In this document: positions 1 to 64,000 of the stretch, one piece after another | Numbering within the stretch: the stretch's first letter is position 1 | Layout: every line of letters begins with the position of its first letter | Assembly: GCA_965217775.1 (NCBI GenBank) | Contig: CBDCJH010000002.1 | Location: forward strand, 4,672,001-4,736,000 | DNA: 64,000 nucleotides | Source: Acidobacteriota bacterium | Lineage (GTDB): Bacteria; Acidobacteriota; UBA6911; RPQK01; JAJDTT01 | Direction of reading: 5' to 3' | Notes under the pieces: model-generated | Seen by the model: only the letters and a program-made list of their open reading frames with translations | Databases searched by the model: none | Told to the model about the DNA's origin: nothing | Position numbers and translations under genes: made by a program

Positions 1-1009
1 TGCTCAGCAGGGCCACGGCCATCACGGCCACCAGTCCCGCCAGCAGAGCCGTCGGCGCCAGGCTGGACCGTTCCAGCACCAGCCGCTTCTCCTCCGGAAT
101 CAGGTTGTACTTGGCGGGTCCCGACCGGGTCAGACCTGAAATGGCCAACCCGGCGGCCGGCAGGAACGGCTCCACCGCCTCTGCCCGGAGGTTCCGAGGG
201 GCCAGTTGAAGCTGCGTGCGGAGCAGTTCGCAATCCTCGAAGCGGGCCCGGAACTCGCCCAGGAGGGAGCCGGCCAGAGCGCCGCTCAGGTAGATCTTGC
301 GAAGCTCGGCCCCCACCGGGCCGACCTGGGAGAGAAAGGCGTCCACATGGTGCAGGATCGACGCCAGCGTCAGCGCCTCGTCTTCCCGCAGCCCCACCTT
401 CTGGGAGAAGTACTTGCTGGAGCCGGAGATCAGCACCATCTCGATGGCACCGGGGTCCAGAGCCAGGGCCAGACAAGGCTGCTCCGCGGGTAGTCCGTCG
501 GCGTGAGCCAGCAGAACCTGGTGATAGGCGATGCTCGAGAGGCGGATGGCCACCGGATACAGGTCGGCGGGTTCGAGGATCTCCAGGTACCGGTCCAGCG
601 TGGCGCGGGGCAGCATGGTGATCTGGATCAGCAGCTTGCCATTGGCTTCGTCCTTTTCCAGGACCTGATATTCGAAGTAGGACCCGTTCTCCTCGGTGGG
701 TTCCAGGCGCTCCACCTGGAACTGGACCATCTGATCCAGGTTCTCTTCCACCTCCAGTGGTAGCTCCAGCCACCGGACCACCGCTTCGTCGCGGGGAATT
801 CCCAGGATGATCCGGTCCTTGAGGGCCCCGTAGGACCGGACCGACTGGCGGATACGGTCCCGGAGCCGCGCCGGCGGCAGGTTCCGGAAATCTTCGATGA
901 CGGCGTGATCCTGGAGCTCGAACTGGCGGAAACCCTTGCGGACAACGGCCAGGATCAAGTCCGGGCCGTGGACTTCAACGCCGAGTGCGGTTCCTAAGCT
1001 GAGTCGCAT
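1..1009 (-). CDS. GspL/PilM-PilN-like type II secretion assembly protein (runs off window start)
   Basis: Read manually from ATG at 1009: MRLSLGTALGVEVHGPDLILAVVRKG...VVRWLELPLEVEENLDQMVQFQ (GspL/PilM-type actin-like N-terminus), hydrophobic TM segment near window edge; follows gspK. Confidence 0.7.
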   Translation of the reverse strand, partial: MRLSLGTALGVEVHGPDLILAVVRKGFRQFELQDHAVIEDFRNLPPARLRDRIRQSVRSYGALKDRIILGIPRDEAVVRWLELPLEVEENLDQMVQFQVERLEPTEENGSYFEYQVLEKDEANGKLLIQITMLPRATLDRYLEILEPADLYPVAIRLSSIAYHQVLLAHADGLPAEQPCLALALDPGAIEMVLISGSSKYFSQKVGLREDEALTLASILHHVDAFLSQVGPVGAELRKIYLSGALAGSLLGEFRARFEDCELLRTQLQLAPRNLRAEAVEPFLPAAGLAISGLTRSGPAKYNLIPEEKRLVLERSSLAPTALLAGLVAVMAVALLS

Positions 1010-1133
1010 GGTTGAAAGTCACCTCGTGGGAGGGGGGGACAGGAGGGGGCATTCTTGTGCCCCGTTCTTGTGGCCCGTTCCCAATTCGTACACTTCGCGG
1101 TGTGGATGTTGGTGGTTGGGGTATTGTTGCATT

Positions 1134-1162
1134 GGAGTTCGGCGGTTGGAAACCGCCGCTCC
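1134..1162 (-). repeat. REP-like hairpin GGAGCGGCGGTTTCCAACCGCCGAACTCC
   Basis: 29 bp identical to 11675-11703 and 32313-32341; starts immediately after gspK TAG. Confidence 0.85.
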
Positions 1163-2167
1163 CTATAGTTCCGTGTTCGCTTCATTCCAGTACAGGACAG
1201 CATACTGCTTGATTCCGACTCCGATCCGGATCACGGCGTTGATGCGGCCGATCACCTCCGATCCGGACAGCCGTCCGGTGCTGATCAGGTTGTAGACGTT
1301 GGATCGCAGGGTCGAAAGATAGGAGGCCGTGTCCGTGGGCAGGCCGGGGATCTGGGTCAATGCGGTGTTCACGTCGCCCAGGGGGAACTGGCGGCGCATT
1401 TCGTCGATGACCAGCGCCGTCTCGTAGGTCAGCCCCGGGATGGCGGCCAGGACCGGGACCGGCGCCGAGTTGACGTTGATCCGGTTCACGCTGCTGAAGA
1501 CGGTGAGGTACTTTCCCAGCCCGAAGTACTCGACCCGTTCGCCGTCGGGCGTGAGGCCCTTTTGGCCGTAGTAGATCTCGGGCGTCACCCCCCGCACCAG
1601 AAGCAGCTCTTCGGGGACGTCGAAGGGGCCGTTCTTGGCGAAGTAGGGCTGCGGGAGGGAGAGATAGTAGTCGCTCTCGGCCCCGTTGGGCCGGAAGAAT
1701 TCGTCGGGGTCCCTCCAGTCCTCGATGGAATCGGTGAGCATGTCGGCGTCGCCGGGCTCCATTCCCACCGTGATCAGAAGATTGTAGATCAGGTGCGAAG
1801 GGGCCGTGTTCAGGTTGATCTTCCCGGTCTCGTCCACCACCTCCACGTCGGCGAAATCGGCTCCCAACTGCAAGGTGACGGCTCCGGTCATGACTTCGGG
1901 GACCGAACCCGGACCCATTTCCATGCGCTGTTGGCTCTTGGCGAAGGCCATCTGGGATTCGATGATCCGATAGACGGCGTAGTCGATTCCGGCCCGGGCC
2001 AGGTAGTGCGCCCGCTTCTGGTCCACCAGGTTGCGGGTGGCGTCGATTTCGGTGCGGATGGCCGCGCCGAAGCTCAGCGCCAAGAGTCCCAGGGCCAGCA
2101 TCACCCAGAGGACGATGATGAGGACCGCGCCCCGGTCGCCGTCACCAGTGCTCGATCGGTTCCTCAT
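1163..2167 (-). CDS. gspK: Type II secretion minor pseudopilin GspK
   Basis: RG-AVLIIVLWV prepilin-like N-terminus, DETGKINLNTA, DWRDPD, ELLLVRG, RINVNSAP motifs. Confidence 0.92.
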   Translation of the reverse strand: MRNRSSTGDGDRGAVLIIVLWVMLALGLLALSFGAAIRTEIDATRNLVDQKRAHYLARAGIDYAVYRIIESQMAFAKSQQRMEMGPGSVPEVMTGAVTLQLGADFADVEVVDETGKINLNTAPSHLIYNLLITVGMEPGDADMLTDSIEDWRDPDEFFRPNGAESDYYLSLPQPYFAKNGPFDVPEELLLVRGVTPEIYYGQKGLTPDGERVEYFGLGKYLTVFSSVNRINVNSAPVPVLAAIPGLTYETALVIDEMRRQFPLGDVNTALTQIPGLPTDTASYLSTLRSNVYNLISTGRLSGSEVIGRINAVIRIGVGIKQYAVLYWNEANTEL

Positions 2168-2892
2168 TTGCGATCCCCCGCGGTTCCATATACCCGGCTC
2201 GACCTTCCCCGCCGTCCGATGAAGCTGGCGTTGACGGAGGCGAAGACCTCCCCTCTGTTATGAACGATGCGGATGGCCCGAGGCACGGACTGCATTTCCT
2301 CTCCCAGCCATTCCGGGAACCAGGCGAACACCTTCTGACGGGGGTCGTACCCGTAGTACTGGAACTCCAGCGCGGTGATGTCCCGGATCAGGGGCAGCGG
2401 CTTTCCGTCCGGGATCCGGACCATGGTATTGAAGCTGTCCAGGCCCACGAACTGGGCCTCCATGGAGCCCATGTAGGGATCTCCGTACTCGTCCTCGGCC
2501 AGACCATAGCGGACCACGGTCAATCCGGGCGTCCGATGCATGACCAACGGCGCCACGGTGATAAAGGTGACCGAATCGGGGGTGCCGAAGAAGAGGGGCG
2601 TCTGAAAGCGGGTGGGAGGCTCCACCGGGCCCAACCCGGTCCGGTCCGGCGGGGCCACCGGGCGCAGGGGGTAGAGGGACGCGACCTGGCGCTTGACCTG
2701 ATCTCCGAGGATTCTCTCGGCCGCCTCCTCCTCCAGCCGGGTCTGGCTCTTCTGGTAGCTGTTGAGGGCCAGGCGAAAGGAGGAGAAGACGATGCCGGCC
2801 ACCAGTCCCAGGATGGTGAAGGCGACGACCAGTTCAATCAGGGTGAAGCCGGAGTCGGGCCTCACTTTGTTCGACGAAATTCCAAATTCCAA
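2164..2892 (-). CDS. gspJ: Minor pseudopilin GspJ-like (start may be GTG ~2865)
   Basis: G|FTLIELVVA N-methylation motif, C-terminal PRAIRI, position in cluster. Confidence 0.8.
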   Translation of the reverse strand: MEFGISSNKVRPDSGFTLIELVVAFTILGLVAGIVFSSFRLALNSYQKSQTRLEEEAAERILGDQVKRQVASLYPLRPVAPPDRTGLGPVEPPTRFQTPLFFGTPDSVTFITVAPLVMHRTPGLTVVRYGLAEDEYGDPYMGSMEAQFVGLDSFNTMVRIPDGKPLPLIRDITALEFQYYGYDPRQKVFAWFPEWLGEEMQSVPRAIRIVHNRGEVFASVNASFIGRRGRSSRVYGTAGDRK

Positions 2893-2924
2893 AACTCAAT
2901 TCCCAAACGCATTCCAGATTCCAA
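2877..2924 (+). repeat. Degenerate heptamer (AAATTCC-like) tandem tract
   Basis: AAATTCC AAATTCC ... CAATTCC ... CATTCCAGATTCC; AT-rich relative to flanks; similar tract at ~10033-10051. Confidence 0.55.
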
Positions 2925-2935
2925 CTGCGAGATTT

Positions 2936-3457
2936 CTATCTCCCGCCTCCGCGCAGGATCCTTTCCATCTCGCTCTGACGCCCTCCCCGGTTCGCCGGGG
3001 CGGCGTGGGGATCGGCGACCAGCTTGAGGCACCGGGTGGTGTAGAACTTGCCGTGGGGATCGTTCTTGTAGCGCACCCGGACCTCCAGCAGAAGCAGGTT
3101 CACCGGCGGGACGGCGATCTCCAGGGAGAGGCCCTGCCGGGGCGGTTCCCAGAAATCCACCGTGGCCGCGTAGTCGAACTCGTCGTCCAGATTCCCGTCC
3201 AATTGGATTGGGCCCACCAAGTCCTCGTCGCTGAGAAGCCGGTTCATGACATTCTCGGCATGTCCCATGGCGCGATGGGCCAGGTCGATCCGCCTGACGT
3301 TCTTCAGGCCTCCCGAGAAGGTCTGCATGGTGACGGCGACGCCCAAGCCCAGGATGGAGACCGCGACCAGGACCTCGAGGAGGGTGAAGCCCGCATGGGA
3401 GCGGCGGCGTGGAGCGGCGGCTTTCTTGCCGCCGAACGCGGAGCGTCCTTCCTTCAC
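2936..3457 (-). CDS. gspI: Minor pseudopilin GspI-like
   Basis: G|FTLLEVLVAV motif; GTG start at 3457 overlapping gspH TGA (GTGA). Confidence 0.8.
   Translation of the reverse strand: MKEGRSAFGGKKAAAPRRRSHAGFTLLEVLVAVSILGLGVAVTMQTFSGGLKNVRRIDLAHRAMGHAENVMNRLLSDEDLVGPIQLDGNLDDEFDYAATVDFWEPPRQGLSLEIAVPPVNLLLLEVRVRYKNDPHGKFYTTRCLKLVADPHAAPANRGGRQSEMERILRGGGR
3411..3433 (+). repeat. REP-like hairpin GGAGCGGCGGCTTTCTTGCCGCC inside gspI leader
   Basis: Identical to the reconstituted target of intron copy 1. Confidence 0.85.
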
Positions 3458-3963
3458 TTCGGTCTCCCTTGGGATTCGAGGATGGGCGACACCTTGGCCA
3501 GGCCGGTGACGGCGTCGGCCTTGACGTAGAGGCGTTTCTCCTGGCGGTTGACCAGTCCGATGGCGCCGCCGGAGCTGCGGCCATTGGAGTAGAAGTTGAC
3601 CCTCCACGGAAGCGGTGTGTCGTCGATGGTCTGGGGCACGATTCCGTCCGGCAGGTCCACGCTGCCGATCTCCTCTCCGAACTCGTTGGCCAGGACGTAG
3701 TAGCCCGCCCCCGTGTCGTCGCGGGTCACGATGATGCGGCGGACGGTGTGGCGTCCGATGGCTTCGAAACGGGCCCGCTTCATGCGCGTCGCCAGATCCC
3801 GGCAGGCGGCCTCGAGCTCCAGGCCCTGGAGGCCGGAGGTGAAGGAGGGCAGGATCAGCATGGTGGCCAGGCCCATGATGATCAGGAGGACCATGAGCTC
3901 GACCAGGGTGAAGCCGGTTTGGTTGTTCGATTTGACTCGCGTCATGTCAGGTTTCACGAGCAT
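3454..3963 (-). CDS. gspH: Minor pseudopilin GspH/FimT-like
   Basis: G|FTLVELMV motif; FYSNGRSSGG and DAVTG C-terminal motifs; start could be 3945. Confidence 0.85.
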   Translation of the reverse strand: MLVKPDMTRVKSNNQTGFTLVELMVLLIIMGLATMLILPSFTSGLQGLELEAACRDLATRMKRARFEAIGRHTVRRIIVTRDDTGAGYYVLANEFGEEIGSVDLPDGIVPQTIDDTPLPWRVNFYSNGRSSGGAIGLVNRQEKRLYVKADAVTGLAKVSPILESQGRPK

Positions 3964-3989
3964 GGTGGCGGGGAGGTCGGCGGCAAGAA

Positions 3990-5906
3990 GTCACGGTAGG
4001 AACGGCAGTTTCCTGCCGCCCCCCGCACAGATCCGGACGTGCCCGTTAAGGCATCCGGCTCCTACCTTGGGTGTGGACGGCCAGCGGAACCGCTGCCCCG
4101 GCCACGGGTGACGGATCTTCACGGATGGCCAGAGCAATTCCGTCATCCGTCGCAACCGTCCCCAGCTGAAGCGGTCGCGTTGGGACCGGCGGCGCAAGGC
4201 TCGCAGCCACCGCCGTTGCAGCAGATAGCAGAAACCTCGCAGCCAGCGCGTACTCCCCGGAACCGCAAAATAGTTCAGCCAGCCGTTCAGGACCCGGCTC
4301 AACCATTTCCCGACCTCCCAGTGATCCGCGTGCCGTTGTCTCCACAGCCTCTCCCCCAACCGTTGCAGGGTCCGGTTCATCCGTTTCGCGCTTGGCTTCC
4401 GCCCCAGCCGGAAGCGTCCCTTCCGGGTCTTCGCACAGTAGTGCGTGAACCCCAGAAAGTCGAACGTCTCCGGTTTCCGCTCCCCGCGTCGTCGCCGATC
4501 CGCTGCCGCAAATCGTCCGAACTCCACCAGTCGCGTCTTTTCCGGGTGCAGTTCCAGCCCGAACTCGGCGCACCGTTCCCCCAGGTCTCGGAGAAACCGT
4601 TTCGCGTCCGCCCGTCTCTGGAATCCGGCCACGAAGTCGTCCGCATATCGCACCAGGATCGCTTCGCCTTTCGGGACTCGTGGGCGCCACGTCCGATGGA
4701 ACCATTGGTCCAGCACGTAGTGCAGGTACACGTTGGCCATGACCGGCGAGACGTTGGCGCCCTGAGGCGTCCCTCTCCCCGTGTCCGACCAGGTCCCTTC
4801 TTCCATCACGCCGGCGTTCAGCCACTTGCGCAGCAGCCGCAGCACCCGCCGGTCTCCGATCCGCCGTTCCACGAACTGCATCAGGCAGTCCCGGTCGATC
4901 GCATCAAAGAACGTCCGAATGTCCGCGTCCACGATCCAGTTGACTTTCCGCCGTTCGATCCCGTAGGCCAGTGCATCCAGCGCGTCATGCGCCTTCCGTC
5001 CGGGCCGGAACCCGTAGCTGAGCCCGAGAAACTCCGCCTCGTAAATCGGCGTCAGGAGCTCGTCCACGACTGCCTTCTGGAGGATCTTGTCCTCCAGCGC
5101 GGCCACGCCGAGCGGTCGTGTCCTTCCATCCGGCTTGGGGATGTTCACCCGCCGGACGGGAGGCGCTCGGTACGCGCCCCGGTGCACGCGGCGATGCAGG
5201 TCCAGCAGTCGCTCTTCCAGCTTCGCCCCGTACTCCTCCCACCGGACCCCGTCGATTCCCGGCGCAGCATCCTTCCTCAGTCCGAGGTAGGCGCGGCGCA
5301 GGGCCTCCACAGTGATATGGTGCAGCAGCGCGGTCAGTCGCTCCTTGGGGTTTCTCGCGATCGCTCGCCGTATCCGGTCCACCGCTTGGGACACGCTCCC
5401 CCGACTCTGCGTCCGGCGCGTGCTTTGGCTCACCGAATTCCCCTTGGTTCCATCCCTTCGCTCCACCGGCTCCGCCGAGGGTCGCCCCTCTTTGTTCGCC
5501 CGCTTCATCGCTACTATGGATGAATCCGATTGCTTCGTTCCGTCCATCATGAGTTTCGGGTTACTCCTTTCTCATGCGACCCCGGGGCGACCCCCCGGCG
5601 TGAAATGAAGCCCTCCCAGGTCCCGGAACAAGATTTGCGTACGTGCCTGGGTTCTTTGACACCGCGGAGCCCGGCCGTCCCTCACCTGGGCGGTCCAGCC
5701 GGTGTTGCCTTCGACCGCGACTACAGTCTCGGCACTTCCGATCATGGAGCTTTCGATGCTCAATAGCCTGCCCATACGCACCGCTACCGACGCTTCGCCG
5801 ACACCCTCACGGGTGCCAACGCACGGCTCGCGGAGAAACGTGGATGGTTAGTCCTTCGTTTCGGCGGACTTCCACCGCCTATCTTGTGCCAGTTAGCCTG
5901 GCGCAC
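3990..5906 (-). mobile_element. Group II intron copy 1 (1917 bp, IIB-like, probably bacterial class E)
   Basis: 5' GTGCG at 5906, 3' ...CCTACCGTGAC at 3990; domain V AGGAGCCGGATGCC-TTAAC-GGGCACGTCCGGATCT (4063-4029); identity with copy 2 ends at these boundaries. Confidence 0.95.
3991..5550 (-). CDS. ltrA: Group II intron reverse transcriptase/maturase (no endonuclease domain)
   Basis: APGIDG, IPKPDGRTRPLG, SYGFRPGR, GTPQG, RYADDF, FDFLGF, maturase GWLNYF. Confidence 0.97.
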   Translation of the reverse strand: MMDGTKQSDSSIVAMKRANKEGRPSAEPVERRDGTKGNSVSQSTRRTQSRGSVSQAVDRIRRAIARNPKERLTALLHHITVEALRRAYLGLRKDAAPGIDGVRWEEYGAKLEERLLDLHRRVHRGAYRAPPVRRVNIPKPDGRTRPLGVAALEDKILQKAVVDELLTPIYEAEFLGLSYGFRPGRKAHDALDALAYGIERRKVNWIVDADIRTFFDAIDRDCLMQFVERRIGDRRVLRLLRKWLNAGVMEEGTWSDTGRGTPQGANVSPVMANVYLHYVLDQWFHRTWRPRVPKGEAILVRYADDFVAGFQRRADAKRFLRDLGERCAEFGLELHPEKTRLVEFGRFAAADRRRRGERKPETFDFLGFTHYCAKTRKGRFRLGRKPSAKRMNRTLQRLGERLWRQRHADHWEVGKWLSRVLNGWLNYFAVPGSTRWLRGFCYLLQRRWLRALRRRSQRDRFSWGRLRRMTELLWPSVKIRHPWPGQRFRWPSTPKVGAGCLNGHVRICAGGGRKLPFLP

Positions 5907-5920
5907 AGCCGCCGCTCCCC

Positions 5921-6376
5921 CTACCAGGAGGCCACGTCGGCGCTGTCGGATTCGCCTCCTTCCACGCCGTCGGCGCCCCAGCTCCAGAGGTCGTAGTCGC
6001 CGTACTGTCCCGGGGCGCGGTACTGGTACTCACGGCCCCAGGGGTCGTTGGGCAGGGTCCGCTTGTCCAGGTAGGGACCGCTCCAGTTGTGGAGCCCGGC
6101 GTTTTCCAACAAGCTGGTGAGCCCCTCCGCCGTGTTGGGGTAGCGGCCCACGTCGAAACGAAAAAGACCCAGGGCTCCTTCGAACTGGTCGATCTGGAGC
6201 TTGGCGATCTCGCTCTTTCCCCGGCCCAGGCGTTCCATCACCTTGGGACCCACCACCGTGGCCAGAAGTCCCAGGATCACCAGCACCACGATGAGCTCGA
6301 TCAGGGAAAACCCTCGATCGCGTTTCCTTTCCTCCGTTTCCACGGCCTTGGCGGCCTTGTCGACTGTCCTGCTCAC
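5921..6376 (-). CDS. gspG: Major pseudopilin GspG
   Basis: G|FSLIELIVV, GRYPNTAEGL, DPWGREYQY, GADGVEGG. Confidence 0.95.
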   Translation of the reverse strand: MSRTVDKAAKAVETEERKRDRGFSLIELIVVLVILGLLATVVGPKVMERLGRGKSEIAKLQIDQFEGALGLFRFDVGRYPNTAEGLTSLLENAGLHNWSGPYLDKRTLPNDPWGREYQYRAPGQYGDYDLWSWGADGVEGGESDSADVASW

Positions 6377-6399
6377 GTCTACCTCCCTTTGATAAGTGC

Positions 6400-7629
6400 C
6401 TACAACGGCACATCGTTGATGCTGAATATGGAATAGAGCATGGAGACCACCATGGTGCCGATGATCAAGCCCATGACCAGGATGAGCAAGGGCTCGAACA
6501 GGGCCACGAACCGCTTGAGCGCCGTCCTCAGGTCGCGGTCGTAGGCGTCGGCGACCTGGAGCAGCATGTCGTCCAGGCGTCCCGTCTCCTCGCCGACCGC
6601 CAGCAGGTGCAGGGCGAAGGGGGGAAAGATATCGGCGTCGCGGATGGGCTTGGACAGCCCGTCTCCCTTCTTGACGCCCGACTTGATGGACTCCATGGTG
6701 GAGGCGATGGCCTGGTTCCCAACCACCTCCTTGACGATGTTCAGGGCCTGAATCAGGGGCACCGTGCTGCGCAGCAGGGTGCCCAGGGTCCGGCTGAAAC
6801 GGGCGACCTCCAGCTTTTGGAAGATGGATCCCAGGAGGGGGAGCTTCAGCATCCGCGAATCCCAGTTGAGCCTTCCCTTCTCAGTCCGGAGGTAGCGCTT
6901 GAAGAACTGCACGATCGCGATCCCCAGCAGCAGGATCAGCCACCAATATCCGGTCAGGACATCCCCGGCGGCCAACATGATCTTCATGGGCAGGGGAATG
7001 GGGGCTCCGGCGTTCTCGAAAATGTCCGCGAACTTGGGGATGATGAAGCCGACCATGACGATGATGGAGGCTCCTCCCACCAGCGCCAGGACCAGAGGGT
7101 AGATGAGGGACGAGACGAAGTAGTTGCGCAGTTCTTCGGAGCGCTCCAGGTACTCCTGCAGGCGCTCCAGGATCTTGTCCAGGGCGCCGCCGATCTCACC
7201 CGCCCGAACCATGTTCACGTAGATCTTGGGGAAGATGTGGGGGTGCATGGCCATGCCTTCGGAAAGGGACTTGCCCCCTTTGATCTCCCGCAGCAGTTCC
7301 TTGACCACGTCGCGCAGATGGCGGTTCTCGGTCAACTCGCCCAGCACGCTCAGGCTCCGGTCCAGGGGCAGACCCGCCTTCACCAGAGTGGAGAGCTCCT
7401 GGGTGAAGACCAGGAGGTCGGCCCGGGCGACTCGATTGCGGCGCCAGGGGAGCTTGATCTCGCGGCTCAGCAGGCCGCCGGACTCGGTGGTGCCGGCGGA
7501 CGAGATGGTCACCGGGAACTGGCCCTGATCCCGGAGGCGCGAGGTGACGCCGCGGACGTTCGCCGCCTCCAACGTGCCCTCGACTACTCGTCCGTCGGCC
7601 GTGACCGCCTTGTACTGGAAGAAAGCCAT
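6400..7629 (-). CDS. gspF: Type II secretion inner-membrane platform GspF
   Basis: FTQELSTLVKAGLPL, GEIGGALD, GEETGRLD, EPLLIL. Confidence 0.95.
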   Translation of the reverse strand: MAFFQYKAVTADGRVVEGTLEAANVRGVTSRLRDQGQFPVTISSAGTTESGGLLSREIKLPWRRNRVARADLLVFTQELSTLVKAGLPLDRSLSVLGELTENRHLRDVVKELLREIKGGKSLSEGMAMHPHIFPKIYVNMVRAGEIGGALDKILERLQEYLERSEELRNYFVSSLIYPLVLALVGGASIIVMVGFIIPKFADIFENAGAPIPLPMKIMLAAGDVLTGYWWLILLLGIAIVQFFKRYLRTEKGRLNWDSRMLKLPLLGSIFQKLEVARFSRTLGTLLRSTVPLIQALNIVKEVVGNQAIASTMESIKSGVKKGDGLSKPIRDADIFPPFALHLLAVGEETGRLDDMLLQVADAYDRDLRTALKRFVALFEPLLILVMGLIIGTMVVSMLYSIFSINDVPL

Positions 7630-7696
7630 TGGAAGTCCTTCGGACTAAATTCCCGATCCTGCCGGGGATCGAAGAGGGCGCCCACGAAGGGCGCGC

Positions 7697-9409
7697 TTAT
7701 TGATCCTGGGTCACCCTCAATACCTCCGCGACGGAGGTCAGTCCGGTCTTGACCTTGCCGAAGCCGTCCTGGCGCAGTGCCTTCATCCCGCCTTCCAGGG
7801 CCGCCTTTCGCAACCGGGTGGAGTCGGCGTTGGTGATGGTGAGGCGCCGGATCGGCTCGCGCATCAGCATCAGCTCGAAGATCCCGACCCGGCCCTGATA
7901 TCCGGTGTGGTCGCACTCCTTGCAACCCATTCCCTGGGAGGCCGCGACCGCGGACTGCAGAGGGAAGCCGATCTCCCTCAGAAATTCCGGCTCCAGAAAC
8001 TGCTCCTGGCGGCAGTGGGGGCAGACGACCCGGACCAGCCGCTGGGCCAGCACGCCCAGGACCGAGGAGGCCAGCAGATAGTCCTGGGCCCCCATGTCCA
8101 CCAGCCGGGCGATGGCGCTGGGGGCGTCGTTGGTGTGCAGGGTGCTGAAGACCAGGTGACCGGTCAGGGCGGCGCGGATGGCGATCTCCGCCGTCTCCAG
8201 ATCCCGGATCTCTCCGACCATGATGACATCCGGGTCCTGGCGGACGATGGAACGGAGCCCGGCGGCGAAGGTCAACCCGATCTGGGGATTGACGTGGATC
8301 TGGTTGATGCCGTTGATCTGATACTCCACCGGATCCTCGATGGTGATGATCTTCTTGTCGGGGAGATTGATCTTGCTGAGGGCGCCGTAAAGGGTGGTGG
8401 TCTTGCCGCTGCCGGTGGGGCCCGTCACCAGGATGATGCCGTGGGGCCGCAGGATCAGCTTCTGGAACGCCTGGTAGGTTTCGGGTGCGAATCCCAGCTT
8501 TTCCAAGTCGTAGATCTGGGTGTTGCTCTTGTCCAGGATCCGCATGACCACGCTCTCCCCGTACATGGTCGGCAACGTGGACACGCGGAGGTCCACGTCC
8601 TTCCCCAGGACCCTCATCTTGATCCGGCCGTCCTGGGGGATCCGGCGCTCGGCGATGTTGAGCTTGGACATGATCTTGATTCGGGAGATGGTCGCGGCCT
8701 TCAGCCGCTTGGGGGGAGACTCGACGTCGTAGAGGACGCCGTCGATCCGGTAGCGGACCTTGAGTTCCCGTTCGAAGGGCTCGATGTGGATGTCGGAGGC
8801 CCGGGATTGGACGGCTCGGGACAGGATCAGGTTGACCAGACGGATGACGGGAGCTTCGGAAGCCAGATCCTTGAGATGCTCCACGTCGTCGCTGTCTTCG
8901 CCCAAGCCCTCCACGTCGGTGTCGATCCCCTCCACGATGCGCCCCAGACTCGAGGCCTGGTTGCCGTAGAAGCGTTCGATCAGATCCAGGATCTCGTTCT
9001 CGGGGGCCAGGACCACGCTGACCCGGTCGTAACGGGTGTAGAGACGGATGGCGTCCAGGGTGGAGCGGTCCAGGGGGTCCACCATGGCGATGGTCAGCTC
9101 CCCGCCGCCGGTGCCGATGGGAACGAACTTGCATTCCCTCATGAACTGCACCGAGAAGGTGTTCTCCACCACCGGAACCGTCGGGAAGTTTTCGGCCAGG
9201 ACGTAGGGGATTTCCAGATACTCGCTCAGATGCCTGACCAGGTCGGTCTCCGAGAGAGCACCCAGGTCGATGAGCAGCTTGCCCATCTTCTCCCGGGACT
9301 GCTTCCGGAGATTCCGAGCCGTGCTCAACTCCTCCGAAGAGATGACCCCGCGCTCGACGAGGACCTCTCCAAAGAGTGCCTTTTCCTTCAAATCAGCCAG
9401 TTTGACCAT
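7697..9409 (-). CDS. gspE: Type II secretion ATPase GspE
   Basis: ASDIHIEP, GPTGSGKTTTLY, RQDPDVIMVGEIRD, TGHLVFSTLH, tetracysteine motif. Confidence 0.97.
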   Translation of the reverse strand: MVKLADLKEKALFGEVLVERGVISSEELSTARNLRKQSREKMGKLLIDLGALSETDLVRHLSEYLEIPYVLAENFPTVPVVENTFSVQFMRECKFVPIGTGGGELTIAMVDPLDRSTLDAIRLYTRYDRVSVVLAPENEILDLIERFYGNQASSLGRIVEGIDTDVEGLGEDSDDVEHLKDLASEAPVIRLVNLILSRAVQSRASDIHIEPFERELKVRYRIDGVLYDVESPPKRLKAATISRIKIMSKLNIAERRIPQDGRIKMRVLGKDVDLRVSTLPTMYGESVVMRILDKSNTQIYDLEKLGFAPETYQAFQKLILRPHGIILVTGPTGSGKTTTLYGALSKINLPDKKIITIEDPVEYQINGINQIHVNPQIGLTFAAGLRSIVRQDPDVIMVGEIRDLETAEIAIRAALTGHLVFSTLHTNDAPSAIARLVDMGAQDYLLASSVLGVLAQRLVRVVCPHCRQEQFLEPEFLREIGFPLQSAVAASQGMGCKECDHTGYQGRVGIFELMLMREPIRRLTITNADSTRLRKAALEGGMKALRQDGFGKVKTGLTSVAEVLRVTQDQ

Positions 9410-9423
9410 GGGAATTCTCGAAA

Positions 9424-9972
9424 TCAGTACTCCTTGACGTCGACCCGGTCCCTGAAGTTCTCGGTCGAGATCTTCTTCATGGCCACCAGATCGACATCGT
9501 CCTTGGAGGCGGTCAGGACCAGTGTCTTCCGGCTCTTCCGGGCATCCAGCTCGTTCCGGTCGTCCACGTAGGCGGCGATGGAGATGCGGTCGTGGCCCCC
9601 CAACTGCTTGATGCTGTCGCCATACTCGATCAAGGCATCGATGAGGGTCGTCCGGATCACGCGCATGTGCTCCTCGGTGGTGCGTTTCGAAGCCGGCCGC
9701 GGGTCCCGCACCTCGCCGAACGGAGTCCGAATGGTCCTGCGATTCACGTTGATCTGGAAGGAGAAGAGCATCCCGTAGCCCTGCAGATAGGCTCCCCGGG
9801 GCTCACTCGTGATGGCGAACGGATCGGAGAAGTTCTGCTTGAGCACTTCGTGGACGATGCGTTCGAAGATCTCGGTGTCCTGTTTCAACCGCTCCAGGTT
9901 GAGATGCTGCTGGGCGAGTCCGTTCACGCTGGACAACCAGCCTGCAAGCACGACCAGTCCAATGTACCACAT
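9424..9972 (-). CDS. Hypothetical exported protein
   Basis: Signal-peptide-like MWYIGLVVLAGWLSSVNGLA; lies between anti-sigma and gspE. Confidence 0.65.
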   Translation of the reverse strand: MWYIGLVVLAGWLSSVNGLAQQHLNLERLKQDTEIFERIVHEVLKQNFSDPFAITSEPRGAYLQGYGMLFSFQINVNRRTIRTPFGEVRDPRPASKRTTEEHMRVIRTTLIDALIEYGDSIKQLGGHDRISIAAYVDDRNELDARKSRKTLVLTASKDDVDLVAMKKISTENFRDRVDVKEY

Positions 9973-10084
9973 CACCTTCAACCCTCCTCTTGGCGACTTG
10001 CGGCCGACTCCGGGGAGTCGACCGGTCGTCGCAAATTCCAAGTTCCAAGCACCAAAACGGGTAGTTCGTTTCGTTTTTTCGGGA

Positions 10085-10108
10085 AAAGTGTCCGAATTCG
10101 GACACTTT
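10085..10108. repeat. Perfect 24-bp palindrome AAAGTGTCCGAATTCGGACACTTT
   Basis: Direct reading; half-site TTCGGACAC repeated at 10117-10125. Confidence 0.8.
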
Positions 10109-10190
10109 GTACCATTTTCGGACACCTAGGAGCCTGCGCCGCAGAAATTGATCCGCTACGATCATTCCTACGGCGCAGACTCCTGGCCCA

Positions 10191-10751
10191 TCAGCGCAGG
10201 ATCAGGGCGCGCATGGTCCGGTACTCCTCCTGAGCATCTCTCTGCTGCAAGTCCAGGGCCTGCAGATACTGATGGATCTGGCCCAGGTCCCGCTCCAGGT
10301 CGTCGCGCACCTGGATCACATACTGCCCGATGAGACGCCGCTCCTCCTCCTGCCGGGCGACCACCACGTCATTGATCGTGGTCTCCAATTCCTGGCGGGT
10401 CACCTCCAGGGTGGCCCGCTCCCCCCAGCCCAGATCCCGGGCGATGACCGTCATCCCCAAGAGCATCAGGATGCAGGCCGCCGCCTTGTAGACGACTTTC
10501 CAGGCCGGACTCCGGTCGACCCCGCGGAGAAATCCGAGGACCTTGGCGCCGGAACCGGCGCCGGCCTCGGGAACCGCCTGGCCCAGGTCCCACTGGCCCA
10601 ACAGGGAACGGGTCTCCACCAACTCCAGGTATTCGGCCTTGCAATCCGGGCAACTCTCCAGGTGGCGGAAGAACTCCAGGCAGCGATCGGGGTTCAGCTC
10701 CTCGCCGTAGAGGACGTCCATCATCCGCTCGTGCATGGTCGTGCAGTTCAT
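10191..10751 (-). CDS. Zinc-finger (zf-HC2/ZAS) transmembrane anti-sigma factor
   Basis: HLESCPDC (HxxxCxxC) motif, single TM helix, overlaps sigma gene stop. Confidence 0.88.
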   Translation of the reverse strand: MNCTTMHERMMDVLYGEELNPDRCLEFFRHLESCPDCKAEYLELVETRSLLGQWDLGQAVPEAGAGSGAKVLGFLRGVDRSPAWKVVYKAAACILMLLGMTVIARDLGWGERATLEVTRQELETTINDVVVARQEEERRLIGQYVIQVRDDLERDLGQIHQYLQALDLQQRDAQEEYRTMRALILR

Positions 10752-11326
10752 AGTTTCTTCTCCATCAATCTTCTCAACGTCTTCAATCCCAGATACATGC
10801 GCGATTTCGCCGTGGAAAGGGGCAGATCCAGGATCTGAGCGATCTCACGGAACTTCAGGCCCTGATATTCCTTCATCAAGATGACCGTCTTCTGTTCCTC
10901 GGGGAGCTTCAACAGGGCCTCGCGAAGCAGCCGGACCCTCTCCTTGGTGACCAGAGCCTGCTCGGGCGACGGCTCGCCGGCCTTGGCCAACGGCGCCTCG
11001 ATCGACTCCAGCAGAGGCACCGTGTCGAAGCGGCGGCGGCGAAAACGCATCCGGCACTCGTTGAGGGCGATCTTGTAGAGCCAGGAAGAGAAGCGCCTGG
11101 GATCGGTCAGGCGGCCCAGGTTCTTGTACGCCTTGACGAAGGTCTCCTGGGTCAGATCCCGGGCTTCCTCACGATCGCCGACGTAGCGGTAGATGAAGCC
11201 GTAGATCCTCCGCTCCCACCGGGTCACCAGCTCGCCGAAGCAGCCGCCGTCTCCGGCCAACGCCAACTGGAGTAGATTCTCGTCGCTGAAACTCATCCTC
11301 TTGCCTGTGTGATGAGGATGCGCCAT
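10748..11326 (-). CDS. ECF sigma-70 family RNA polymerase sigma factor
   Basis: DLTQETFVKAY, FSSWLYKIALNEC, EIAQILDLPLSTAKSRM; start possibly 11296. Confidence 0.93.
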   Translation of the reverse strand: MAHPHHTGKRMSFSDENLLQLALAGDGGCFGELVTRWERRIYGFIYRYVGDREEARDLTQETFVKAYKNLGRLTDPRRFSSWLYKIALNECRMRFRRRRFDTVPLLESIEAPLAKAGEPSPEQALVTKERVRLLREALLKLPEEQKTVILMKEYQGLKFREIAQILDLPLSTAKSRMYLGLKTLRRLMEKKL

Positions 11327-11674
11327 GGCGTCTGAAAGTCTAAAGAAAAAGCGTTTTCGGTCTGAATTCCCAAGGGCCGGTCAACGTCGCCAACGCAGAA
11401 AGACTTTTCTTTGACCGAGCCGCCGACCCAGCTCCGGGTCCAGGGCCGGAGCCAGGTTCCGGCCCCGGCAACTGCCTGCCAGTTTACCAGTTACGCCCGA
11501 GTCTGACGGATCGGCCGGGTCCCTCGAACCGGGTTTGGCCTCGAAGTTGCTTAGCGACGTACCCCCGAGACTCCGGCTACGGACTGGATCGGGTGGGGCC
11601 GCCGGTAGTACATGTGCTTCGCAGAAACAGGGTGGGAACCCGGCGGCCCCATCCGTCCTTGCGGAAGAAGGAAA

Positions 11675-11744
11675 GGAGCGGCGGTTTCCAACCGCCGAAC
11701 TCCCGTGGAGCATGGCGGAACGGGCGACTGGAACTCGCCCTTCC
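11675..11744. repeat. Inverted pair of REP-like hairpins
   Basis: GGAGCGGCGGTTTCCAACCGCC ... GGGCGACTGGAACTCGCCCTTCC. Confidence 0.8.
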
Positions 11745-11785
11745 TTGTTTCTATGAAGAGTGAAGAAAGACCGGTTGACTTCGGC

Positions 11786-11951
11786 CTAGCAGCCCGTGGC
11801 AAAAGTCATCACGGCATTCGACCGTCCCTGCATCCCGGCGGACGGCGTTGCGATTCGGGCACATACTCCCGGTATGCACCCGAATCGCGCCTTGTCCGGC
11901 GGGCGCAGGAACGGTCTCGGTGCTCGCGGGACTTTCACCACGGACTGCTAG
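11786..11951. mobile_element. MITE family A, copy 1 (~158 bp between CTAG direct repeats)
   Basis: CTAG-CAGCCCGTGGCAAAAGTC ... GACTTTCACCACGGACTG-CTAG terminal inverted repeats; inverted homologue at 56178-56344. Confidence 0.85.
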
Positions 11952-12829
11952 TAACGGAAGAAGCGGACCGGGTTCAGGGGACGGCTGCCCAACTGAATTT
12001 CGTAGTGGAGATGAACTCCGGTGGTGCGGCCCGTGGAACCGACGTATCCGACGATGTCGCCGCGCTGGACCTTCTGCCCCACCTTGACGTTGACCTCGGC
12101 CAGATGCCCATAGCGGGTCACGATGCCGAAACGGTGGCGGAGGTTGACCAACCGGCCGTAGCCGTGGTGCCAACCGGCGTGGGTCACCTCCCCGTCACTG
12201 GTGGCCACGACCTTGGCGCCGCGTGGGGCCGAAATGTCGACTCCGGGATGGAATTCCCTGTTTCCGGTGAAGGGGTCGCTCCGGTAGCCGTATCCGCCCG
12301 ACGGATACCCCCGCACCGGCATCACGGTGGGCAGGGCGGACTGAAGGATGCTGCGAGTCGTGTAGTAGTCCTGAAGCCGTCGCAACTCACTCTCCAAAGT
12401 CATCCGCCGGCCGTCCAGGGTCCGGAAACGCTTCAGGAGGTCTCTGTGATCCAGGGTCAGGAGTGGGCGAGCCACTCGCGCGGGGCCGCCGGCGCCGCCG
12501 AAGCCGTCGTCATCGTTCTCGGAGAGGAACTTGAGGCGGGTGGCGGTCACCTCCAGCGAGGAGATCTTGTCGGTCAACTTGCCGGAGACGGCCCTCAGAC
12601 CCGCATTTTCCTGCCGCATGCGGGCGACCTCCGTCTCGAGCCGGACCACGTGGACGGTCCGTTCCGCCATCCACCAGTAATGGAGCATGGAGAACAGGAA
12701 GGAGAGAAACAGGACACCGCCGAGCAGACCGATAACGGTCGTCAGGACCACGGGCAGGGAATACTTCCTGGCGCCCTCCCTCCCGGAACGAGCGATGATC
12801 AGGGTGTAGGTGTCACCAGTTTTGAGCAC
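11948..12829 (-). CDS. M23 family metallopeptidase
   Basis: HPGVD, YGHL, GSTGRTTGVHLHYE motifs; N-terminal TM and coiled coil. Confidence 0.93.
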   Translation of the reverse strand: MLKTGDTYTLIIARSGREGARKYSLPVVLTTVIGLLGGVLFLSFLFSMLHYWWMAERTVHVVRLETEVARMRQENAGLRAVSGKLTDKISSLEVTATRLKFLSENDDDGFGGAGGPARVARPLLTLDHRDLLKRFRTLDGRRMTLESELRRLQDYYTTRSILQSALPTVMPVRGYPSGGYGYRSDPFTGNREFHPGVDISAPRGAKVVATSDGEVTHAGWHHGYGRLVNLRHRFGIVTRYGHLAEVNVKVGQKVQRGDIVGYVGSTGRTTGVHLHYEIQLGSRPLNPVRFFRY

Positions 12830-12956
12830 TGTCGCGTACTTTGAGAGATGGGAACGAGTCCGACCGCGGTTTCCCGCCCAAGCGCCCCATCAGCCATAAG
12901 GCGCCGGTCAGGACATCGAGGGTCGGATTCTAGTTTGGGGTGTTCCGGGAAGTCAA

Positions 12957-13123
12957 GGAGCGGCGACTTTCTTGTCGCCGAGCAGGGGGGCAGGGGGGAC
13001 GGAGTCCCCACTTCACACTTTCCCCCCTCTACACGTTCCGGCCACCGAATCGCTTAGCGGCATGGAAGAGCAGGCGGCAAGAAAGCCGCCTGTCCCAGTG
13101 GGCGACAAGAAAGTCGCCCCTCC
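12957..13123. repeat. REPIN-like element (inverted REP doublet with conserved spacer) plus extra REP
   Basis: 12957-13095 homologous to 21194-21318+23236-23247 and 38167-38304; additional REP 13101-13123. Confidence 0.88.
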
Positions 13124-13133
13124 GGGTCGACCC

Positions 13134-16100
13134 TCATTGAATCGTGTTGCTCGAATACCTCCCGAGTTCGCCGTCGATTCGGATCTCGGCGGCCAGCCGG
13201 TACTCTCCTGCCGACGACGGCGCGTAGGCACAAAGCTGTCCGGTGGTCCGGGTTCCTTCCACGTCCGACCATTCGCCGTCCGAGGACGCACGGGTCTGCC
13301 ATCCGGAATTGACGACGGCGTAGTGGATGCCGTCGATGACGGCGTCCTCCAATCCGATGCAGCCTGCCGTGGAAACGGGGCCGAACGTCACCCTGCCGGG
13401 CGACACCGAGAGCGACTCCAGCCGGATGTAGGCGCTGTCTCCCAGTCCGGTCTCGGCGGCTCCGGCGCCGATGCGCTCGAAGACCAGAATGCCTTCGTTT
13501 TCCGTGTCGACGTAGGCGTGCCTGCCGTCGGGACTGGTGGCAAGACTCCGAGTCTCGCCGAATTCCGGCACAGGATTGTTGAACCGGTCCGGCTGCCGGT
13601 TCGACACGTAGTCGGTCAACGCGAATTCGCCGGGAGGTGCGTCATCGGGTTCGACATCGCCGTTGTCGGCGTCATCGGGTCCGGGTCGCCACTCGACGTC
13701 ATATGCCAGATCCGTACAGAAAACGTCCACTGCGGGAGTCCCCCGCCGGATTCCCGCCAGCGCGCACGATCCGCTCGATCCGAAGGAGGGGAAACCCGGG
13801 ATCGGAATCGGGAAGTCGGGGAGTCGAGGCCAGGCTGGCGTCACCTCAAGAGTTCCGAGCGGACTCGGATCGGTGGGGTCCGCTTCCAAATCGAACACCG
13901 TCGCGCTCCAGCCGTTGCCGTGGAAGACGAACAGGTGCCGGTCGTCGCCGGTGATGGCCAGCGCTTCCAGGCCGAAGAGCGGATTCACACCCTTCGTTGC
14001 ATCCGTGAGCGTCCCCGTTTCGGCGTCGCGTTCGAAGACGTGCAACGAGCGGAACGTCCCCGCGTAGACGTGGCCGCCGGCATTGGAGATCAGGGCTCGT
14101 GTGAGTCCCGGGACCTCCAGGGTCTGGACATGCGGCAACTCGCCGGGGGTATCCAAGGCCAGGATCTGCAATTGGCCGGCGCCGGGAAGGACCGCGTTCA
14201 GGAACGAGCCTTCGCCGTCCATGAACAGGTCGCCGAATTCGCCGGGGCTGCACTCGGCAGTGGCCGGCGGATCCCCGGTGACCGGAATCGCCCCCTCGTC
14301 GTCCAGTTCCCGTTGGGTCTCGTCGATCGGTGCGAAACCGCGCCAGGTCCCGCAGCGATGGGCGTAGAGCCGGTCTCGATGCGGGTCCCAGATCAGAGAG
14401 CTGTCCTCCAGGCCGTCGTCTTCCAACAATTGAGTGAGGGCCAGACCCCCGGTCTTCGAGTTGCGTTCGAAGACTTGCAGGCCCAGCCTGGACGCCGCGT
14501 ATAGAGCCGTGCCGCGGCCGTTGAAGGCCAGGCTGGCGGGCCCTCGGAGCCGTACCGAGGCGCCGTTGGCGTCCCGGTCGCCGTCCGCCAGCCGTCCCGC
14601 GTACTTGAGCCAGACGGGAGGATCGGTCTCCTCCCAGTTCAGGGTGAAATCGCTGCCCGGATGGTCGCCGCGGGCTCCCAATCGAACCGTGTAGCGGCTT
14701 CCCTCCTCGCCACGGAAGACGACCTCGATGGCGTCCGCCTCGATTCCCTCGGGCTGATGGCTGCTCCTCACGAACTCGATCGATCCGGAACCGTCGCGGC
14801 TGTCCTCGTAGATGGAGAGCACCCAGGGAGAGTAGGGGTCGTCCAGCCAGAATCGATACCACCCGGCTGCGGCCGCTTCGTAGGTCCACCAGAGAGAAGA
14901 GTGCCCCAGGAGTGAGGTCCGCTCCCCCCGTTCGGTGGAGGCAAAACGATTCGAATCGGAGACCGACCCGGACGCCTCGTCCAACGCCGCAGCAGCGGCC
15001 AGATTGTCGTTGTCAGGGGTCGGTCCCCAGGTCACAAAGGCGGTCGCGGCGGGCAGAAGATAGGCCTCGAAGCTTCGCGCCGGAAATCCGACCGCGATCC
15101 AATACCTTTGGCCGGCGTTGGCCTGAAAAACGAAATCGGCCGGCGCCACGTGGGGACGTGTCTGCGCCACCAGGTCCAGGTCCTCTATCGACGTCGGACC
15201 TTGCATGGATGGGCCAGAGAATACGGTCACCCTCAAGTACGAATAAGTGACGGGTTCCTGGAGCCGCCAGGTGTAGCGGCCGTCCTCCGGGGCTTCCCAG
15301 ACCCACCACCGGGTTCGGACCCCGGTCTCGAGGGGCTCACCGGGCTCCACCGTTGCCACAGGGTCGATGCCAATGATGAATTGGGACGAGGGGACACTCT
15401 CGAGCGGCATCGCCCCGATATGCTGATCGTTGTCGAGGACGGCTGCTATCAGCAATCCCTCCCAGCTCAACTCGTAGGGACCACTGGGCGCATCGGCACT
15501 GGGAGCGGCGACCGCGATGCGGTATTCGTTGCCGGCGGCGGCGGGGAAATCAGCGGCGCCAGCGGGCAGTTGGGAGACCAGTCGAAGGGCCGGAATACCG
15601 TCTCCCTCGAATGCGAACACGCGCTTCGTGGGGTCACTCGAGAATCGCCACCAACCGTCGCCGGGCGCCGTCCACCGGTACCACGTGGTGCCCGCATCAA
15701 TGCCGAACCACTCGCCCGGTTCCAGGGTGGCGCCCTGGCTGCTGCCCCGAACGGCGCCGCTTGCGCCCTCCAGCACGGCGGCCCGGTCGAAGTCGTCGTT
15801 GACCGGGCGGTCCCCCTGGGACCAACGAAGGTCGAGGGCGATTCCCCGGAGCATGTGGCTCACCCGGATCCGGTAGATTTCTCCCTCCTCGGCGAAGAAG
15901 ATGGCTCCCCACTGATCCGAGGCGACTCCCTCCAACGCCGCGATGGCGTCACCGCGGAAGACGTCGACGCGATCGTTGCGCGCGCCTCCGAGCTCCCCCG
16001 GCGGGTGGAGGTTGAAACGGACCGCACCGTCCGCGGGCGCCGTCCACCGATACCAGACCGAGCCGGCCGGCCGGCCCGAACGGGGACCGAACAGCGGTTC

Positions 16101-18974
16101 TCCCGGCTCGGGTGTGGCCAGCAGCAGGTCCACCGAATGAAAGCCCTGATCACCGTCGATGACGGCCGCCGCAGCGAAGTCGTCGTTGGCGGGGCGTTGG
16201 GCCACTCCGGAGCCCCCGCTTCCGCCGGGTGCAACTTCCACCGAGGCGGACGCTCCCTTGGCGTTCCAGGCGCTCGCCGTAAAGTAGAGGCGGACCGGAT
16301 CTCCGTCCCCGACGGAAGAGACGACGAACCGGACTTCCTGGGTCTCCCCGGCGGCGATCTCGCCGAGCGGGATCGACGAACCCAGCGGGATAGGAGAACC
16401 CTCGGAGATCGGCGAAACCGGAGGATCCGAAGGCGCCGGTGGTTCCGATCCCGGGGGACGGACGGGGGTTCCAAGTTCATCCGACAGGTCGACCGAAATC
16501 CCGTCTTCGCGAGAAACGGCCATGGAGTGGATCCGGATCTGCTCGCAACCGGAAGCCTCGGCGGTGTCCCGGCAGTCGAGGTGCAACCGGCTGCCGGCCG
16601 CCACATACTCGTCCGCGGTCACCGTCACAAGCAGTTCCTGTTCCTCCTGGCCCATAAGCAGGTTTTGGTCGGTGCCGATCATCAGATTCGGCGTGGACGC
16701 GCCCCGGATCACCGTCCATGCCAGCGCGGCCCTGGGCGGCGCCGTGTAGACCCGGCGGGCCACCACCTTCGCCCGATACGTGCCCGGTCGGGGATTCTTC
16801 AGGATGATCCACTCCACGTTGTCCACTCGGGACGTCGAGAAATGCTCCCCGCAAGCTCCTTCCCCGCAGTCGCCGTCACGGTCCAACCACAGGTCCAGGT
16901 CGTTCAGCACCGTGCTGGCGATGGTGTCCGCCGGCGGTTCGTCCCAGGTCATCACCAGGTCGAGACGGCTGGCTCCCGCCGGCACATCGATGTCGTGGTG
17001 GGCGTACTCCCCGTCCCGGAGTTCCGAAACCGCGCCGCCACCGATCCAGCCGCCGGCCCCGTCCCGGTTGAGGATGCCGGTGCGAGCCGAGACCTTGCCC
17101 AGACCGTATTGCGCCTGCATCGACCCGGGGCCTCCGGTGTTGGTGGAGGGGAAGGCGTCCGGGGCGTCCAGCCAGGGGTCCGGGCGGATGGCTCCGGCCA
17201 GCAGTCTGGCCCGGGCCAACGCCGGGTGTTCCTGGTGTTCCGGGGCGGCGTCCATCAACAGGGCGGCCACCCCCGCCACCGTGGGGGAGGACATGCTGGT
17301 GCCGCTGATCGCCCGATATTCGCCACGGCTCCCGCCGCCGACGGCCGAGTGGACGCGGACACCGGTGGCGACGACCTGAGGCGCCAGGCGTCCGTCCGCC
17401 GTGGGTCCGTGGCTGCTGAACAGTGCGAGGGCTCCGCTGTCCAGGGCGGCACCTACGGAGAGGGAGTTCTTGGCGGCTCCGAAATCGGAGAAGCCATCGA
17501 TGTTCTCGTTGGACTGCGCGACGACGTACAGTTGGCGATGCCCCCAGACGATGGAATCCAGCTTGCGTTCGGCGAATCCCCTGCCGTCGAACGTCCTGGA
17601 GGAAGAGCTCAGACTCATGTTGACGATCAGGGGCCTGACGGGATCGGAGAATCGGCCCGGTTCGGCACACTCCGTCGCCTCGGCCAGGAAGTCCATCCCG
17701 CGAAGAATCGAGTCGACCGAACCGAAGCCAAAGCTGTTGAGCACTCGCCCGAAACGGATGTGCTTCACCGAAGGCGCCATGCCGGCGAAACGGCGCTGGA
17801 CAGACCCGTTTCCGATCATGGTCCCGGTCACGTGGGTTCCGTGGCCTCCTTCGTCGATCCAGAGATCCTCCGCCTCATTCGCGGGAGAGGAAAAGAAGGA
17901 AAACCAAGCGAGGTTGGCGCCGCAGATGCTCTCCCGGTTCGACCCGATGTCCAAGTGGTTGACGTTGAGCCCGGTGTCCATGACCCCGATGGGGACGGAA
18001 GCGCCGCCCATGCCGGAGAAGATCCCGGGGGAACCGTCGTACGCTCGCAGGGCGTCCGCCCCCATGGCGGGAACGGAGGTGTCGTGCGCCGGCCGGACGA
18101 CGCCGACCGGTTCCACGGCCAATACGTAATCGGCCGCGGCGATGGCTTCCACTTGACCGTGGGAAACGTTGGCCGTGTAGGCCCGCAGATCCGGATCCCA
18201 CCGGCCCACTACGGCGCCCTGGTCCTCCAACGCCCGCCGCCACCGGCCGTCGGGATCGTCCGTCATCAGGGTGATGAAGACGGGCGCCTGATCTTGAGGG
18301 GGCGCTTCCATCAGCTCGCGGGCGAACGCCTCCGGAAGTTTCCGCTCCGGGGGGACGGCACCCAGCCCGTCGACTTCCGGCAGGGCTACGATCTCGTGCA
18401 ACAGGGCCGGGTCACCGGGCAGTCGGGCGCGGACGAGGTTGCCCGAGGAACCGAGAGCCGTTGCGCCGAACTCGGCGAGAGACCCCGTCACGTCGCTCGG
18501 CATGGCGTCGCCGGCCAGCCGGACCCAGCCGAAGGACCAGTCGCGTGCGGCGGCGGTCGCCTGGTCGACGAGTGCCTCGATGGACAGGCTTGCGTCCATC
18601 CAGTCCGGACCGGCACTCGGCCGCTCGTCGCCGGCATCGGCGTCGCCTGCGATTCGCGCGCGGGGCATCTCCCCGTGGTAGGAGATGAAGGAATAACCGT
18701 CGGGCGGCGAGGGAACCGTGTCCTCCGCGGATTTATCGACGGCGGGCGGTGTTTCAGCCGTTCGGGGCGCCGCCTGAATCTCAAGTTCCGGGACAGTTCC
18801 CCCACTTTCGGCTTCGATCCGGGCCATGGCGGCACGGGTCGCCATCGCCTCTCCCGTCAGCTCCGGCTCCGGCTCTTCGCCAGGCGTCATGTAGTAGGCG
18901 ATCAGCCCCGCCAGGCCAGCGGCCACGGCCAACGACATCAGGACAAGGATGGTTCGCTTATTTGCTGTCCGCAT
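13134..18974 (-). CDS. Large membrane-anchored S8 (subtilisin) serine peptidase with repeated beta domains and C-terminal beta-propeller
   Basis: Triad motifs VMDTG, GHGTHV, GTSMSSP; four ND(D/Q)-initiated repeats with W(Y/W)xWxAPxDG-like motifs; SPDGRHAYV propeller motif. Confidence 0.9.
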   Translation of the reverse strand: MRTANKRTILVLMSLAVAAGLAGLIAYYMTPGEEPEPELTGEAMATRAAMARIEAESGGTVPELEIQAAPRTAETPPAVDKSAEDTVPSPPDGYSFISYHGEMPRARIAGDADAGDERPSAGPDWMDASLSIEALVDQATAAARDWSFGWVRLAGDAMPSDVTGSLAEFGATALGSSGNLVRARLPGDPALLHEIVALPEVDGLGAVPPERKLPEAFARELMEAPPQDQAPVFITLMTDDPDGRWRRALEDQGAVVGRWDPDLRAYTANVSHGQVEAIAAADYVLAVEPVGVVRPAHDTSVPAMGADALRAYDGSPGIFSGMGGASVPIGVMDTGLNVNHLDIGSNRESICGANLAWFSFFSSPANEAEDLWIDEGGHGTHVTGTMIGNGSVQRRFAGMAPSVKHIRFGRVLNSFGFGSVDSILRGMDFLAEATECAEPGRFSDPVRPLIVNMSLSSSSRTFDGRGFAERKLDSIVWGHRQLYVVAQSNENIDGFSDFGAAKNSLSVGAALDSGALALFSSHGPTADGRLAPQVVATGVRVHSAVGGGSRGEYRAISGTSMSSPTVAGVAALLMDAAPEHQEHPALARARLLAGAIRPDPWLDAPDAFPSTNTGGPGSMQAQYGLGKVSARTGILNRDGAGGWIGGGAVSELRDGEYAHHDIDVPAGASRLDLVMTWDEPPADTIASTVLNDLDLWLDRDGDCGEGACGEHFSTSRVDNVEWIILKNPRPGTYRAKVVARRVYTAPPRAALAWTVIRGASTPNLMIGTDQNLLMGQEEQELLVTVTADEYVAAGSRLHLDCRDTAEASGCEQIRIHSMAVSREDGISVDLSDELGTPVRPPGSEPPAPSDPPVSPISEGSPIPLGSSIPLGEIAAGETQEVRFVVSSVGDGDPVRLYFTASAWNAKGASASVEVAPGGSGGSGVAQRPANDDFAAAAVIDGDQGFHSVDLLLATPEPGEPLFGPRSGRPAGSVWYRWTAPADGAVRFNLHPPGELGGARNDRVDVFRGDAIAALEGVASDQWGAIFFAEEGEIYRIRVSHMLRGIALDLRWSQGDRPVNDDFDRAAVLEGASGAVRGSSQGATLEPGEWFGIDAGTTWYRWTAPGDGWWRFSSDPTKRVFAFEGDGIPALRLVSQLPAGAADFPAAAGNEYRIAVAAPSADAPSGPYELSWEGLLIAAVLDNDQHIGAMPLESVPSSQFIIGIDPVATVEPGEPLETGVRTRWWVWEAPEDGRYTWRLQEPVTYSYLRVTVFSGPSMQGPTSIEDLDLVAQTRPHVAPADFVFQANAGQRYWIAVGFPARSFEAYLLPAATAFVTWGPTPDNDNLAAAAALDEASGSVSDSNRFASTERGERTSLLGHSSLWWTYEAAAAGWYRFWLDDPYSPWVLSIYEDSRDGSGSIEFVRSSHQPEGIEADAIEVVFRGEEGSRYTVRLGARGDHPGSDFTLNWEETDPPVWLKYAGRLADGDRDANGASVRLRGPASLAFNGRGTALYAASRLGLQVFERNSKTGGLALTQLLEDDGLEDSSLIWDPHRDRLYAHRCGTWRGFAPIDETQRELDDEGAIPVTGDPPATAECSPGEFGDLFMDGEGSFLNAVLPGAGQLQILALDTPGELPHVQTLEVPGLTRALISNAGGHVYAGTFRSLHVFERDAETGTLTDATKGVNPLFGLEALAITGDDRHLFVFHGNGWSATVFDLEADPTDPSPLGTLEVTPAWPRLPDFPIPIPGFPSFGSSGSCALAGIRRGTPAVDVFCTDLAYDVEWRPGPDDADNGDVEPDDAPPGEFALTDYVSNRQPDRFNNPVPEFGETRSLATSPDGRHAYVDTENEGILVFERIGAGAAETGLGDSAYIRLESLSVSPGRVTFGPVSTAGCIGLEDAVIDGIHYAVVNSGWQTRASSDGEWSDVEGTRTTGQLCAYAPSSAGEYRLAAEIRIDGELGRYSSNTIQ

Positions 18975-19016
18975 AATCCACCTGCTTCTCCGACCCGGAT
19001 TTCTCACCCGGGGCCT

Positions 19017-20438
19017 TCAATTCGACGAAATGGAGACCTTGGAAATCGTCCAGTCCCCGTCCTCATCCCGGCTTGCGATGAGGGTGACCTGATACTCATT
19101 GAGAGTCGCGTCTTCGATGTTGTGGCTCTGAGCGTGACAGAGAATGACCTGTTCCATCCGCAGACAGGCCGTGCCGCTGGCGGCCACGGCAAAGGTGCCG
19201 ACGGTGTTGCCTCCGGCATCCTTCAGGTCGCATTGGCCGCCCGGTGGAATGACGCTCCCGGCGGCGCAGGCCTGGGCAGAGGGTTCGGTGACGGTGAGCG
19301 TCGCCGTGGCCGTCGCCGTTTGTCCGTCCCCGTCTTGAACCGTGATGCGATAGGTCGTGGTGGCTGTGGGCGACACGGTCCGCGATCCGGACGTCGGGAC
19401 GGCGCCGATATCAGGGATGATCTCCGCGCTCTCGGCGTTTGTCGACGTCCAACTCAAGGTCGCTTCCCGGCCCCGTTCGATGGAGGTGGGAGAAACCGAG
19501 ATCCTCGCCGCCGGCCGTGTCGTGGGCTCACCATCGGGGAAGTGAATCGGGGTCGTGATGGGGACGCTGGTGACCGGGATCGAGCTGAAGAGATGCCCCG
19601 ATTGCAGGAGCACGATCGGATGGACGTCGAAAATCTCCTCCGGCTCATCGTCCTCATTCACCCGGCGAAGATGGAGGGTGCCATAGAATTGCGGACCGAC
19701 CTCGGGGAAGAACTCGTCAACGTACAGCGCCTGATGCCCGCCCGGTCCGAGTGTCAGTGGCTTGCTGGAGTTGTGTTCTCCCTCGGAATCGAGAAGATAG
19801 GCCCTCAGGCGAGCCGCACCGCCCGAACTGTTCGCCAACGCCAGCGCCGTTCTGGTGCGGGCCGCGGTGTCCCGGACCACCGGTAGAGAAAACGCGGGCG
19901 TTCCCAGACTAGCCCCGACACCGACGATGGCGCTGATTCGCCGGTTATCGGGATCGAAGAGACTGTAGGCGGCGACTCCTCCGATCCGCTTGCCGGAGGG
20001 AGCCGACGCGCTCGCCCAACCCACCGAGAGGTTTCCGGAACCGCCGGTCTCCAGAAAGACCGATTGAGAGGCGGGTATGGTGACCGAAATCGAGTCGCCC
20101 GACCCAGCCAATTCGTCCGTTCCCAATCGGTAGAGGTCGACGACCATGCCCAACCCGTCGGAACGCCGGAACCGGAGGGTCGCCACGAGTTCGTCCTCTT
20201 CGGCATTGGTGAGAAATATGGCGGTGGTGATTCCGATGCCTTCGTCGACCCCGTCCGCCACTTGCGGGAATACGACTTCGTTGCCCGCACCGGTGACGAA
20301 CTGCACTTGTCCTGCCAGCTCGGTGAGCGCGCCGATCTTCTGTTGATGCGGTGCGGACGGCTCACCTTCGGCCAAGGTGAGCGCAACCCCCAGGGACAAG
20401 ACCCACGGCATGGCTGCCGGGACCGATCTTCGTGTCAT
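19017..20438 (-). CDS. Secreted hypothetical protein with Ig/PKD-like domain
   Basis: Signal peptide; FPQVADG...TAIFLTN N-terminal domain; ATLSWTSTNA...SPTATTTY Ig-like repeat. Confidence 0.7.
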   Translation of the reverse strand: MTRRSVPAAMPWVLSLGVALTLAEGEPSAPHQQKIGALTELAGQVQFVTGAGNEVVFPQVADGVDEGIGITTAIFLTNAEEDELVATLRFRRSDGLGMVVDLYRLGTDELAGSGDSISVTIPASQSVFLETGGSGNLSVGWASASAPSGKRIGGVAAYSLFDPDNRRISAIVGVGASLGTPAFSLPVVRDTAARTRTALALANSSGGAARLRAYLLDSEGEHNSSKPLTLGPGGHQALYVDEFFPEVGPQFYGTLHLRRVNEDDEPEEIFDVHPIVLLQSGHLFSSIPVTSVPITTPIHFPDGEPTTRPAARISVSPTSIERGREATLSWTSTNAESAEIIPDIGAVPTSGSRTVSPTATTTYRITVQDGDGQTATATATLTVTEPSAQACAAGSVIPPGGQCDLKDAGGNTVGTFAVAASGTACLRMEQVILCHAQSHNIEDATLNEYQVTLIASRDEDGDWTISKVSISSN

Positions 20439-20691
20439 GTTTTTTCCTCCACCGGCGTTAGGTGCTTTATATGGTAGCAACTAAGGCGTGGTTGGTGAGG
20501 ACCAGGGGGTGGATTAGAGGGTGGCCCAGGGGCGATGTCCGGACGCCCCGCCTGTCGCCTGCCACGAGGGTTTGTCAATCGTATCGCCAGGCGACTTTTG
20601 CCACGAGGGGCGGACTGCTAAGCTGGAATATGTTGCGCGTCGTTGAAACGGAGGTGTCCGTCACGGGACGCCCGTGCGGGAGACGATACGG

Positions 20692-21144
20692 ATGAACGCC
20701 TCGTTCGACACTCTCGCGGCCGCCCGCGAGCTGGAATCCGGTGGCTTCGACGACAAGCAAGCTGCAGTCTTGCTGAAGGTCATGCGCATGAGTGGAGAGT
20801 CCACCGTCACGAAATCCGATCTCGCCCTCGTGAAATCGGATCTCTCCCGCATGGATGAGTCGTTGCGGCGAGAGATCGTCGCAACCAGAGTTGAACTCCG
20901 GTCCTCGATTGCCGAGTTGCGCACGGAAATTGCATCCACTGCGGGCGAGGTGCGTGCAGAAATTGCATCTATTACGGTCGAGTTGCGTGCAGAAATTGCA
21001 TCTACTACGGTCGAGTTGCGCGGAGAAATCGCCACGGCCAAGGCGGAGCTCCGAGCGGACATGAATGCCATGGCCAACAAGATGCTCCTCTCTCAGTTGG
21101 CCGTTGCCGGACTCCTCTTTGCCGCGATCAAGACCTTCACGTGA
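20692..21144 (+). CDS. DUF1640/CCDC90-like coiled-coil membrane protein
   Basis: FDTLAAARELESGGF...QA head, TKSDL neck, 11-aa repeats, C-terminal TM helix. Confidence 0.85.
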   Translation: MNASFDTLAAARELESGGFDDKQAAVLLKVMRMSGESTVTKSDLALVKSDLSRMDESLRREIVATRVELRSSIAELRTEIASTAGEVRAEIASITVELRAEIASTTVELRGEIATAKAELRADMNAMANKMLLSQLAVAGLLFAAIKTFT

Positions 21145-21168
21145 AGCCGACCCTTTCCTGTCGCCGAG

Positions 21169-21318
21169 GGAGCGGCGGTTTCCAGCCGCCGAAGGAGCGG
21201 CGGTTTCTAGCCGCCGATCAGGGGGGCAGGGGGGACGGAGTCCCCACTGTACACTTTCCCCCTCAATACTTTCCGGTCACCGAATCGCGTAGCAAGATAG
21301 AAGAGCAGGCGACAAGAA
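21169..21318. repeat. REP cluster and REPIN-like element (left part, interrupted by intron copy 2)
   Basis: Two tandem GGAGCGGCGGTTTCYAGCCGCC, conserved spacer, then half REP GGCGACAAGAA. Confidence 0.85.
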
Positions 21319-23235
21319 GTCACGGTAGGAACGGCAGTTTCCTGCCGCCCCCCGCACAGATCCGGACGTGCCCGTTAAGGCATCCGGCTCCTACCTTGGG
21401 TGTGGACGGCCAGCGGAACCGCTGCCCCGGCCACGGGTGACGGATCTTCACGGATGGCCAGAGCAATTCCGTCATCCGTCGCAACCGTCCCCAGCTGAAG
21501 CGGTCGCGTTGGGACCGGCGGCGCAAGGCTCGCAGCCACCGCCGTTGCAGCAGATAGCAGAAACCTCGCAGCCAGCGCGTACTCCCCGGAACCGCAAAAT
21601 AGTTCAGCCAGCCGTTCAGGACCCGGCTCAACCATTTCCCGACCTCCCAGTGATCCGCGTGCCGTTGTCTCCACAGCCTCTCCCCCAACCGTTGCAGGGT
21701 CCGGTTCATCCGTTTCGCGCTTGGCTTCCGCCCCAGCCGGAAGCGTCCCTTCCGGGTCTTCGCACAGTAGTGCGTGAACCCCAGAAAGTCGAACGTCTCC
21801 GGTTTCCGCTCCCCGCGTCGTCGCCGATCCGCTGCCGCAAATCGTCCGAACTCCACCAGTCGCGTCTTTTCCGGGTGCAGTTCCAGCCCGAACTCGGCGC
21901 ACCGTTCCCCCAGGTCTCGGAGAAACCGTTTCGCGTCCGCCCGTCTCTGGAATCCGGCCACGAAGTCGTCCGCATATCGCACCAGGATCGCTTCGCCTTT
22001 CGGGACTCGTGGGCGCCACGTCCGATGGAACCATTGGTCCAGCACGTAGTGCAGGTACACGTTGGCCATGACCGGCGAGACGTTGGCGCCCTGAGGCGTC
22101 CCTCTCCCCGTGTCCGACCAGGTCCCTTCTTCCATCACGCCGGCGTTCAGCCACTTGCGCAGCAGCCGCAGCACCCGCCGGTCTCCGATCCGCCGTTCCA
22201 CGAACTGCATCAGGCAGTCCCGGTCGATCGCATCAAAGAACGTCCGAATGTCCGCGTCCACGATCCAGTTGACTTTCCGCCGTTCGATCCCGTAGGCCAG
22301 TGCATCCAGCGCGTCATGCGCCTTCCGTCCGGGCCGGAACCCGTAGCTGAGCCCGAGAAACTCCGCCTCGTAAATCGGCGTCAGGAGCTCGTCCACGACT
22401 GCCTTCTGGAGGATCTTGTCCTCCAGCGCGGCCACGCCGAGCGGTCGTGTCCTTCCATCCGGCTTGGGGATGTTCACCCGCCGGACGGGAGGCGCTCGGT
22501 ACGCGCCCCGGTGCACGCGGCGATGCAGGTCCAGCAGTCGCTCTTCCAGCTTCGCCCCGTACTCCTCCCACCGGACCCCGTCGATTCCCGGCGCAGCATC
22601 CTTCCTCAGTCCGAGGTAGGCGCGGCGCAGGGCCTCCACAGTGATATGGTGCAGCAGCGCGGTCAGTCGCTCCTTGGGGTTTCTCGCGATCGCTCGCCGT
22701 ATCCGGTCCACCGCTTGGGACACGCTCCCCCGACTCTGCGTCCGGCGCGTGCTTTGGCTCACCGAATTCCCCTTGGTTCCATCCCTTCGCTCCACCGGCT
22801 CCGCCGAGGGTCGCCCCTCTTTGTTCGCCCGCTTCATCGCTACTATGGATGAATCCGATTGCTTCGTTCCGTCCATCATGAGTTTCGGGTTACTCCTTTC
22901 TCATGCGACCCCGGGGCGACCCCCCGGCGTGAAATGAAGCCCTCCCAGGTCCCGGAACAAGATTTGCGTACGTGCCTGGGTTCTTTGACACCGCGGAGCC
23001 CGGCCGTCCCTCACCTGGGCGGTCCAGCCGGTGTTGCCTTCGACCGCGACTACAGTCTCGGCACTTCCGATCATGGAGCTTTCGATGCTCAATAGCCTGC
23101 CCATACGCACCGCTACCGACGCTTCGCCGACACCCTCACGGGTGCCAACGCACGGCTCGCGGAGAAACGTGGATGGTTAGTCCTTCGTTTCGGCGGACTT
23201 CCACCGCCTATCTTGTGCCAGTTAGCCTGGCGCAC
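21319..23235 (-). mobile_element. Group II intron copy 2 (1917 bp)
   Basis: Same termini and identical internal ORF translations as copy 1 (offset 17329). Confidence 0.95.
21320..22879 (-). CDS. ltrA: Group II intron reverse transcriptase/maturase
   Basis: Identical 519-aa protein to 3991-5550. Confidence 0.97.
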   Translation of the reverse strand: MMDGTKQSDSSIVAMKRANKEGRPSAEPVERRDGTKGNSVSQSTRRTQSRGSVSQAVDRIRRAIARNPKERLTALLHHITVEALRRAYLGLRKDAAPGIDGVRWEEYGAKLEERLLDLHRRVHRGAYRAPPVRRVNIPKPDGRTRPLGVAALEDKILQKAVVDELLTPIYEAEFLGLSYGFRPGRKAHDALDALAYGIERRKVNWIVDADIRTFFDAIDRDCLMQFVERRIGDRRVLRLLRKWLNAGVMEEGTWSDTGRGTPQGANVSPVMANVYLHYVLDQWFHRTWRPRVPKGEAILVRYADDFVAGFQRRADAKRFLRDLGERCAEFGLELHPEKTRLVEFGRFAAADRRRRGERKPETFDFLGFTHYCAKTRKGRFRLGRKPSAKRMNRTLQRLGERLWRQRHADHWEVGKWLSRVLNGWLNYFAVPGSTRWLRGFCYLLQRRWLRALRRRSQRDRFSWGRLRRMTELLWPSVKIRHPWPGQRFRWPSTPKVGAGCLNGHVRICAGGGRKLPFLP

Positions 23236-24411
23236 AGTCGCCTCTCCCAGTGGGCGACTGGAAATCGCCCCTCCGGGCGATTGGAAATTGCCCGTCCCGC
23301 AGACTTCCCGGATCATGCGGCGATAGATCTCCACCGCTGCTTCGAGTTGCTCGATGGAGATCCACTCTCCCACCGTGTGGGCCTGGGCGATGTTGCCGGG
23401 ACCCAGGACCACCAATTCGTCGACCTGGTCCTTGATCCAGATGGAGTCGGTACCGTAGGGGACGGTCTTGGGCTTCCGTCCGCCGCCGGCCCGGGATGCC
23501 AGTTGCACCAGGTCGGCATCGGGAGGAACGTAGAAAGGACCCTTGTACGCGGTCTCCACCTCCAGGCCGTGGGCTCTGGCCCTGCCGGCGACGATCTCCA
23601 TCAGTTCCCGGCTCTGGTCGCCGGGCATGGGCCGGAAGCCGACTTGGCAGGTGCACCTGGCCGCGCTCACGTTGGGGCGGGTGCCGCCGTCCTCGAAGAC
23701 CATGTTGAAACCGTTGGTGGGCGGATCGAAGTCCGGGTTCCGGTAGCGGGGATCCTTTTTCACATCCTTGGCCAGCTCAGCCATCTCGGCCAGGAAAGGA
23801 GCGATCAGAAAATTGGCCGAGGTGCCGAGATCGGTGCTGGTGTGGGCCGCTCTGCCCCGGGCCGTGGCCATGACCAGGACTCCGCCCTTGTGGGCATAGA
23901 CCGGCCACAACTCGGTAGGCTCGGCCACTACAGCGTAGGTCGGCCGTGCTTCGTTGAAGAACCGGGACTCCCGGACCACCTGCTTGGCCCCGCCCCCGCC
24001 CACTTCCTCGTCGGCGGTGGCCATGACCAGGACCGGATGCTTCAGGTCCCCTGAGTCCACCGTCGCGGCCGCAGCCATGGTGGCCGCCAGAGGTCCCTTC
24101 ATGTCGCAGGATCCCCTTCCGGAAATCTTTCCGTCCCCGGCCACCGGGTCGTAGGGGTCCCAGTCCTCTTCCTGTCCCGGCACCGTGTCGGTGTGGGAGA
24201 AGAAGGCCAACCCCCCCGTTCCCGATCCCTTCCGGCCGACGATGCTGACCTTGGTCTCCCCGTTTTCGTCCACGTAGTCGAGGCGCTCGGTTTCGAAGCC
24301 GTGCTCTCGAAACCGCTCCTCCACCAGGTCGGAGATCAGAGCGTTGCTCCAGCGGCTGACGGATTTGATGGCGACGAGATCCCGGGTCAGGGAAACAGGG
24401 TCGAGTTGCAT
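23113..24411 (-). CDS. argE: M20 family deacylase (acetylornithine deacetylase ArgE-like); 3' end runs through REPs into the intron
   Basis: SHTDTVP, GRGSCDMKG, DEEVG, AEPT, AHTVGEWI motifs. Confidence 0.8.
   Translation of the reverse strand: MQLDPVSLTRDLVAIKSVSRWSNALISDLVEERFREHGFETERLDYVDENGETKVSIVGRKGSGTGGLAFFSHTDTVPGQEEDWDPYDPVAGDGKISGRGSCDMKGPLAATMAAAATVDSGDLKHPVLVMATADEEVGGGGAKQVVRESRFFNEARPTYAVVAEPTELWPVYAHKGGVLVMATARGRAAHTSTDLGTSANFLIAPFLAEMAELAKDVKKDPRYRNPDFDPPTNGFNMVFEDGGTRPNVSAARCTCQVGFRPMPGDQSRELMEIVAGRARAHGLEVETAYKGPFYVPPDADLVQLASRAGGGRKPKTVPYGTDSIWIKDQVDELVVLGPGNIAQAHTVGEWISIEQLEAAVEIYRRMIREVCGTGNFQSPGGAISSRPLGEATVRQANWHKIGGGSPPKRRTNHPRFSASRALAPVRVSAKRR
23236..23293 (-). repeat. 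Remainder of interrupted REP plus two more REP hairpins, within the argE-like ORF
   Basis: AGTCGCCTCTCC, GGGCGACTGGAAATCGCCCCTCC, GGGCGATTGGAAATTGCCC. Confidence 0.8.
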
Positions 24412-24497
24412 GCGAATTTCTCCTGCTCAACAGGCGGGCGCCAAAGTCCGCTCGGCGCCCACTCTTTTCCTCTTTACTCTTTCCTCTTTGCTTTCCG

Positions 24498-25967
24498 TCA
24501 GGCGAGGATCTCGTGGACCAGCCGGGCCGGATACTGATCGGTGAGGCGCTCCTCCAAGCCGTGGCGCCGGTAAACCAGGTCTCGATGGTTCAGGCCCAGC
24601 AGGTGCAGGAAGGTGGCGTGAAAATCGTGGACGCTGACCCGGTCCACGGCGGCCTTGTGGCCGATGTCGTCGGTGGCGCCGTGGACGTAGCCGGCCTTGA
24701 CTCCCCCTCCGGCCATCCAGAGGCTGAAGCCGTCGGGACCGTGATCCCGGCCGGCGGAGCCGCCGTCTCGAAGCTGGGAGATGGGCATGCGGCCGAACTC
24801 GCCTCCCCAGATGACCAGCGTGTCGTCCAGCAGCCCCCGCTGCTTCAGATCGCGAACCAGGGCGGCGGACGGCTGGTCCGTCTTCCGGCAGCAGTTCTCC
24901 AGGTTCTTCTTCAAGTCGGAGTGATTGTCCCAGATCTGGTACTCGATGAAGATCTGGACGAAGCGCACTCCCCGTTCCACCAGGCGCCGGGCCAGCAGGC
25001 AGCGTCGCCCGTAGGAGGCGGTGGCCTCGTTGTTGAGACCGTACATCTCCTTGGTGGCCTCGCTCTCCCGGGAGAGGTCCAGGGCGTCGCTGGCGGCCAA
25101 CTGCATGCGGGCGGCCAGTTCGTAGGAGGAGATCCGGGCGTCCAGATCCGGCTGCCAGGGACGTTCCAGGCGATGAGAATGGTCGAGGCTGCGCAGCAGC
25201 GACCGTTCGGCTTCGATCAGGGGGTTGGGCAGCCGCTCCCTGGGATTCAGGTTGAGCACGGCCGGGTCCTTCTCCCGGAACCGCGTGCCCTGATACATCG
25301 GGGGAAGCCAGCCCGACTGCCAGTTCTGAATCCCGTTGACCGGCAGCTTCTTGTCTTCCAGAACCACATAGCCGGGCAGGTTCCGGTTCTCGGTGCCCAG
25401 AGCGTAGGTGACCCATGCCCCCAGGGTGGGGCGGCCCGTAATCGTCCGGCCCGTGTGAAAGAGGTTGATGGAGGGCTCGTGATTGAAGTGCTCTCCGTAC
25501 ATGGACCGGACCAGGGTGATGTCGTCCACGATCCCGGCGGTATGCGGCAGGAGCTCCGACAGCTCCATCCCGCACTTGCCGTGCCGGGAGAACTCCCACG
25601 GCGACGGCATCAGGGTCCCCACCTGATCCATGTTCTCGATCTGGTTGAGCAGGTCCCGGGGGGCGGCGCCACCCGCCATTCGAGCCAGGGTCGGCTTGGG
25701 GTCGAAGAGGTCGACCTGGCTGGGGCCGCCGTTCATGAACAAGTGTATGACCGATTTGGCCTTGGGATCATGATGGGGAGCCAGCGGAGTCAAGTCGACC
25801 CGGGGCCGGCTCCCGTCGGGGCTCGGCGAACCGAGAAGATCCTTTTGCAGCAGCCAGGCCAGTGCGGCGCCGTGGACTCCGTCGCCGAGACGGGAGAAGA
25901 AGTCCCGCCGGGTGCCGCGGAGGTTCGATCCGAAATTGGCCATGAGGTGCCTCGCTCGGTCAGTCAA
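24498..25967 (-). CDS. DUF1501 family protein (Tat signal)
   Basis: RRDFF, HLFMNGGPSQVDLFDPKP, LARRLVERGVRF, WGGEFGR. Confidence 0.9.
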   Translation of the reverse strand: MTDRARHLMANFGSNLRGTRRDFFSRLGDGVHGAALAWLLQKDLLGSPSPDGSRPRVDLTPLAPHHDPKAKSVIHLFMNGGPSQVDLFDPKPTLARMAGGAAPRDLLNQIENMDQVGTLMPSPWEFSRHGKCGMELSELLPHTAGIVDDITLVRSMYGEHFNHEPSINLFHTGRTITGRPTLGAWVTYALGTENRNLPGYVVLEDKKLPVNGIQNWQSGWLPPMYQGTRFREKDPAVLNLNPRERLPNPLIEAERSLLRSLDHSHRLERPWQPDLDARISSYELAARMQLAASDALDLSRESEATKEMYGLNNEATASYGRRCLLARRLVERGVRFVQIFIEYQIWDNHSDLKKNLENCCRKTDQPSAALVRDLKQRGLLDDTLVIWGGEFGRMPISQLRDGGSAGRDHGPDGFSLWMAGGGVKAGYVHGATDDIGHKAAVDRVSVHDFHATFLHLLGLNHRDLVYRRHGLEERLTDQYPARLVHEILA

Positions 25968-28875
25968 TATACAGAAACTCCCCCGAATTGAGGAGCGTGA
26001 GGACCACCGAACTCAGCGCCGACCAGCGGGCCCCGGGACCCCGGGGCGCCGGATCGTTCTTCTGATTCAGGTGGCCGCGCCACTCCCGCTGCAGGCGTTG
26101 CAGCGACTCCTCGATGCGCCGGCTCTCCCCGGGGGTGGGATAGCGGCTCAGGACTTCCAAATAGAGTTTCTCGATCTGCCCCGGCGTGTCTCCCGGAGCC
26201 TGATCCATGAGCCGGCCCGCCAGATAGCGGGCGTGGCCGCGCATCAGCTCTCCGTTGATGAGCTGCAGCGCCTGCAAGGGGACGGTGGACTGCCGGCGTT
26301 GGCCGCAGTTCGGAATCATCACCGGATAGTCGAAGGCCTCCAGGGAGGAGACGGGCATGCGGCGCCGCTTGAGCAGATAGACGGCCCGGCGCCACCCGCC
26401 CGAGGTCGATTCGGGCACCACCTCGCCGCTGGATTCCTCCTTCAGGGGGACGGGAATTCCGAAGGGAGTCGCGTCCAGGCGGCCCGTGACGCGCAACACC
26501 GAATCGTGCAGGGCCTCGGCTTCCAGACGTCTCATGCGCATTCGGGAAAGGAGCAGGTTGTCGGGGTCCCGCTGCCGGACCCGGGGGCCGACCCGGGACG
26601 TCTGCCGGTAGGCCGCCGAGGTCATGATCAGCCGGTGCACGGCCTTCATGCTCCACCCCCGGTCCACGAACTCGGCCGCCAGCCAATCCAAAAGCTGCGG
26701 ATGGGTCGGCTGGGACCCGGTCTTGCCGAAGTCGCCCGGGGTGGTGACGAGTTCGCGGCCGAAGTGATGCCCCCAGATCCGATTGACCTGGACCCGAGAA
26801 GTCAGAGGGTGCCCCTCCTGGGTCAGCCAGCGGGCCAGGCCCAGACGGTTGCCGCTGGTGTCCCGTCCCGGGGGCGGCAGCGGCCGGTAGGGTTCCAGGC
26901 CGGTGCCGGACAGTACTCGGGGCACCTCCGGGACCACCCGTTCCGCCACTGACTGGGCTTCTCCCCGGTTCAGACGATAAACGGGAGACGGGTCCCCTCC
27001 CATGTCGTAGAGGGCCCGGATGCCGGGCAGGGTCCGGTACTTGGTCTTGTCCCGGAAATTGGTCTCGGACCCGTACTTGGAGTTCTTGATGTGGGCGATG
27101 TCCTTTTCCAACTGGCCGGCGGACTTCTTGAACTCGGGGAAACGGTCCCCCAGGGTGGCATAGGCGGGATCCACCACCTCCTTGAACTTCCGGCCCAGGA
27201 AACGCTGGAGACTGGTGCGTTTCGCTTCGGACGTCCTGGCGATAGCCCTGAGGTCCGCTTGAAGGTCGGAAGGCAGGGCGTCCAGCGCCTCCTTCTGGAA
27301 TTTCTCCTTGTAGGGTCGAGCCTTTTCCTTCAGCTCCGATTCCAGGTTTCGGAGCTTGACCTGGAGAGGGGCGTTGTGGGCCTCGACCTCCTTGAGATCC
27401 GCCTCCAGAGCGACACGCAGCACCCGTTTGGTGGGCGGACGCCAGTCGTAGGGGTCGAGGGCGGTCTGGAAGATGGCGGCCAGGCTGTAGTACTCGCGCT
27501 GGCTCAGGGGATCGTACTTGTGGTCGTGGCAGCGGGCACAACCGATGGTCAGGCCCAGAACCGAAGAGCCCAGGACCTGGAGCTCGTCGGCGATGACGTC
27601 CATCCTTTCCTGGAGCGACCCATTGGGCTGGCCATAGGTGCCGTCGGGGGCCAGCCGCAGGAAGCCGGTGGCGGCGACAACGTCCACCAGTTCCTGGGTG
27701 ACCTCCTTCTGTTTCTTGTAGTCCACCAGCTCGTCGCCCGCCAACTGCTCGGTCAGGAAACGGTCGTAAGGAGTGTCCCGGTTCAGCGCCCGGATCACGT
27801 AGTCGCGATAGCGCCAGGCATGAGGGCGGACCTTGTCCTCGTCGATGATCCCCTCCGAATCGCTGTACCCGGCCAGGTCGAACCAGTACTGGGCCCAGCG
27901 CTCCCCGTAGGCGGGAGAGTCCAGGAGCCGGTCCAGGAGCCGCTCGTAGGCCCCCGGCTCCCGGTCCTCCAGGTAGTCCAGGACCTCCTGGGAGGTGGGG
28001 GGCATTCCGGTCAGGTCCAGATAGGCCCGGCGCAGCAGGACCAGGGGCTCGGCCTCGGGAGAGAAGCCGAGGTCCTTGGCTTCCAGCCGTGCCAGCAGAA
28101 AGAGGTCGATGGGATTGCGGGCCTGCCCGGGATGACGGACTCGCGGCTGATCCGGCCTGCGCGGAGAGCGGAAGGACCAGAACTCCGTGTCTTCCGGAGA
28201 CAGGGGGGGATCCGCGACGGCATCCACCTGGGGCGGGTCGGCCGGGGCCCCGGCCAGAACCCACTGTCTCAGGACCTCCACCTCGGCCGTGGTGGGCGGC
28301 CGGATCTTGTCCAGGGGGGGCATCTCCTGGGAGATGATGCGGGAAAAGAGCAGACTCCGGCCCGGGTCGCCGGGGACGAGAGCCGGCCCCGATTCGCCTC
28401 CCCGCAGCCGGCTGGCCCGGGTCCGCAGGTCCAGTCCCGCCTCCTGCCTGGCCTTGCCGTGACAGTTGACGCAGTGCATCTGAAAGATGGGCAGCACGTC
28501 CTTCTCGGTATGGAGCCGGCCGCCCGTGTAAGCGGCCTGGGCGTCGATCCAGAGCCGGATGGCCCGGGTCTCCTCCGGGGACAGATTGACGTCCCCCGGG
28601 GGCATGGCGCCCGAGATCAACTTGGAGACCAGCAGGCTCCGGTCCGAGTCCCCGAGCATCAGTGCGGGTCCCGACTTCCCTCCGGCCAACATGGCCTCGA
28701 GGGTGCCCAGGTGGAGCTGGCCCTGGGGATCGGCGCCACTGTGGCATTGGAGACAGTTCTTCTCGAAGATGGGGAGGACGTCTTTTTGGAAATCGGAGTC
28801 AGCGGCCCCGGTGGCCTGAAGGCTGGAGCCGAGGATCAGGCCAGCCAGGGACGTCACACAGAACTTGCGCAACAT
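25960..28875 (-). CDS. Planctomycete-type cytochrome c / DUF1549 / DUF1553 protein
   Basis: CLQCH, CVNCH, CARCH; GERWAQYW; VNRIWGHHFG; PLQALQL. Confidence 0.9.
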   Translation of the reverse strand: MLRKFCVTSLAGLILGSSLQATGAADSDFQKDVLPIFEKNCLQCHSGADPQGQLHLGTLEAMLAGGKSGPALMLGDSDRSLLVSKLISGAMPPGDVNLSPEETRAIRLWIDAQAAYTGGRLHTEKDVLPIFQMHCVNCHGKARQEAGLDLRTRASRLRGGESGPALVPGDPGRSLLFSRIISQEMPPLDKIRPPTTAEVEVLRQWVLAGAPADPPQVDAVADPPLSPEDTEFWSFRSPRRPDQPRVRHPGQARNPIDLFLLARLEAKDLGFSPEAEPLVLLRRAYLDLTGMPPTSQEVLDYLEDREPGAYERLLDRLLDSPAYGERWAQYWFDLAGYSDSEGIIDEDKVRPHAWRYRDYVIRALNRDTPYDRFLTEQLAGDELVDYKKQKEVTQELVDVVAATGFLRLAPDGTYGQPNGSLQERMDVIADELQVLGSSVLGLTIGCARCHDHKYDPLSQREYYSLAAIFQTALDPYDWRPPTKRVLRVALEADLKEVEAHNAPLQVKLRNLESELKEKARPYKEKFQKEALDALPSDLQADLRAIARTSEAKRTSLQRFLGRKFKEVVDPAYATLGDRFPEFKKSAGQLEKDIAHIKNSKYGSETNFRDKTKYRTLPGIRALYDMGGDPSPVYRLNRGEAQSVAERVVPEVPRVLSGTGLEPYRPLPPPGRDTSGNRLGLARWLTQEGHPLTSRVQVNRIWGHHFGRELVTTPGDFGKTGSQPTHPQLLDWLAAEFVDRGWSMKAVHRLIMTSAAYRQTSRVGPRVRQRDPDNLLLSRMRMRRLEAEALHDSVLRVTGRLDATPFGIPVPLKEESSGEVVPESTSGGWRRAVYLLKRRRMPVSSLEAFDYPVMIPNCGQRRQSTVPLQALQLINGELMRGHARYLAGRLMDQAPGDTPGQIEKLYLEVLSRYPTPGESRRIEESLQRLQREWRGHLNQKNDPAPRGPGARWSALSSVVLTLLNSGEFLYID

Positions 28876-29171
28876 GATCTTTTCTCGTGTCTTCAAAATT
28901 ACAACGGAAGACGGTGTCGGGGCAACCGAAGCGGAGGAACGGGGCAAAAGAGAAGAGAGAGGCTTGCCGGCTGGTCGGACCCGGTCGCCATCGCTGTCGT
29001 GCTTATCCCTTGTCCTTTGAAGTCTTCGATGAAGGTGAAGACTCGCGGACGCGCGGTGGGGTCGATACCTCCTGCTGCGGGACGAGCGGCTGGTAGGGCC
29101 TGATTTTGATCCGATGACGGAATATGATTCCCCAGTTGCCCGAAATCGAGAGGCTCCAGAACGCCTTCATA

Positions 29172-29435
29172 TTACCTTTCAGACGGTGGAGCCGAACGCC
29201 GGTGGGAAACGCTCACGACCAGTACAAGGAGTAAATCTTCGCGCACTTCGTAAAGCACGCGGTAGTCTCCGACGCGAAGCCGACGCAGACCCCGCCTACC
29301 TCCCTTCAGCGCATTGCCGAGGAAGGGGTTCTCTGCCAGACGGTCGATGGCCGCGACAATTCGCGTTCGATCCTTCCTGGCAACTCGCTTCAGTTCCTTG
29401 GCTGCGCTGCCCTTAATCCGTATCGAGAAGTTCAC
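29172..29435 (-). CDS. RelE/ParE family toxin
   Basis: AAKELKR...LAENP...RRLRVGDYRVLYEV; GTG start overlapping antitoxin. Confidence 0.88.
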   Translation of the reverse strand: MNFSIRIKGSAAKELKRVARKDRTRIVAAIDRLAENPFLGNALKGGRRGLRRLRVGDYRVLYEVREDLLLVLVVSVSHRRSAPPSER

Positions 29436-29670
29436 GCCTGACCTGATCCCAATCCAGCACCGGATCGCTCGGATCACGGAGCCGTTCGACGGCTATGGAA
29501 AGATCGTCGAAGTCTTCAAGGTAACGTTCGACCGCCCGGCGAACGATCTCCGCCCGGCTGCGATGGAATCGGCGGGCGACCGCGTCCAGTGCATTGACAA
29601 CCGTATCCGGCAGGCGCGCGGTGATTTGGGTCTTGGACTCTGTAATGTTCGATGCTTGCATTTGCATCAC
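29413..29670 (-). CDS. Ribbon-helix-helix antitoxin (RelB/CopG-like)
   Basis: ITARLP...LDAVA...SRAEIVRRAVERYLED, acidic C-terminus, upstream of toxin. Confidence 0.85.
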   Translation of the reverse strand: MMQMQASNITESKTQITARLPDTVVNALDAVARRFHRSRAEIVRRAVERYLEDFDDLSIAVERLRDPSDPVLDWDQVRRELLDTD

Positions 29671-29675
29671 ATTAC
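29642..29675. promoter_or_regulatory. Putative TA operator inverted repeat
   Basis: GTAATG..GATGC / GCATC.CATTAC inverted repeat at antitoxin 5' end. Confidence 0.45.
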
Positions 29676-29829
29676 TTCAGATCGATGGCAATCTCAATCT
29701 TGTCATCGCCGCCTGAACCGCACTTCTGAAACCGCGGAATTCGGCGGCCGGTGAGCTGCCGCTCCTGGTTTCGGTGGATGGTTACAATCACCATGGGATG
29801 CTACGGTGTGTCTGCAGATGAAAGGAGTC

Positions 29830-31170
29830 ATGCGGGCGATCCGGTTGGTGGTGGTCATGGCGCTGGTAGCGGGCGCCGCTTGCGGGCCGGCGCGGATTCC
29901 GCTGATTTCGACCGGGCCTCTCGACGACCTGGACCGGATTCCTCAGGACGCCACGGCCTTTACCGGGAGCGGGGACCGGCCCATTCTCCAGGTCGACAAG
30001 GACTGGCTCGAGAAATTCGAAGCCTACTGGTACGGGCCCTGGGAGCGAACCGAGCCCGCGGTCTGCAGGGAGGCGGCGTTCGGTTGGGCCGCCGAATCGT
30101 TCTCCAGGAAGCCGGTCTTCGGTCCCAGTCTGCTGAAACTTTCCACCTCCCAGGTGGAAGCCGTCGTGGCCAATGCGCAACTGGATGAATTTCCCAGTCG
30201 AGCCGAATACGGGATCGCCATCCGCAACACGGCCCTGCGGGCGCTTCCTTCGGCGGAACCCTTCTATTTCGACTTCCGGAAGGCGGGAGAGGGATACCCG
30301 TTCGACTACAACCAGAATTCGGCGGTCTGGGCGGGGACGCCCCTTTTCCTGACCCACGTCTCCCGGGACGGTCGGTTTCTGGGCGCCGAATCGCCTTATA
30401 CCTGCGGTTGGATCGATGCGCGGGACGTGGCGTTCGTCGACGAGGAGTTCATGGCTGCGTACCGGCGTCCCCGCTTGGCCGCGCTGCGGCGGGACCGGTT
30501 CCCAGTCTCCGGGGATCCCGGCGGATTCCTCTTCGAGGGGCGGATCGGAATGCTGTTGCCGATGGAGGGCAGAGGCGAACCCGGAGGCGTCCGGCTGCTG
30601 GCTCCCGTGGCTGACGCGAGCCGCCGGGCGTCCCTGTCACAGGTCCGGCTGGCGGAACCGGATGCCGCGCCGATTCCTTTTCCGTTCTCCCAGGATCGTC
30701 TGGCCGAGCTGATCAACCAGATCGTGGGGCAACCCTACGGTTGGGGTGGACTGGGCGGTCATCGCGACTGTTCCTCCACCATCCTGGATATCTTCCTGCC
30801 CTTCGGACTTCGCCTGCCGCGCAACTCGAGAAGTCAGGCGAGTGCGGGGAAAAACGTGGACCTCACCGAACTCTCCGCGGACGAAAAACGAAAGCGAATT
30901 CTGGAAGCGGCGGTCCCCTTCCGCACGCTTTTGAACATCAGGGGCCACGTCATGCTCTATCTCGGAGCCTTCCGGGGCTCCCCGGTGGCGTTTCACACCA
31001 TCTGGGGACTTCGGACGGCTTCCCGGGACGAATCAAGCTCGGGGCGGTTTCTGATCGGGAAATCGGTCATCACCAGTCTGTCGCCGGGACTCGAGATCAG
31101 CGAGTTGTCACCGAGCAGGGGCGACCTGCTGGACCGCATCGACTCTTTCACGCTGCTGGGAGAGGAGTAG
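29830..31170 (+). CDS. SH3/NlpC-P60 lipoprotein (peptidoglycan endopeptidase)
   Basis: Lipobox-like AGAAC; PYGWGG, RDCSS, LPRNS, GHVMLYLG. Confidence 0.9.
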   Translation: MRAIRLVVVMALVAGAACGPARIPLISTGPLDDLDRIPQDATAFTGSGDRPILQVDKDWLEKFEAYWYGPWERTEPAVCREAAFGWAAESFSRKPVFGPSLLKLSTSQVEAVVANAQLDEFPSRAEYGIAIRNTALRALPSAEPFYFDFRKAGEGYPFDYNQNSAVWAGTPLFLTHVSRDGRFLGAESPYTCGWIDARDVAFVDEEFMAAYRRPRLAALRRDRFPVSGDPGGFLFEGRIGMLLPMEGRGEPGGVRLLAPVADASRRASLSQVRLAEPDAAPIPFPFSQDRLAELINQIVGQPYGWGGLGGHRDCSSTILDIFLPFGLRLPRNSRSQASAGKNVDLTELSADEKRKRILEAAVPFRTLLNIRGHVMLYLGAFRGSPVAFHTIWGLRTASRDESSSGRFLIGKSVITSLSPGLEISELSPSRGDLLDRIDSFTLLGEE

Positions 31171-31269
31171 GGGCTCCGTTGTCCGGCGTGCGGTCAGGGC
31201 TGACGATCCGATTCCGCGGCCATCATCACCAGGTACCGGCTTTCAATCTCCCTGTGCCCGGGGATGAGT

Positions 31270-31590
31270 TCAAGCGGCGTTTCCGCGTCCATTGCGGACC
31301 AAGAAATCCCGCAGCACATCGAGAGTTCCCTCGATCCGACCCAGACGGTCGCGGAGATTTCCAAACTGGCGGTCCACATGGTCGCGGAGAGTTCCGTTCT
31401 GGTGATCCGCATGGTCGCGGAGAGCTCCGACCTGGTGATCCGTATGGTTGCGGAGATCTCCGATCTGCTGATCCACACTGTCGCGGAAATCCCGTAACTC
31501 GCCGCGCACGGAACGGATGGATCGGTCCAGGTAGAGGAATCCCAAAATGAGAACCGCCGAAGTGATCCACTGGGCGAGTTCAGATGGCAT
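31270..31590 (-). CDS. Small membrane-anchored coiled-coil protein with 11-aa repeats
   Basis: GAGG upstream of ATG 31590; N-terminal hydrophobic segment; five 33-bp repeats; RLGRIEG end motif. Confidence 0.7.
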   Translation of the reverse strand: MPSELAQWITSAVLILGFLYLDRSIRSVRGELRDFRDSVDQQIGDLRNHTDHQVGALRDHADHQNGTLRDHVDRQFGNLRDRLGRIEGTLDVLRDFLVRNGRGNAA

Positions 31591-31717
31591 CAGTTCCTCG
31601 TAGAAACAAGAATAACATTCCGGACGCGCTCCGGTAGCTGCCGCATCCACTGCCCTGCCCGCGCCGCATACTCCCCCAATTGGCCTCATATGCGATTGGA
31701 CGGGACATGGAGGAAGG

Positions 31718-31739
31718 GGCGACTGGAAATCGCCCCTCC
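31718..31739 (-). repeat. REP-like hairpin
   Basis: GGAGGGGCGATTTCCAGTCGCC on minus strand. Confidence 0.8.
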
Positions 31740-31859
31740 ACCCGGCCCTCGAGCTTCTGATATCTAATAACGTTGCGTTTGAGAAAAACGCGAAAGTCGG
31801 TGCAGATTCCTCCGAGAGGAAGCTGCGAGGCTTCTCCTTCCAGCTCCCGGGGATATAGA

Positions 31860-34800
31860 ATGACCTCAATCAAAAGGAGTGGAGCCTTGAGACCGTCCTC
31901 GATTCCGTCCTGGCGTTTCGCCGCCACACTGTGCGGCGCTGCCGCGGTGCTGACCTTGCCGCCGGGATCGGGGGCAGCAGGGACCGAGCCGAAGGCGCCG
32001 GAGATGGCTCCTCCCGTGGAGCGGACGGTCGACTTTCAGACCGATGTCCTTCCCATATTCGAGGCCAGTTGCCTCAAGTGCCATGGACCCGCCATGGCCA
32101 TGGGGGGGCTCCGTCTGCACACCCGTTCCGACCTGCTGGCCGGCGGGGACAAGGGCGCCGCGGTGTTGGAGGGGAACAGCGCCGGCAGCCGGCTGATCCA
32201 ACTGGTGGCGGGCAGGGACGAGTTGAAGATGCCCCTGGACGGGGAGCCCCTCAGCCCGGAGCAGGTCGGGATCTTGAGGGCCTGGATCGATCAGGGAGTC
32301 ATTTGGGCTCAGGGAGCGGCGGTTTCCAACCGCCGAACTCCGGACGAAGCATCGGAGACATCGGCTTCCAATAAGAGCCATTGGGCTTTCCAGCCGGTCC
32401 GGCAGGACCCGCCGCCCCCGGTCGCGGCCGGCGATTGGGTGCGAAACGACATCGACGCCTTCGTGCTGCGGCGGCTGCGGAGCGAAGGTCCGGAGCCCTC
32501 CCCCGAAGCCGACCGGTCGACCCTGATCCGAAGACTCCATCTGGATCTCCTGGGCCTGCCTCCAACGCCGGCTCAGCGGGAGCGCTTCCTTGGCGACCGG
32601 CGTCCCTACGCCTACGAGCGGCTGGTGAACCGGGTGTTGTCGTCGCCCCACTTCGGTGAGCGCTGGGCCCGCCACTGGTTGGACCTGGCCCGCTACGCCG
32701 ACAGCGACGGTTTCGAGAAGGACAACGTCCGGCCCCATGCCTGGCGCTATCGCGAATGGGTCATCGACGCCTACAACCGCGACCTTCCCTACGACCAGTT
32801 CATGGTGGAGCAGTTGGCGGGAGACCTGCTGCCCGGCGCCACCGTGGAGCAGAAGACGGCCACCGGGTTTCACCGCAACACGTTGACCAACACCGAGGGG
32901 GGCGTGGACCCGGAGGAGTACCGGGTGGAGCAGGTGGTGGACCGGACCGACACCACGGGCCTGGTGTTCATGGGCCTCACGGTGGGCTGCGCCCGCTGCC
33001 ACTCTCACAAGTACGACCCCATTTCCCACCGGGAGTACTATCAGCTCTTCTCCTTCTTCAACACCGGAATCGAGAAGAACATCCCCGCTCCGCTCCCGCG
33101 GGAGCAGGTGGCCTACCGGTTGGCGTCGGGGCAGTGGGAGCGGGAGCATGAGAAGCTGCTGGCCGCCCTGGAGGAGCAGCGTTCGGAGCTGAAGGAGAAG
33201 CTGGAAGGGACGCGGGCCGTGGCCCTCTGGGAAAAGGGGCTGGACCACTCTCCGGTGGAGTGGATTCCGCTGGACCTGTCCGGCTACGTCGCTGCCGGGG
33301 GCGCCGAGTTCAGCGAAGACGAGACCGGCGCGCTCCTGGTGAGCGGCAACAACCCCAAGCAGGACCGCTACACCCTGGTGGCCAACGTCGAGCTGCGGGG
33401 CATCAACGCCGTCCGGCTCGACTTTCCGACCCACGAGTCCCTGCCCTCGGGCGGTCCCGGACGATCGCCGGAAGGCAACTTCGTCCTCTCCGAGTTCAAG
33501 ATCGGCGACGCCCGGCTCTCCAATCCGGTCAAGCCCACCGGGATTCCGGTGGAGAGAGTGTACGCCGGCTACTCCCAAAAGGGGTTCGAGATCGAGAAGT
33601 CCGTGGACGGAGATCCCAAGACGGGATGGAGCGTAAACGGCCCCCTGGGAGCCAACCGGGATCAGCAGGCGGTCTTCGTCACCGCTCAGAGCCTGGGGCG
33701 CTACGGCGGATCGTCACTCACCCTGACCCTGGAGCAGCTCCACGGCGAGAGTCACAACATCGGCTCCCTCTCGGCCTCTGTGACACAGGCGCCGCGAAAG
33801 GAGCTGAAACAGGTTTTTCCGATGCCGGCGGAGAGGGCCCTGGCGGTTCCGGCCGGCGAGCGGAGCGCGGAACAGCAGTCCGCCATCCTAGACTACTACG
33901 TCGACCTGGACCCCGAAGTCCGGCACCGCTTGGCGGCGGTGGAGGGACACCGCCGGGCCCGGCCCCGTCCTCCGGGGACCATGGCCCAGACCCTGGCACA
34001 AAACCCCGAGCCGCCCCGGACCCATATTCACCTGCGGGGAGACTTTCTGAGTCCGGGGGAGGAGGTGTGGCCGAACACGCTCTCGGTCCTGCCGCCGCTG
34101 GAGCCTCGCGGTTCGGACCCGGACCGGCTGGATCTGGCCCTCTGGCTGACCGACCCCTCACATCCCCTGACCGCCCGGGTCGAGGTCAACCGCTTCTGGG
34201 AGCACCTCTTCGGCCGGGGACTGGTGGCGACCAGCGAGGATTTCGGCACCCGGGGCGAGAAACCGTCCCATCCCCGGCTCCTGGATTGGCTGGCCCAGGA
34301 GTTCGTGGCCGGTGGCTGGAGCCGCAAGGACCTGGTCCGGCTGATCGTGACGTCGGCCACCTACCGGCAATCTTCCCGGGTCCGTCCCGAACTCATGGAG
34401 AGAGACCCCAAGAATCTGCTTCTGGCCCGGCAGAACCGTTTTCGAGTCGAGTCGGAAGCGACGCGGGACCTCTATCTGGCCGTAGGCGGACTGCTGGAGC
34501 CGCGAGTGGGCGGCAAGAGCGTCTACCCGCCGCTGCCGGCGGGAGTGGCCGATCTGGGGTACGGCGGGACGGAGTGGCCCGAAAGCTCCGGGACCGACAA
34601 GTACCGGCGCGGCCTCTACATCTTCTTCCAGCGGACCGTCCCGTACCCCATGCTCATGACCTTCGACAGTCCCGATTCCAACACCTCGTGCGTCCGCCGG
34701 ATCCGCTCCAACACGCCGCTTCAGGCCCTGACGCTGCTCAACGGACCTCTCTTCGTCGAGATTGCCCGATCGCTGGGACGGAGGATTCTGGCCGAAGCCC

Positions 34801-35045
34801 CTTCCGGGGAAGCGGAACGGATCGGATTTGCCTTTCGCCTGGCACTGGCCCGCGACCCCAGCCGCCGAGAAGCGGAGATCGTTCACGAGTTGCTGGCCGA
34901 GCACCGCAGCGCCTTCGAGCATGACCCTGAAGCCGCCGCCGAGTTCGCCGGGTCCGGCGCGGGAACCTCGGCGACGGAGACGGCCGCCTGGATCGCCGCC
35001 AGCCGAATGATCCTGAATCTGGACGAGTTCCTGACCCGGGAGTGA
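31860..35045 (+). CDS. Planctomycete-type cytochrome c / DUF1549 / DUF1553 protein with central beta-sandwich
   Basis: CLKCH, CARCH; [10 protein letters not shown]; DGDPKTGW discoidin-like motif; [11 protein letters not shown]. Confidence 0.9.
32313..32341 (+). repeat. REP-like hairpin in-frame within CDS
   Basis: 29-bp exact copy; translates [10 protein letters not shown] in interdomain linker. Confidence 0.85.
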
Positions 35046-36541
35046 AGACCATGGATACTCCGGAAGGTAGATCGCCGGCATCCCGCCGAGACTTTCTCAC
35101 CACCTCGGCCAGCGGCCTCGGGACCGCCGCCCTGGCCTCCATGCTGGCAGGCGAGGGGCTGCTCCAGGCGAAGCCCGACGCCGGCATCGCCAACCCTCTC
35201 TTTCCCCGGCAGCCCCATTTCGCACCCAAGGCCAAGTCCTGCATCTTCCTCTTCATGGCGGGCGCGCCCAGCCAGTTGGACCTGTTCGACCCCAAGCCCA
35301 AGCTCAACGAGTTGGACGGGCAGCCCATGCCCGAGTCGTTGCTGGAAAAGGTGAGGTTCGCCTTCATCCGCAAGGAGACGGCGGTCCTGAAGGGTTCCGG
35401 CGCCAAGTTCAGGAAACGCGGCGAGTGCGGAATGGAGATCTCCGACCTGCTGCCCCACATCGCCGGCTGCGCCGACGATATCGCCCTCATCCGGTCGCTG
35501 CATACCGACAGCTTCAACCACCATCCGGGCCAGCTCATGATGAATACGGGTGTGCCCACCTTCGGCCGGCCCTCCATGGGCTCCTGGATCAACTACGGCC
35601 TCGGGAGCGAGTCGGAGAACCTGCCCGGCTACGTCGTGCTCACGGCCGGCCGGGGAACCAGCGGCGGCGCCTCCAACTGGACCAGCGGATTCCTGCCCAC
35701 CAACTACCAGGGCGTGTTGTTTCGAAACCAGGGCGACCCGGTTCTGAACCTGACCAATCCTGCCGGACTCCCGCACGAGTGCCAGCGTCTGGGGCTGGAC
35801 CGGCTCCGGCAGCTCAACCAGGAGCGCTTCCGACAGACCCGGGATCCCGAGATCCTCTCCCGGATCGCCTCCTACGAGTTGGCCTTCCGGATGCAGTCGT
35901 CGGCTCCCGAGCTCATCGACCTCAGCGGGGAGAGCGAGAAGACGCTCTCGATGTACGGCGTGAATCGGACCGAGGAGGAGTGGAAGGACAAGCCCAACCG
36001 TGGCTTCCGGCCGGGAGTCTTCTCCACCTATGCTCGAAACTGCCTGCTGGCCCGGCGCCTGGTGGAGCGGGGCGTCCGCTTCGTCAACATCTATCATGCT
36101 TCCTGGGACCACCACAGCAACCTGGACACCGGACTGGGTTTCAACTGCATGATGTGCGATCAGCCGGTGGCGGCCCTCCTGAAGGATCTCAAGCAGCGGG
36201 GGCTGCTGGACGAGACCCTGGTGATCTGGGGCGGGGAGTTCGGCCGGACTCCTCTGGGTGAGAACCGCGTGGGCCGGGAGCCGAACACGGGCCGGGATCA
36301 CCATCCCTTCGCCTTCTCCATGTTCATGGCCGGTGGAGGCATCCGGGGGGGACAGGTGCTGGGCCGGACCGACGACATCGGCTGGAACCCGGTCGAGGAC
36401 CCGATTCACATCAACGACCTCCACGCCACCATCCTGCATCTCTTCGGGTTGGATCACGTCCGCCTCACCCATCGCTTCCAGGGCCGTGACTTCCGGCTGA
36501 CCGACGTGGGGGGCACGGTGGTTGATAAACTGCTGGCATGA
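35042..36541 (+). CDS. DUF1501 family protein (Tat signal)
   Basis: SRRDFL, FLFMAGAPSQLDLFDPKP, WDHH, WGGEFGRTP, GRDHH. Confidence 0.9.
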   Translation: MKTMDTPEGRSPASRRDFLTTSASGLGTAALASMLAGEGLLQAKPDAGIANPLFPRQPHFAPKAKSCIFLFMAGAPSQLDLFDPKPKLNELDGQPMPESLLEKVRFAFIRKETAVLKGSGAKFRKRGECGMEISDLLPHIAGCADDIALIRSLHTDSFNHHPGQLMMNTGVPTFGRPSMGSWINYGLGSESENLPGYVVLTAGRGTSGGASNWTSGFLPTNYQGVLFRNQGDPVLNLTNPAGLPHECQRLGLDRLRQLNQERFRQTRDPEILSRIASYELAFRMQSSAPELIDLSGESEKTLSMYGVNRTEEEWKDKPNRGFRPGVFSTYARNCLLARRLVERGVRFVNIYHASWDHHSNLDTGLGFNCMMCDQPVAALLKDLKQRGLLDETLVIWGGEFGRTPLGENRVGREPNTGRDHHPFAFSMFMAGGGIRGGQVLGRTDDIGWNPVEDPIHINDLHATILHLFGLDHVRLTHRFQGRDFRLTDVGGTVVDKLLA

Positions 36542-38166
36542 TCATCCGTTTCGGCCGCCGTCTCCTGGCACCGGCGGTCGCCGCTGCCGTTTTCCTGCTG
36601 TCGGGTTGCGCCGCAGAGGAGGGATCTGAGGCAAGGCCCGCCGGAAAGTACCGATTCATCCTCTCCAACGACGGGGGATCACTGGCGGGTCCCGTGCTGG
36701 AAGCTCCCATCGGAGTGGAAGGCCTGGTCGAGCTGGCCATCGAACCGCTCCGGGACACCCGGATCAACACCCTGTTCTGGCAATTGGGAACCGACCCCTA
36801 CCTGGGGTCCCCCTCCCACCGGCTCTCGGACCACTACTCGCACCGGACGGAGGTGGGCTCCATCTGGGGGACGGAGAACCCTTCCTTCCACAGTGCCGGG
36901 CTCTGGCGCATCCGAGAGAACGCGAAACGGTTGATGGAGGCCGGAACCGACCCCGTCGCCGTGGTGGTGGAGCATGGACACCGGGCCGGCCTCGAGGTCT
37001 TCGTCTGCATGCGGGTCAATGACATCCACGACGCCCGCCTGGAGGGTGGGGTGGAGGACCCTCTCATGTCGCCCGTCAAGAGGCGGCATCCCGACTGGCT
37101 CCTGGGCGAGGAAGGCAACCGCAGGACGGCATACAACTTCGCTCTGCCCCAGGTCCGGGAGTACAAGCTGGCCCTGGCCCGGGAGGCCATCGAGAACTAC
37201 GACCTGGACGGTCTGGACTGGGACTTCTGCCGGCATCCTTTTCTCTTTCCCCAGGGGAGCGAAGCGGAGGGCGCGCCCCTGATGACCGAGCTGCTAGGTG
37301 AAATCCGGCGGGCGCTGGACGAGAAAGGGGAGCGGGTGGGCCGCCGGCTCTCCTTGTCGGTGAGAGTGCCCCGCTCCCTGGACGAGGCCCTGGCGCAGGG
37401 CATGGACGTGAGGAGCTGGCTCTCGAAGGGGCTGCTGGACATCCTCATCGTCGGCTACCAGCCGGGGAACAAGCATCGTCTCCCGGTAGAGGAGTACGTG
37501 GAGGCGGCTCGGGGGACCCGCACGCAGATCGTGGCCCAGGGCCTGGGGCTCTTCCAGCAGCCCAGACCTCTGTCGGCCAAGCTCATCTGGAACGAGAAGG
37601 ACTACTACACGGCCGAGATGTGCCGCGCCGTGGCCGCGGCCCACTACCGGGCCGGCGCCCAGGGGATCTTCGTCTTCAACAACCACTACCTGCAGGTGGT
37701 CCGGGACCGGCAATACGACCGCCTCCCCTGGAAGGAGCTGGGCGATCCCCAGGTCATCGCCCGCAAGGACAAGCACTACCTGGCGGATCAGCGGAAGTGG
37801 GGAGCCGGCCGGCTCCCGCTGGAGCTGGCCAAGGTGGGAGACCAGGTGGAAGTCTCCCTGGACGTGGCGGACGACCTGGAAGCGGCCAGCCGGGAAGGCA
37901 CCCTGAAATCGGCGGCCGTCCGGCTTCTGGTCGACCAACTGACCCCTCCGGACCGGCTGGAGGTCACCCTGAACGGCCGCCCTGTCGGGGAACCCGACAC
38001 GCAGCACGTCTTTTTCAACGAGACTTGGCTGGAGTTCTCAGTGGGTCCTCCCCAGCTCCAGCAGGGCTGGAACCGGATCGGTGCCGCCGTCCGGGCCCGC
38101 AATCCCCAGGTCACCAGCCCGCTTGCCCTCAAGAGCGTCGAGATTCTGGTGAAATACGAGGAGTGA
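36538..38166 (+). CDS. Lipoprotein with glycoside-hydrolase-like TIM barrel (GHL10/DUF187-like)
   Basis: Lipobox LSGC; MRVNDIH, HPDW, YDLDGLDWDFCR. Confidence 0.7.
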   Translation: MIIRFGRRLLAPAVAAAVFLLSGCAAEEGSEARPAGKYRFILSNDGGSLAGPVLEAPIGVEGLVELAIEPLRDTRINTLFWQLGTDPYLGSPSHRLSDHYSHRTEVGSIWGTENPSFHSAGLWRIRENAKRLMEAGTDPVAVVVEHGHRAGLEVFVCMRVNDIHDARLEGGVEDPLMSPVKRRHPDWLLGEEGNRRTAYNFALPQVREYKLALAREAIENYDLDGLDWDFCRHPFLFPQGSEAEGAPLMTELLGEIRRALDEKGERVGRRLSLSVRVPRSLDEALAQGMDVRSWLSKGLLDILIVGYQPGNKHRLPVEEYVEAARGTRTQIVAQGLGLFQQPRPLSAKLIWNEKDYYTAEMCRAVAAAHYRAGAQGIFVFNNHYLQVVRDRQYDRLPWKELGDPQVIARKDKHYLADQRKWGAGRLPLELAKVGDQVEVSLDVADDLEAASREGTLKSAAVRLLVDQLTPPDRLEVTLNGRPVGEPDTQHVFFNETWLEFSVGPPQLQQGWNRIGAAVRARNPQVTSPLALKSVEILVKYEE

Positions 38167-38385
38167 GGAGGTGCGGCTTTCTTGCCGCCGACAGGGGGGC
38201 AGGGGGGACGGAGTCCCCACTTTACACTTTCCCCCCTCGACACTCTCCGGCCACCGAATCGCATAGCAACACGGAAGAGCAGGCGGCAAGAAAGTCGCAC
38301 CTCCCACTGGGCGACTGGAAATCGCCCTTCCTGTGGGCGACAGGGATGTCGCCCCTCCTTTGGGCGACAGGGATGTCGCCCCTCC
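38167..38385. repeat. REPIN-like element plus three additional REP hairpins
   Basis: 38167-38304 doublet; then GGCGACTGGAAATCGCC and two GGGCGACAGGGATGTCGCCCCTCC. Confidence 0.88.
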
Positions 38386-39185
38386 TACGACCGCGCGGCG
38401 GAGGCGTCGATTCGCTCGATCCCTGACGCGTGGGTCTTCACGGCTTCCAGCACCAGTGAGCGGCCCGCCAACAGATCCAGGCTGTGCATCGCGCGGCGCA
38501 CGTCCTGGTTGGCCTCCCGCTGGCGGGAGTCGGTCTCCTTGCGCATGGTCCGGATGGAGTAGAGCCGCTGCAAGGGATAGAAGAGGAGCAGAGGCCAGCA
38601 GGAGCGGCGCCAGAGGTCGGTGGTGGCCCGGGTGATCCGGAAGCCGCTGCTGTGGAGCGCGTACCGGATCTGATAGTAGGTCATGGGGTTGATGTGGTCG
38701 AAGACGGGAGTGTGGGCAAACTCGTTCAGGGGACGGGGACAGAGGGAATAGAACCCGGTCAGGAAGTACTTCAGCCTCGAAGCCGAGTTCAGGATGTTGG
38801 GAGTCGAAAGGATGAGCTTCCCCTGCCACTTGAGGATCCGGTGGCATTCCCGGATGAAGCGGAAGGGGTGCTCCAAGTGCTCGATGCCTTCCAGACAGAC
38901 GACGTAGTCGAACGACTCATCCGGCAAGTCCAGGGGGCGGTTCATGTCCAAACCCAGGCATTCCACACCCTCGCACTTGAAGAAGCCCGGGTCCAGGTCC
39001 GCCGCCACCACTTGGAAACCCATCTCTCGCAGGCAGTGGGAGATTCCTCCCTCGCCCGAGGGAAGATCCAGGACCCTGCCCCTGGGCAAGTCTTCCATGA
39101 GATCCAGGACCTTGAAGAAGGTCCGTTCGTGGGCAATGACCTGAAAGCCCTCGGGTTTCTTCCGAGCTCGACTCACCGCTCCCAT
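38385..39185 (-). CDS. Class I SAM-dependent methyltransferase
   Basis: VLDLPSGEG motif I, FDYVVCLEGIEHL, LILSTPN. Confidence 0.9.
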   Translation of the reverse strand: MGAVSRARKKPEGFQVIAHERTFFKVLDLMEDLPRGRVLDLPSGEGGISHCLREMGFQVVAADLDPGFFKCEGVECLGLDMNRPLDLPDESFDYVVCLEGIEHLEHPFRFIRECHRILKWQGKLILSTPNILNSASRLKYFLTGFYSLCPRPLNEFAHTPVFDHINPMTYYQIRYALHSSGFRITRATTDLWRRSCWPLLLFYPLQRLYSIRTMRKETDSRQREANQDVRRAMHSLDLLAGRSLVLEAVKTHASGIERIDASAARS

Positions 39186-39209
39186 TTCAGCACCGCCGCG
39201 AAGCTGGTC

Positions 39210-41540
39210 TCAAGTGCGGACCATGGAAAAAAGGAGAATGGCGCCGGTGCAGAACAGGAGGTTGGGACCCCAGGCGGCCAGCAGCGGCGAGAGCAGGCCG
39301 TTGGCGCCCATCATGCCGAAGATTCCAAAGGCGCCCCAGTAGCAGATCCCGATGAGCACCCCGGCCGCAATGCCGTAGAGCGCCCCCTTGCGGCCCATGG
39401 AGAAGGCGAAGGGGATGCCCAGGATGGCCATGATGGGTGTGACCAGGGGCAGGGAGACCTTGGTGTAGAGATCCGTCTTCAGGTGGTCCACCTCGAAGCC
39501 TCCCTGTTGCAGGTCCCGGATGTACCGGCTCAGCTCCGGGTAGGTCATCTTGCTGGATTCCTTCACTTCACGGGCGAAGTACTCGGGCCCCTCGCTCAAG
39601 TCGAAGTCGCGGCTCTCGAACCGGATGAAATCCTTCCGCTCCGGGTGTTCCAGATCCCTGATCCAGCCTTGGGACAGGACCCACCGTCCGGCGTTCCGGT
39701 CCCAGGCCGCCTTCTGGGAATAGACGTGCCGTTTCAGCCGTCCCTCCCGGATGTCCAGGTCGAGGACGGAAAGGTCGCCGAAAAGGCCCCGCTGGGCATC
39801 GAAGTAGTTGTAGTGATAGAGCCGCTTCCCCTCGCCGAAGATCCAGTTCCGTCCTTGCTGGTAGAAGGTCTGGACGGGACGGCCCTTGATGATGGTGCGC
39901 AGGTTGTCCTGCCGCTGGTTGGCGTAGGGAAGGACGTATTCCTGGAGCACGTAGAGGAAGGTTCCCACCAGCAGAGTCAGCCCCAGCACCGACAGGCTCA
40001 CGCGGTACACGCTGACGCCGCAGGCCTTCAGTGCCGTGATCTGACCCGTCTTGTCCAGCAGGCCGAAGGTGACGAGGGTGCCGATGAGGATGGCAAGGGG
40101 CACCAGCAACATCAGGATGTGGGGCGCCAGGTAGAAGAAGTAGGAAATCAACAAGCCGTAGGGACTGTCGTTTTCCAGGACGTCGTCGATGAGGTCGAAA
40201 AAGGTGAAGAGATAGAAGAGGGCCATCGTGACCGAGAGGGCGAGGAAGGAGTAGAGGAGAAAGGTCTTCGCCAGATAGAGATCGATGACGCGAGCCACTC
40301 TGGGCCGCATCCGGATCAGGCGGGACCGGCGCGGTTGGAAGCCGGAACCGCTTCGAATCGTCGAGAGCATCCGCCGGAACCCCTGGGCGGCCCGGGTCAG
40401 CTTCCGGTCCAGACGAGGGTAGACCTGGCGCCAGCGCAACGGTTTCGCATCCAGGGCGCCGTATCGGAAAGTGGCCCAGGCCAGCAATCCCGTCAGCAGG
40501 TTGGTTCCCCACAAGCCCACCAGGGGATGCAGGATCCCGCCGCGGGCCAATTCGAAACCGGTCGCGAAGAGGACATAGTAGGCAAGCGCCACCACGACGC
40601 TGGCCACCAGACCGTATCCGCGCCCGCCACGATGATTGCGGGCTCCCAGAGCGACTCCCAGCACGGCGAAGATGAGCGGCGAAACCGCCAGCGCCAACCG
40701 GCGGTTCAACTCCAGCCAACTCTGGTCTTGCGTGGCGCCCGGATCGCCTCGGATCTCCCTCCAGAGTTGAGTTGGCGCCTTGTCTTCGGGACGCTTGGGA
40801 CCGTTCGAGTTCGGTTCCACCGGAGGGAGTTGAAGCGCAAAGTCCAGAATGCGAAACCGGCTCAACGTCATTCTTTCGGGAGCGTCCCGCGGGGTTTTGT
40901 AGCGCAACCCGTCCTCAAGATGTAACTGGATCCGGCGCTTGTCTTCGTCGATGAGGGCCTCCCCGCCCCGAGAGAGGACGATTTCGGTCTCCGCATCGCT
41001 GCCGCTGGAAAGGAAGACCCCGTTCCAGAATCCGTTCTTCAGGTCCACGTCGCCGGCGTAGAGCACCCAACCCTTCGGCAGCCCTTCGTAGAAGACGCGC
41101 GGCTTGATCCGGGAAAGGACCGGCTGGACGCCGATCTCATGGCGGAGCGTCTGAAGGCTCCAGTTCCCGGCCGGCAGCAACACCAGGGTGAACCCCAGCG
41201 TGAGCAGGCTCACCAACAATCCGATGTTGACCACGTGGCGCACCATCCGGTGGACGCCGATTCCGCAGGCTCGCATGGCCACGATCTCGCTGTCGGTGGA
41301 GAGGCGGCTGAATCCGATCAGCGTCCCGATGAGGAAGGAGAGGGGAACGCTGAAGACCAGGATGCTGGGCAGAATCGAAAGCACGGTCCTGACGACGGTC
41401 AGGATGGGAGCGTCGGCTCGGATGAGGAGCTCGGTCAGGCGGCCGAACTCCCGGGTCAGAACGGCGAAGGTGAGGAACAGGAGGGTGATCAGGAAAGGGG
41501 GCGCGATCTCCTGGTTGATGAGCTTGTTGATCTTGGTCAT
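39210..41540 (-). CDS. Fused LptF/LptG LPS export permease
   Basis: Two YjgP/YjgQ halves (RLSTDSEIVAMRACGI; KTGQITALKACGVS; AAWGPN). Confidence 0.9.
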   Translation of the reverse strand: MTKINKLINQEIAPPFLITLLFLTFAVLTREFGRLTELLIRADAPILTVVRTVLSILPSILVFSVPLSFLIGTLIGFSRLSTDSEIVAMRACGIGVHRMVRHVVNIGLLVSLLTLGFTLVLLPAGNWSLQTLRHEIGVQPVLSRIKPRVFYEGLPKGWVLYAGDVDLKNGFWNGVFLSSGSDAETEIVLSRGGEALIDEDKRRIQLHLEDGLRYKTPRDAPERMTLSRFRILDFALQLPPVEPNSNGPKRPEDKAPTQLWREIRGDPGATQDQSWLELNRRLALAVSPLIFAVLGVALGARNHRGGRGYGLVASVVVALAYYVLFATGFELARGGILHPLVGLWGTNLLTGLLAWATFRYGALDAKPLRWRQVYPRLDRKLTRAAQGFRRMLSTIRSGSGFQPRRSRLIRMRPRVARVIDLYLAKTFLLYSFLALSVTMALFYLFTFFDLIDDVLENDSPYGLLISYFFYLAPHILMLLVPLAILIGTLVTFGLLDKTGQITALKACGVSVYRVSLSVLGLTLLVGTFLYVLQEYVLPYANQRQDNLRTIIKGRPVQTFYQQGRNWIFGEGKRLYHYNYFDAQRGLFGDLSVLDLDIREGRLKRHVYSQKAAWDRNAGRWVLSQGWIRDLEHPERKDFIRFESRDFDLSEGPEYFAREVKESSKMTYPELSRYIRDLQQGGFEVDHLKTDLYTKVSLPLVTPIMAILGIPFAFSMGRKGALYGIAAGVLIGICYWGAFGIFGMMGANGLLSPLLAAWGPNLLFCTGAILLFSMVRT

Positions 41541-41626
41541 GGCCGCGCCGCGTCTACCCGATCACCTGTCCCGAGAGCGGACAATCTACCAAAAAATTGA
41601 TGTGACACCCTGGAGAGGAAGTCCCC

Positions 41627-41635
41627 TGCTAGAAT
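41627..41635 (+). promoter_or_regulatory. Putative extended -10 promoter (TGcTAGAAT) for possibly leaderless lipB
   Basis: Ends 7 nt upstream of GTG start; no SD between them. Confidence 0.4.
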
Positions 41636-41641
41636 TTTGCC

Positions 41642-42262
41642 GTGATTCTCCACGACCTCGGGGTCCTTCCGTTCGCAGAGGCCTATGCGCTTCAGGACGA
41701 GACGGTCCGTCGAGTTGCGGCGGGTCGTCAGGAGGAGACGCTTCATCTGGTGGTGCACCCCCATGTCTTCACCGTGGGTAGCGGAGGGAACGCCCGGAAC
41801 CTGCTGGCTTCCTTCGATCCTGACGGTCGTCCCATCGACCTGGTTCGAATCAATCGGGGGGGCGACGTCACCTATCACGGACCGGGACAGTTGGTGGGAT
41901 ACCCGCACCTGGATCTGCGGGGACGGGGACGCGACGTGGGATTGTACCTGCGGACCCTGGAGCAGAGCCTGCTGGACACGGCCGCCCATTTCGGGGTGCA
42001 GGCGTTCCGCCGGGAGGGCCTGACCGGCATCTGGACCCGGCGGGGCAAGCTGGGATCCATCGGCGTGGGGGTGCGCCGCTGGGTCACCATGCATGGATTC
42101 GCCCTGAACCTGAACCCCGACATGAGGTACTTCCAGTTGATCAACCCCTGCGGCATGGCCGGCTGCCCCGTCACTTCGCTGGCAGCCGAGGCGGGAGCCG
42201 AGCCGGGCATGGAGGAGGTCAAGGAAGTCTACTGGCGCTCGTTTCGCCAGGTTTTCGGCTGA
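41642..42262 (+). CDS. lipB: Lipoyl(octanoyl) transferase
   Basis: HPHVFTVG, RGGDVTYHGPGQLVGYP, HGFALN, INPCG. Confidence 0.95.
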   Translation: MILHDLGVLPFAEAYALQDETVRRVAAGRQEETLHLVVHPHVFTVGSGGNARNLLASFDPDGRPIDLVRINRGGDVTYHGPGQLVGYPHLDLRGRGRDVGLYLRTLEQSLLDTAAHFGVQAFRREGLTGIWTRRGKLGSIGVGVRRWVTMHGFALNLNPDMRYFQLINPCGMAGCPVTSLAAEAGAEPGMEEVKEVYWRSFRQVFG

Positions 42263-42275
42263 GAGGCGGAAGGGC

Positions 42276-42803
42276 TCAATCCTTTTGCGGCGCCGGCGAG
42301 TTTTCCAGGAGCTTCGCCATGTCGTAGACCATTCCTTCCCGCGAGTAGGAGGAGAATTCCAGAATCCCCGTGTCCATCCGGATGGCGTCCTCGGGACACG
42401 CCTCCACGCAGTAGCCGCAGAAGACGCAGAGGCCCAGGTCGATGTCGAACCGCACCGGGTACTTTTCGATCTGGGGGTTGGGGTGCTCACCGGCCACGAT
42501 GTAGATGCAGCGGGCGGGACAGGCCGTCTCGCACATCATGCAGGCCACGCATCGGGGCGATCCATCTTCCCGCCGGGTCAGCCGGTGCAAGGTCCGCAGC
42601 CTGGAGGCCAGCGGCCGCCGTTCTTCCGGATACTGATAGGTTTCGGCGCCGCGCAGATGCCGCGCCAATCCCACCTTGTGGGCCAGGTGGATGAGCAGGT
42701 TGCGGAAGAAATGGCGCGCGGTGAGCCGGAGTCCCTTGAGGATTTCCGGAAGATAGGTGGATTCCCAGAAACTCAGCTCGGCCTCGACCTTCTTGATGGC
42801 CAT
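42276..42803 (-). CDS. nuoI: NADH-quinone oxidoreductase subunit I
   Basis: CVACMMCETACP and CVFCGYCVEACP. Confidence 0.93.
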   Translation of the reverse strand: MAIKKVEAELSFWESTYLPEILKGLRLTARHFFRNLLIHLAHKVGLARHLRGAETYQYPEERRPLASRLRTLHRLTRREDGSPRCVACMMCETACPARCIYIVAGEHPNPQIEKYPVRFDIDLGLCVFCGYCVEACPEDAIRMDTGILEFSSYSREGMVYDMAKLLENSPAPQKD

Positions 42804-42893
42804 GATCAGTTCCCGCTCATTGTCCGCGGCGGTGTCCGAACGCCGTGAGACTACGCCGACTGCCTCTCCTCTGGCAAGACAGACCCTTCGTCA

Positions 42894-43976
42894 TCAATTC
42901 GTTCCCTGCCACAAGAGGACCACCCCCGTCACCAGGATGTTGAGGATGGAGAGGGGCAAAATCATGGTCCAACCCAATCGCAGGAGCTGGTCCCAACGGA
43001 AACGGGGCAGGGTCCAGCGGATGAGCATGAAGATGAAGCAGAAGACCGAGACCTTGAACAGGAAAGCGCCGACCTGGAGCAGCAGCACCACGGTCTGGGA
43101 CAGAGGCCAGGCGGCGCCCCACGGAAACTCGAATCCGCCCGGCGTGAGATAGGGCACCTGCCAGCCCCCCAGAAACAGGGTGGTGACCAGCGCGGCCGCA
43201 AGCACCGTCTCCACGAAATCGGTGGTGTAGAACATGCCGAACTTCATCCCGCTGTATTCGACGAAATAGCCGATGATCTCCGATTCCCCTTCCGGAATGT
43301 CGAAGGGGACCCGTTTGGTCTCGGCCAGCGCGGCAGTCGTGAACAGGATGAAGCCCAGCGGCTGCAGGATGATGCCCCAACCGGGAAGCCAGCCGAGCAA
43401 CAGCTCTCCCTGCTGGAGCACCATCTCCTGGAGATGGAGCGTCCCGTAGACCATGAGCAGGCCGATGAGGGTGGCGCCCAGCGTGATTTCGTAGGCGATC
43501 ATCTGGCTGGCGGCCCTCAGGCCTCCCAGCAGAGCGTAGTTGTTGGCGGAAGACCAGCCGGCGAGAACGAAGCCGTAGATCCCCATGCTCATGGTGGCCA
43601 ACACGAAGAGGAGACCCACGTTCAGGTCCAGGATCTGGAGCGACACCGTGTGCCCCCCCAACTGGTAGACCCCGCCGAAGGGTACGACGGCGAAACTCAC
43701 CAGGGCGAAGAAGAGGGCGATGATGGGAGCCAGGGTATGGACCAGGCGGTTCCCCTGATTGGGGACGAAATCCTCCTTGGTCAGCATCTTGAGGGCGTCG
43801 GCGATGGGGTGAAAGAGTCCCAGCGCGCGCAGGCCCAGGATGCTGGCCCGGTTGGCGCCGATTCGATCCTGCATCACGGCGCTCTGTTTCCGCTCCAGCC
43901 AACTGAGCAGATAGACGAAGCCCATGACCACGTTGAAGCAGAAGAAGACCTTGGCCAGAACGATCAGGGTGCTCAT
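42894..43976 (-). CDS. nuoH: NADH-quinone oxidoreductase subunit H
   Basis: ERK...QDRIG, ADALKMLTKE, AETKRVPFD.PEGESE, RWTLPRFR. Confidence 0.95.
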   Translation of the reverse strand: MSTLIVLAKVFFCFNVVMGFVYLLSWLERKQSAVMQDRIGANRASILGLRALGLFHPIADALKMLTKEDFVPNQGNRLVHTLAPIIALFFALVSFAVVPFGGVYQLGGHTVSLQILDLNVGLLFVLATMSMGIYGFVLAGWSSANNYALLGGLRAASQMIAYEITLGATLIGLLMVYGTLHLQEMVLQQGELLLGWLPGWGIILQPLGFILFTTAALAETKRVPFDIPEGESEIIGYFVEYSGMKFGMFYTTDFVETVLAAALVTTLFLGGWQVPYLTPGGFEFPWGAAWPLSQTVVLLLQVGAFLFKVSVFCFIFMLIRWTLPRFRWDQLLRLGWTMILPLSILNILVTGVVLLWQGTN

Positions 43977-43999
43977 CTTGTTCGCGTGCCGGCCCCCCG

Positions 44000-45589
44000 T
44001 CAGCCGGTGCCGGCGCCATTCGAGTCGAGGACCTCCCCGAACTCGCCCAGATCCTGGTAGCTCCTGCCCCGCCACTCGGAGAAGAGGTCCTCCGGTTCCG
44101 GGTAGTACAGGGCGTGGTCCAACCGTTGGGCCAGGTCGCACAGGATCTCCAGGTCCGGCCTGGACTCTCCCAGCGGCGGCAGCGCCTGGGCAAAGTGCTG
44201 GACCCGCCCCTCGAAATTGGTGAACGTCCCTTCCTTCTCCATGTGGGTGACGCCGGGAAGGACGGCGTGGGCCATTCGGGCCGTGGAGTTCCAGTTGGCG
44301 CCCTGGAACACCACGTATTCGGCCTGCCGGATCAACTCCCGGGCCTGGTCCGAATCGAAGTCGTGCCCAAAGACGTAGAGGACTTTCACCCCCCCGGACG
44401 CGGCATCCCCCAGGGTCCGCTCCGCGTCACCCTGCAAGCCCAGCTCCACGGCCCCGCGACGGTTGGGGTTCCGGTCTCCCCGCAGCAGGATCCCGTCCTC
44501 CGTCCCCGTGTCCTCCCAAGGATTCCGGAACGGGATTCCGGCGACGCCCAACAGCTCCTGAAACAACTTCCGGACCAGGTAGAGCTCCTCGTTGGATTGC
44601 TGGGGAGAAGCGATGACGCCCAGCCCCTCCGGTCCGAACTTCTCGACGGTGGCTCGCAGGGCGGTGGCCACCTCCTCCAGGACCTCCTCCCAGGCGCGCG
44701 GTTGGAGTTCCCCTCCAATCCGCAGGCAGGGGTTCTCGATGCGGTCCCGGTCGACGAAACCGTAGCCGAAGCGGCCCTGGTCGCACATCCACCATTGGTT
44801 GACCAGCGGGTTGAACCTGGGCTTGAGCCTCTGGACCCTCCTGCCGTCCGCCTTGTAGCTGCGCTGCGTATTGAAGTGGACCGCGATGTTGCAGCCCCGG
44901 GAGCAACCGTTGCAGATGGACGCTTCCTGGGAGAGGTACCAGACCCGGCACTGGAAGCGGAACTCCCGCTCGGTCAACGCCCCCACCGGACAGATGTCGA
45001 TGACGTTGCCCGAGTAGTTGTTGTCCAGTTCCCGGCCTGGAAACAGGTCGATGACCGACCGGTCGCCCCGATCCAGAACCCCCAGCTCGTGGCTCTCCGA
45101 GACCTCTTCGCAGAAGCGCACGCAGCGGGTGCAGAGGATGCACCGCTCCTGGTCCAGCATGACGTGGGGTCCGATGGGAAAAGCCTTCTTCCGTTTGATC
45201 TTGTCCTCAAAGACCCGGCTCTCGTGCAGGCCATGCTCCATGTAGAAGTTCTGGAGGTCGCACTCTCCCGACTGGTCGCACACGGGACAGTCGAGGGGAT
45301 GGTTGACCAGCAGAAACTCCAGCATGGCCTGGCGCATCCGGACGACCGGCTCCGAATCGGTGGAGACCTGCATGCCGTCCCGGACGCGGGTGTGGCAGGA
45401 GATCTGAAGCTTGGGCATGCCTTCGATCTCGACCGCGCACATGCGGCAGCTTCCGGCGACGCTGAGTCCCGGGTGGTAGCAGTAGCGGGGAACCATCACC
45501 CCCAACCGCTCCGCGGCCTCCAGGACGTTGGTGCCCGGGTCCACCTGGATGTCTTGTCCGTCGATATTGACCGTAACCATGGGGTTCAC
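44000..45589 (-). CDS. nuoG: NADH-quinone oxidoreductase subunit G (short form)
   Basis: CYHPGLSVAGSCRMC, HPLDCPVCDQSGEC, CILCTRC, CPVGAL, CNGCSRGC. Confidence 0.9.
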   Translation of the reverse strand: MNPMVTVNIDGQDIQVDPGTNVLEAAERLGVMVPRYCYHPGLSVAGSCRMCAVEIEGMPKLQISCHTRVRDGMQVSTDSEPVVRMRQAMLEFLLVNHPLDCPVCDQSGECDLQNFYMEHGLHESRVFEDKIKRKKAFPIGPHVMLDQERCILCTRCVRFCEEVSESHELGVLDRGDRSVIDLFPGRELDNNYSGNVIDICPVGALTEREFRFQCRVWYLSQEASICNGCSRGCNIAVHFNTQRSYKADGRRVQRLKPRFNPLVNQWWMCDQGRFGYGFVDRDRIENPCLRIGGELQPRAWEEVLEEVATALRATVEKFGPEGLGVIASPQQSNEELYLVRKLFQELLGVAGIPFRNPWEDTGTEDGILLRGDRNPNRRGAVELGLQGDAERTLGDAASGGVKVLYVFGHDFDSDQARELIRQAEYVVFQGANWNSTARMAHAVLPGVTHMEKEGTFTNFEGRVQHFAQALPPLGESRPDLEILCDLAQRLDHALYYPEPEDLFSEWRGRSYQDLGEFGEVLDSNGAGTG

Positions 45590-45620
45590 CGTATGGGCTC
45601 GGAGCCGTGCCGGGACGCCG

Positions 45621-46919
45621 TCACTTTAGGGCCCCGGCCGGGACCGGCCGCTTTAAATCACATCTCCCGTGCTTAAGGTGGTAATCGAACTCGTCTCTGA
45701 ACTTGACCAGGAAACTCCGCAGGGGCATGGCGGCGCCGTCACAGAGGGCGCAGATGGAGGTTCCCGACATGTTGTCCGCGATCTGCAGGAGGTCCTCCAC
45801 CGAACGCCGCCGCGCCCGGCCCGCGTGAATGGCGTCCACCGTCCGCGCCACCCACCCGGTGCCCTCCCGGCAGGGGGTGCACTGGCCGCACGACTCGTGG
45901 GCATAGAAGTGGCTGATCACCCGCATGGCCTCCACCATGCAGACATCCTCGGCCATGACCACGATTCCGGCGGAGCCCAGCATGGAACCGATCCTGGCCA
46001 GGTGGTCGAAATCCAGAGGCACGTCGATCTCGTCGGCGGTCAGGACGGCGGCCGAGCTTCCTCCGGGGATCACCGCCTTCAACTGCTTGCCGTCGGCCAT
46101 GCCCCCTCCGCAGTCGTAGATCAGTTCCCTGAGGGGCGTCCCCATGGGGAGTTCGTAGACGCCCGGCCGCTTGACGTCGCCGGAGAGAGAGAACAGGCGA
46201 AGGCCGCCGTTGCGCTCCGAGCCCAGGTTCGCAAACCACTCCCCGCCGTGGGTGACGATGTGGGGCAGATAGGTCAGGGATTCCACGTTGTTGATGACCG
46301 TGGGGCATCCGAAGGCGCCCACCACCGCCGGGAACGGAGGCTTGAGCCGGGGCCATCCCTTCTTGCCCTCCAGCGACTCCAGCAGGCCGGTCTCCTCTCC
46401 GCAGATATAGGCCCCCGCTCCCACGTGCATGTAGACGTCGAGAGAAAAGTCACGGCCCAACACCCGGCTCCCCAGAATACCCTCCCGATAGGCCTCTTCC
46501 ATGGTTTCCCGGAGGATCCGTTCGGGATGGACGTACTCGCCGCGGATGTAGATATAGGCGGTGTGGATTCCCACCGCGCGCGCGCAGATGATCATCCCTT
46601 CCAGGAGCCGATGGGGGTCCCACTCCATGATGTAGCGGTCCTTGAAGGTCCCCGGCTCTCCCTCGTCGGCGTTGACCACGAGATAGATGGGTTTGCCCGT
46701 GTTGCGGGGAACGAAACTCCACTTTCGGCCCACCGGAAAGCCGGCGCCTCCCAGACCGCGGAGATTCGACTTGATGACCTCCTCGGTGATCCGTTCCGGG
46801 GCCATCTCGTCCAGGGCCTTGAGAGCCGCCTGGTAGCCGCCGTGCTCGCGGTAGTAGTCGAACCGGCGAGCCTGAGGATTGCCGAAGTCGCGGGAGATGA
46901 GCCGGAGCCGGTCCGTCAC
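45621..46919 (-). CDS. nuoF: NADH-quinone oxidoreductase subunit F
   Basis: GLGGAGF, NADEGEPGTFKDR, GAGAYICGEET, ESCGQCTPCREG. Confidence 0.96.
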   Translation of the reverse strand: MTDRLRLISRDFGNPQARRFDYYREHGGYQAALKALDEMAPERITEEVIKSNLRGLGGAGFPVGRKWSFVPRNTGKPIYLVVNADEGEPGTFKDRYIMEWDPHRLLEGMIICARAVGIHTAYIYIRGEYVHPERILRETMEEAYREGILGSRVLGRDFSLDVYMHVGAGAYICGEETGLLESLEGKKGWPRLKPPFPAVVGAFGCPTVINNVESLTYLPHIVTHGGEWFANLGSERNGGLRLFSLSGDVKRPGVYELPMGTPLRELIYDCGGGMADGKQLKAVIPGGSSAAVLTADEIDVPLDFDHLARIGSMLGSAGIVVMAEDVCMVEAMRVISHFYAHESCGQCTPCREGTGWVARTVDAIHAGRARRRSVEDLLQIADNMSGTSICALCDGAAMPLRSFLVKFRDEFDYHLKHGRCDLKRPVPAGALK

Positions 46920-47473
46920 GCCTCCCCCCGCGAAGTCTCTCCCTCCAGGATCCGGTCCGCCGGAGGGGCGATTTCCAATCGCCCGTTCCGGCCTTGCGAT
47001 TTCTCTCCATCCAGGATCCGATCCACCTCCGACCGGTTCAGAGGGCCATGGTAGTCGTCCCCCACTTGCATCATGGGAGCCAGCTCACAGGCGCCCATGC
47101 ACTGTGGGACCGCCTCCCAGCTATATTCACCGTCGGTGGTGGTTCCTCCGCTGGCGACTCCCAGTTTCTCCTCGAGGTGTCTCCGGACGCCGCGGCAGCC
47201 CCGGACCCAGCAGGAGATGCTGGTGCAGAGGCGGATGTGCCGGCGGCCCCTGGGACGGGTCCGGTACAGGGTGTAGAAGGTCAGGACCTCGTGGACGTCG
47301 ATGACCGGCAAGCCCAGAACCTGGGCCACGTGCTCCTCTCCTTCGAGGGAGACGTATCCCAACTGCTCCTGCACCAGGTGAAGGGCGGGGAGCAGAACCG
47401 CTCGCCGAGTGGGATAGACCTGGAGCAGGGACTCCAGGCGCTCCCTTCGCTCCCGGGTGAACTCGAAGCTCAA
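46916..47473 (-). CDS. nuoE: NADH-quinone oxidoreductase subunit E
   Basis: TFY, CTSISC, CMGAC; TTG start overlapping nuoD stop. Confidence 0.9.
   Translation of the reverse strand: MSFEFTRERRERLESLLQVYPTRRAVLLPALHLVQEQLGYVSLEGEEHVAQVLGLPVIDVHEVLTFYTLYRTRPRGRRHIRLCTSISCWVRGCRGVRRHLEEKLGVASGGTTTDGEYSWEAVPQCMGACELAPMMQVGDDYHGPLNRSEVDRILDGEKSQGRNGRLEIAPPADRILEGETSRGEA
46962..46989 (+). repeat. REP-like hairpin within nuoE 3' end
   Basis: GGAGGGGCGATTTCCAATCGCCCGTTCC; translates NGRLEIAPP. Confidence 0.75.
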
Positions 47474-48795
47474 CGGTCCAGTTCTCCCGCGATCATGTTG
47501 ACCGATCCGAAGGTGGGAACGATGTCCGCCATCTGGTCCCCTTCCAGGATGCCGGAGAGAGCCGCCATGATGGGGAAGCAGGGCGGACGGCAGCGGACCC
47601 GCCAGGGCCGGTCGCTCCCGTCGCTGACGATATAGAAGGCCAACTCGCCGTTGGCGCCCTCCATCGGGAAATAGACTTCTCCGCGGGGAGGGCGAATCCC
47701 GTGGCCCATCATCACGATCTTGAAATGATTCATCAGGGCCTCGATGTTGGAGTAGACCTGCTCCTTGGGCGGAAGCCGGCTGGTCTTGTCGGCGGCGTAG
47801 ACCCGGTCGTGGAAGCGTTTCTCCGATCCCTGAAGGGTTGGCTGGATCAGAACCTCGTTGCTCAGGAGGCCGCGAGTCTTGCCGAACTTGCCCAGATCCG
47901 CCATCAGGTCGGGGGAGATCAATTTTCCGTCCGGGTCCACGTTGGTCGGACCCTCGGGCATCTGATCCAGGCATTGCCCGACGATCCGCAACGACTGCCG
48001 CATCTCCTCCATCCGAACCAGGTAGCGGTCCATGTTATCGCCTTGACCGCCCACCGGCACATCGAAATCCATGCGGTCGTAGACGAAGTAGGGGGAGGCC
48101 TTGCGAACGTCGTAGTCGATGCCGGTCGACCGCAGGAAGGGACCCGTAATGCCGTAGGCCACGGCGGACTCGGCGGAGATGATGCCCACTCCCCGCATCC
48201 GGTCGAAGAAGATGCGGTTGTGGGTCAGGAGATCGTCCACCTCCTCCAGAACCTCTTCCACCTTGCCCGTCACCTCGCGGCAACGCTCGGAAAAATCGGC
48301 AGTCAGGTCCGCCTTGACCCCACCGATTCGGCCATAGGAGACGGTGAGCCGGGCGCCGGTGACCTCCTCCACCAGTTCCCACAGCCACTCCCGGGCCTTG
48401 ATCATGTACAGGAATACGGAAAATGCCCCCAGCTCCATGGCGGAGGCTCCGATACAGGTCAGGTGGTCGCAGATCCGGGAGATCTCGCTCATGAGCACCC
48501 GGATGTACTGGCAGCGCTCCGGGACCTCCAGACCCATCAGGAGCTCGACTCCCGCGGCGAACGCGAAGTTGTTGATGAGCGGGGAGACGTAGTTGAGCCG
48601 GTCGGTGTAGGGGAAACACTGGGTGTAGCTGGAGGCTTCGCAATGCTTTTCGAAACCCCGGTGGAGATACCCGATCTCCACGTCGGCGCTGCGGACCACC
48701 TCGCCATCCAGGCCCAACTCGATGCGGATAACGCCGTGCATGGCCGGGTGGGCCGGCCCCGCGTTCAGCAGCATGGTCCGGGAAATCTCAGTCAT
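47470..48795 (-). CDS. nuoD: NADH-quinone oxidoreductase subunit D
   Basis: GPAHPAMHGV, GYLHRGFEK, DRLNY, GELDR. Confidence 0.95.
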   Translation of the reverse strand: MTEISRTMLLNAGPAHPAMHGVIRIELGLDGEVVRSADVEIGYLHRGFEKHCEASSYTQCFPYTDRLNYVSPLINNFAFAAGVELLMGLEVPERCQYIRVLMSEISRICDHLTCIGASAMELGAFSVFLYMIKAREWLWELVEEVTGARLTVSYGRIGGVKADLTADFSERCREVTGKVEEVLEEVDDLLTHNRIFFDRMRGVGIISAESAVAYGITGPFLRSTGIDYDVRKASPYFVYDRMDFDVPVGGQGDNMDRYLVRMEEMRQSLRIVGQCLDQMPEGPTNVDPDGKLISPDLMADLGKFGKTRGLLSNEVLIQPTLQGSEKRFHDRVYAADKTSRLPPKEQVYSNIEALMNHFKIVMMGHGIRPPRGEVYFPMEGANGELAFYIVSDGSDRPWRVRCRPPCFPIMAALSGILEGDQMADIVPTFGSVNMIAGELDR

Positions 48796-48805
48796 CTCGC
48801 CGGTT

Positions 48806-49285
48806 TCAATCCTTGGGTCCCACCAGGGGCTGCCGCTTGTCGATGGGATAGTCTTTTCGCAGGGGATGCCCCTGGAACTCCTGGTACATCAGGATGCGGC
48901 GCAAGTCGGGATGTCCCCGGAACCGGATCCCGAACATGTCGAACACCTCTCTCTCGTACCAGTTGGCGGCCGGCCAAAGGGACGTCAGCGAGGGGGCCTC
49001 CGGAGACGAGCCGCCCAGCGGCGCCTTCAACCGCAGCCGGGCGTTTTTCGACCGGGAATAGAGGTGGTAGACCAACTCGAAGCGGGGCTTCCGCTTCCAG
49101 TGGTCGACGGCCGTGAGGTCCATGAGGAAGTCGAAGCGGAGTTGGGGGTCCTGCTTCAGGAAACGTGCGACCCGGGTCAGAGCCTCCGGCTTCAGGATGG
49201 CCGTATCCTCACCCAGCCTGGAGTGGGTCCCCAGGATCTCTTCCGGAAAACTCTCCTGGAGGCGGGTCAGGGATGTGCTCTGCAT
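48806..49285 (-). CDS. nuoC: NADH-quinone oxidoreductase subunit C
   Basis: ANWYEREVFDMFGIRF.GHPDLRRIL, HPLRKDYP. Confidence 0.95.
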   Translation of the reverse strand: MQSTSLTRLQESFPEEILGTHSRLGEDTAILKPEALTRVARFLKQDPQLRFDFLMDLTAVDHWKRKPRFELVYHLYSRSKNARLRLKAPLGGSSPEAPSLTSLWPAANWYEREVFDMFGIRFRGHPDLRRILMYQEFQGHPLRKDYPIDKRQPLVGPKD

Positions 49286-49418
49286 CGGAATGACGAACGT
49301 CCTTCGGCTAAATGGGATCGAGGCGCCCGTCGTATGCGGATACGCCGCAAATGATCAGCCCAAAACACAGCGAAACGGGGGCTCTCCTACCGGGCGCCCC
49401 AGCTTCCTCTTCCCTCTC

Positions 49419-49556
49419 CTAGCCCGCATTTCTCACCAGGGGGCGAGCGCCCAGCGCAGTCGGTCCCGGAGACACCTTGGCAAAATCCGCGTAAATGCTC
49501 AAAAACAGATTATTTTTCATCATACGCGTAGCGGCCTGGTGAGAAATTCGGGCTAG
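49419..49556. mobile_element. MITE family B (130 bp between CTAG direct repeats)
   Basis: CTAG-CCCGCATTTCTCACCAGG ... CCTGGTGAGAAATTCGGG-CTAG (17/18 inverted repeat). Confidence 0.8.
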
Positions 49557-50032
49557 ACCTCCTGTCTCTCCTTCCGGATCTTCTCCTGCAGCATCATCAA
49601 CCCCTGCAGCACGGTCTCCGGCCGGGGAGGACACCCGGGGATGTAGACATCCACCGGAATCACGTGATCGATTCCTCGCACCGTGGCGTAGTTGTCGTAG
49701 AAACCACCCGTACAGGTGCAGACTCCAAAAGCGACGACCCACTTGGGGGCGCACATCTGCTGGTAGACGTTGACCAGAACCGGGGCGATCTTCTGGCTGA
49801 TGGTCCCGACGACGAAGAGGACGTCGGCTTGCCGCGGGGAAAAACGGGGAAGACCGGCCCCGAAGCGGTCCACGTCGTAGTGGGCGCAGGCGGTGGCCAT
49901 GTACTCCATACCGCAACAGGCGGTCACGAAGGGGTATTGAAAAATCGAGTACTTCCTCGCCCAACCCACCACCTGGTCAAGCCGGCTGGTGAAAAAACCC
50001 AGCTCGGGGCTGCCCTTGAAATCTACTTCCAA
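49553..50032 (-). CDS. nuoB: NADH-quinone oxidoreductase subunit B
   Basis: TACCGME, SPRQAD, PGCPPRPE; probable TTG start at 50032. Confidence 0.94.
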   Translation of the reverse strand: MEVDFKGSPELGFFTSRLDQVVGWARKYSIFQYPFVTACCGMEYMATACAHYDVDRFGAGLPRFSPRQADVLFVVGTISQKIAPVLVNVYQQMCAPKWVVAFGVCTCTGGFYDNYATVRGIDHVIPVDVYIPGCPPRPETVLQGLMMLQEKIRKERQEV

Positions 50033-50385
50033 TCGAGCGCTCCTCTCTTGACCGAGTAGAAAAGTCCTGAAAGCACGACCAGCAGAAAAATCAACATCTC
50101 GAAGAACCCGAACCAACCGAGCTCCCGGTAAACGACGGCCCACGGGAACAGAAAGATCAGCTCGACGTCAAAGAGGACGAAAAGCAGTGCCGCCAGGAAG
50201 AATTTTACGGAAATCCGGCCCCGGCGAATCTCCGAAGGTTCATTGCCGCACTCGAACGGCATCTCGTGGACCCGGCCTCTGCCCTTCGGGCCCAACCACT
50301 GGGTGAGCAGAACCATTCCACCGGCCGTGGCGCCGGCAAACACGAGGAGAAGAAGAAAGCCGAGGTAGCCTTCCGTGCCAGTCAT
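50023..50385 (-). CDS. nuoA: NADH-quinone oxidoreductase subunit A
   Basis: FECG, FDVELIFLFPWAV, GALDW. Confidence 0.95.
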   Translation of the reverse strand: MTGTEGYLGFLLLLVFAGATAGGMVLLTQWLGPKGRGRVHEMPFECGNEPSEIRRGRISVKFFLAALLFVLFDVELIFLFPWAVVYRELGWFGFFEMLIFLLVVLSGLFYSVKRGALDWK

Positions 50386-50521
50386 GAGTCACCCGATCCG
50401 GATCCGATCCCGTCCGCTGAGCCGCCACAGTATACGTTGAGATGAGCGAAACTAGAAGAGAGGATTGAGAACCGGGGAACGCCGTGGCGACTTTCGCCAC
50501 TGGCTGTTAAGGTTATGCGCC

Positions 50522-51430
50522 ATGGTGGCGGGAAAGGGAAAGCGGCGGCGCCATCCACCCTGGATCAAGGTCCGCGCTCCGTTCGGCGAAGGCGTCCATG
50601 AACTGAAAGGGCTCCTGGGAGGCTTGGGTCTCAACACCGTCTGCCAGGAGGCCATGTGCCCCAATCTGGGTGAATGCTGGGCCCATGGGGTGGCCACTTT
50701 CATGATCCTGGGGCGAGTCTGCACTCGAGGCTGCCGCTACTGCGCCGTCAGCAAGGGGCGCCCGCCGGTGTTGGACCGGGAGGAGCCCCGGCGGGTGGCC
50801 GAGGCAGTGCGGCAGATGGGCCTGAAACACGTGGTGGTCACCTCCGTGGACCGGGACGACCTGGAGGACGGCGGCGCTTTCATCTTTGCCGAGACGATCC
50901 AGGCCATTCGAGAGCTGCACTGCAGGTGCGCGGTCGAGGTCCTGATCCCCGATTTCCAGGGGGATGAGGCGGCGCTGCGGACGGTTCTGGACGCGGGTCC
51001 CGACATCCTCAACCACAACATCGAGACGGTGCCCCGGCTCTTTCCGGTCGCCCGGGGCGGCGGTGACTATCGAAGATCGTTGGATCTCTTGAGCAACTCC
51101 CGCCGGATCTCGCCGGACACGGTCACCAAGACCGGCATGATGCTGGGCTTGGGAGAGCGCGAAGCCGAGGTATTGCAGGTCATGGAGGACCTGGTGGAAC
51201 GGCAGGTCAACATCCTGACGCTGGGACAGTACCTGAGGCCCACGTCCTGGCATCTGCCGGTGGATCGATACTACCACCCGGACGAGTTCCGCCGTTGGGG
51301 GGAGACGGGAATGCGTCTGGGGTTCGACCATGTGGAGAGCGGCCCCCTGGTCCGGTCCAGTTATCTGGCGGACCGCCAGTTCGCCCAGCTCAGGACCAAC
51401 ACCGAAAACGCTCAACAAGCGTACAATTAA
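50522..51430 (+). CDS. lipA: Lipoyl synthase
   Basis: CQEAMCPNLGECW, CTRGCRYC, RSSY. Confidence 0.96.
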   Translation: MVAGKGKRRRHPPWIKVRAPFGEGVHELKGLLGGLGLNTVCQEAMCPNLGECWAHGVATFMILGRVCTRGCRYCAVSKGRPPVLDREEPRRVAEAVRQMGLKHVVVTSVDRDDLEDGGAFIFAETIQAIRELHCRCAVEVLIPDFQGDEAALRTVLDAGPDILNHNIETVPRLFPVARGGGDYRRSLDLLSNSRRISPDTVTKTGMMLGLGEREAEVLQVMEDLVERQVNILTLGQYLRPTSWHLPVDRYYHPDEFRRWGETGMRLGFDHVESGPLVRSSYLADRQFAQLRTNTENAQQAYN

Positions 51431-51468
51431 GCGGACCGTAAGGATCAGCCAGAAAGGAGTCAGGCAAA

Positions 51469-52026
51469 ATGCCCAGGTATTTGCCGGTGCAACCGGATGC
51501 GGCAAATGAGAAGGTTCGGAATCTCTACTCGGCGCTGGAGAGCGATCTGGGTTTCGTGCCCAACTTCATCAAGACATGGGCCCACAGCGACAACTTCGTG
51601 GAGTCGGTGGCGGCCTTGTACGGCACGGTCATGGGTGAGACCGGCCTGAGCGAGAAGATCCGGTCGCTGGTCATCCTCAGGACCTGCCAGGTCAACAAGT
51701 GCGCCTATACGGCGGTCCCCGCCCTGAAACGGGCTCGGGAGGCGGGTTGGACCGCAGAGCAGTTGGAGGCCATCGGCCAGGCGGCCGAAAGCAATCTGTT
51801 CGTCTACTACGAAAAGGAAGCCATCCGTCTGGCCGAACTGACCAGCCTGAGTCCGGACGAGGTCCAGGAGGAGTTCTGGATGCAACTGGACAACCACTAC
51901 ACCTCGGACCAGGTGGTGGAGATGATCACCCTGATCGGGTTCTTCAACATGATCAACCGCTTGGCTCTGGTGCTGGAAGTGGCGGCGGACCCGGAGCCCG
52001 CGGCCGCCGGCGTGGGCGCCTCCTGA
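51469..52026 (+). CDS. Carboxymuconolactone decarboxylase/AhpD-like protein
   Basis: VPNF...AHS, NKCAY, NMINR. Confidence 0.8.
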   Translation: MPRYLPVQPDAANEKVRNLYSALESDLGFVPNFIKTWAHSDNFVESVAALYGTVMGETGLSEKIRSLVILRTCQVNKCAYTAVPALKRAREAGWTAEQLEAIGQAAESNLFVYYEKEAIRLAELTSLSPDEVQEEFWMQLDNHYTSDQVVEMITLIGFFNMINRLALVLEVAADPEPAAAGVGAS

Positions 52027-52040
52027 GCGAATCCGTTTCG

Positions 52041-52508
52041 ATGACTCCCGCGGGCAAACTCGACTCCGCGGCCGCACCGGCCGAAACCACCATCGGCGGC
52101 AGCAAGGCTCTGGTGATCCCCATGGAAGTGGAGTTTCACGACCTGGACGCCATGGGTCACGTCAACAACGTCCGCTATTTCACCTTCATGGAGGCGGCTC
52201 GGGTGGCCTTCTTCCGCCACTTTCTGGACGCCCGGCGGATCCACGACCTGCAGATGATCGCGGTGGAAGCCTCCTGCCGGTTTCTCTCGCCCGTTTACTG
52301 GGGAGAGGTCCTTCTGGTCCAGGTCTGGATTCCCCGGGTCGGAAATACCAGCTTCGACTTCCAGTACGAAATGACCGAGCGTCGATCAGGCCGCAAGATC
52401 GCCAGGGGCAAGACCGTTTGCGTGTCGTGGGATTACGGTACCGAGTCCAAGCTGCGGGTTCCGGACCCGGTTCGGAGACTGTGTGCCGGCGGACGCGTCG
52501 GAGGCTGA
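52041..52508 (+). CDS. Acyl-CoA thioesterase (4HBT family)
   Basis: DLDAMGHVNNVRY. Confidence 0.9.
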   Translation: MTPAGKLDSAAAPAETTIGGSKALVIPMEVEFHDLDAMGHVNNVRYFTFMEAARVAFFRHFLDARRIHDLQMIAVEASCRFLSPVYWGEVLLVQVWIPRVGNTSFDFQYEMTERRSGRKIARGKTVCVSWDYGTESKLRVPDPVRRLCAGGRVGG

Positions 52509-52518
52509 CTTGTCCACC

Positions 52519-52716
52519 ATGGAATGGGAGCACAAGAGAATGCGTTTCGCCGTCTCGACCCAGGAGATGGGTCCGTTGGTTATGGCGTCGGCCCGGGTCG
52601 CCGCCACGGGGCCCTACGTCCGAATACGCCCTTTCTCCGCCTTGGGCACCGACCGGGACGAAGCCATCGAACTCCTGAAGAAGCAGATCCGGCTGGAGTT
52701 CCGGCGGCTGCCTTGA
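52519..52716 (+). CDS. Small hypothetical protein
   Basis: 65-codon ORF following thioesterase on same strand. Confidence 0.55.
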   Translation: MEWEHKRMRFAVSTQEMGPLVMASARVAATGPYVRIRPFSALGTDRDEAIELLKKQIRLEFRRLP

Positions 52717-52731
52717 GGGGAGGGGCGAAAA

Positions 52732-52884
52732 GGAGGGGCGATTTCCAGTCGCCCAGTCTTTCTTTGTTCAAGCCGGAGTTCGGCGGCTAGAAACCGCCGC
52801 TCCTTTTCGGCGGCTGGAAACCGCCGCTCCTTTTCGGCGGCTAGAAACCGCCGCTCCTTTCCGGCGGCTGGAAACCGCCGCTCC
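52732..52884. repeat. REP cluster: one REP plus four tandem 27-bp REP units in opposite orientation
   Basis: CGGCGGCTRGAAACCGCCGCTCC units at 52781, 52808, 52835, 52862. Confidence 0.9.
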
Positions 52885-53778
52885 TTACACCGCGGGTGCG
52901 TAATAACCGTTGCGGTGCCTGATGTTCAGCCCCTTGTCCCGGAACAGTTTGACCTCGATCTCCCTGAACTTGCCGTCATGGGTACGGTTTCTGGGAACGT
53001 ACGTCAGGCTGTATTGGGACCTGAGCTCTTCGTTGACGAGATCGAAGGTCTGCTGCAGTCCGTCGGCGGTGTAGGGAAAGAAAGCTCGTCCGCCCGTCTC
53101 GCGGGAGAGATTCCTCAGGATCTTCTCCCCTTTCTTCTGCTGATCGGCTCCGAAGCGGCTGGTGCCGATGCTGTAGACGGTCACCCCGGAGACGTGGATA
53201 CCCCGCAGGACGTCCTCCATCGTGTGCTGGCTGTCCTGGTCGACCCCGTCGGAGATGACCACGATGGCCTGGCGGGTGTCGGGATCGGTCATCTTCTGGG
53301 AGGAGACACTCATCAACGCGTCGAACAGCTTGGTTCCGCCTCCCGCCTTCAGTTCGCGGATCGCCTTGGCGATGGATCTGGGATTGGACGTGAAGTCGTG
53401 CAGGAGGGAGACGCCCGAATCGAACTCCACCAGGAGCACTTGATCCTGGGGGCGGAGGATGGAATGGACGAATCGGGTAGCGGCCCGCTTTTCGAACTCC
53501 AGCTTCAAGCGGACGCTGGAGCTGGTGTCGATGAGCAGACCGATACGCAAGGGCAGGGCGGTCTCGTGTCTGAAATTGGTGATGAACTGGCGCCGTCCGT
53601 CCTCGTAGATCTGGAACCGGTCCTTCTGGAGATTGGTGACGAACCGGTTCTTTTGATCGGTGACCGTCACCAGGACGTTGACGGCTTCGACCTCGACCCG
53701 AATCGGCGTCTGCTGAAAAGCGCACAACATCCAGAGGCCGATCCAGAGCAGGGCGCGGGCAGGACGCATCCGGACCAA
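52885..53778 (-). CDS. VWA domain protein (Acidobacterial VWFA type)
   Basis: DTSSSV MIDAS, GGTKLFDA, SDGVD, ELRSQYSLTY, HRNGYYA. Confidence 0.9.
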   Translation of the reverse strand: MVRMRPARALLWIGLWMLCAFQQTPIRVEVEAVNVLVTVTDQKNRFVTNLQKDRFQIYEDGRRQFITNFRHETALPLRIGLLIDTSSSVRLKLEFEKRAATRFVHSILRPQDQVLLVEFDSGVSLLHDFTSNPRSIAKAIRELKAGGGTKLFDALMSVSSQKMTDPDTRQAIVVISDGVDQDSQHTMEDVLRGIHVSGVTVYSIGTSRFGADQQKKGEKILRNLSRETGGRAFFPYTADGLQQTFDLVNEELRSQYSLTYVPRNRTHDGKFREIEVKLFRDKGLNIRHRNGYYAPAV

Positions 53779-53828
53779 TCTACAACAATTTACATTTGGC
53801 CGACAATTTTGTGAGAATACGGCCTGCC

Positions 53829-54413
53829 ATGAGTTCCAGAGACGATCAGCTTCGTCATCTCGACCGCATCGCCCATCGGATCGTGGACGAATGGTACGAG
53901 CGAGCGAAGCGGAGCTACGTCACCCAGGAAGACAGCCGGGACGTGGGTGTCGAACCCGAAGTCAAGCGCTTCCATCGCCGCGGCAACCATCGCATCAAGT
54001 TCTCCCGGCGGCGGGAACTTGAGGTCACCTACGGCCTGGGTGCGCTGAGGCGGGACACGCGGCTCTGCGTGGAGGCCAGCGTCAACAACAAGTCCGCCGG
54101 CTTCGACTACGATCTCTTCACGGGGCGGCTTCAGGACTACTACTGGGAATGCCGGCATGAGAAGCCGTGGACCGACCCCGAGTTCGATCACTTCAGCTTC
54201 AGCGATCTGCTCCACTTCGATCCCAGAATGTCCCACTCGGTCTCGCTGGACATCCGAAAGGACAAGGCCGACATCATTCGCCTGACCTTCGTTCTCAATT
54301 CAGGCCATGAGGAGCGCCTCATGGGCCGTGAAGAACTCCTGAAGGACCTGTTGGAAACCTACTGTCTCGCCCCCTTGAGACGCATCTACGCCGAGTCTTA
54401 CCGAGAGCGGTAG
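53829..54413 (+). CDS. Hypothetical protein
   Basis: Long ORF with genome-typical codon usage; no family recognised. Confidence 0.65.
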   Translation: MSSRDDQLRHLDRIAHRIVDEWYERAKRSYVTQEDSRDVGVEPEVKRFHRRGNHRIKFSRRRELEVTYGLGALRRDTRLCVEASVNNKSAGFDYDLFTGRLQDYYWECRHEKPWTDPEFDHFSFSDLLHFDPRMSHSVSLDIRKDKADIIRLTFVLNSGHEERLMGREELLKDLLETYCLAPLRRIYAESYRER

Positions 54414-54434
54414 GAGCGGCTGAAAGAGCCCGCT

Positions 54435-54731
54435 ATGGACCAGTCCAAAATCGAACAGCAACGCCGGATTCAAGAGTTTCTGAACCGCGACTACAGTTGG
54501 CGCCTGTCAGCCGGAGAATGCAACTTCCTGATTCAGCTCATCGCCTTTCTGGTGCCGGCGAATCCCCCGTTCGTCGTGAACGATGAAGGGGAGAAGGAAC
54601 CGTTGAACTACCAAAGCATCCGATCCATGGTTCTGCTCAACGAGAAGCTCCGGGTCCAGTTGCAGGATTACGCCGCCCGGGAATCGATCATGATGGACGA
54701 CATGGACCCGGTGACGGATCGGGTCCAGTAA
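54435..54731 (+). CDS. Hypothetical protein
   Basis: 98-aa ORF co-oriented with preceding gene. Confidence 0.6.
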   Translation: MDQSKIEQQRRIQEFLNRDYSWRLSAGECNFLIQLIAFLVPANPPFVVNDEGEKEPLNYQSIRSMVLLNEKLRVQLQDYAARESIMMDDMDPVTDRVQ

Positions 54732-54780
54732 CCGGCGCGGAATCGTAGCGGAAGGCCCGGCAGCTTCCATCGGTCCCCGG

Positions 54781-55587
54781 TCACGGCTGCTTGCTGGTGG
54801 CCGCCAGTTCCGTCTCGACCCGGGGCAGGTTCTCCGCCGAACGCCCCCTCAGCGCCTGGAAGCGAACCACCTCCCCGACCACCAGCAGAGCAGGCGAGCG
54901 GATGTCCGCCTTCCGAGTCCGGCCGAAGATGTTGCTCAGGGTCCCGGCCGTTTCCTGTTGACTTTCCAGGGTGCCCGATCCGATGACTGCGGCCGGCGTG
55001 TCCAGCGGCCTTCCATGGAGCACCAGTTGGGAGATGATCTGCTTGAGGTTTCCCAAGGGCATGAGGAAGACGACGGTGTCGGCCCGGGCGGCCAGTTCCC
55101 AGGACGGGTTCCGGTCGGTCCCCGAGGCGCGATGCCCGCTCAAGACCAGGACGGACGAGGAAAGCTCCCGGTGGGTCAGGGGGATCCCGGCGGCGGTGGG
55201 AACCCCGAAAGCGGCACTGACCCCAGGAACGATCTCGAAGGGGACCTGGTGAGCCGACAAGTACTCCATCTCTTCCCCGCCCCGGCCGAAGATGAGGGGA
55301 TCCCCTCCCTGGAGACGGACCACCTCTTTCCCGGCGCGGGCCTGGGATACCATCAGCTCATGGATCTTCTCTTGGGGGAAACCGTAGTGCCCCCCCTTCT
55401 TTCCCACCGGAATGGCCTCGGCGGAATCGGGAATCAGGTCCAGGACCCTGGAATCGACCAGCCGGTCGTAGATGACCACGTCGGCACGGCTCAGGCAACG
55501 GACCGCCTTGACCGTCAGCAGCTCCGGGTCTCCGGGGCCGGCGCCCACCAGGACGACATGTCCGGTTCGTGGCCGGAGGATCTTCAT
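54781..55587 (-). CDS. cobA: Uroporphyrinogen-III C-methyltransferase
   Basis: VGAGPGDPELLT, GGDPLIFGRGGEE, PLTHR. Confidence 0.93.
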   Translation of the reverse strand: MKILRPRTGHVVLVGAGPGDPELLTVKAVRCLSRADVVIYDRLVDSRVLDLIPDSAEAIPVGKKGGHYGFPQEKIHELMVSQARAGKEVVRLQGGDPLIFGRGGEEMEYLSAHQVPFEIVPGVSAAFGVPTAAGIPLTHRELSSSVLVLSGHRASGTDRNPSWELAARADTVVFLMPLGNLKQIISQLVLHGRPLDTPAAVIGSGTLESQQETAGTLSNIFGRTRKADIRSPALLVVGEVVRFQALRGRSAENLPRVETELAATSKQP

Positions 55588-56159
55588 TGCAAGCCTTCCT
55601 CAAGCCGGGAACGGACCGCCGCCACACCGTGGCAACGAGCGGTTTCCAAAAGCTCCGGATCCCTCACCATCCGATTATAGTACTCGCTCCGCTCCCGAAA
55701 GGAATTGAGGCGCTCTTTGACCAGTGGCCGAACCTCTCCCAGAGCCCGGACCAGATCTCCGTACTCGGGTCCGAACTGCGCCTCGAGCTGCTGCCGGATC
55801 TTGCGCGCCAGGGCCGGGCTCTTGCCGGAGGTCGAAATGGCCAGAACCAGAGCTCCGCGCCGAGCGATGGCCGGGGCGATGAAACTGCAGTTGGGCGTCT
55901 GGTCGACCACGTTCACCAGGATCCCCCTCCGGTCGGCGAACTCCTTGATCCGGCGGCCCAGATCGGAATCGCCGGTGACGGCCACGATCAGGAAGACATT
56001 GCTCCGATCCGGATCGAAAGCGGGGGTACGGAGGACCCGGGCTCCGGCCTGCTCCAGACCCCTCGCCTTCTCGTCGGCAAGTTCTCCCTCGCCGATCACC
56101 AGACACGAACGGTCTCGAAGGTCCAGGAATACGGGGTAGTAGAGGGGAGGATTCTCCAT
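55584..56159 (-). CDS. Precorrin-2 dehydrogenase / CysG N-terminal domain
   Basis: YPVFLDL, VNVVD, AISTSGKSPALA. Confidence 0.9.
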   Translation of the reverse strand: MENPPLYYPVFLDLRDRSCLVIGEGELADEKARGLEQAGARVLRTPAFDPDRSNVFLIVAVTGDSDLGRRIKEFADRRGILVNVVDQTPNCSFIAPAIARRGALVLAISTSGKSPALARKIRQQLEAQFGPEYGDLVRALGEVRPLVKERLNSFRERSEYYNRMVRDPELLETARCHGVAAVRSRLEEGLQ

Positions 56160-56177
56160 GGATCAATTCCGATCGGT

Positions 56178-56344
56178 TTAGCAGTCCGTGGTGAAAGTCT
56201 CGCGAGCACCGAGACCGTTCCTGCGCCCGCCGGACAAGGCGCTTCGGAGGGAGCATACCGGGAGTATGTGAGCCGATAGCAACGCAGTCCGCCGGGATGC
56301 AGGGACGGTCGAATGCCGTGACGACTTTTGCCACGGGCTGCCAG
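56178..56344. mobile_element. MITE family A, copy 2 (inverted relative to copy 1)
   Basis: Homologous to 11786-11951; flanks TTAG / CCAG (degenerate CTAG). Confidence 0.82.
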
Positions 56345-56435
56345 CAAAATAGCCGAGCAGGAGGCTCCCTGTAAAGCCAAGACTTCTCTTCCGTAGTAGA
56401 CTGGAAACACACCTGAGAACAGGGGAGAACTAAGG

Positions 56436-56798
56436 ATGAAGCGAAGAGCGTTATTGGTCTCGTGGCTTCTGTTTTGGCTCGCTCCGGGTGCGGCGTTCGC
56501 GGCGGCGGGTGAGCCGCCTGCGGCACCCACCGATCTCAAGGGCGTCAAGCGTTTCAAGGGCGCTGTGGCCACCACCGAGCTGACCTGGAAAGACCGCTCC
56601 GACAATGAGCTGGGGTTCGAGATTCTCCGCTCCGACGGCGGGCCCGAGTTCCGGGTCGTCGGGATCGTGGGCGCCAACTCGTCTCGCTACCGGGATGAGA
56701 TCGGCAAGTACGTCACGGGGGCCTTTTCCTACAGGGTGCGAGGATTCAACCAGAACGGCAAGGGAGAGACTTCCAACACCGTCTCACTGCTATTCTGA
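56436..56798 (+). CDS. Secreted fibronectin type III domain protein
   Basis: Signal peptide; PAAPTDL, LTWKDRSDNELGF, YRVRGFN. Confidence 0.85.
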   Translation: MKRRALLVSWLLFWLAPGAAFAAAGEPPAAPTDLKGVKRFKGAVATTELTWKDRSDNELGFEILRSDGGPEFRVVGIVGANSSRYRDEIGKYVTGAFSYRVRGFNQNGKGETSNTVSLLF

Positions 56799-56963
56799 AA
56801 CGGAGTTCGCCCCTGCCCGGAAGGGGGCGCCGAATGGGAATCGAGGTGGCCGCTCCACTCCGAGTTCCCCATGAGTTCCAGGATGACTCCCCCCAGGCCT
56901 GCCGGAGTTGCGACTTGCACAACGTTGGGTAGGCGCCACCTCCGGACCGCTTTTCTCATCGGG

Positions 56964-59576
56964 TCAACGCTTCTTCCGGGGAGAACGGCGACGGCTGGTC
57001 CGGCGTTTGCTTCCGGCCTTGCGGCGGATCTTGCGGCCACCTCGCTTGGCCTGATCTCGTTTCAGACGTCGATTGAGAAGCTCCACGGCGAGGGGAACGT
57101 CCACGTCCTCGGGTTTCGCGTCCTTCCCGATCGAGGCGTTGACCTTTCCGTGCTTGACGTACGGCCCGTAGCGGCCCTTGAAGATCTCGATGGGGGCCCC
57201 GTCATCCGGATGCTTTCCGATCTCCCGGATTCTGGTCCTGGCGCCCCGCTTGGGGGCTGAGAGCAGTTCCAGCGCCCGTTCCAGTCCGATGGTGAACAGA
57301 TTGTCCCCGGGCACAAGGCTGCGAAAGTCCCGTTTGTGCACCACGTAAGGCCCGTAGCGGCCCGACCCGGCTCGTACCGGCTCTCCCGTGTCCGGATGCT
57401 CTCCGACCAGGCGGGGCAGCGCCAGCAGGCGCAGGGCCAGATCCAGCGTCACCGCTTCAGGAGCCGTGCCCTTCGGCAGTCCTTGACGGGGCGGCTTTTT
57501 TCCCTGCTGCGATTCGCCCCGTTGCACGTAAGGGCCGAAGCGGCCATCCATGAGGTAGATGGAATCTCCCGTCTCCGGATCCTTCCCGAGCTCGGCCGGT
57601 CCCTGCTCCCGGCGGCGCAGGATCTCGTCCGCCTGCTCGGCGGTGAGGTCGGCGGGGAGCATGCCCTCCGGGAGCGGAGCCGTCCGCCGACTCGCGGCGC
57701 CGCCGTCTTCCAGATAGGGACCGTAACGGCCGATCCTGACCCGCGGCGTGACGCCGGAGAATTGGACGGTGGAAGCGACACGGGGGTCGATGTTTTCCTG
57801 TTGCGTCGTCAACCGCGCCTCGAATCCCTCCTCACCCTTGTAGAAGCCCTTCAGATACTCCCGCCAGTCGATTTCGCCCCGGGCGATATGGTCCAGGGAC
57901 TCCTCCATTCTGGCCGTGAAGCCGGTGTCCACCAGATCCGGGAAATGGTTCTCCATCAGCAGAGTCACGGCAAAGGCAATGAAGGTCGGATGCAGATTCT
58001 TCTTCTTGAGCTCGGCATAGCCGCGGTTCTGGATGGTGGTAATGATCGCCGCGTAGGTGGACGGACGGCCGATCCCCTTCTGCTCCAACACCTTCACCAG
58101 CGCGGCTTCGGTGTAGCGGGCGGGCGGGCGGGTACGGCGCTCGAAGCTCTCCAGCTTCCTGAGATCCAACTCCTGCCCTTCGATCAGGTCCGGAAGCAGG
58201 ATTTCCTGGTCTTCCAACACTGCGTCCGGGTCGTCGGACCCTTCCACATAGGCCCGGAGGAATCCCGGAAATTCGATGGTTTTACCCCGGGCGCGAAATC
58301 CAGCCTCGGCCGCGCCGATGACGGCGGTCACGCGTCGTTGGCGCGAGGCGGCCATCTGCGTCGCCACCGCCCGGCGCCACACGAGTTCGTACAGCGCCCG
58401 CTCCTTCCCGAAGAGTTCGAGCTCGGCCGCCGTGTTCATCTTGGCCCCGGCCGGCCGAATCGCTTCGTGCGCCTCCTGGGCCGTACTGGAACGTGTCCGA
58501 TAACGCCGCGGCCTGGGACTCAGGTATTCGCTTCCGTAGCGGGCCTTGACGGTGGAACGGATCTGGGAGACGGCATCGCCCGAGAGGTTGACCGAATCGG
58601 TGCGCATGTAGGTGATGAGCCCTCTCTCGTAGAGCCCCTGCGCCACTCTCATGGTATCCCGCGAGCCCAGATTCAGCTTGCGGTTGCCTTCCTGTTGCAG
58701 GGTGGCCGTGGTGAAAGGCGGGGCCGGATTGGTCTTGAAGAGCTTTTTCGTTACCGACCGGACTCGGAACGTCTCATCCGCCAGTCGCCTTTTGAGACTG
58801 TCCACCCGTTCCTTGTCGACCAGGAGGACCTTCCGTCCGGCCTTCAATTTTCCCGTGGTCTCATCGAAGTCGCGGCCCGTCGCCGTCCGCTGGCCGTCCA
58901 CTTCCACCAGGCCGGCGGCGAAAGGCACAGGGTCACGGACACCCTGTTTGGGATGGGAAAGCTCGTCGTCCGCCGCCAGGTGCGCCTTGAGGTCCCAGTA
59001 GACTGCCGAGTGGAACGCCCGGCGCGCCCGCTCCCGCTCCACCAGGAGCCGGACGGCCACGGACTGGACGCGGCCTGCCGAGAGGCCGGGCTTGATCTTC
59101 TTCCAGAGCAGCGGCGAGAGCTTGTATCCGACGAGCCGGTCCAGCACTCGGCGGGCTTGCTGGGCGTCGACCCGGTCCGCGTCGATTTCGCCGGGGCGTT
59201 CCATGGCCGCCCTCACGGCCCGCGGCGTAATCTCGTTGAAGGACACCCGCCGGAAGCGTCCGGCAGCCGACTGTTTTCCGGCGCCGAGCGCCTGCGCGAT
59301 GTGGTAGGCGATGGCCTCTCCCTCGCGGTCCGGATCGGTCGCCAGCAGGATGCGGTCGGCTCGTTTGGCGGCCGCCCGCAGTTTCCGGAGCACGGGCCCC
59401 TTGCCTTCGATGGTCACGTACTCCGGCTCGAATCCGGCCTCGACGTCCACTCCCAGACCCTTCTTGGGCAGGTCGCGCACGTGGCCGACCGACGCCTCGA
59501 CTCTGTATCCGTCGTCGAGGTATCTCCCCAACGTCCTCGCCTTGGCGGGCGACTCCACGATCACCAGATCAGTCAC
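56964..59576 (-). CDS. topA: DNA topoisomerase I
   Basis: LVIVESPAKA, ATDPDREGE, ITYMRTDS, GIGRPSTY, C-terminal GRYGPY repeats. Confidence 0.97.
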   Translation of the reverse strand: MTDLVIVESPAKARTLGRYLDDGYRVEASVGHVRDLPKKGLGVDVEAGFEPEYVTIEGKGPVLRKLRAAAKRADRILLATDPDREGEAIAYHIAQALGAGKQSAAGRFRRVSFNEITPRAVRAAMERPGEIDADRVDAQQARRVLDRLVGYKLSPLLWKKIKPGLSAGRVQSVAVRLLVERERARRAFHSAVYWDLKAHLAADDELSHPKQGVRDPVPFAAGLVEVDGQRTATGRDFDETTGKLKAGRKVLLVDKERVDSLKRRLADETFRVRSVTKKLFKTNPAPPFTTATLQQEGNRKLNLGSRDTMRVAQGLYERGLITYMRTDSVNLSGDAVSQIRSTVKARYGSEYLSPRPRRYRTRSSTAQEAHEAIRPAGAKMNTAAELELFGKERALYELVWRRAVATQMAASRQRRVTAVIGAAEAGFRARGKTIEFPGFLRAYVEGSDDPDAVLEDQEILLPDLIEGQELDLRKLESFERRTRPPARYTEAALVKVLEQKGIGRPSTYAAIITTIQNRGYAELKKKNLHPTFIAFAVTLLMENHFPDLVDTGFTARMEESLDHIARGEIDWREYLKGFYKGEEGFEARLTTQQENIDPRVASTVQFSGVTPRVRIGRYGPYLEDGGAASRRTAPLPEGMLPADLTAEQADEILRRREQGPAELGKDPETGDSIYLMDGRFGPYVQRGESQQGKKPPRQGLPKGTAPEAVTLDLALRLLALPRLVGEHPDTGEPVRAGSGRYGPYVVHKRDFRSLVPGDNLFTIGLERALELLSAPKRGARTRIREIGKHPDDGAPIEIFKGRYGPYVKHGKVNASIGKDAKPEDVDVPLAVELLNRRLKRDQAKRGGRKIRRKAGSKRRTSRRRSPRKKR

Positions 59577-59686
59577 GGTCGAGTTGTCCTTTCCTTCTCA
59601 AGTCTGCGGCCGACGGCGCAACGGCGACCGTCCTAGCCGTCCCTTCTATAGCACAAGCGTCTCCGTCGAGAGCAAAAAAGATCGGA

Positions 59687-60790
59687 TCAGGACAGGCGCC
59701 GGCTGTATTGGCGGCCTGGACTCTGCCGGATCAGACCCTTGAGCTCCAGACTCAGAAGGAGGTCGCTGAGCCGGGAAACGTCCAGACCCGATTGGGCCAG
59801 GATGGCGTCGATGTGAAGCGTCGAATCGACGGCCAACAGGGTCAGCACTTCCTTTTCTCCAGCGGTGGTCCGAGGCGCCGGAGAGGGTTCGGCGTCCTTG
59901 GTCCCGAGCCGTTCCAGGACGGAGAGTGGGAGCTCTTCCAGCACGTCCTGGACCGACAGGACCGGTTTGGCCCCCTGTTGGATCAACCAGTTGGGACCCC
60001 AGCTCAGGGGCAGAGTGATGGCTCCCGGAACCGCCCAGACGTCCCGCCCCTGCTCCAGGGCGAGGTTCGCGGTGATGATTGATCCGGACCCCTTGGCCGC
60101 CTGCGTGACGACGGTCCCGTGTGCGAGTCCACTGATGATCCGGTTGCGGGCCGGGAAGTGGTGGCGCGCCGGGGGACTGCCGCGAGGAAACTCGCTGACC
60201 AGGCAACCCTGTTCCCGCACGCGGCGAAACAACTCCCCGTTTTCCGGGGGGTAGACCACGTCGATGCCGCAGCCCAGGACCCCGATCGTCCTACCTTCCT
60301 CCTGGAGAGCTCCCCAATGAGCCTCCGAATCGACGCCGCGGGCCAATCCACTCACCACGCAGAGACCCAGGGCCGAGAGTTCCCGGGCCAGCTTGCGGCT
60401 GACCTCCTTCCCGTAGACGGTGGGCCGGCGAGAGCCCACCAACGCCACCGAGGGTCCGGACAGGGTCTCGACCCTTCCGGCACAGTAGAGGACCGGAGGG
60501 GGATCGTGAATCTGCCGGAGGATCCGAGGGTAAAGGGGACTGTCCAGGGTGACCAACTGAAGGCCCAGACCTGCAAGCCGGCCCAGTTCCCGTTCGGCCG
60601 CCCGGATCGCCGAACCTCCGACGATGGCGCCGATGGACTTTTCCGGCAGCCGGAGGCTCCGGAGAGATTTGCCGGACAGGCGGAAAAAGGATGACAACGG
60701 CCGCTCTTCCTTGAGCAGGGACCGGATGACACGGCCGGGTAGTCCGGGGACGCGCGACAGAGCCAGCCAGAGCAGGGATTCCTGGTTCAT
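59687..60790 (-). CDS. dprA: DNA-processing protein DprA
   Basis: VGSR, VSGLARGVD, FPARNRIISGL, C-terminal wHTH. Confidence 0.96.
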   Translation of the reverse strand: MNQESLLWLALSRVPGLPGRVIRSLLKEERPLSSFFRLSGKSLRSLRLPEKSIGAIVGGSAIRAAERELGRLAGLGLQLVTLDSPLYPRILRQIHDPPPVLYCAGRVETLSGPSVALVGSRRPTVYGKEVSRKLARELSALGLCVVSGLARGVDSEAHWGALQEEGRTIGVLGCGIDVVYPPENGELFRRVREQGCLVSEFPRGSPPARHHFPARNRIISGLAHGTVVTQAAKGSGSIITANLALEQGRDVWAVPGAITLPLSWGPNWLIQQGAKPVLSVQDVLEELPLSVLERLGTKDAEPSPAPRTTAGEKEVLTLLAVDSTLHIDAILAQSGLDVSRLSDLLLSLELKGLIRQSPGRQYSRRLS

Positions 60791-60844
60791 TTCCTATTGA
60801 TAACGCTGGCGGTGGAAGATCCGTGGAGAAGAGGGCGTGTAGAG

Positions 60845-60927
60845 GGGGGACTGGCGTCCCCCCTGACCCCCCCTAATCGGCGACAAGAAAGTCGCCGCTC
60901 CATGGCGACAAGAAAATTGCGGCTCCA
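60845..60927 (-). repeat. Perfect REP (60879-60901) with partial REPIN spacer and a degenerate REP
   Basis: Minus strand GGAGCGGCGACTTTCTTGTCGCCGATTAGGGGGGTCAGGGGGGAC. Confidence 0.8.
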
Positions 60928-60992
60928 GCCGTCGCTCCTTGGCGGCTTTCATCCCGGACTGCTAACCTCTACTTCGCTTTTCGGGGTCGACT

Positions 60993-61838
60993 TTGCCGGG
61001 GGAAAGAGACAGCTTGCCGTTGCGGGTTTCGTTCATCGAGTTCCTCAACGCGGTGCCGCTGGGATGGGGATTCCTGGAGGGGCAGCATGCCGGGATCCTG
61101 GATGTCGCTTTCGACGTTCCTTCCGAGTGTGCCCGCCGGCTGGCCGCCGGCGAGGCGGACGTGGGGTTGATTCCGGTCATCGAGTGCGGCCGGATCCCGG
61201 GGTTGAGAGTCCTTCCCGATATCTGCATCGCTTCCAGGCAGGAGGTCAAGAGCGTTCTGTTCGTGAGCAAGGTGCCGATATCCCAGGTCTCCCGTCTGGC
61301 CGTGGACCGGTCCAGCCGCACTTCCGTCGCGCTCCTGAGGATCATTCTGGAGAGGTTTCACGGTCGGGACTCCATCGAGTACGTGGTGGAGGATCCGGAT
61401 CCCGAAAGAATGTTGGAGCGTTACGATGGGGCGCTGGTCATCGGAAACGCCGCCATGCAGGTCAGCGGCGGCTCGCTCAGCGTCTACGACCTGGCCGCCG
61501 AATGGTTTCGGTTCACCGGTCTTCCCTTCGTCTTCGCGGTCTGGGCAGTGCGTCCCGAGGTGACCCTGGGGGAGCGGCTCCGCCTCTTCTACGAGTCCCG
61601 CGAGAGGGGTCTGCGGTCCATCGAGGCCATTTCCCGGCTCTATGCCGGCAGGCTGGGACTGGAGCTGGCGGAGGTGCGGGACTATCTGCTCAATCTCAAC
61701 TACGTCCTGGACGACAACAGCCGTCGCGGCCTGACGACCTTTCTTGACCTGGCCCGGGAAATGGGCTTGATTCCGACAGCGCCGGACCTGGAATACTACC
61801 CCCTCCCGGACCCGGTCCGGATCTCTAGCAGAGGCTGA
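60993..61838 (+). CDS. mqnA: Chorismate dehydratase (futalosine menaquinone pathway)
   Basis: FLNAVPL, SRTSVAL, LVIGNAA, YDLAAEW, LPFVFAVW. Confidence 0.9.
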   Translation: MPGERDSLPLRVSFIEFLNAVPLGWGFLEGQHAGILDVAFDVPSECARRLAAGEADVGLIPVIECGRIPGLRVLPDICIASRQEVKSVLFVSKVPISQVSRLAVDRSSRTSVALLRIILERFHGRDSIEYVVEDPDPERMLERYDGALVIGNAAMQVSGGSLSVYDLAAEWFRFTGLPFVFAVWAVRPEVTLGERLRLFYESRERGLRSIEAISRLYAGRLGLELAEVRDYLLNLNYVLDDNSRRGLTTFLDLAREMGLIPTAPDLEYYPLPDPVRISSRG

Positions 61839-63007
61839 TGCAGGTTCGAACGGGTCTTGACCTCTTACTCGACCAGCGGCTGGACCTGGTGGCCGGCAAG
61901 CGGGTCACCGTCATCGCCCACGCCGCCTCCGTGGACTTCCGCATCCGCAACATCGTCGACCTCTTCCGGCATCATCCCGAGATCGAGCTGGTTTCGGTCA
62001 TGGGCCCGCAGCACGGCATTTACGGAGAGACCCAGGACAACATGGTGGAGTGGGAGGGTTACCGGGACCCGGACACGAATCTCCCGTTTCACAGCCTTTA
62101 CGGAGAGACGCGGCGGCCCACCCGAACCATGTTGTCGGAAACCGACGTCCTGGTGTTCGACCTGCAGGACGTGGGCGCCCGTTACTACACCTTCATCCAC
62201 ACCCTGGCCCTGGTCCTGGAGGCCGCGGGCGAGTCGGGGAAGGAGGTCGTGGTCCTGGACCGTCCCAATCCCATCGGCGGCGGCCAGTTGGAGGGTCCGG
62301 TGCTGGATCCGGCCTTCCGGTCGTTCGTGGGGTTGTATCCACTGCCGATCCGGCACGGGATGACCATGGGAGAGATCGCCGGCTACCTGAACTCGGAGTT
62401 CGAGTTGGGATGCCCGCTCCGGGTGGTCCCGATGCAGGGTTGGAAACGGGAGATGTACTTCGAGGATACCGGCCTGCCCTGGGTCATGCCCTCACCCAAC
62501 ATGCCCTCGGTGGAGACGGCCCTGGTCTATCCGGGACTCTGCCTGCTGGAAGGGACCAACGTCTCGGAGGGGAGAGGGACCACGAGACCCTTCGAACTCT
62601 CGGGAGCTCCCTGGATTGCGGCTCCGGCACTGGTCGCCGAACTGGAATCGGCACGGCTTCCGGGAGTCCACTTTCGGCCCCTCTACTTCATTCCCACCTT
62701 TCACAAATGGGCCGGCGAACGGGTGGGGGGAATCCAGATCCACGTCACCGACAGGACCCGGTTCAAACCTTTTCTGACCGGGCTGGTTCTGGTGCGCCTG
62801 TATCGGGAGTTGAGCGACGGAAGGTTCGAGTGGAAGCCGCCGCCCTACGAATATGAGATGGAGAAGCTCGCCTTCGATATTCTCTGCGGCACCGATCGCC
62901 TCCGGCTTCAATTGGAAGGGGGAACTACGCTCCAGGATGCGGCCCGGGAATGGCAGCCCCAGCTCGAGGCCTTCGCAAGGGTGCGGCAGAAGTATCTGCT
63001 CTACTGA
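61838..63007 (+). CDS. namZ: Exo-beta-N-acetylmuramidase NamZ (DUF1343)
   Basis: GPQHG, DLQDVGARYYTF, DRPNP, RHGMTMGE, EGRGTTRPFE. Confidence 0.9.
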   Translation: MQVRTGLDLLLDQRLDLVAGKRVTVIAHAASVDFRIRNIVDLFRHHPEIELVSVMGPQHGIYGETQDNMVEWEGYRDPDTNLPFHSLYGETRRPTRTMLSETDVLVFDLQDVGARYYTFIHTLALVLEAAGESGKEVVVLDRPNPIGGGQLEGPVLDPAFRSFVGLYPLPIRHGMTMGEIAGYLNSEFELGCPLRVVPMQGWKREMYFEDTGLPWVMPSPNMPSVETALVYPGLCLLEGTNVSEGRGTTRPFELSGAPWIAAPALVAELESARLPGVHFRPLYFIPTFHKWAGERVGGIQIHVTDRTRFKPFLTGLVLVRLYRELSDGRFEWKPPPYEYEMEKLAFDILCGTDRLRLQLEGGTTLQDAAREWQPQLEAFARVRQKYLLY

Positions 63008-63032
63008 CATGGTGGCAGAAGAGGGGAAACGA

Positions 63033-63602
63033 ATGTCGGAGGAGAGGCGGCAACTGCCCACGGAGATCGAAGCCAAGGTTCCTCTCGACGTGGAGGAATT
63101 CGGGGGCTTGCGCTCCAGGGTGCGGGAGATCGGGGCCCGCCTCAGCCGGCCCCGCCTCCGGGAAGAGAACACCCTCTTCGACTTCCCCGACGGTAGATTG
63201 GAGAAGGCCGATTCCGCCCTTCGGGTCCGGTCCTTCGGTCAGGAATGCCTGCTGACCTACAAGGGAAAGAGCCGGGAGCACTCGTTTCTGAAACTGCGGG
63301 AAGAGATCGAGACCCGGGTGGAGGACGCCGCCGCCCTGGTCGAGCTGTTCGAAGCTCTGGGTCTTCGAAAGGCCTTTCACTACTGGAAGTATCGCGAGAT
63401 CTACGACCTGGAACTGCGCACCGGAGCCGTCACCATCGCGCTGGACGAGACTCCGATCGGCTTCTTCGCCGAGGTCGAAGGCCCGGAGGAATCGATTCAG
63501 GCGGTGGTCGATCTCATGGGTTGGGACCCGGCGTCGTTCATTCGGGAGAGCTACCCCAAGTTGTATCGGGAGCACGGCCTCGGGTCCCCGGGAGTGGAAT
63601 GA
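63033..63602 (+). CDS. CYTH domain protein (class IV adenylate cyclase-like)
   Basis: EIEAK, LRVR, LTYKG, REEIET, EVEG, SY; start could be 63009. Confidence 0.88.
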   Translation: MSEERRQLPTEIEAKVPLDVEEFGGLRSRVREIGARLSRPRLREENTLFDFPDGRLEKADSALRVRSFGQECLLTYKGKSREHSFLKLREEIETRVEDAAALVELFEALGLRKAFHYWKYREIYDLELRTGAVTIALDETPIGFFAEVEGPEESIQAVVDLMGWDPASFIRESYPKLYREHGLGSPGVE

Positions 63603-64000
63603 AGGGAATGATTCTGGCGGCCGGGCTGGGCAGCCGCCTGCGACCCCTGACCTGGATCCGGGCCAAGCCGGCGGTACCCCTCCTGAACCGTCCCCTGATC
63701 CGCTACGCCTTCGACCTGCTGGATTCGCTGCGGATCCGGGAGGTGGTGGTGAACCTGCACCACTTGCGCGGGTCGGTGACCCGGGCTCTGGAAGGGGTGA
63801 CGCCCACGGTGCGTTTCTCACCGGAACCGGAGATCCTGGGCACGGCCGGAGCCGTGGGGCAGGTCCGGGACTTCTGGGGGCCGGAACCCTTTGTGGTCTG
63901 CAACGGGAAGATCTATTTCGAACAGCGTCTGGGTCCGGTGCTGGCCGCCCACCAGGAGAGCCGGGCATTGGCGACCCTGGTCCTGGTGCCGCGGAAACCG
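63599..64000 (+). CDS. Nucleotidyltransferase (NTP_transferase family), partial
   Basis: MKGMILAAGLGSRLRPLT...KP; EPEILGTAG. Confidence 0.9.
   Translation, partial: MKGMILAAGLGSRLRPLTWIRAKPAVPLLNRPLIRYAFDLLDSLRIREVVVNLHHLRGSVTRALEGVTPTVRFSPEPEILGTAGAVGQVRDFWGPEPFVVCNGKIYFEQRLGPVLAAHQESRALATLVLVPRKP

Follow-up and report, generated by a model that had tools for sequence, protein, structure and literature searches.

The data are best explained, with high confidence, by a group II intron whose natural homing site is, almost exclusively, one nucleotide of a REP-like hairpin. The intron resides in a soil/sponge-type Acidobacteriota genome, and in the analyzed stretch of 64,000 nt (the window) it is present as a pair of 1917-nt copies at positions 3990-5906 and 21319-23235, both on the minus strand and 100% identical over their whole length. 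Copy 1 occupies the spacer between the genes of a T2SS protein G and a pseudopilin, and copy 2 lies 3' of an M20 peptidase ORF, inside the terminal hairpin of a composite repeat of about 140 nt. A sequence-only reading of the window had already given these coordinates, the strand and the rejoined exons of both copies correctly, and the neighboring genes that it named are upheld as far as Pfam describes them. In both hairpins, the rejoined exons confirm that the TTTCTT loop is cut behind its first T. The 5' exon half-site of copy 1 (5907-5918, minus strand) comprises GGAG, a spacer, the 5' hairpin arm and the first loop T (IBS2-IBS1), and its 3' half-site (3979-3989, minus strand) consists of the remaining loop and the 3' arm; in case of copy 2, the corresponding half-sites are at 23236-23247 and 21308-21318, also on the minus strand.

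A whole-genome search revealed ten full-length copies, all of which begin with GTGCG and end with GAC, in agreement with the conserved GUGYG and AY ends of such introns. Beyond the repeat, the sequences flanking the ten copies are unrelated. The expectation that every copy would rebuild the repeat when its flanks are joined held for most, though not for all: seven restore the exact 23-nt pattern, and nine restore hairpins of the family, always with the intron at the same position. Two copies are in variant family hairpins, of which one combines GGAC with a TTCCTG loop and the other has the arm pair GGCGATT/TCCAGTCGCC. The exception is the copy at C2:3929720, which interrupts a coding ORF in frame and has kept the 5' half-site without a 3' arm. 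Copies in non-REP sequence had been named as the observation that would speak against the repeat as target; this is the one such case, and it still obeys the base-pairing rule described below. In the sister genome G002, nine of ten copies are likewise in hairpins, the tenth being 5'-truncated with only a 3' arm, and thus the earlier proposal that the repeat itself is the shared target is supported by nine of ten copies in either genome at one hairpin position within unrelated flanks.

The hairpin is a member of a genus-specific, extragenic, REP-like family, as it is a short imperfect stem-loop palindrome with high copy number, arrays and extragenic location. As single-stranded DNA it is predicted to fold into a 7-bp stem with a 6-nt loop, with -8.6 kcal/mol for two hairpins of the window (z -2.85 and -2.71) and -11.3 kcal/mol, at a z of just -1.47, for a third. 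The genome contains 109 strict hairpins and 73 full 23-nt patterns, as compared to zero occurrences of a reversed control pattern, and further variants with other loops exist beside the strict ones. Hairpins occur in tandem arrays with a period of about 28 nt and form the ends of the composite repeat. Unoccupied exact-pattern hairpins of the window are at 3411-3433 (plus strand), at 12957-12979 (plus strand; left end of a composite repeat), at 13101-13123 (minus strand; with a neighbor at 13073-13095, minus strand, that has GGAC for GGAG) and at 60879-60901 (minus strand). A second hairpin family, characterized by a CTTGT loop, has 118-132 copies. Using a crude mask based on rough GC3 values, 14% of the first and 18% of the second family fall into coding regions, as compared to 69% of random positions, and it is plausible that such landing pads are mostly neutral because they are extragenic. 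Exact sites number 10 to 134 in sister genomes, with 97 in G003 and none in G005, and there were none in the six genomes of the sister genus that were searched. The genome has three weak Y1_Tnp matches (39, 31 and 22 bits), one of them with a family-type hairpin about 85 nt upstream; no clear inverted REP pair, as would be expected for a RAYT/REPtron, was found around any of the three.

Could the repeat in turn be a by-product of the intron, i.e. consist of exon scars or of hairpins spread by the intron machinery? The 3' arm necessarily resembles EBS1, since both are complementary to IBS1, and by eye the intron 3' end together with the first exon base mimics IBS1. However, the hairpins are about tenfold more numerous than the introns, they form tandem arrays and composite-repeat ends, and they are abundant also where only intron fragments exist, as in G003. 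A group II mechanism by which exon sequence would be copied elsewhere is not known. We therefore regard such an origin of the repeats as highly improbable.

The intron copies are very similar to each other. Three of the ten, among them the C2:3929720 copy, are mutually 100% identical over 1917 nt, and the remaining copies show 9 to 22 differences (at least 98.8% identity). The IEP frame is intact in nine copies and frameshifted in one. Identical copies at unrelated loci, together with the intact frames, suggest recent activity, and the intron may well be mobile at present. It could be argued that the association is historical, with an old burst into then-young repeats and copies that are now relics spreading only along with repeat duplications. 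The single frameshift, the low occupancy (7 full-length copies versus 73 empty exact sites) and the genomes G003, G006 and G007, in which 97 to 134 exact sites are empty and full-length introns are absent, would agree with this. But the sequence identity of copies at unrelated loci, the intact frames and the in-frame interruption of an ORF by an identical copy do not fit to relics, nor do the unrelated flanks beyond the repeat or empty orthologous sites in sister genomes; the T2SS protein G/pseudopilin spacer of G006, for instance, contains the uninterrupted hairpin. Low occupancy, moreover, matches the selection-driven extinction model described for other bacterial introns (PMC3522654). A merely historical association thus appears improbable.

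Further empty sites came from a comparison with four public runs, RNA libraries among them, which were available as contigs and in which uncovered parts carry no meaning. In contigs of two of these runs, position 3989 of the window is directly joined to the 5' exon, in a slightly different allele, also where the contig is from an RNA library; as these joints come from another allele, they are no proof of splicing, for which the intron is presumed to be competent. The intron sequence occurs in the RNA libraries, and two of them contain a head-to-tail junction, which may stem from a circle or from tandem DNA. When contig depth is summed there, the ribozyme part is far above the flanks, which is not a measure of expression.

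Which type of intron is this? Each window copy matches the Rfam family RF02005 (group-II-D1D4-6) with 166.7 bits, as compared to a gathering score of 49, and the domain 1 core thus defined is at 5650-5872 in copy 1 and at 22979-23201 in copy 2 (minus strand). D5 and D6 are at 3990-4063 (minus strand), with D5 at 4028-4061, and match RF00029 with 37.5 bits, slightly below the gathering score of 40. The bulged A of D6 (3997), read by eye, is 7 nt from the 3' splice site. The D5 triad position has G-A instead of the usual G-U, which is common to all relatives that were inspected, and the D5 terminal loop, for which class E is expected to have 5 nt in place of GNRA, can be drawn with 4 or 6 nt, with 5-nt loops seen by eye in the relatives L064, L069, L071 and L120. 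The IEP of 519 aa (3991-5550 in copy 1 and 21320-22879 in copy 2, minus strand), encoded in D4, combines a reverse transcriptase with a maturase region and matches TIGR04416 with 355 bits (cut-off 300) and RVT_1 with E = 5e-35; its frame crosses D5/D6, and the stop is 1 nt short of the intron end. No HNH or other nuclease family was detected in the IEP with Pfam and NCBIfam at E <= 0.01, RVT_1 being the only Pfam match.

The Sinorhizobium meliloti plasmid pRmeGR4b is described to carry a disrupted intron of class E, a compact IIB-like lineage (PMC5894124). The only RF02005 match on that plasmid (145 bits) is probably this intron, and the IEP remnant beside it is 55% identical to the present IEP over 309 aa. 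Through this match to an intron named in a paper, and in view of the shared RF02005 family and the presence of EBS1 and EBS2, the assignment to an endonuclease-less, compact, IIB-like class E lineage is acceptable, and so is the label "IIB-type" that had been given to the intron before. The size fits as well, since class E ribozymes are described to be small, with 450-700 nt without ORF (PMC3753933), and the ORF-less form has 643 nt, with both EBS1 and EBS2. The intron does not belong to class IIC, because EBS1 and EBS2 are both present; EBS2 co-varies with the target, EBS1 has 6 nt, and the insertion is inside a loop. Solved structures do not help to assign the class, as the best PDB matches are IIC reverse transcriptases and classes D, E and F are absent among the PDB matches, and EBS2 and the Rfam family oppose IIC.

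The three guide segments could be located in both copies, all on the minus strand. EBS2 (GCUCC, intron nt 157-161; 5746-5750 in copy 1, 23075-23079 in copy 2) is complementary to target positions -12 to -8 (GGAGC), and EBS1 (AGUCGC, nt 185-190; 5717-5722 and 23046-23051), which the Rfam structure places in a terminal loop, is complementary to positions -6 to -1 (GCGRCU), with a wobble at -3. The EBS3 candidate, an A at nt 250 (5657 and 22986), can pair with the T that is the first base of the 3' exon. Counted by eye and without a shuffle control, EBS1 forms six of six Watson-Crick or G-U pairs with its own -6 to -1 region in 39 of 43 copies and five of six in the other four. The EBS2 core CUCC is paired with GGAG in 37 of 38 copies, and variants are paired as well (CCUAC with GUAGG in 4/4, CAUGC with GCAUG in 1/1). 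Eight EBS1 types that match their own arms were counted, including AGUCGC, AGUCCC, AAUCGC, AACCCC, GGAUGC, GGGUGC and GGUCGC, and AGUCCC arose in both intron clades. At the EBS3 position, A, G or U are found opposite +1 T, C or A in three types within the genus and in three distant relatives. EBS1, EBS2 and EBS3 therefore all co-vary with the target, be it another hairpin arm, the second REP family or an integrase-bearing element.

As judged from these pairings, the target is recognized by base pairing at 13 positions (-12 to +1). These comprise the 5' flank and the 5' arm together with the first base of the loop, and the palindrome as such would not be read. EBS2 would pair with GGAGC directly upstream of the hairpin, EBS1 with the 5' arm plus the loop's first base, and EBS3 with the T that follows in the loop, and with this register reverse splicing would therefore always occur behind the first loop base. 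The intron RNA would make no contact with the 3' arm, which would simply accompany the rest of the repeat. Within the genus, sub-lineages would have been retargeted by changes of single bases in EBS1, EBS2 and EBS3, namely to variant arms, to the second hairpin family or, in one genome, to the integrase-bearing element.

A structure-guided targeting, as in case of IIC introns, could in principle also be envisaged: the folded hairpin, extruded on the single-stranded lagging-strand template, would then be the recognized and required part of the target, with pairing only for fine-tuning. In line with this, the insertion is constantly at the junction of 5' arm and loop in every sub-lineage despite differing arms and EBS1 sequences, and also in the second hairpin family; all copies are on the strand for which a single-stranded state at the fork is expected, and class E fragments adjoining attC-like stem-loops have been reported (PMC7923331). 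Yet the binding of EBS1 needs an unpaired 5' arm, and a folded hairpin would thus compete with recognition. The C2:3929720 copy has no 3' arm, the lineage in G004 and the copy L104 of G005 are without such a hairpin, and distant relatives in RF02005 are not in GC-rich hairpins. By eye, only about half of the ten sites have an upstream hairpin like that of IIC introns, and as the second family differs by few bases in the recognized part, common descent can account for the shared position. Guidance by structure is therefore rather unlikely, and recognition by base pairing is the preferred reading.

Sister to the full-length introns is a separate, genus-wide clade (support 100/100) of ORF-less introns, 643 nt in length, that use the same target sites. 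An ORF-less copy folds with a z of -4.9. The majority of the ORF-less copies of G005 and G006 are at the same hairpin position, and three or four of G005 have an imperfect or no hairpin. The ORF-less copies 4405417 and 4406623 share a common downstream flank and may therefore represent one insertion that was later duplicated. G006 contains seven ORF-less copies, and no cognate full-length intron was found in this genome. The ribozyme and the target rule are kept in the ORF-less introns, which are presumably mobilized in trans by a borrowed IEP.

The copies also show a pronounced strand bias. GC-skew minimum and dnaA are both at 5.0 Mb, and relative to this point the sense strand of all ten full-length copies is the leading-strand sequence, which corresponds to the lagging-strand-template orientation. 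Empty exact sites are distributed 33:39 between the orientations (copies versus sites, binomial p = 0.0004, Fisher p = 0.001). With a terminus assumed opposite dnaA, the strand of the copies flips at dnaA in sister genomes as well (10/10 in G002, 7/7 in G006, 11/12 in G005). According to a crude GC3-based ORF call, which gives a rough hint, most copies also point in the same direction as the gene upstream of them, and the strand bias is thus confounded with gene orientation. As the IEP has no nuclease, reverse splicing into the template of lagging-strand synthesis at the replication fork is the most likely route, and the nascent lagging strand would serve as primer, as described for RmInt1.

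If strand bias, hairpins and the two clades are considered together, a more far-reaching reading can be put forward tentatively: a class E lineage specialized on REPs would diversify jointly with these landing sites, its two clades, one autonomous and one ORF-less and long-lived, would resemble a LINE/SINE pair and track REP sub-families throughout a genus by single-base EBS changes, and the hairpin would be needed, as its extrusion on the lagging-strand template presents the arm/loop junction. We consider this possible, with the balance against it. It would imply structure-assisted, fork-coupled targeting by a non-IIC intron, and a host stem-loop that is split in the DNA and re-forms only in the spliced RNA.

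The survival of bacterial group II introns is attributed to insertion at sites of low harm, namely in other mobile elements or behind terminators. With homing by base pairing into the REP-like hairpins, an abundant extragenic palindromic repeat would be a third refuge, in which one selfish element lives on another and the guides of relatives are re-tuned to follow variant repeats. With three guide segments that co-vary with the target in about eight lineages, nature provides exceptionally clear evidence of the targeting code, and the strand rule that is expected of nuclease-less introns becomes visible in ten of ten copies against the 33:39 background. A natural series of retargeted ribozymes with matching targets is thus available for what is probably the poorly studied class IIE, for which the accessible text of the source paper describes only in-vitro splicing so far. 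The system is also tractable for the questions of whether hairpin structure helps or hinders reverse splicing, how ORF-less introns persist, and how a repeat and a retroelement layer influence one another in the little-known Acidobacteriota of the sponge and soil type.

Mobile elements that use REPs as specific and mostly harmless sites are known from the insertion sequences ISPpu9, ISPpu10, ISPa11, IS1397 and ISPsy8 (PMC1525189), but these are DNA transposons with protein-based REP recognition. In the main texts of the openly accessible literature, no prior REP homing by group II introns was found except for an entry on Pseudomonas putida KT2440, where a group II intron is REP-associated in two of nine copies (PMC1525189). 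Ribozyme-only derivatives that coexist with autonomous copies have been described in archaea (PMC4424553) and Thermosynechococcus (PMC2936281), where they are trans-mobilized; in the present case, in contrast, the ORF-less introns are a separate genus-wide clade that persists in G006 without a cognate full-length intron. Class E relatives are S.me.I4 of pRmeGR4b and an intron on a Klebsiella plasmid, probably Se.ma.I1/Kl.pn.I5 according to a table in PMC6764390; in the accessible text of PMC3522654 and PMC6764390, a class is not given for Kl.pn.I5. The Klebsiella intron matches RF02005 with 187 bits and its IEP is 52.6% identical to the present one, and both relatives have the G-A triad in D5 and a frame that reaches the intron 3' end. 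Unlike the present intron, they occur in single or few copies located outside GC-rich repeat hairpins; on the Klebsiella plasmid, the intron is upstream of umuD.

The IIC introns lack EBS2, have an IBS1 of 3-4 nt and insert downstream of a hairpin that is recognized by its structure (PMC3753933, PMC3522654). The present intron resembles them in being compact and endonuclease-less and in using intergenic DNA hairpins with many possible sites per genome, but it has a co-varying EBS2 and 6-nt EBS1 and inserts within the loop, so that the 5' arm is the IBS1. A further parallel is given by RmInt1 and RmInt2 of S. meliloti (class D, IIB3), which have an endonuclease-less IEP, target by EBS1/2/3, prefer the lagging-strand template and home into multicopy selfish elements, namely ISRm2011-2 and the inverted repeats of ISRm17 (PMC5894124; PMC8914252). 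All of these features recur here, as do target shifts by EBS changes. The differences are the class, which is D there and probably E here, and the target, which is an IS element there and here a 23-nt extragenic palindrome found about 70 to 130 times in a genome; moreover, the present intron has a large ORF-less sister clade on the same landing pads.

Two full-length group II introns lie on the minus strand at 3990-5906 (copy 1) and 21319-23235 (copy 2); they are 1917 nt each, 100% identical, begin with GTGCG, end with GAC, and match Rfam RF02005 (group-II-D1D4-6) with 166.7 bits at a gathering score of 49, and their D5-D6 regions score 37.5 bits with RF00029, slightly under the gathering score of 40. 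Each contains an intron-encoded protein (IEP) of 519 aa, a group II RT/maturase by its TIGR04416 match (355 bits), which also matches Pfam RVT_1 and in which Pfam and NCBIfam revealed no nuclease domain; its frame continues across D5 and D6, ending a single base short of the intron end. In D5 (intron nt 1846-1879, window 4028-4061), a G faces an A at the position where the usual group II D5 has the G-U of the catalytic triad, and this G-A, seen also in the relatives L064, L069, L071 and L120, runs through the whole lineage. Copy 1 is located in the 35-nt spacer between the genes for T2SS protein G and a pseudopilin, copy 2 downstream of an M20 peptidase ORF. The M20 peptidase frame (23236-24411, minus strand) has no stop ahead of the hairpin array and the intron: the ortholog of the sister genome G006 stops immediately past the conserved end, whereas here the frame reads on through two hairpins and would end 13 codons into the 3' exon if spliced; unspliced, it ends at 23113, within the intron.

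Removal of the introns yields exactly the exon sequences that the sequence-only reading had claimed for both copies. As single-stranded DNA, the rejoined exons form a hairpin (7-bp stem, TTTCTT loop), with the intron positioned directly 3' of the first loop T; two hairpin copies of the window reach -8.6 kcal/mol with z near -2.8, and a third, with z -1.47, is less distinct from shuffles. The source genome (6.43 Mb, 62% G+C) contains ten full-length introns of 98.8-100% mutual identity, one internally deleted copy, one 67-nt 5' fragment and four ORF-less elements (640-755 nt); the IEP frame is intact in nine full-length copies and has a 1-nt deletion in the copy at 2725575. That all copies rebuild the target pattern holds only in part, as seven of the ten restore GGAGNGGCGRCT^TTCTTGYCGCC exactly, two restore variant hairpins of the same family, and one (C2:3929720) has the 5' half-site followed by a 3' exon that forms no hairpin. 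With nine of ten copies in family hairpins, the REP-like hairpin is well supported as the shared target. The exceptional copy (C2:3929720-3931636), 100% identical to the window copies, splits an apparent coding frame in sense orientation and in frame, as judged from a crude ORF call, and likely is a recent ectopic insertion at a target with the 5' half-site only; expression of this host gene would require splicing.

In the orthologous T2SS spacer of G006 the hairpin is uninterrupted, and contigs from two of four public runs, which represent a slightly different allele, join window position 3989 straight to the 5' exon; therefore the proposed boundaries 5906/3990 stand. The intron-less contig from an RNA library was rejected as a proof of splicing, since it comes from that different allele. 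Two contigs of the RNA-library runs X6 and X8 (region 3600-6300) link the 3' end of a variant intron head-to-tail with an intron 5' end, with a T in place of the expected last intron C; such joints occur only in RNA-library runs and are absent from the deep run X1, and their possible origins are circularised intron RNA, a tandem arrangement of DNA copies, or misassembly.

The genome has 109 strict hairpins and 73 matches to the 23-nt pattern, as compared to no occurrence of the reversed control pattern; about 20 family members lie within the window. Loop variants exist (ATCCTT, n=11; TTCCTA, n=10; and others), and an upstream GGAG is conserved in 84-98 of the 106 hairpin copies on the contig, depending on the position. 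The hairpins are largely extragenic (14% within a crude coding mask versus 69% of random positions), form tandem arrays with a unit of ~28 nt, and border a composite repeat of ~140 nt, of which the genome contains about 28 copies (e.g. window 12957-13123; C2:1162662-1162800). This repeat starts with a family hairpin, continues with a stretch rich in G that includes a small hairpin (GGGGAC..GTCCCC) and with a conserved core of ~60 nt, and closes with the family hairpin again, inverted, once or twice. One of these units harbors intron copy 2 in its terminal hairpin. The composite repeat matched nothing in Rfam at gathering score and may be BIME-like, a MITE or a small RNA. The exact pattern is present in seven of eight sister genomes of the genus with 10 to 134 copies each, and is absent from G005 and from all six sister-genus genomes. 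As no RAYT-REP unit was demonstrable at the three Y1-transposase matches of the genome, all of them weak, the label "REP-like" is apt. A candidate for the hairpin-moving enzyme is encoded by an ORF of 233 aa (C2:5635244-5635945; positions 1141-1842 of locus L117) that carries a Y1-transposase (HUH) motif; a hairpin of the family type lies ~85 nt upstream of it, and no inverted hairpin pair is visible around it. A second REP-like family, GTAGGGGCRCCC-CTTGT-GGGYGCCC, has 118-132 genomic sites (e.g. 867902, 983382, 2455451), is frequently trailed by TCTTCGGTCC and is terminator-like.

How is the target recognized? EBS1 (AGUCGC), in a terminal loop of D1 in the Rfam alignment, pairs with positions -6 to -1 (GCGRCU), its U accommodating A or G at -3, and EBS2 (GCUCC), ~25 nt upstream of EBS1, pairs with -12 to -8 (GGAGC). 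Natural covariation supports both predicted pairings: EBS1 AGUCCC goes with GGGACU arms (in G002 one full-length copy, in G005 six ORF-less ones), AAUCGC with GCGAUU-type arms, AACCCC with GGGGUU arms, and in a variant of sister genome G004 that is 89% identical, EBS1 GGAUGC and EBS2 CAUGC face the target GCAUG..GCAUCU. An ORF-less sub-clade with EBS2 CCUAC and EBS1 GGGUGC or GGUCGC hits the second hairpin family (GUAGGGGCRCCC-CUUGU-GGGYGCCC) at the equal relative position, with EBS1, EBS2 and EBS3 all matching. Counted by eye and without shuffle control, 39 of 43 copies have EBS1 paired at 6/6 positions and the other four at 5/6; the CUCC:GGAG core is paired in 37 of 38, and the remaining two EBS2 types pair in 4/4 and 1/1. 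At intron nt 250, the bases A, G and U go with the +1 bases T, C and A, respectively, in three within-genus types and three distant relatives, and this position is taken as the putative EBS3. From these pairings, the intron RNA reads positions -12 to +1, which comprise the 5' flank and arm and a single loop base, and leaves the 3' arm unread, with which the hairpin-less copy at 3929720 is consistent. As the two hairpin families differ by only few bases within the recognized part, descent with retargeting in single steps is the simplest explanation for the constant arm/loop insertion point. The variant of G004 (OZ242374.1), in which EBS1, EBS2 and EBS3 have all changed, is present in three copies (L059-L061, locus positions 1145-3056). 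Their flanks are identical, and a gene of the phage-integrase family (tyrosine recombinase) lies a few bases downstream; the home of this variant therefore is another multicopy mobile element.

In a tree built from the initial ~550 nt of 43 copies, full-length introns (22 rows) and ORF-less ones (21 rows) form separate clades with support of 100/100 each. The ORF-less introns, 643 nt in length and with a z of -4.9 for the predicted fold, are therefore an old lineage and not fresh deletions. EBS1 AGUCCC arose in both clades. G006 has seven ORF-less and no full-length copies, and G005 about eleven ORF-less and one full-length. Two ORF-less introns 1206 bp apart (C2:4405417-4407265) share an identical downstream flank and are probably a tandem segmental duplication, less likely the result of two homing events. 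Occupancy is low, with seven full-length copies versus 73 empty exact sites; no autonomous intron was found in the site-rich genomes G003, G006 and G007, and all copies in G005, where the exact site is absent, are of retargeted forms. This pattern resembles the extinction-recolonisation picture of enterobacterial introns, as sketched in PMC3522654.

The intron obeys a strict replication-strand rule. Cumulative GC skew places the origin near 5.0 Mb (dnaA at 5.011 Mb) and the terminus near 1.69 Mb, and the sense strand is the leading-strand sequence in all ten full-length copies and in five of six other elements, which implies insertion into the lagging-strand template. Of the empty exact sites, 33 have the intron-like orientation and 39 the opposite one, and the occupied sites differ from them with p = 0.0004 (binomial) or p = 0.001 (Fisher). 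In three closed sister genomes, the copy strand flips at dnaA (G002 10/10, G006 7/7, G005 11/12, presuming a terminus opposite dnaA). Gene direction is a confounder, as most copies also trail a co-oriented gene; at least one, at 5305087, appears antisense to both neighbors (both by crude ORF call). The same bias is reported for the nuclease-less RmInt1 in PMC8914252 and PMC5894124, and it suggests fork-coupled priming.

The intron is not of class IIC, because its EBS2 co-varies and its EBS1 comprises 6 nt. RF02005 also matches (187 bits) an intron upstream of umuD on a Klebsiella pneumoniae plasmid (L120; NZ_MF510424.1, 52086-56627), whose IEP is 52.6% identical and which is a class E-type relative. 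The rejoined site of L120 resembles a palindromic CTG-N-CAG operator and is SOS-box-like by the LexA consensus; this intron may split the umuDC operator. It probably is the entry Se.ma.I1/Kl.pn.I5 in a table of PMC6764390. On S. meliloti GR4 pRmeGR4b, RF02005 matches one site with an adjoining disrupted IEP that is 55% identical, and the second, intact IEP has no adjoining match. According to PMC5894124, the disrupted intron on pRmeGR4b is of class E. Class E introns are described in PMC3753933 as IIB-like, endonuclease-less and small (450-700 nt minus ORF), and sharing RF02005 with the two plasmid relatives would place the intron in class E (IIE), on the basis of these relatives and not of a phylogeny. 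No GC hairpins were found at the sites of the distant relatives of the same Rfam family that were examined, and hairpin homing therefore is a trait of this genus's lineage.

The observation is thus borne out, and its reading as a IIB-type intron homing into the repeat is supported in refined form, with the 5' half read by base pairing, a class E assignment and a strict strand rule. As to its novelty, searches of openly readable full texts turned up no group II intron that is described as homing into a REP family, and the nearest precedent, an intron of P. putida KT2440, is REP-associated in two of nine copies according to a table in PMC1525189. Parallels are known from RmInt1, RmInt2 and E.c.I4, which home into IS elements, from IIC introns, which insert behind terminators and attC sites, and from IS elements that target REPs; REP homing, which natural covariation documents well, is a variant of this known strategy.

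Follow-up and report, generated by a model that had tools for sequence, protein, structure and literature searches.

How does a group II intron come to interrupt, in two identical copies, the loop of a short hairpin repeat that is dispersed over the genome of its host? The question arises in a 64,000-nucleotide stretch of an Acidobacteriota genome (hereafter the window), where two such introns each split a hairpin of the REP type. A sequence-only reading of the window had proposed that two short segments of intron domain I, AGUCGC and GCUCC, are the exon-binding sites EBS1 and EBS2 and match the REP consensus, which would give the intron a base-pairing route to its target.

Two identical introns in the window

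The features of the two copies are as follows.

3990..5906, minus strand: group II intron copy 1, 1917 nt, with GTGCG start and GAC end; RF02005 on domain I (D1), RF00029 on domains V and VI (D5/D6)
21319..23235, minus strand: group II intron copy 2, with 100% identity to copy 1 (BLAST against the genome)
5650..5872 (copy 1) and 22979-23201 (copy 2), minus strand: domain I match to RF02005
3990..4063, minus strand: domains V and VI of copy 1, RF00029 match ending exactly at the REP junction
5717..5722, minus strand: EBS1 AGUCGC of copy 1, terminal loop of a GACU/GGUC stem (RF02005 alignment and covariation)
23046..23051, minus strand: EBS1 AGUCGC of copy 2 (RF02005 alignment, sequence)
5746..5750, minus strand: EBS2 GCUCC of copy 1, within 13 unpaired nucleotides that follow CGAAA (RF02005 alignment and covariation)
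23075..23079, minus strand: EBS2 GCUCC of copy 2 (RF02005 alignment, sequence)
5907..5912, minus strand: IBS1 GCGGCU of copy 1, five bases of the REP 5' arm and the first loop base
5914..5918, minus strand: IBS2 GGAGC of copy 1, the REP 'foot'
23236..23241, minus strand: IBS1 GCGACU of copy 2
23243..23247, minus strand: IBS2 GGAGA of copy 2, four pairs with EBS2
3979..3989, minus strand: 3' exon start TTCTTGCCGCC of copy 1, the remaining REP loop and 3' arm
21308..21318, minus strand: 3' exon start TTCTTGTCGCC of copy 2
3991..5550, minus strand: intron-encoded protein of 519 aa, reverse transcriptase/maturase (ORF list, RVT_1, TIGR04416)

Both copies match the full RF02005 model (group-II-D1D4-6, positions 1-225) with 166.7 bits (E 2.6e-48; gathering score 49). 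Domains V and VI score 37.5 bits against RF00029 (E 3e-6), slightly under the gathering score of 40; the same domains of the close relatives L010 and L014 reach 41.0 and 40.9 bits. RVT_1 is the sole Pfam match of the encoded protein (121.5 bits). Its match to TIGR04416 (355.4 bits, cut-off 300) stops at residue 455 of 519, and the Pfam and TIGR04416 profiles found no En (H-N-H) endonuclease domain in the 519 residues. The reading frame crosses domains V and VI and ends 1 nt ahead of the 3' splice site. Copy 1 sits between two pseudopilin genes that share its orientation, one for T2SS protein G (5921-6376) and one GspH-like (3454-3963).

Exon-binding sites in domain I

The two motifs occur on the minus strand exactly where they had been reported (AGUCGC at 5722-5717 and 23051-23046, GCUCC at 5750-5746 and 23079-23075). 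In the RF02005 alignment AGUCGC falls inside an 8-nt loop closed by GACU/GGUC, in keeping with the small stem-loop proposed for the EBS1 position, and GCUCC falls within 13 unpaired nucleotides. The covariance model of domain I therefore has EBS1 looped and EBS2 unpaired. A minimum-free-energy fold of an isolated 115-nt piece differs, with an EBS1 stem two pairs longer, AGUC alone in the loop and part of GCUCC paired. Its z-score of -1.5 is not significant, and the extra stem pairs are conserved in none of the relatives. We set this thermodynamic fold aside against the covariance-model structure, giving preference to covariation.

EBS1 is complementary to the last six exon bases, GCGRCU, and EBS2 to GGAG(N), one base further upstream than IBS1. 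The 5' exon of copy 2 ends in GGAGA-G-GCGACT and forms six Watson-Crick pairs with EBS1 and four pairs with EBS2; that of copy 1 ends in GGAGC-G-GCGGCT and forms five Watson-Crick pairs and one G-U pair with EBS1, and five pairs with EBS2. Placement of the two motifs and their pairing with the 5' exon are thereby confirmed, including the perfect EBS1 helix predicted for copy 2 and the single wobble predicted for copy 1. The proposed match of GCUCC to a GGAGC foot stands in part: the column is right and covaries, but GGAGC is true of copy 1 only, since the exon of copy 2 reads GGAGA, and the pair at the last foot base is missing in 16 of 26 aligned sequences. The dependable EBS2 pairing is therefore that of GGAG with CUCC.

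Covariation was scored across relatives and copies. Pairing holds at 70 of 72 positions for the 12 distinct EBS1 sequences; permuted exons gave a mean of 34.5 pairs and a maximum of 61, and none of 100000 permutations reached 70. In the alignment of 26 sequences 90.4% of cells are paired, compared with 30-44% after displacing the partner by 1-3 columns, and a covariation score as high as that observed was found in 0 of 500 shuffles. The paired fraction is 96.2% for EBS1-IBS1 and 77.7% for EBS2-IBS2, and all 11 pairs of the two helices show changes on both sides. An ORF-less, diverged copy at C2:3224157 provides a compensatory case inside the genome, with EBS1 GGGUGC, EBS2 CCUAC and the exon end GUAGG-G-GCACCC. 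Among the relatives, L010 has EBS2 CAUGC opposite GCAUG, and in L032 and L026 UGGUC with GGCCA stands against UGUUC with GAAAA. Four distant relatives (L015, L020, L029 and L030) pair poorly at EBS2 when the columns are kept fixed; in L020 a register moved by four bases would pair, as judged by eye. At the level of sequence, compensatory changes inside the genome and among relatives prove the identity of EBS1, and matched exon changes support EBS2 in the proposed column.

No variable column of domain I in the alignments, compared by eye with the base that opens the 3' exon (T, C, A or G), was convincing as EBS3. The base 5' of EBS1 is always U, whatever the first exon base, which makes an IIA-type delta pairing unlikely.

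REP-like hairpins as insertion sites

BLAST detects 16 intron copies or remnants in the genome: 10 full copies (98.9-100% identity), one with an internal deletion, four ORF-less copies (~640-755 nt) and a 67-nt remnant. Fourteen of the 16 split the loop of a REP-like hairpin, GGAGN-GGCGRC-T/TTCTT-GYCGCC, where the slash marks the insertion point. Occupied REPs follow the pattern GGAGN-GGCGRY-T/T(T)C...-GYCGCC, and the DNA past the REP is unique. A full copy (F1) occupies a non-REP site, which has in common with the others only GGAGA-T-GCGGCT; neither of the two exon-encoded fragments flanking it matched a Pfam family. A search for a second REP family around the target of C2:3224157 returned only three loosely similar hairpins, so this target does not belong to a large family.

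Empty hairpins are abundant. A strict pattern, which makes the census a lower bound, finds at least 436 intact, oriented REP copies, 20 of them in the window. Occupancy depends on the hexamer in the IBS1 position: GCGACT is occupied in 8 cases and empty in 85, GCGGCT in 4 and 74, GCGATT in 1 (F6) and 105, and GCGGTT in 0 and 149. The difference between RCT and RTT types is significant genome-wide (Fisher p = 1.2e-4). In the window 2/7 or 2/8 RCT-type REPs are occupied, leaving five or six empty, compared with 0/14 of the RTT type, numbers too few for significance without the genome-wide census. REPs with a GGCGGT or GGCGAT arm, described as unoccupied in the sequence-only reading, are indeed depleted, but not excluded: F6 is one occupied site in 106, and in a sister genome a GGCGGT-arm REP (L013) holds an AGUCGC intron. 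Their avoidance is a tendency, not a rule. Arm type correlates with loop type (TTTCTT versus TTCCA), so the 3' exon, through protein contacts, could add to target discrimination.

In related genomes, each EBS1 variant was found in REPs with the matching arm: AAUCGC in GGCGAT-arm, AGUCCC in GGGGAC-arm and AACCCC in GGGGGT-arm REPs. In genome G001 the REP GGGGGTTTTCCTACCCCC has 316 matches, against 0 for the reversed control. The G001 intron with EBS1 AACCCC is located directly after GGAGTGGGGGTT, six AGUCCC copies directly after GGAGGGGGGACT, and AAUCGC copies directly after GGAGGGGCGATT and near variants thereof. GGCGRC-TTTCTT REPs have 25 matches in G001, none of them exact, versus 106 in G002, home of the AGUCGC intron. 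EBS2 is retained as GCUCC in all REP-resident variants. This co-variation supports the proposal that EBS1 and EBS2 would target REPs by base pairing.

Strand bias and an intron-less allele

By GC skew, replication starts near 5.00 Mb and ends near 1.69 Mb. The lagging-strand template carries 15 of the 16 copies (p = 5e-4), among them all ten full ones, and empty REPs have no strand bias (222 versus 208). Copy orientations in G001 and G002 fall into two arcs each.

Contigs from sequencing runs X1, X2 and X7 skip the intron: position 3989 is joined there with 5919 or 5922, and the REP between them is intact. In X2 the depth is 46 at the joint, 46 in the gspG-side flank, 39-54 in the other flank and about 500 in the intron; the RNA runs consist of contigs only, which cannot separate spliced RNA from an intron-less allele, and intron depth in them is not readable as expression. 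The joined form also occurs in runs of unrecorded kind, and its depth equals that of the gspG-side flank. We interpret it as an allele of the window locus that lacks the intron rather than as spliced RNA. The runs that hold the intron sequence include sponge metatranscriptomes.

Proposed mechanism and alternatives

Very probably, this is a mobile, IIB-like group II intron without endonuclease that homes to the 5' half of REPs by EBS1/EBS2 pairing and would insert by priming at the fork. A ribozyme of ~640 nt with an IIB-like layout of exon-binding sites would recognise the 5' half of the REP-like hairpin as its homing site: EBS2 GCUCC would pair with the foot GGAG(C) and, after a one-base spacer, EBS1 AGUCGC with GCGRCU. 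Reverse splicing would then take place between the first and the second loop T, with no target duplication. Because the protein lacks an endonuclease, we infer that the intron inserts at replication forks into the lagging-strand template while it is single-stranded, with a nascent DNA strand probably serving as primer. The hundreds of dispersed REPs would provide many harmless landing sites, and point changes in EBS1 may direct descendant lineages to other subfamilies of the REP. The protein of full copies presumably mobilises the ORF-less ones, and the family is probably active at the present day. For splicing and retrohoming activity the near-identity of the ten full copies and the intron-less allele of the window locus are indirect evidence. 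The mechanism itself is ordinary retrohoming. The G+C-rich hairpin arm holds IBS1, and in single-stranded DNA this arm would compete with EBS1.

We consider it unlikely that the extruded REP stem-loop in single-stranded DNA is itself the recognised signal, as in class C introns, with pairing fixing only the exact position. REP sites with the 12-nt motif are occupied in 12 cases and empty in 98, and non-REP sites with the motif in one case and ~73 by a crude classification; the latter are probably mostly within genes, from which selection would remove insertions, and the contrast is therefore confounded. The ORF-less copy at C2:3224157 splits another hairpin at the loop (GGGCACCC/CTTGT GGGTGCCC) and the L010 intron lies directly after the hairpin AGATGC-ATGG-GCATCT, but the F1 site is without a hairpin, as are the junctions of the distant relatives L015 and L018. 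No consistent hairpin was found at distant-relative junctions, several 3' ends of which could not be placed. EBS1 moreover follows the sequence of the arm, as pairing predicts, and since IBS1 lies in the stem, pairing needs the stem to melt, which argues against a hairpin signal. The opposite simplification, in which EBS1-IBS1 alone is used and the GCUCC/GGAG match is a by-product of the constant REP foot, appears more improbable still. It would account for the retention of GCUCC in every REP-resident variant and for an occupied site (F9, GGACA) with just three EBS2 pairs, and passages of PMC3753933 describe EBS2-IBS2 as dispensable for in vitro self-splicing of the related IIE and IIF introns. 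Against this, EBS2 and exon changed together in three independent retargeted lineages (CCUAC/GUAGG, CAUGC/GCAUG, and UGGUC/GGCCA against UGUUC/GAAAA), changes on both sides are seen in 5/5 EBS2 pairs, and the non-REP site F1 retains GGAG at the correct distance.

It is also conceivable that the intron does not home but was moved between REP halves via recombination or a REP transposase. The genome has three Y1_Tnp matches and contains a candidate REP-associated, tyrosine-transposase-like gene: a 223-aa ORF that includes an HVH motif and is followed by a REP after 5 nt reaches 78.3 bits against NF047646 (cut-off 80). The insertions themselves make such transfer exceedingly improbable: junctions are base-exact at GTGCG and GAC, the rejoined flanks form an intact REP with the loop length of empty REPs, flanks past the REP are unique, 14/14 REP-resident copies are co-oriented relative to the asymmetric loop and foot, and the replication-strand bias of the copies is absent from REPs. 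Homing by EBS1/EBS2 pairing thus remains our preferred reading. It could be taken further, to IIB-like introns as REP-specialised parasites whose EBS1 types diversify along with REP subfamilies, both inside single genomes and from one genome to another, and for which the hairpin extruded at the fork has an active role in capture. EBS1 is identical in sequence to the REP 3' arm and would displace that arm. We regard this extension as possible but doubtful.

Comparison with known introns

RmInt1 of Sinorhizobium meliloti (class D) resembles the present intron in having a protein without an endonuclease domain and in pairing the 5' exon with both EBS1 and EBS2; RmInt1-type introns have in common with it the lagging-strand template bias and homing into repeated non-essential DNA. 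RmInt1 reportedly targets an insertion sequence, whereas the target here is a ~25-nt hairpin repeat in hundreds of copies. Passages of PMC4424553 describe En-minus introns as taking the primer from the leading or the lagging strand at the fork. The ~640-nt ribozyme and its layout fit IIE/IIF, compared by description with passages of PMC3753933; the Rfam listing provided no mapping of families to intron classes.

The Thermosynechococcus elongatus family of Mohr, Ghanem and Lambowitz 2010 is, in the portions of PMC2882425 cited here, similar in its many copies, diverged DNA target specificity, non-essential insertion sites and ORF-less derivatives presumed to rely on the proteins of other copies. 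There, most new sites are within other introns or insertion elements, and strand opening is aided by heat (same portions of PMC2882425); here each EBS1 variant fits one subfamily of one REP superfamily, and the hosts are Acidobacteriota. Class C (IIC) introns are likewise associated with DNA hairpins and lack an endonuclease, and a passage of PMC8919778, citing Robart 2007, reports the same bias to the lagging-strand template. They insert after hairpins (terminators) or into attC hairpins and, according to passages of PMC3753933, have no EBS2 and miss part of EBS1. The present intron has a 6-nt EBS1 and a covarying EBS2, inserts inside the loop and pairs with the stem itself, and we rejected its assignment to class C.

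REPs have been described as landing sites for mobile elements, including insertion sequences, in parts of Tobes and Pareja 2006 (PMC1525189). A table in that study lists a group II intron of P. putida KT2440 with 2/9 copies associated with REPs; the row gives no pairing mechanism or covariation, whereas here 14/16 copies lie in REPs, a choice that the RNA guide would explain. This table entry (PMC1525189) was the only link between REPs and introns that our literature searches, outside subscription journals, returned. In the passage cited, a 2015 review (PMC4424553) assigns bacterial introns to three target specificities: homing sites, terminators and attC. The REP target class and its co-variation appear to be undescribed.

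Implications

If the introns are REP-specialised parasites, REPs would join homing sites, terminators and attC as the fourth target specificity found in nature, and the split hairpin would disable the REP for its own transposase. The natural EBS1 series AGUCGC, AAUCGC, AGUCCC and AACCCC, made up of single- and double-base variants with their matching targets, may be usable for deriving targeting rules of small En-less introns. A harmless high-copy hairpin as homing site would allow ten or more copies in a compact genome with genes spared, and would link two selfish elements, the intron and the REP with its transposase.

The intron and its protein

Two identical group II introns lie in the window, with the following features.

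Intron copy 1: 5906..3990, minus strand, 1917 nt, starting GTGCG and ending GAC.
Intron copy 2: 23235..21319, minus strand, identical to copy 1.
Intron-encoded reverse transcriptase/maturase ORF: 3991-5550, minus strand, 519 aa (TIGR04416, 355 bits).

Domain I of both copies matches Rfam RF02005 (group-II-D1D4-6) at 166.7 bits (E 2.6e-48). Domains V and VI match RF00029 at 37.5 bits, slightly below the gathering score of 40; this match stops precisely on the final intron base, and two related introns, L010 and L014, whose proteins are 90-91% identical to that of the window, pass the threshold (41.0 and 40.9 bits). RVT_1 is the sole Pfam match of the protein, and Pfam and TIGR04416 profile searches found no endonuclease domain in its 519 residues. 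The ORF has no stop in domain IV and passes through domains V and VI (3991-4063 and 21320-21392), stopping a single nucleotide short of the 3' splice site; in tblastn, relatives with ~50% identity likewise align up to residue 519. Copy 1 is flanked by a type II secretion protein G gene and a GspH-like gene, all three sharing one orientation.

Guide sequences and the REP target

The sequence-only reading had placed EBS1 (AGUCGC) at 5722-5717 and a candidate EBS2 (GCUCC) at 5750-5746 of the minus strand, and both motifs are found there. In the RF02005 alignment AGUCGC occupies positions 3-8 of an 8-nt loop closed by a GACU/GGUC stem, in agreement with the proposed small stem-loop, and GCUCC falls inside a 13-nt unpaired stretch downstream of CGAAA. 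Free-energy folding of the 115-nt piece in isolation adds two pairs to the EBS1 stem and leaves GCUCC partly paired; this fold was set aside (z -1.5, not significant), and the two extra pairs are conserved in none of the relatives. Because the 5' exons end in GGAGC-G-GCGGCT (copy 1) and GGAGA-G-GCGACT (copy 2), EBS1 forms six pairs with IBS1 in both copies, one of them G-U in copy 1, as had been claimed. The claimed complementarity of EBS2 to the REP foot holds for five pairs in copy 1 but only four in copy 2.

A strict pattern search for GGAGN-GGCGRY-loop-RYCGCC counts at least 436 intact REP-like hairpins in the genome, 20 of them within the window. When the exons of copy 1 are put back together they read GGCGGC-TTTCTT-GCCGCC, as unoccupied REPs do; insertion therefore occurred between T1 and T2 of the loop, without duplication. 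BLAST against the genome finds 16 copies or remnants: 10 that are full (98.9-100% identity), one with an internal deletion, four without the ORF (~640-755 nt) and one remnant of 67 nt. A REP loop is split by 14 of these 16, all 14 oriented alike relative to loop and foot, and each with unique DNA past the REP.

Full copy F1 (G000:C2:3929720-3931636, flanks L059 and L060) occupies a non-REP site that has only GGAGA-T-GCGGCT in common with the REP, an indication that target choice depends mainly on the 5' exon. One continuous reading frame crosses its junction (...LDIQEMR, then L at the insertion point, then TESGFDLVFTKPVD...), so F1 may be a sense-strand insertion that disrupts a gene, and would then need splicing; a Pfam search of both fragments at the junction returned no family.

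The window also contains a composite repeat of ~130 nt in three copies (12968-13112, 21204-21318, 38177-38321), with a G-rich block (GGGGGGCAGGGGGGACGGAGTCCCC) inside and a REP at its end; the REP of the middle one houses intron copy 2. Tandem 33-nt repeats occur in apparent coding sequence at 20913-21011 (3 units) and 31341-31505 (5 units). About 6 kb before the window, an ORF of 223 aa (L034:1117-1788 on G000:C2) resembles REP-associated tyrosine transposases (78.3 bits on NF047646, just under the cut-off of 80), and a GGCGAT-arm REP begins 5 nt past its stop.

Occupancy of REP variants

Occupancy of IBS1-like hexamers in this genome; a tandemly duplicated pair of ORF-less copies is scored as one.
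GCGACT: 8 occupied, 85 empty
GCGGCT: 4 occupied, 74 empty
GCGATT: 1 occupied, 105 empty
GCGGTT: 0 occupied, 149 empty

The ranking of the four hexamers tracks the number of wobbles, and those ending in RCT and RTT differ (Fisher p = 1.2e-4). REPs with GGCGGT or GGCGAT arms had been thought unoccupied: their lower occupancy is borne out genome-wide, but it is not absolute, since copy F6 resides in a GGCGAT-arm REP of this genome and L013 in a GGCGGT-arm REP of the related genome G002. The window by itself shows no significant contrast (2/7 or 2/8 RCT against 0/14 RTT). Four tandem GGCGGT-arm REPs spaced at 27 nt (52775-52886) are all empty. The 3' exon may add to discrimination, because REP arm type and loop type correlate. 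The genome has 184 GGAGNNGCGRCT sites: an intron is present in 13, and the others divide, by a crude rule, into 98 empty REPs and 73 empty non-REP sites; REPs are favoured over non-REP GGAGNNGCGRCT sites, a preference confounded by selection against gene insertions.

Covariation of guides and exons

In a diverged ORF-less copy (C2:3224157) EBS1 reads GGGUGC and EBS2 CCUAC, and the 5' exon ends in GUAGG-G-GCACCC with the spacer still one base, a compensatory change that preserves both pairings. Relatives of the intron protein were found by tblastn in Acidobacteriota MAGs and some MAGs of other phyla, and 19 of 20 loci scanned match RF02005. Taken together, 12 distinct EBS1 sequences pair at 70 of 72 positions with the final six bases of the exon; when the exons were permuted the mean was 34.5 and the maximum 61, and 0 of 100000 permutations reached 70. 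In an alignment of 26 sequences EBS1 pairs at 96.2% and EBS2 at 77.7%, all 11 pairs of the two helices have changes on both sides, and pairing, 90.4% overall, falls to 30-44% once the partner is slid by 1-3 columns. Of the 26, 16 have no pair at the final base of the foot, so the dependable EBS2 contact is GGAG/CUCC; with columns held fixed, four distant relatives show poor EBS2 pairing.

Related genomes supply a series of EBS1 variants. G002 has 106 GGCGRC-TTTCTT REPs, and its AGUCGC intron is again found in REPs of this type; one AGUCCC copy is located between GGGGGACT and TTTAGTCCCCC. In G001 GGCGRC-TTTCTT REPs are rare (25 matches, 0 exact) and GGGGGTTTTCCTACCCCC has 316 matches, against 0 for the reversed control. 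Introns there follow GGAGTGGGGGTT where EBS1 is AACCCC, GGAGGGGGGACT where it is AGUCCC (6 copies), and GGAGGGGCGATT or near variants where it is AAUCGC, with EBS2 constant at GCUCC and the foot at GGAG. The EBS/REP covariation that the sequence-only reading proposed as a check is present in both genomes, EBS1 variants matching the occupied REP variant.

Three copies of a sister intron in genome G003 (L010-L012; EBS1 GGAUGC, EBS2 CAUGC) insert immediately 3' of a small hairpin, AGATGC-ATGG-GCATCT. Their 5' flanks are identical across the 32 nt shown and their 3' flanks differ by one base; given these near-identical flanks and the adjoining hairpin, their host is not a REP but a larger repeated element, although G003 has 83 GGCGRC-type REPs.

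Replication strand and mobility

Cumulative GC skew puts the origin at ~5.00 Mb and the terminus at ~1.69 Mb. On this map 15 of 16 copies, including 10/10 full copies, lie on the lagging-strand template, and empty REPs have no strand bias (222 vs 208). The sole copy on the leading-strand template is the ORF-less mini4 (G000:C2:1903834-1904588), ~0.2 Mb from the skew terminus; a hairpin of its domain I contains an A+T-rich insertion of ~110 nt with an inverted repeat at its borders. By orientation, the copies of G001 and those of G002 each split into two arcs. For introns lacking the endonuclease, PMC4424553 describes the nascent strand at the fork as primer. The lagging-strand bias and the missing endonuclease fit this pathway, in which insertion would be primed by the nascent strand at the replication fork.

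In contigs of sequencing runs X1, X2 and X7, position 3989 continues into 5919 or 5922, and the REP between them is intact. Depth in X2 is 46 at the joint, 46 in the gspG-side flank and ~500 in the intron; related populations therefore hold the REP of copy 1 empty and the intron elsewhere. The joined contigs are read as an intron-less allele, a form that in contigs looks the same as spliced RNA.

Relation to known introns

Among the closest precedents are RmInt1-type introns without endonuclease and IIC introns at terminators and attC. Others are the T. elongatus family, for which PMC2882425 covers target divergence, ORF-less derivatives and insertion into non-essential DNA, and a P. putida intron with 2/9 copies REP-associated, according to a table entry in PMC1525189. 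REP targeting through EBS pairing was not found described in the literature, most subscription journals being outside the search scope. The putative mechanism is standard retrohoming. What appears to be new is the target class, a high-copy REP loop recognised via the REP's own stem; a range of EBS1 variants, each fitted to a REP subfamily; and the replication of the same picture over three genomes.
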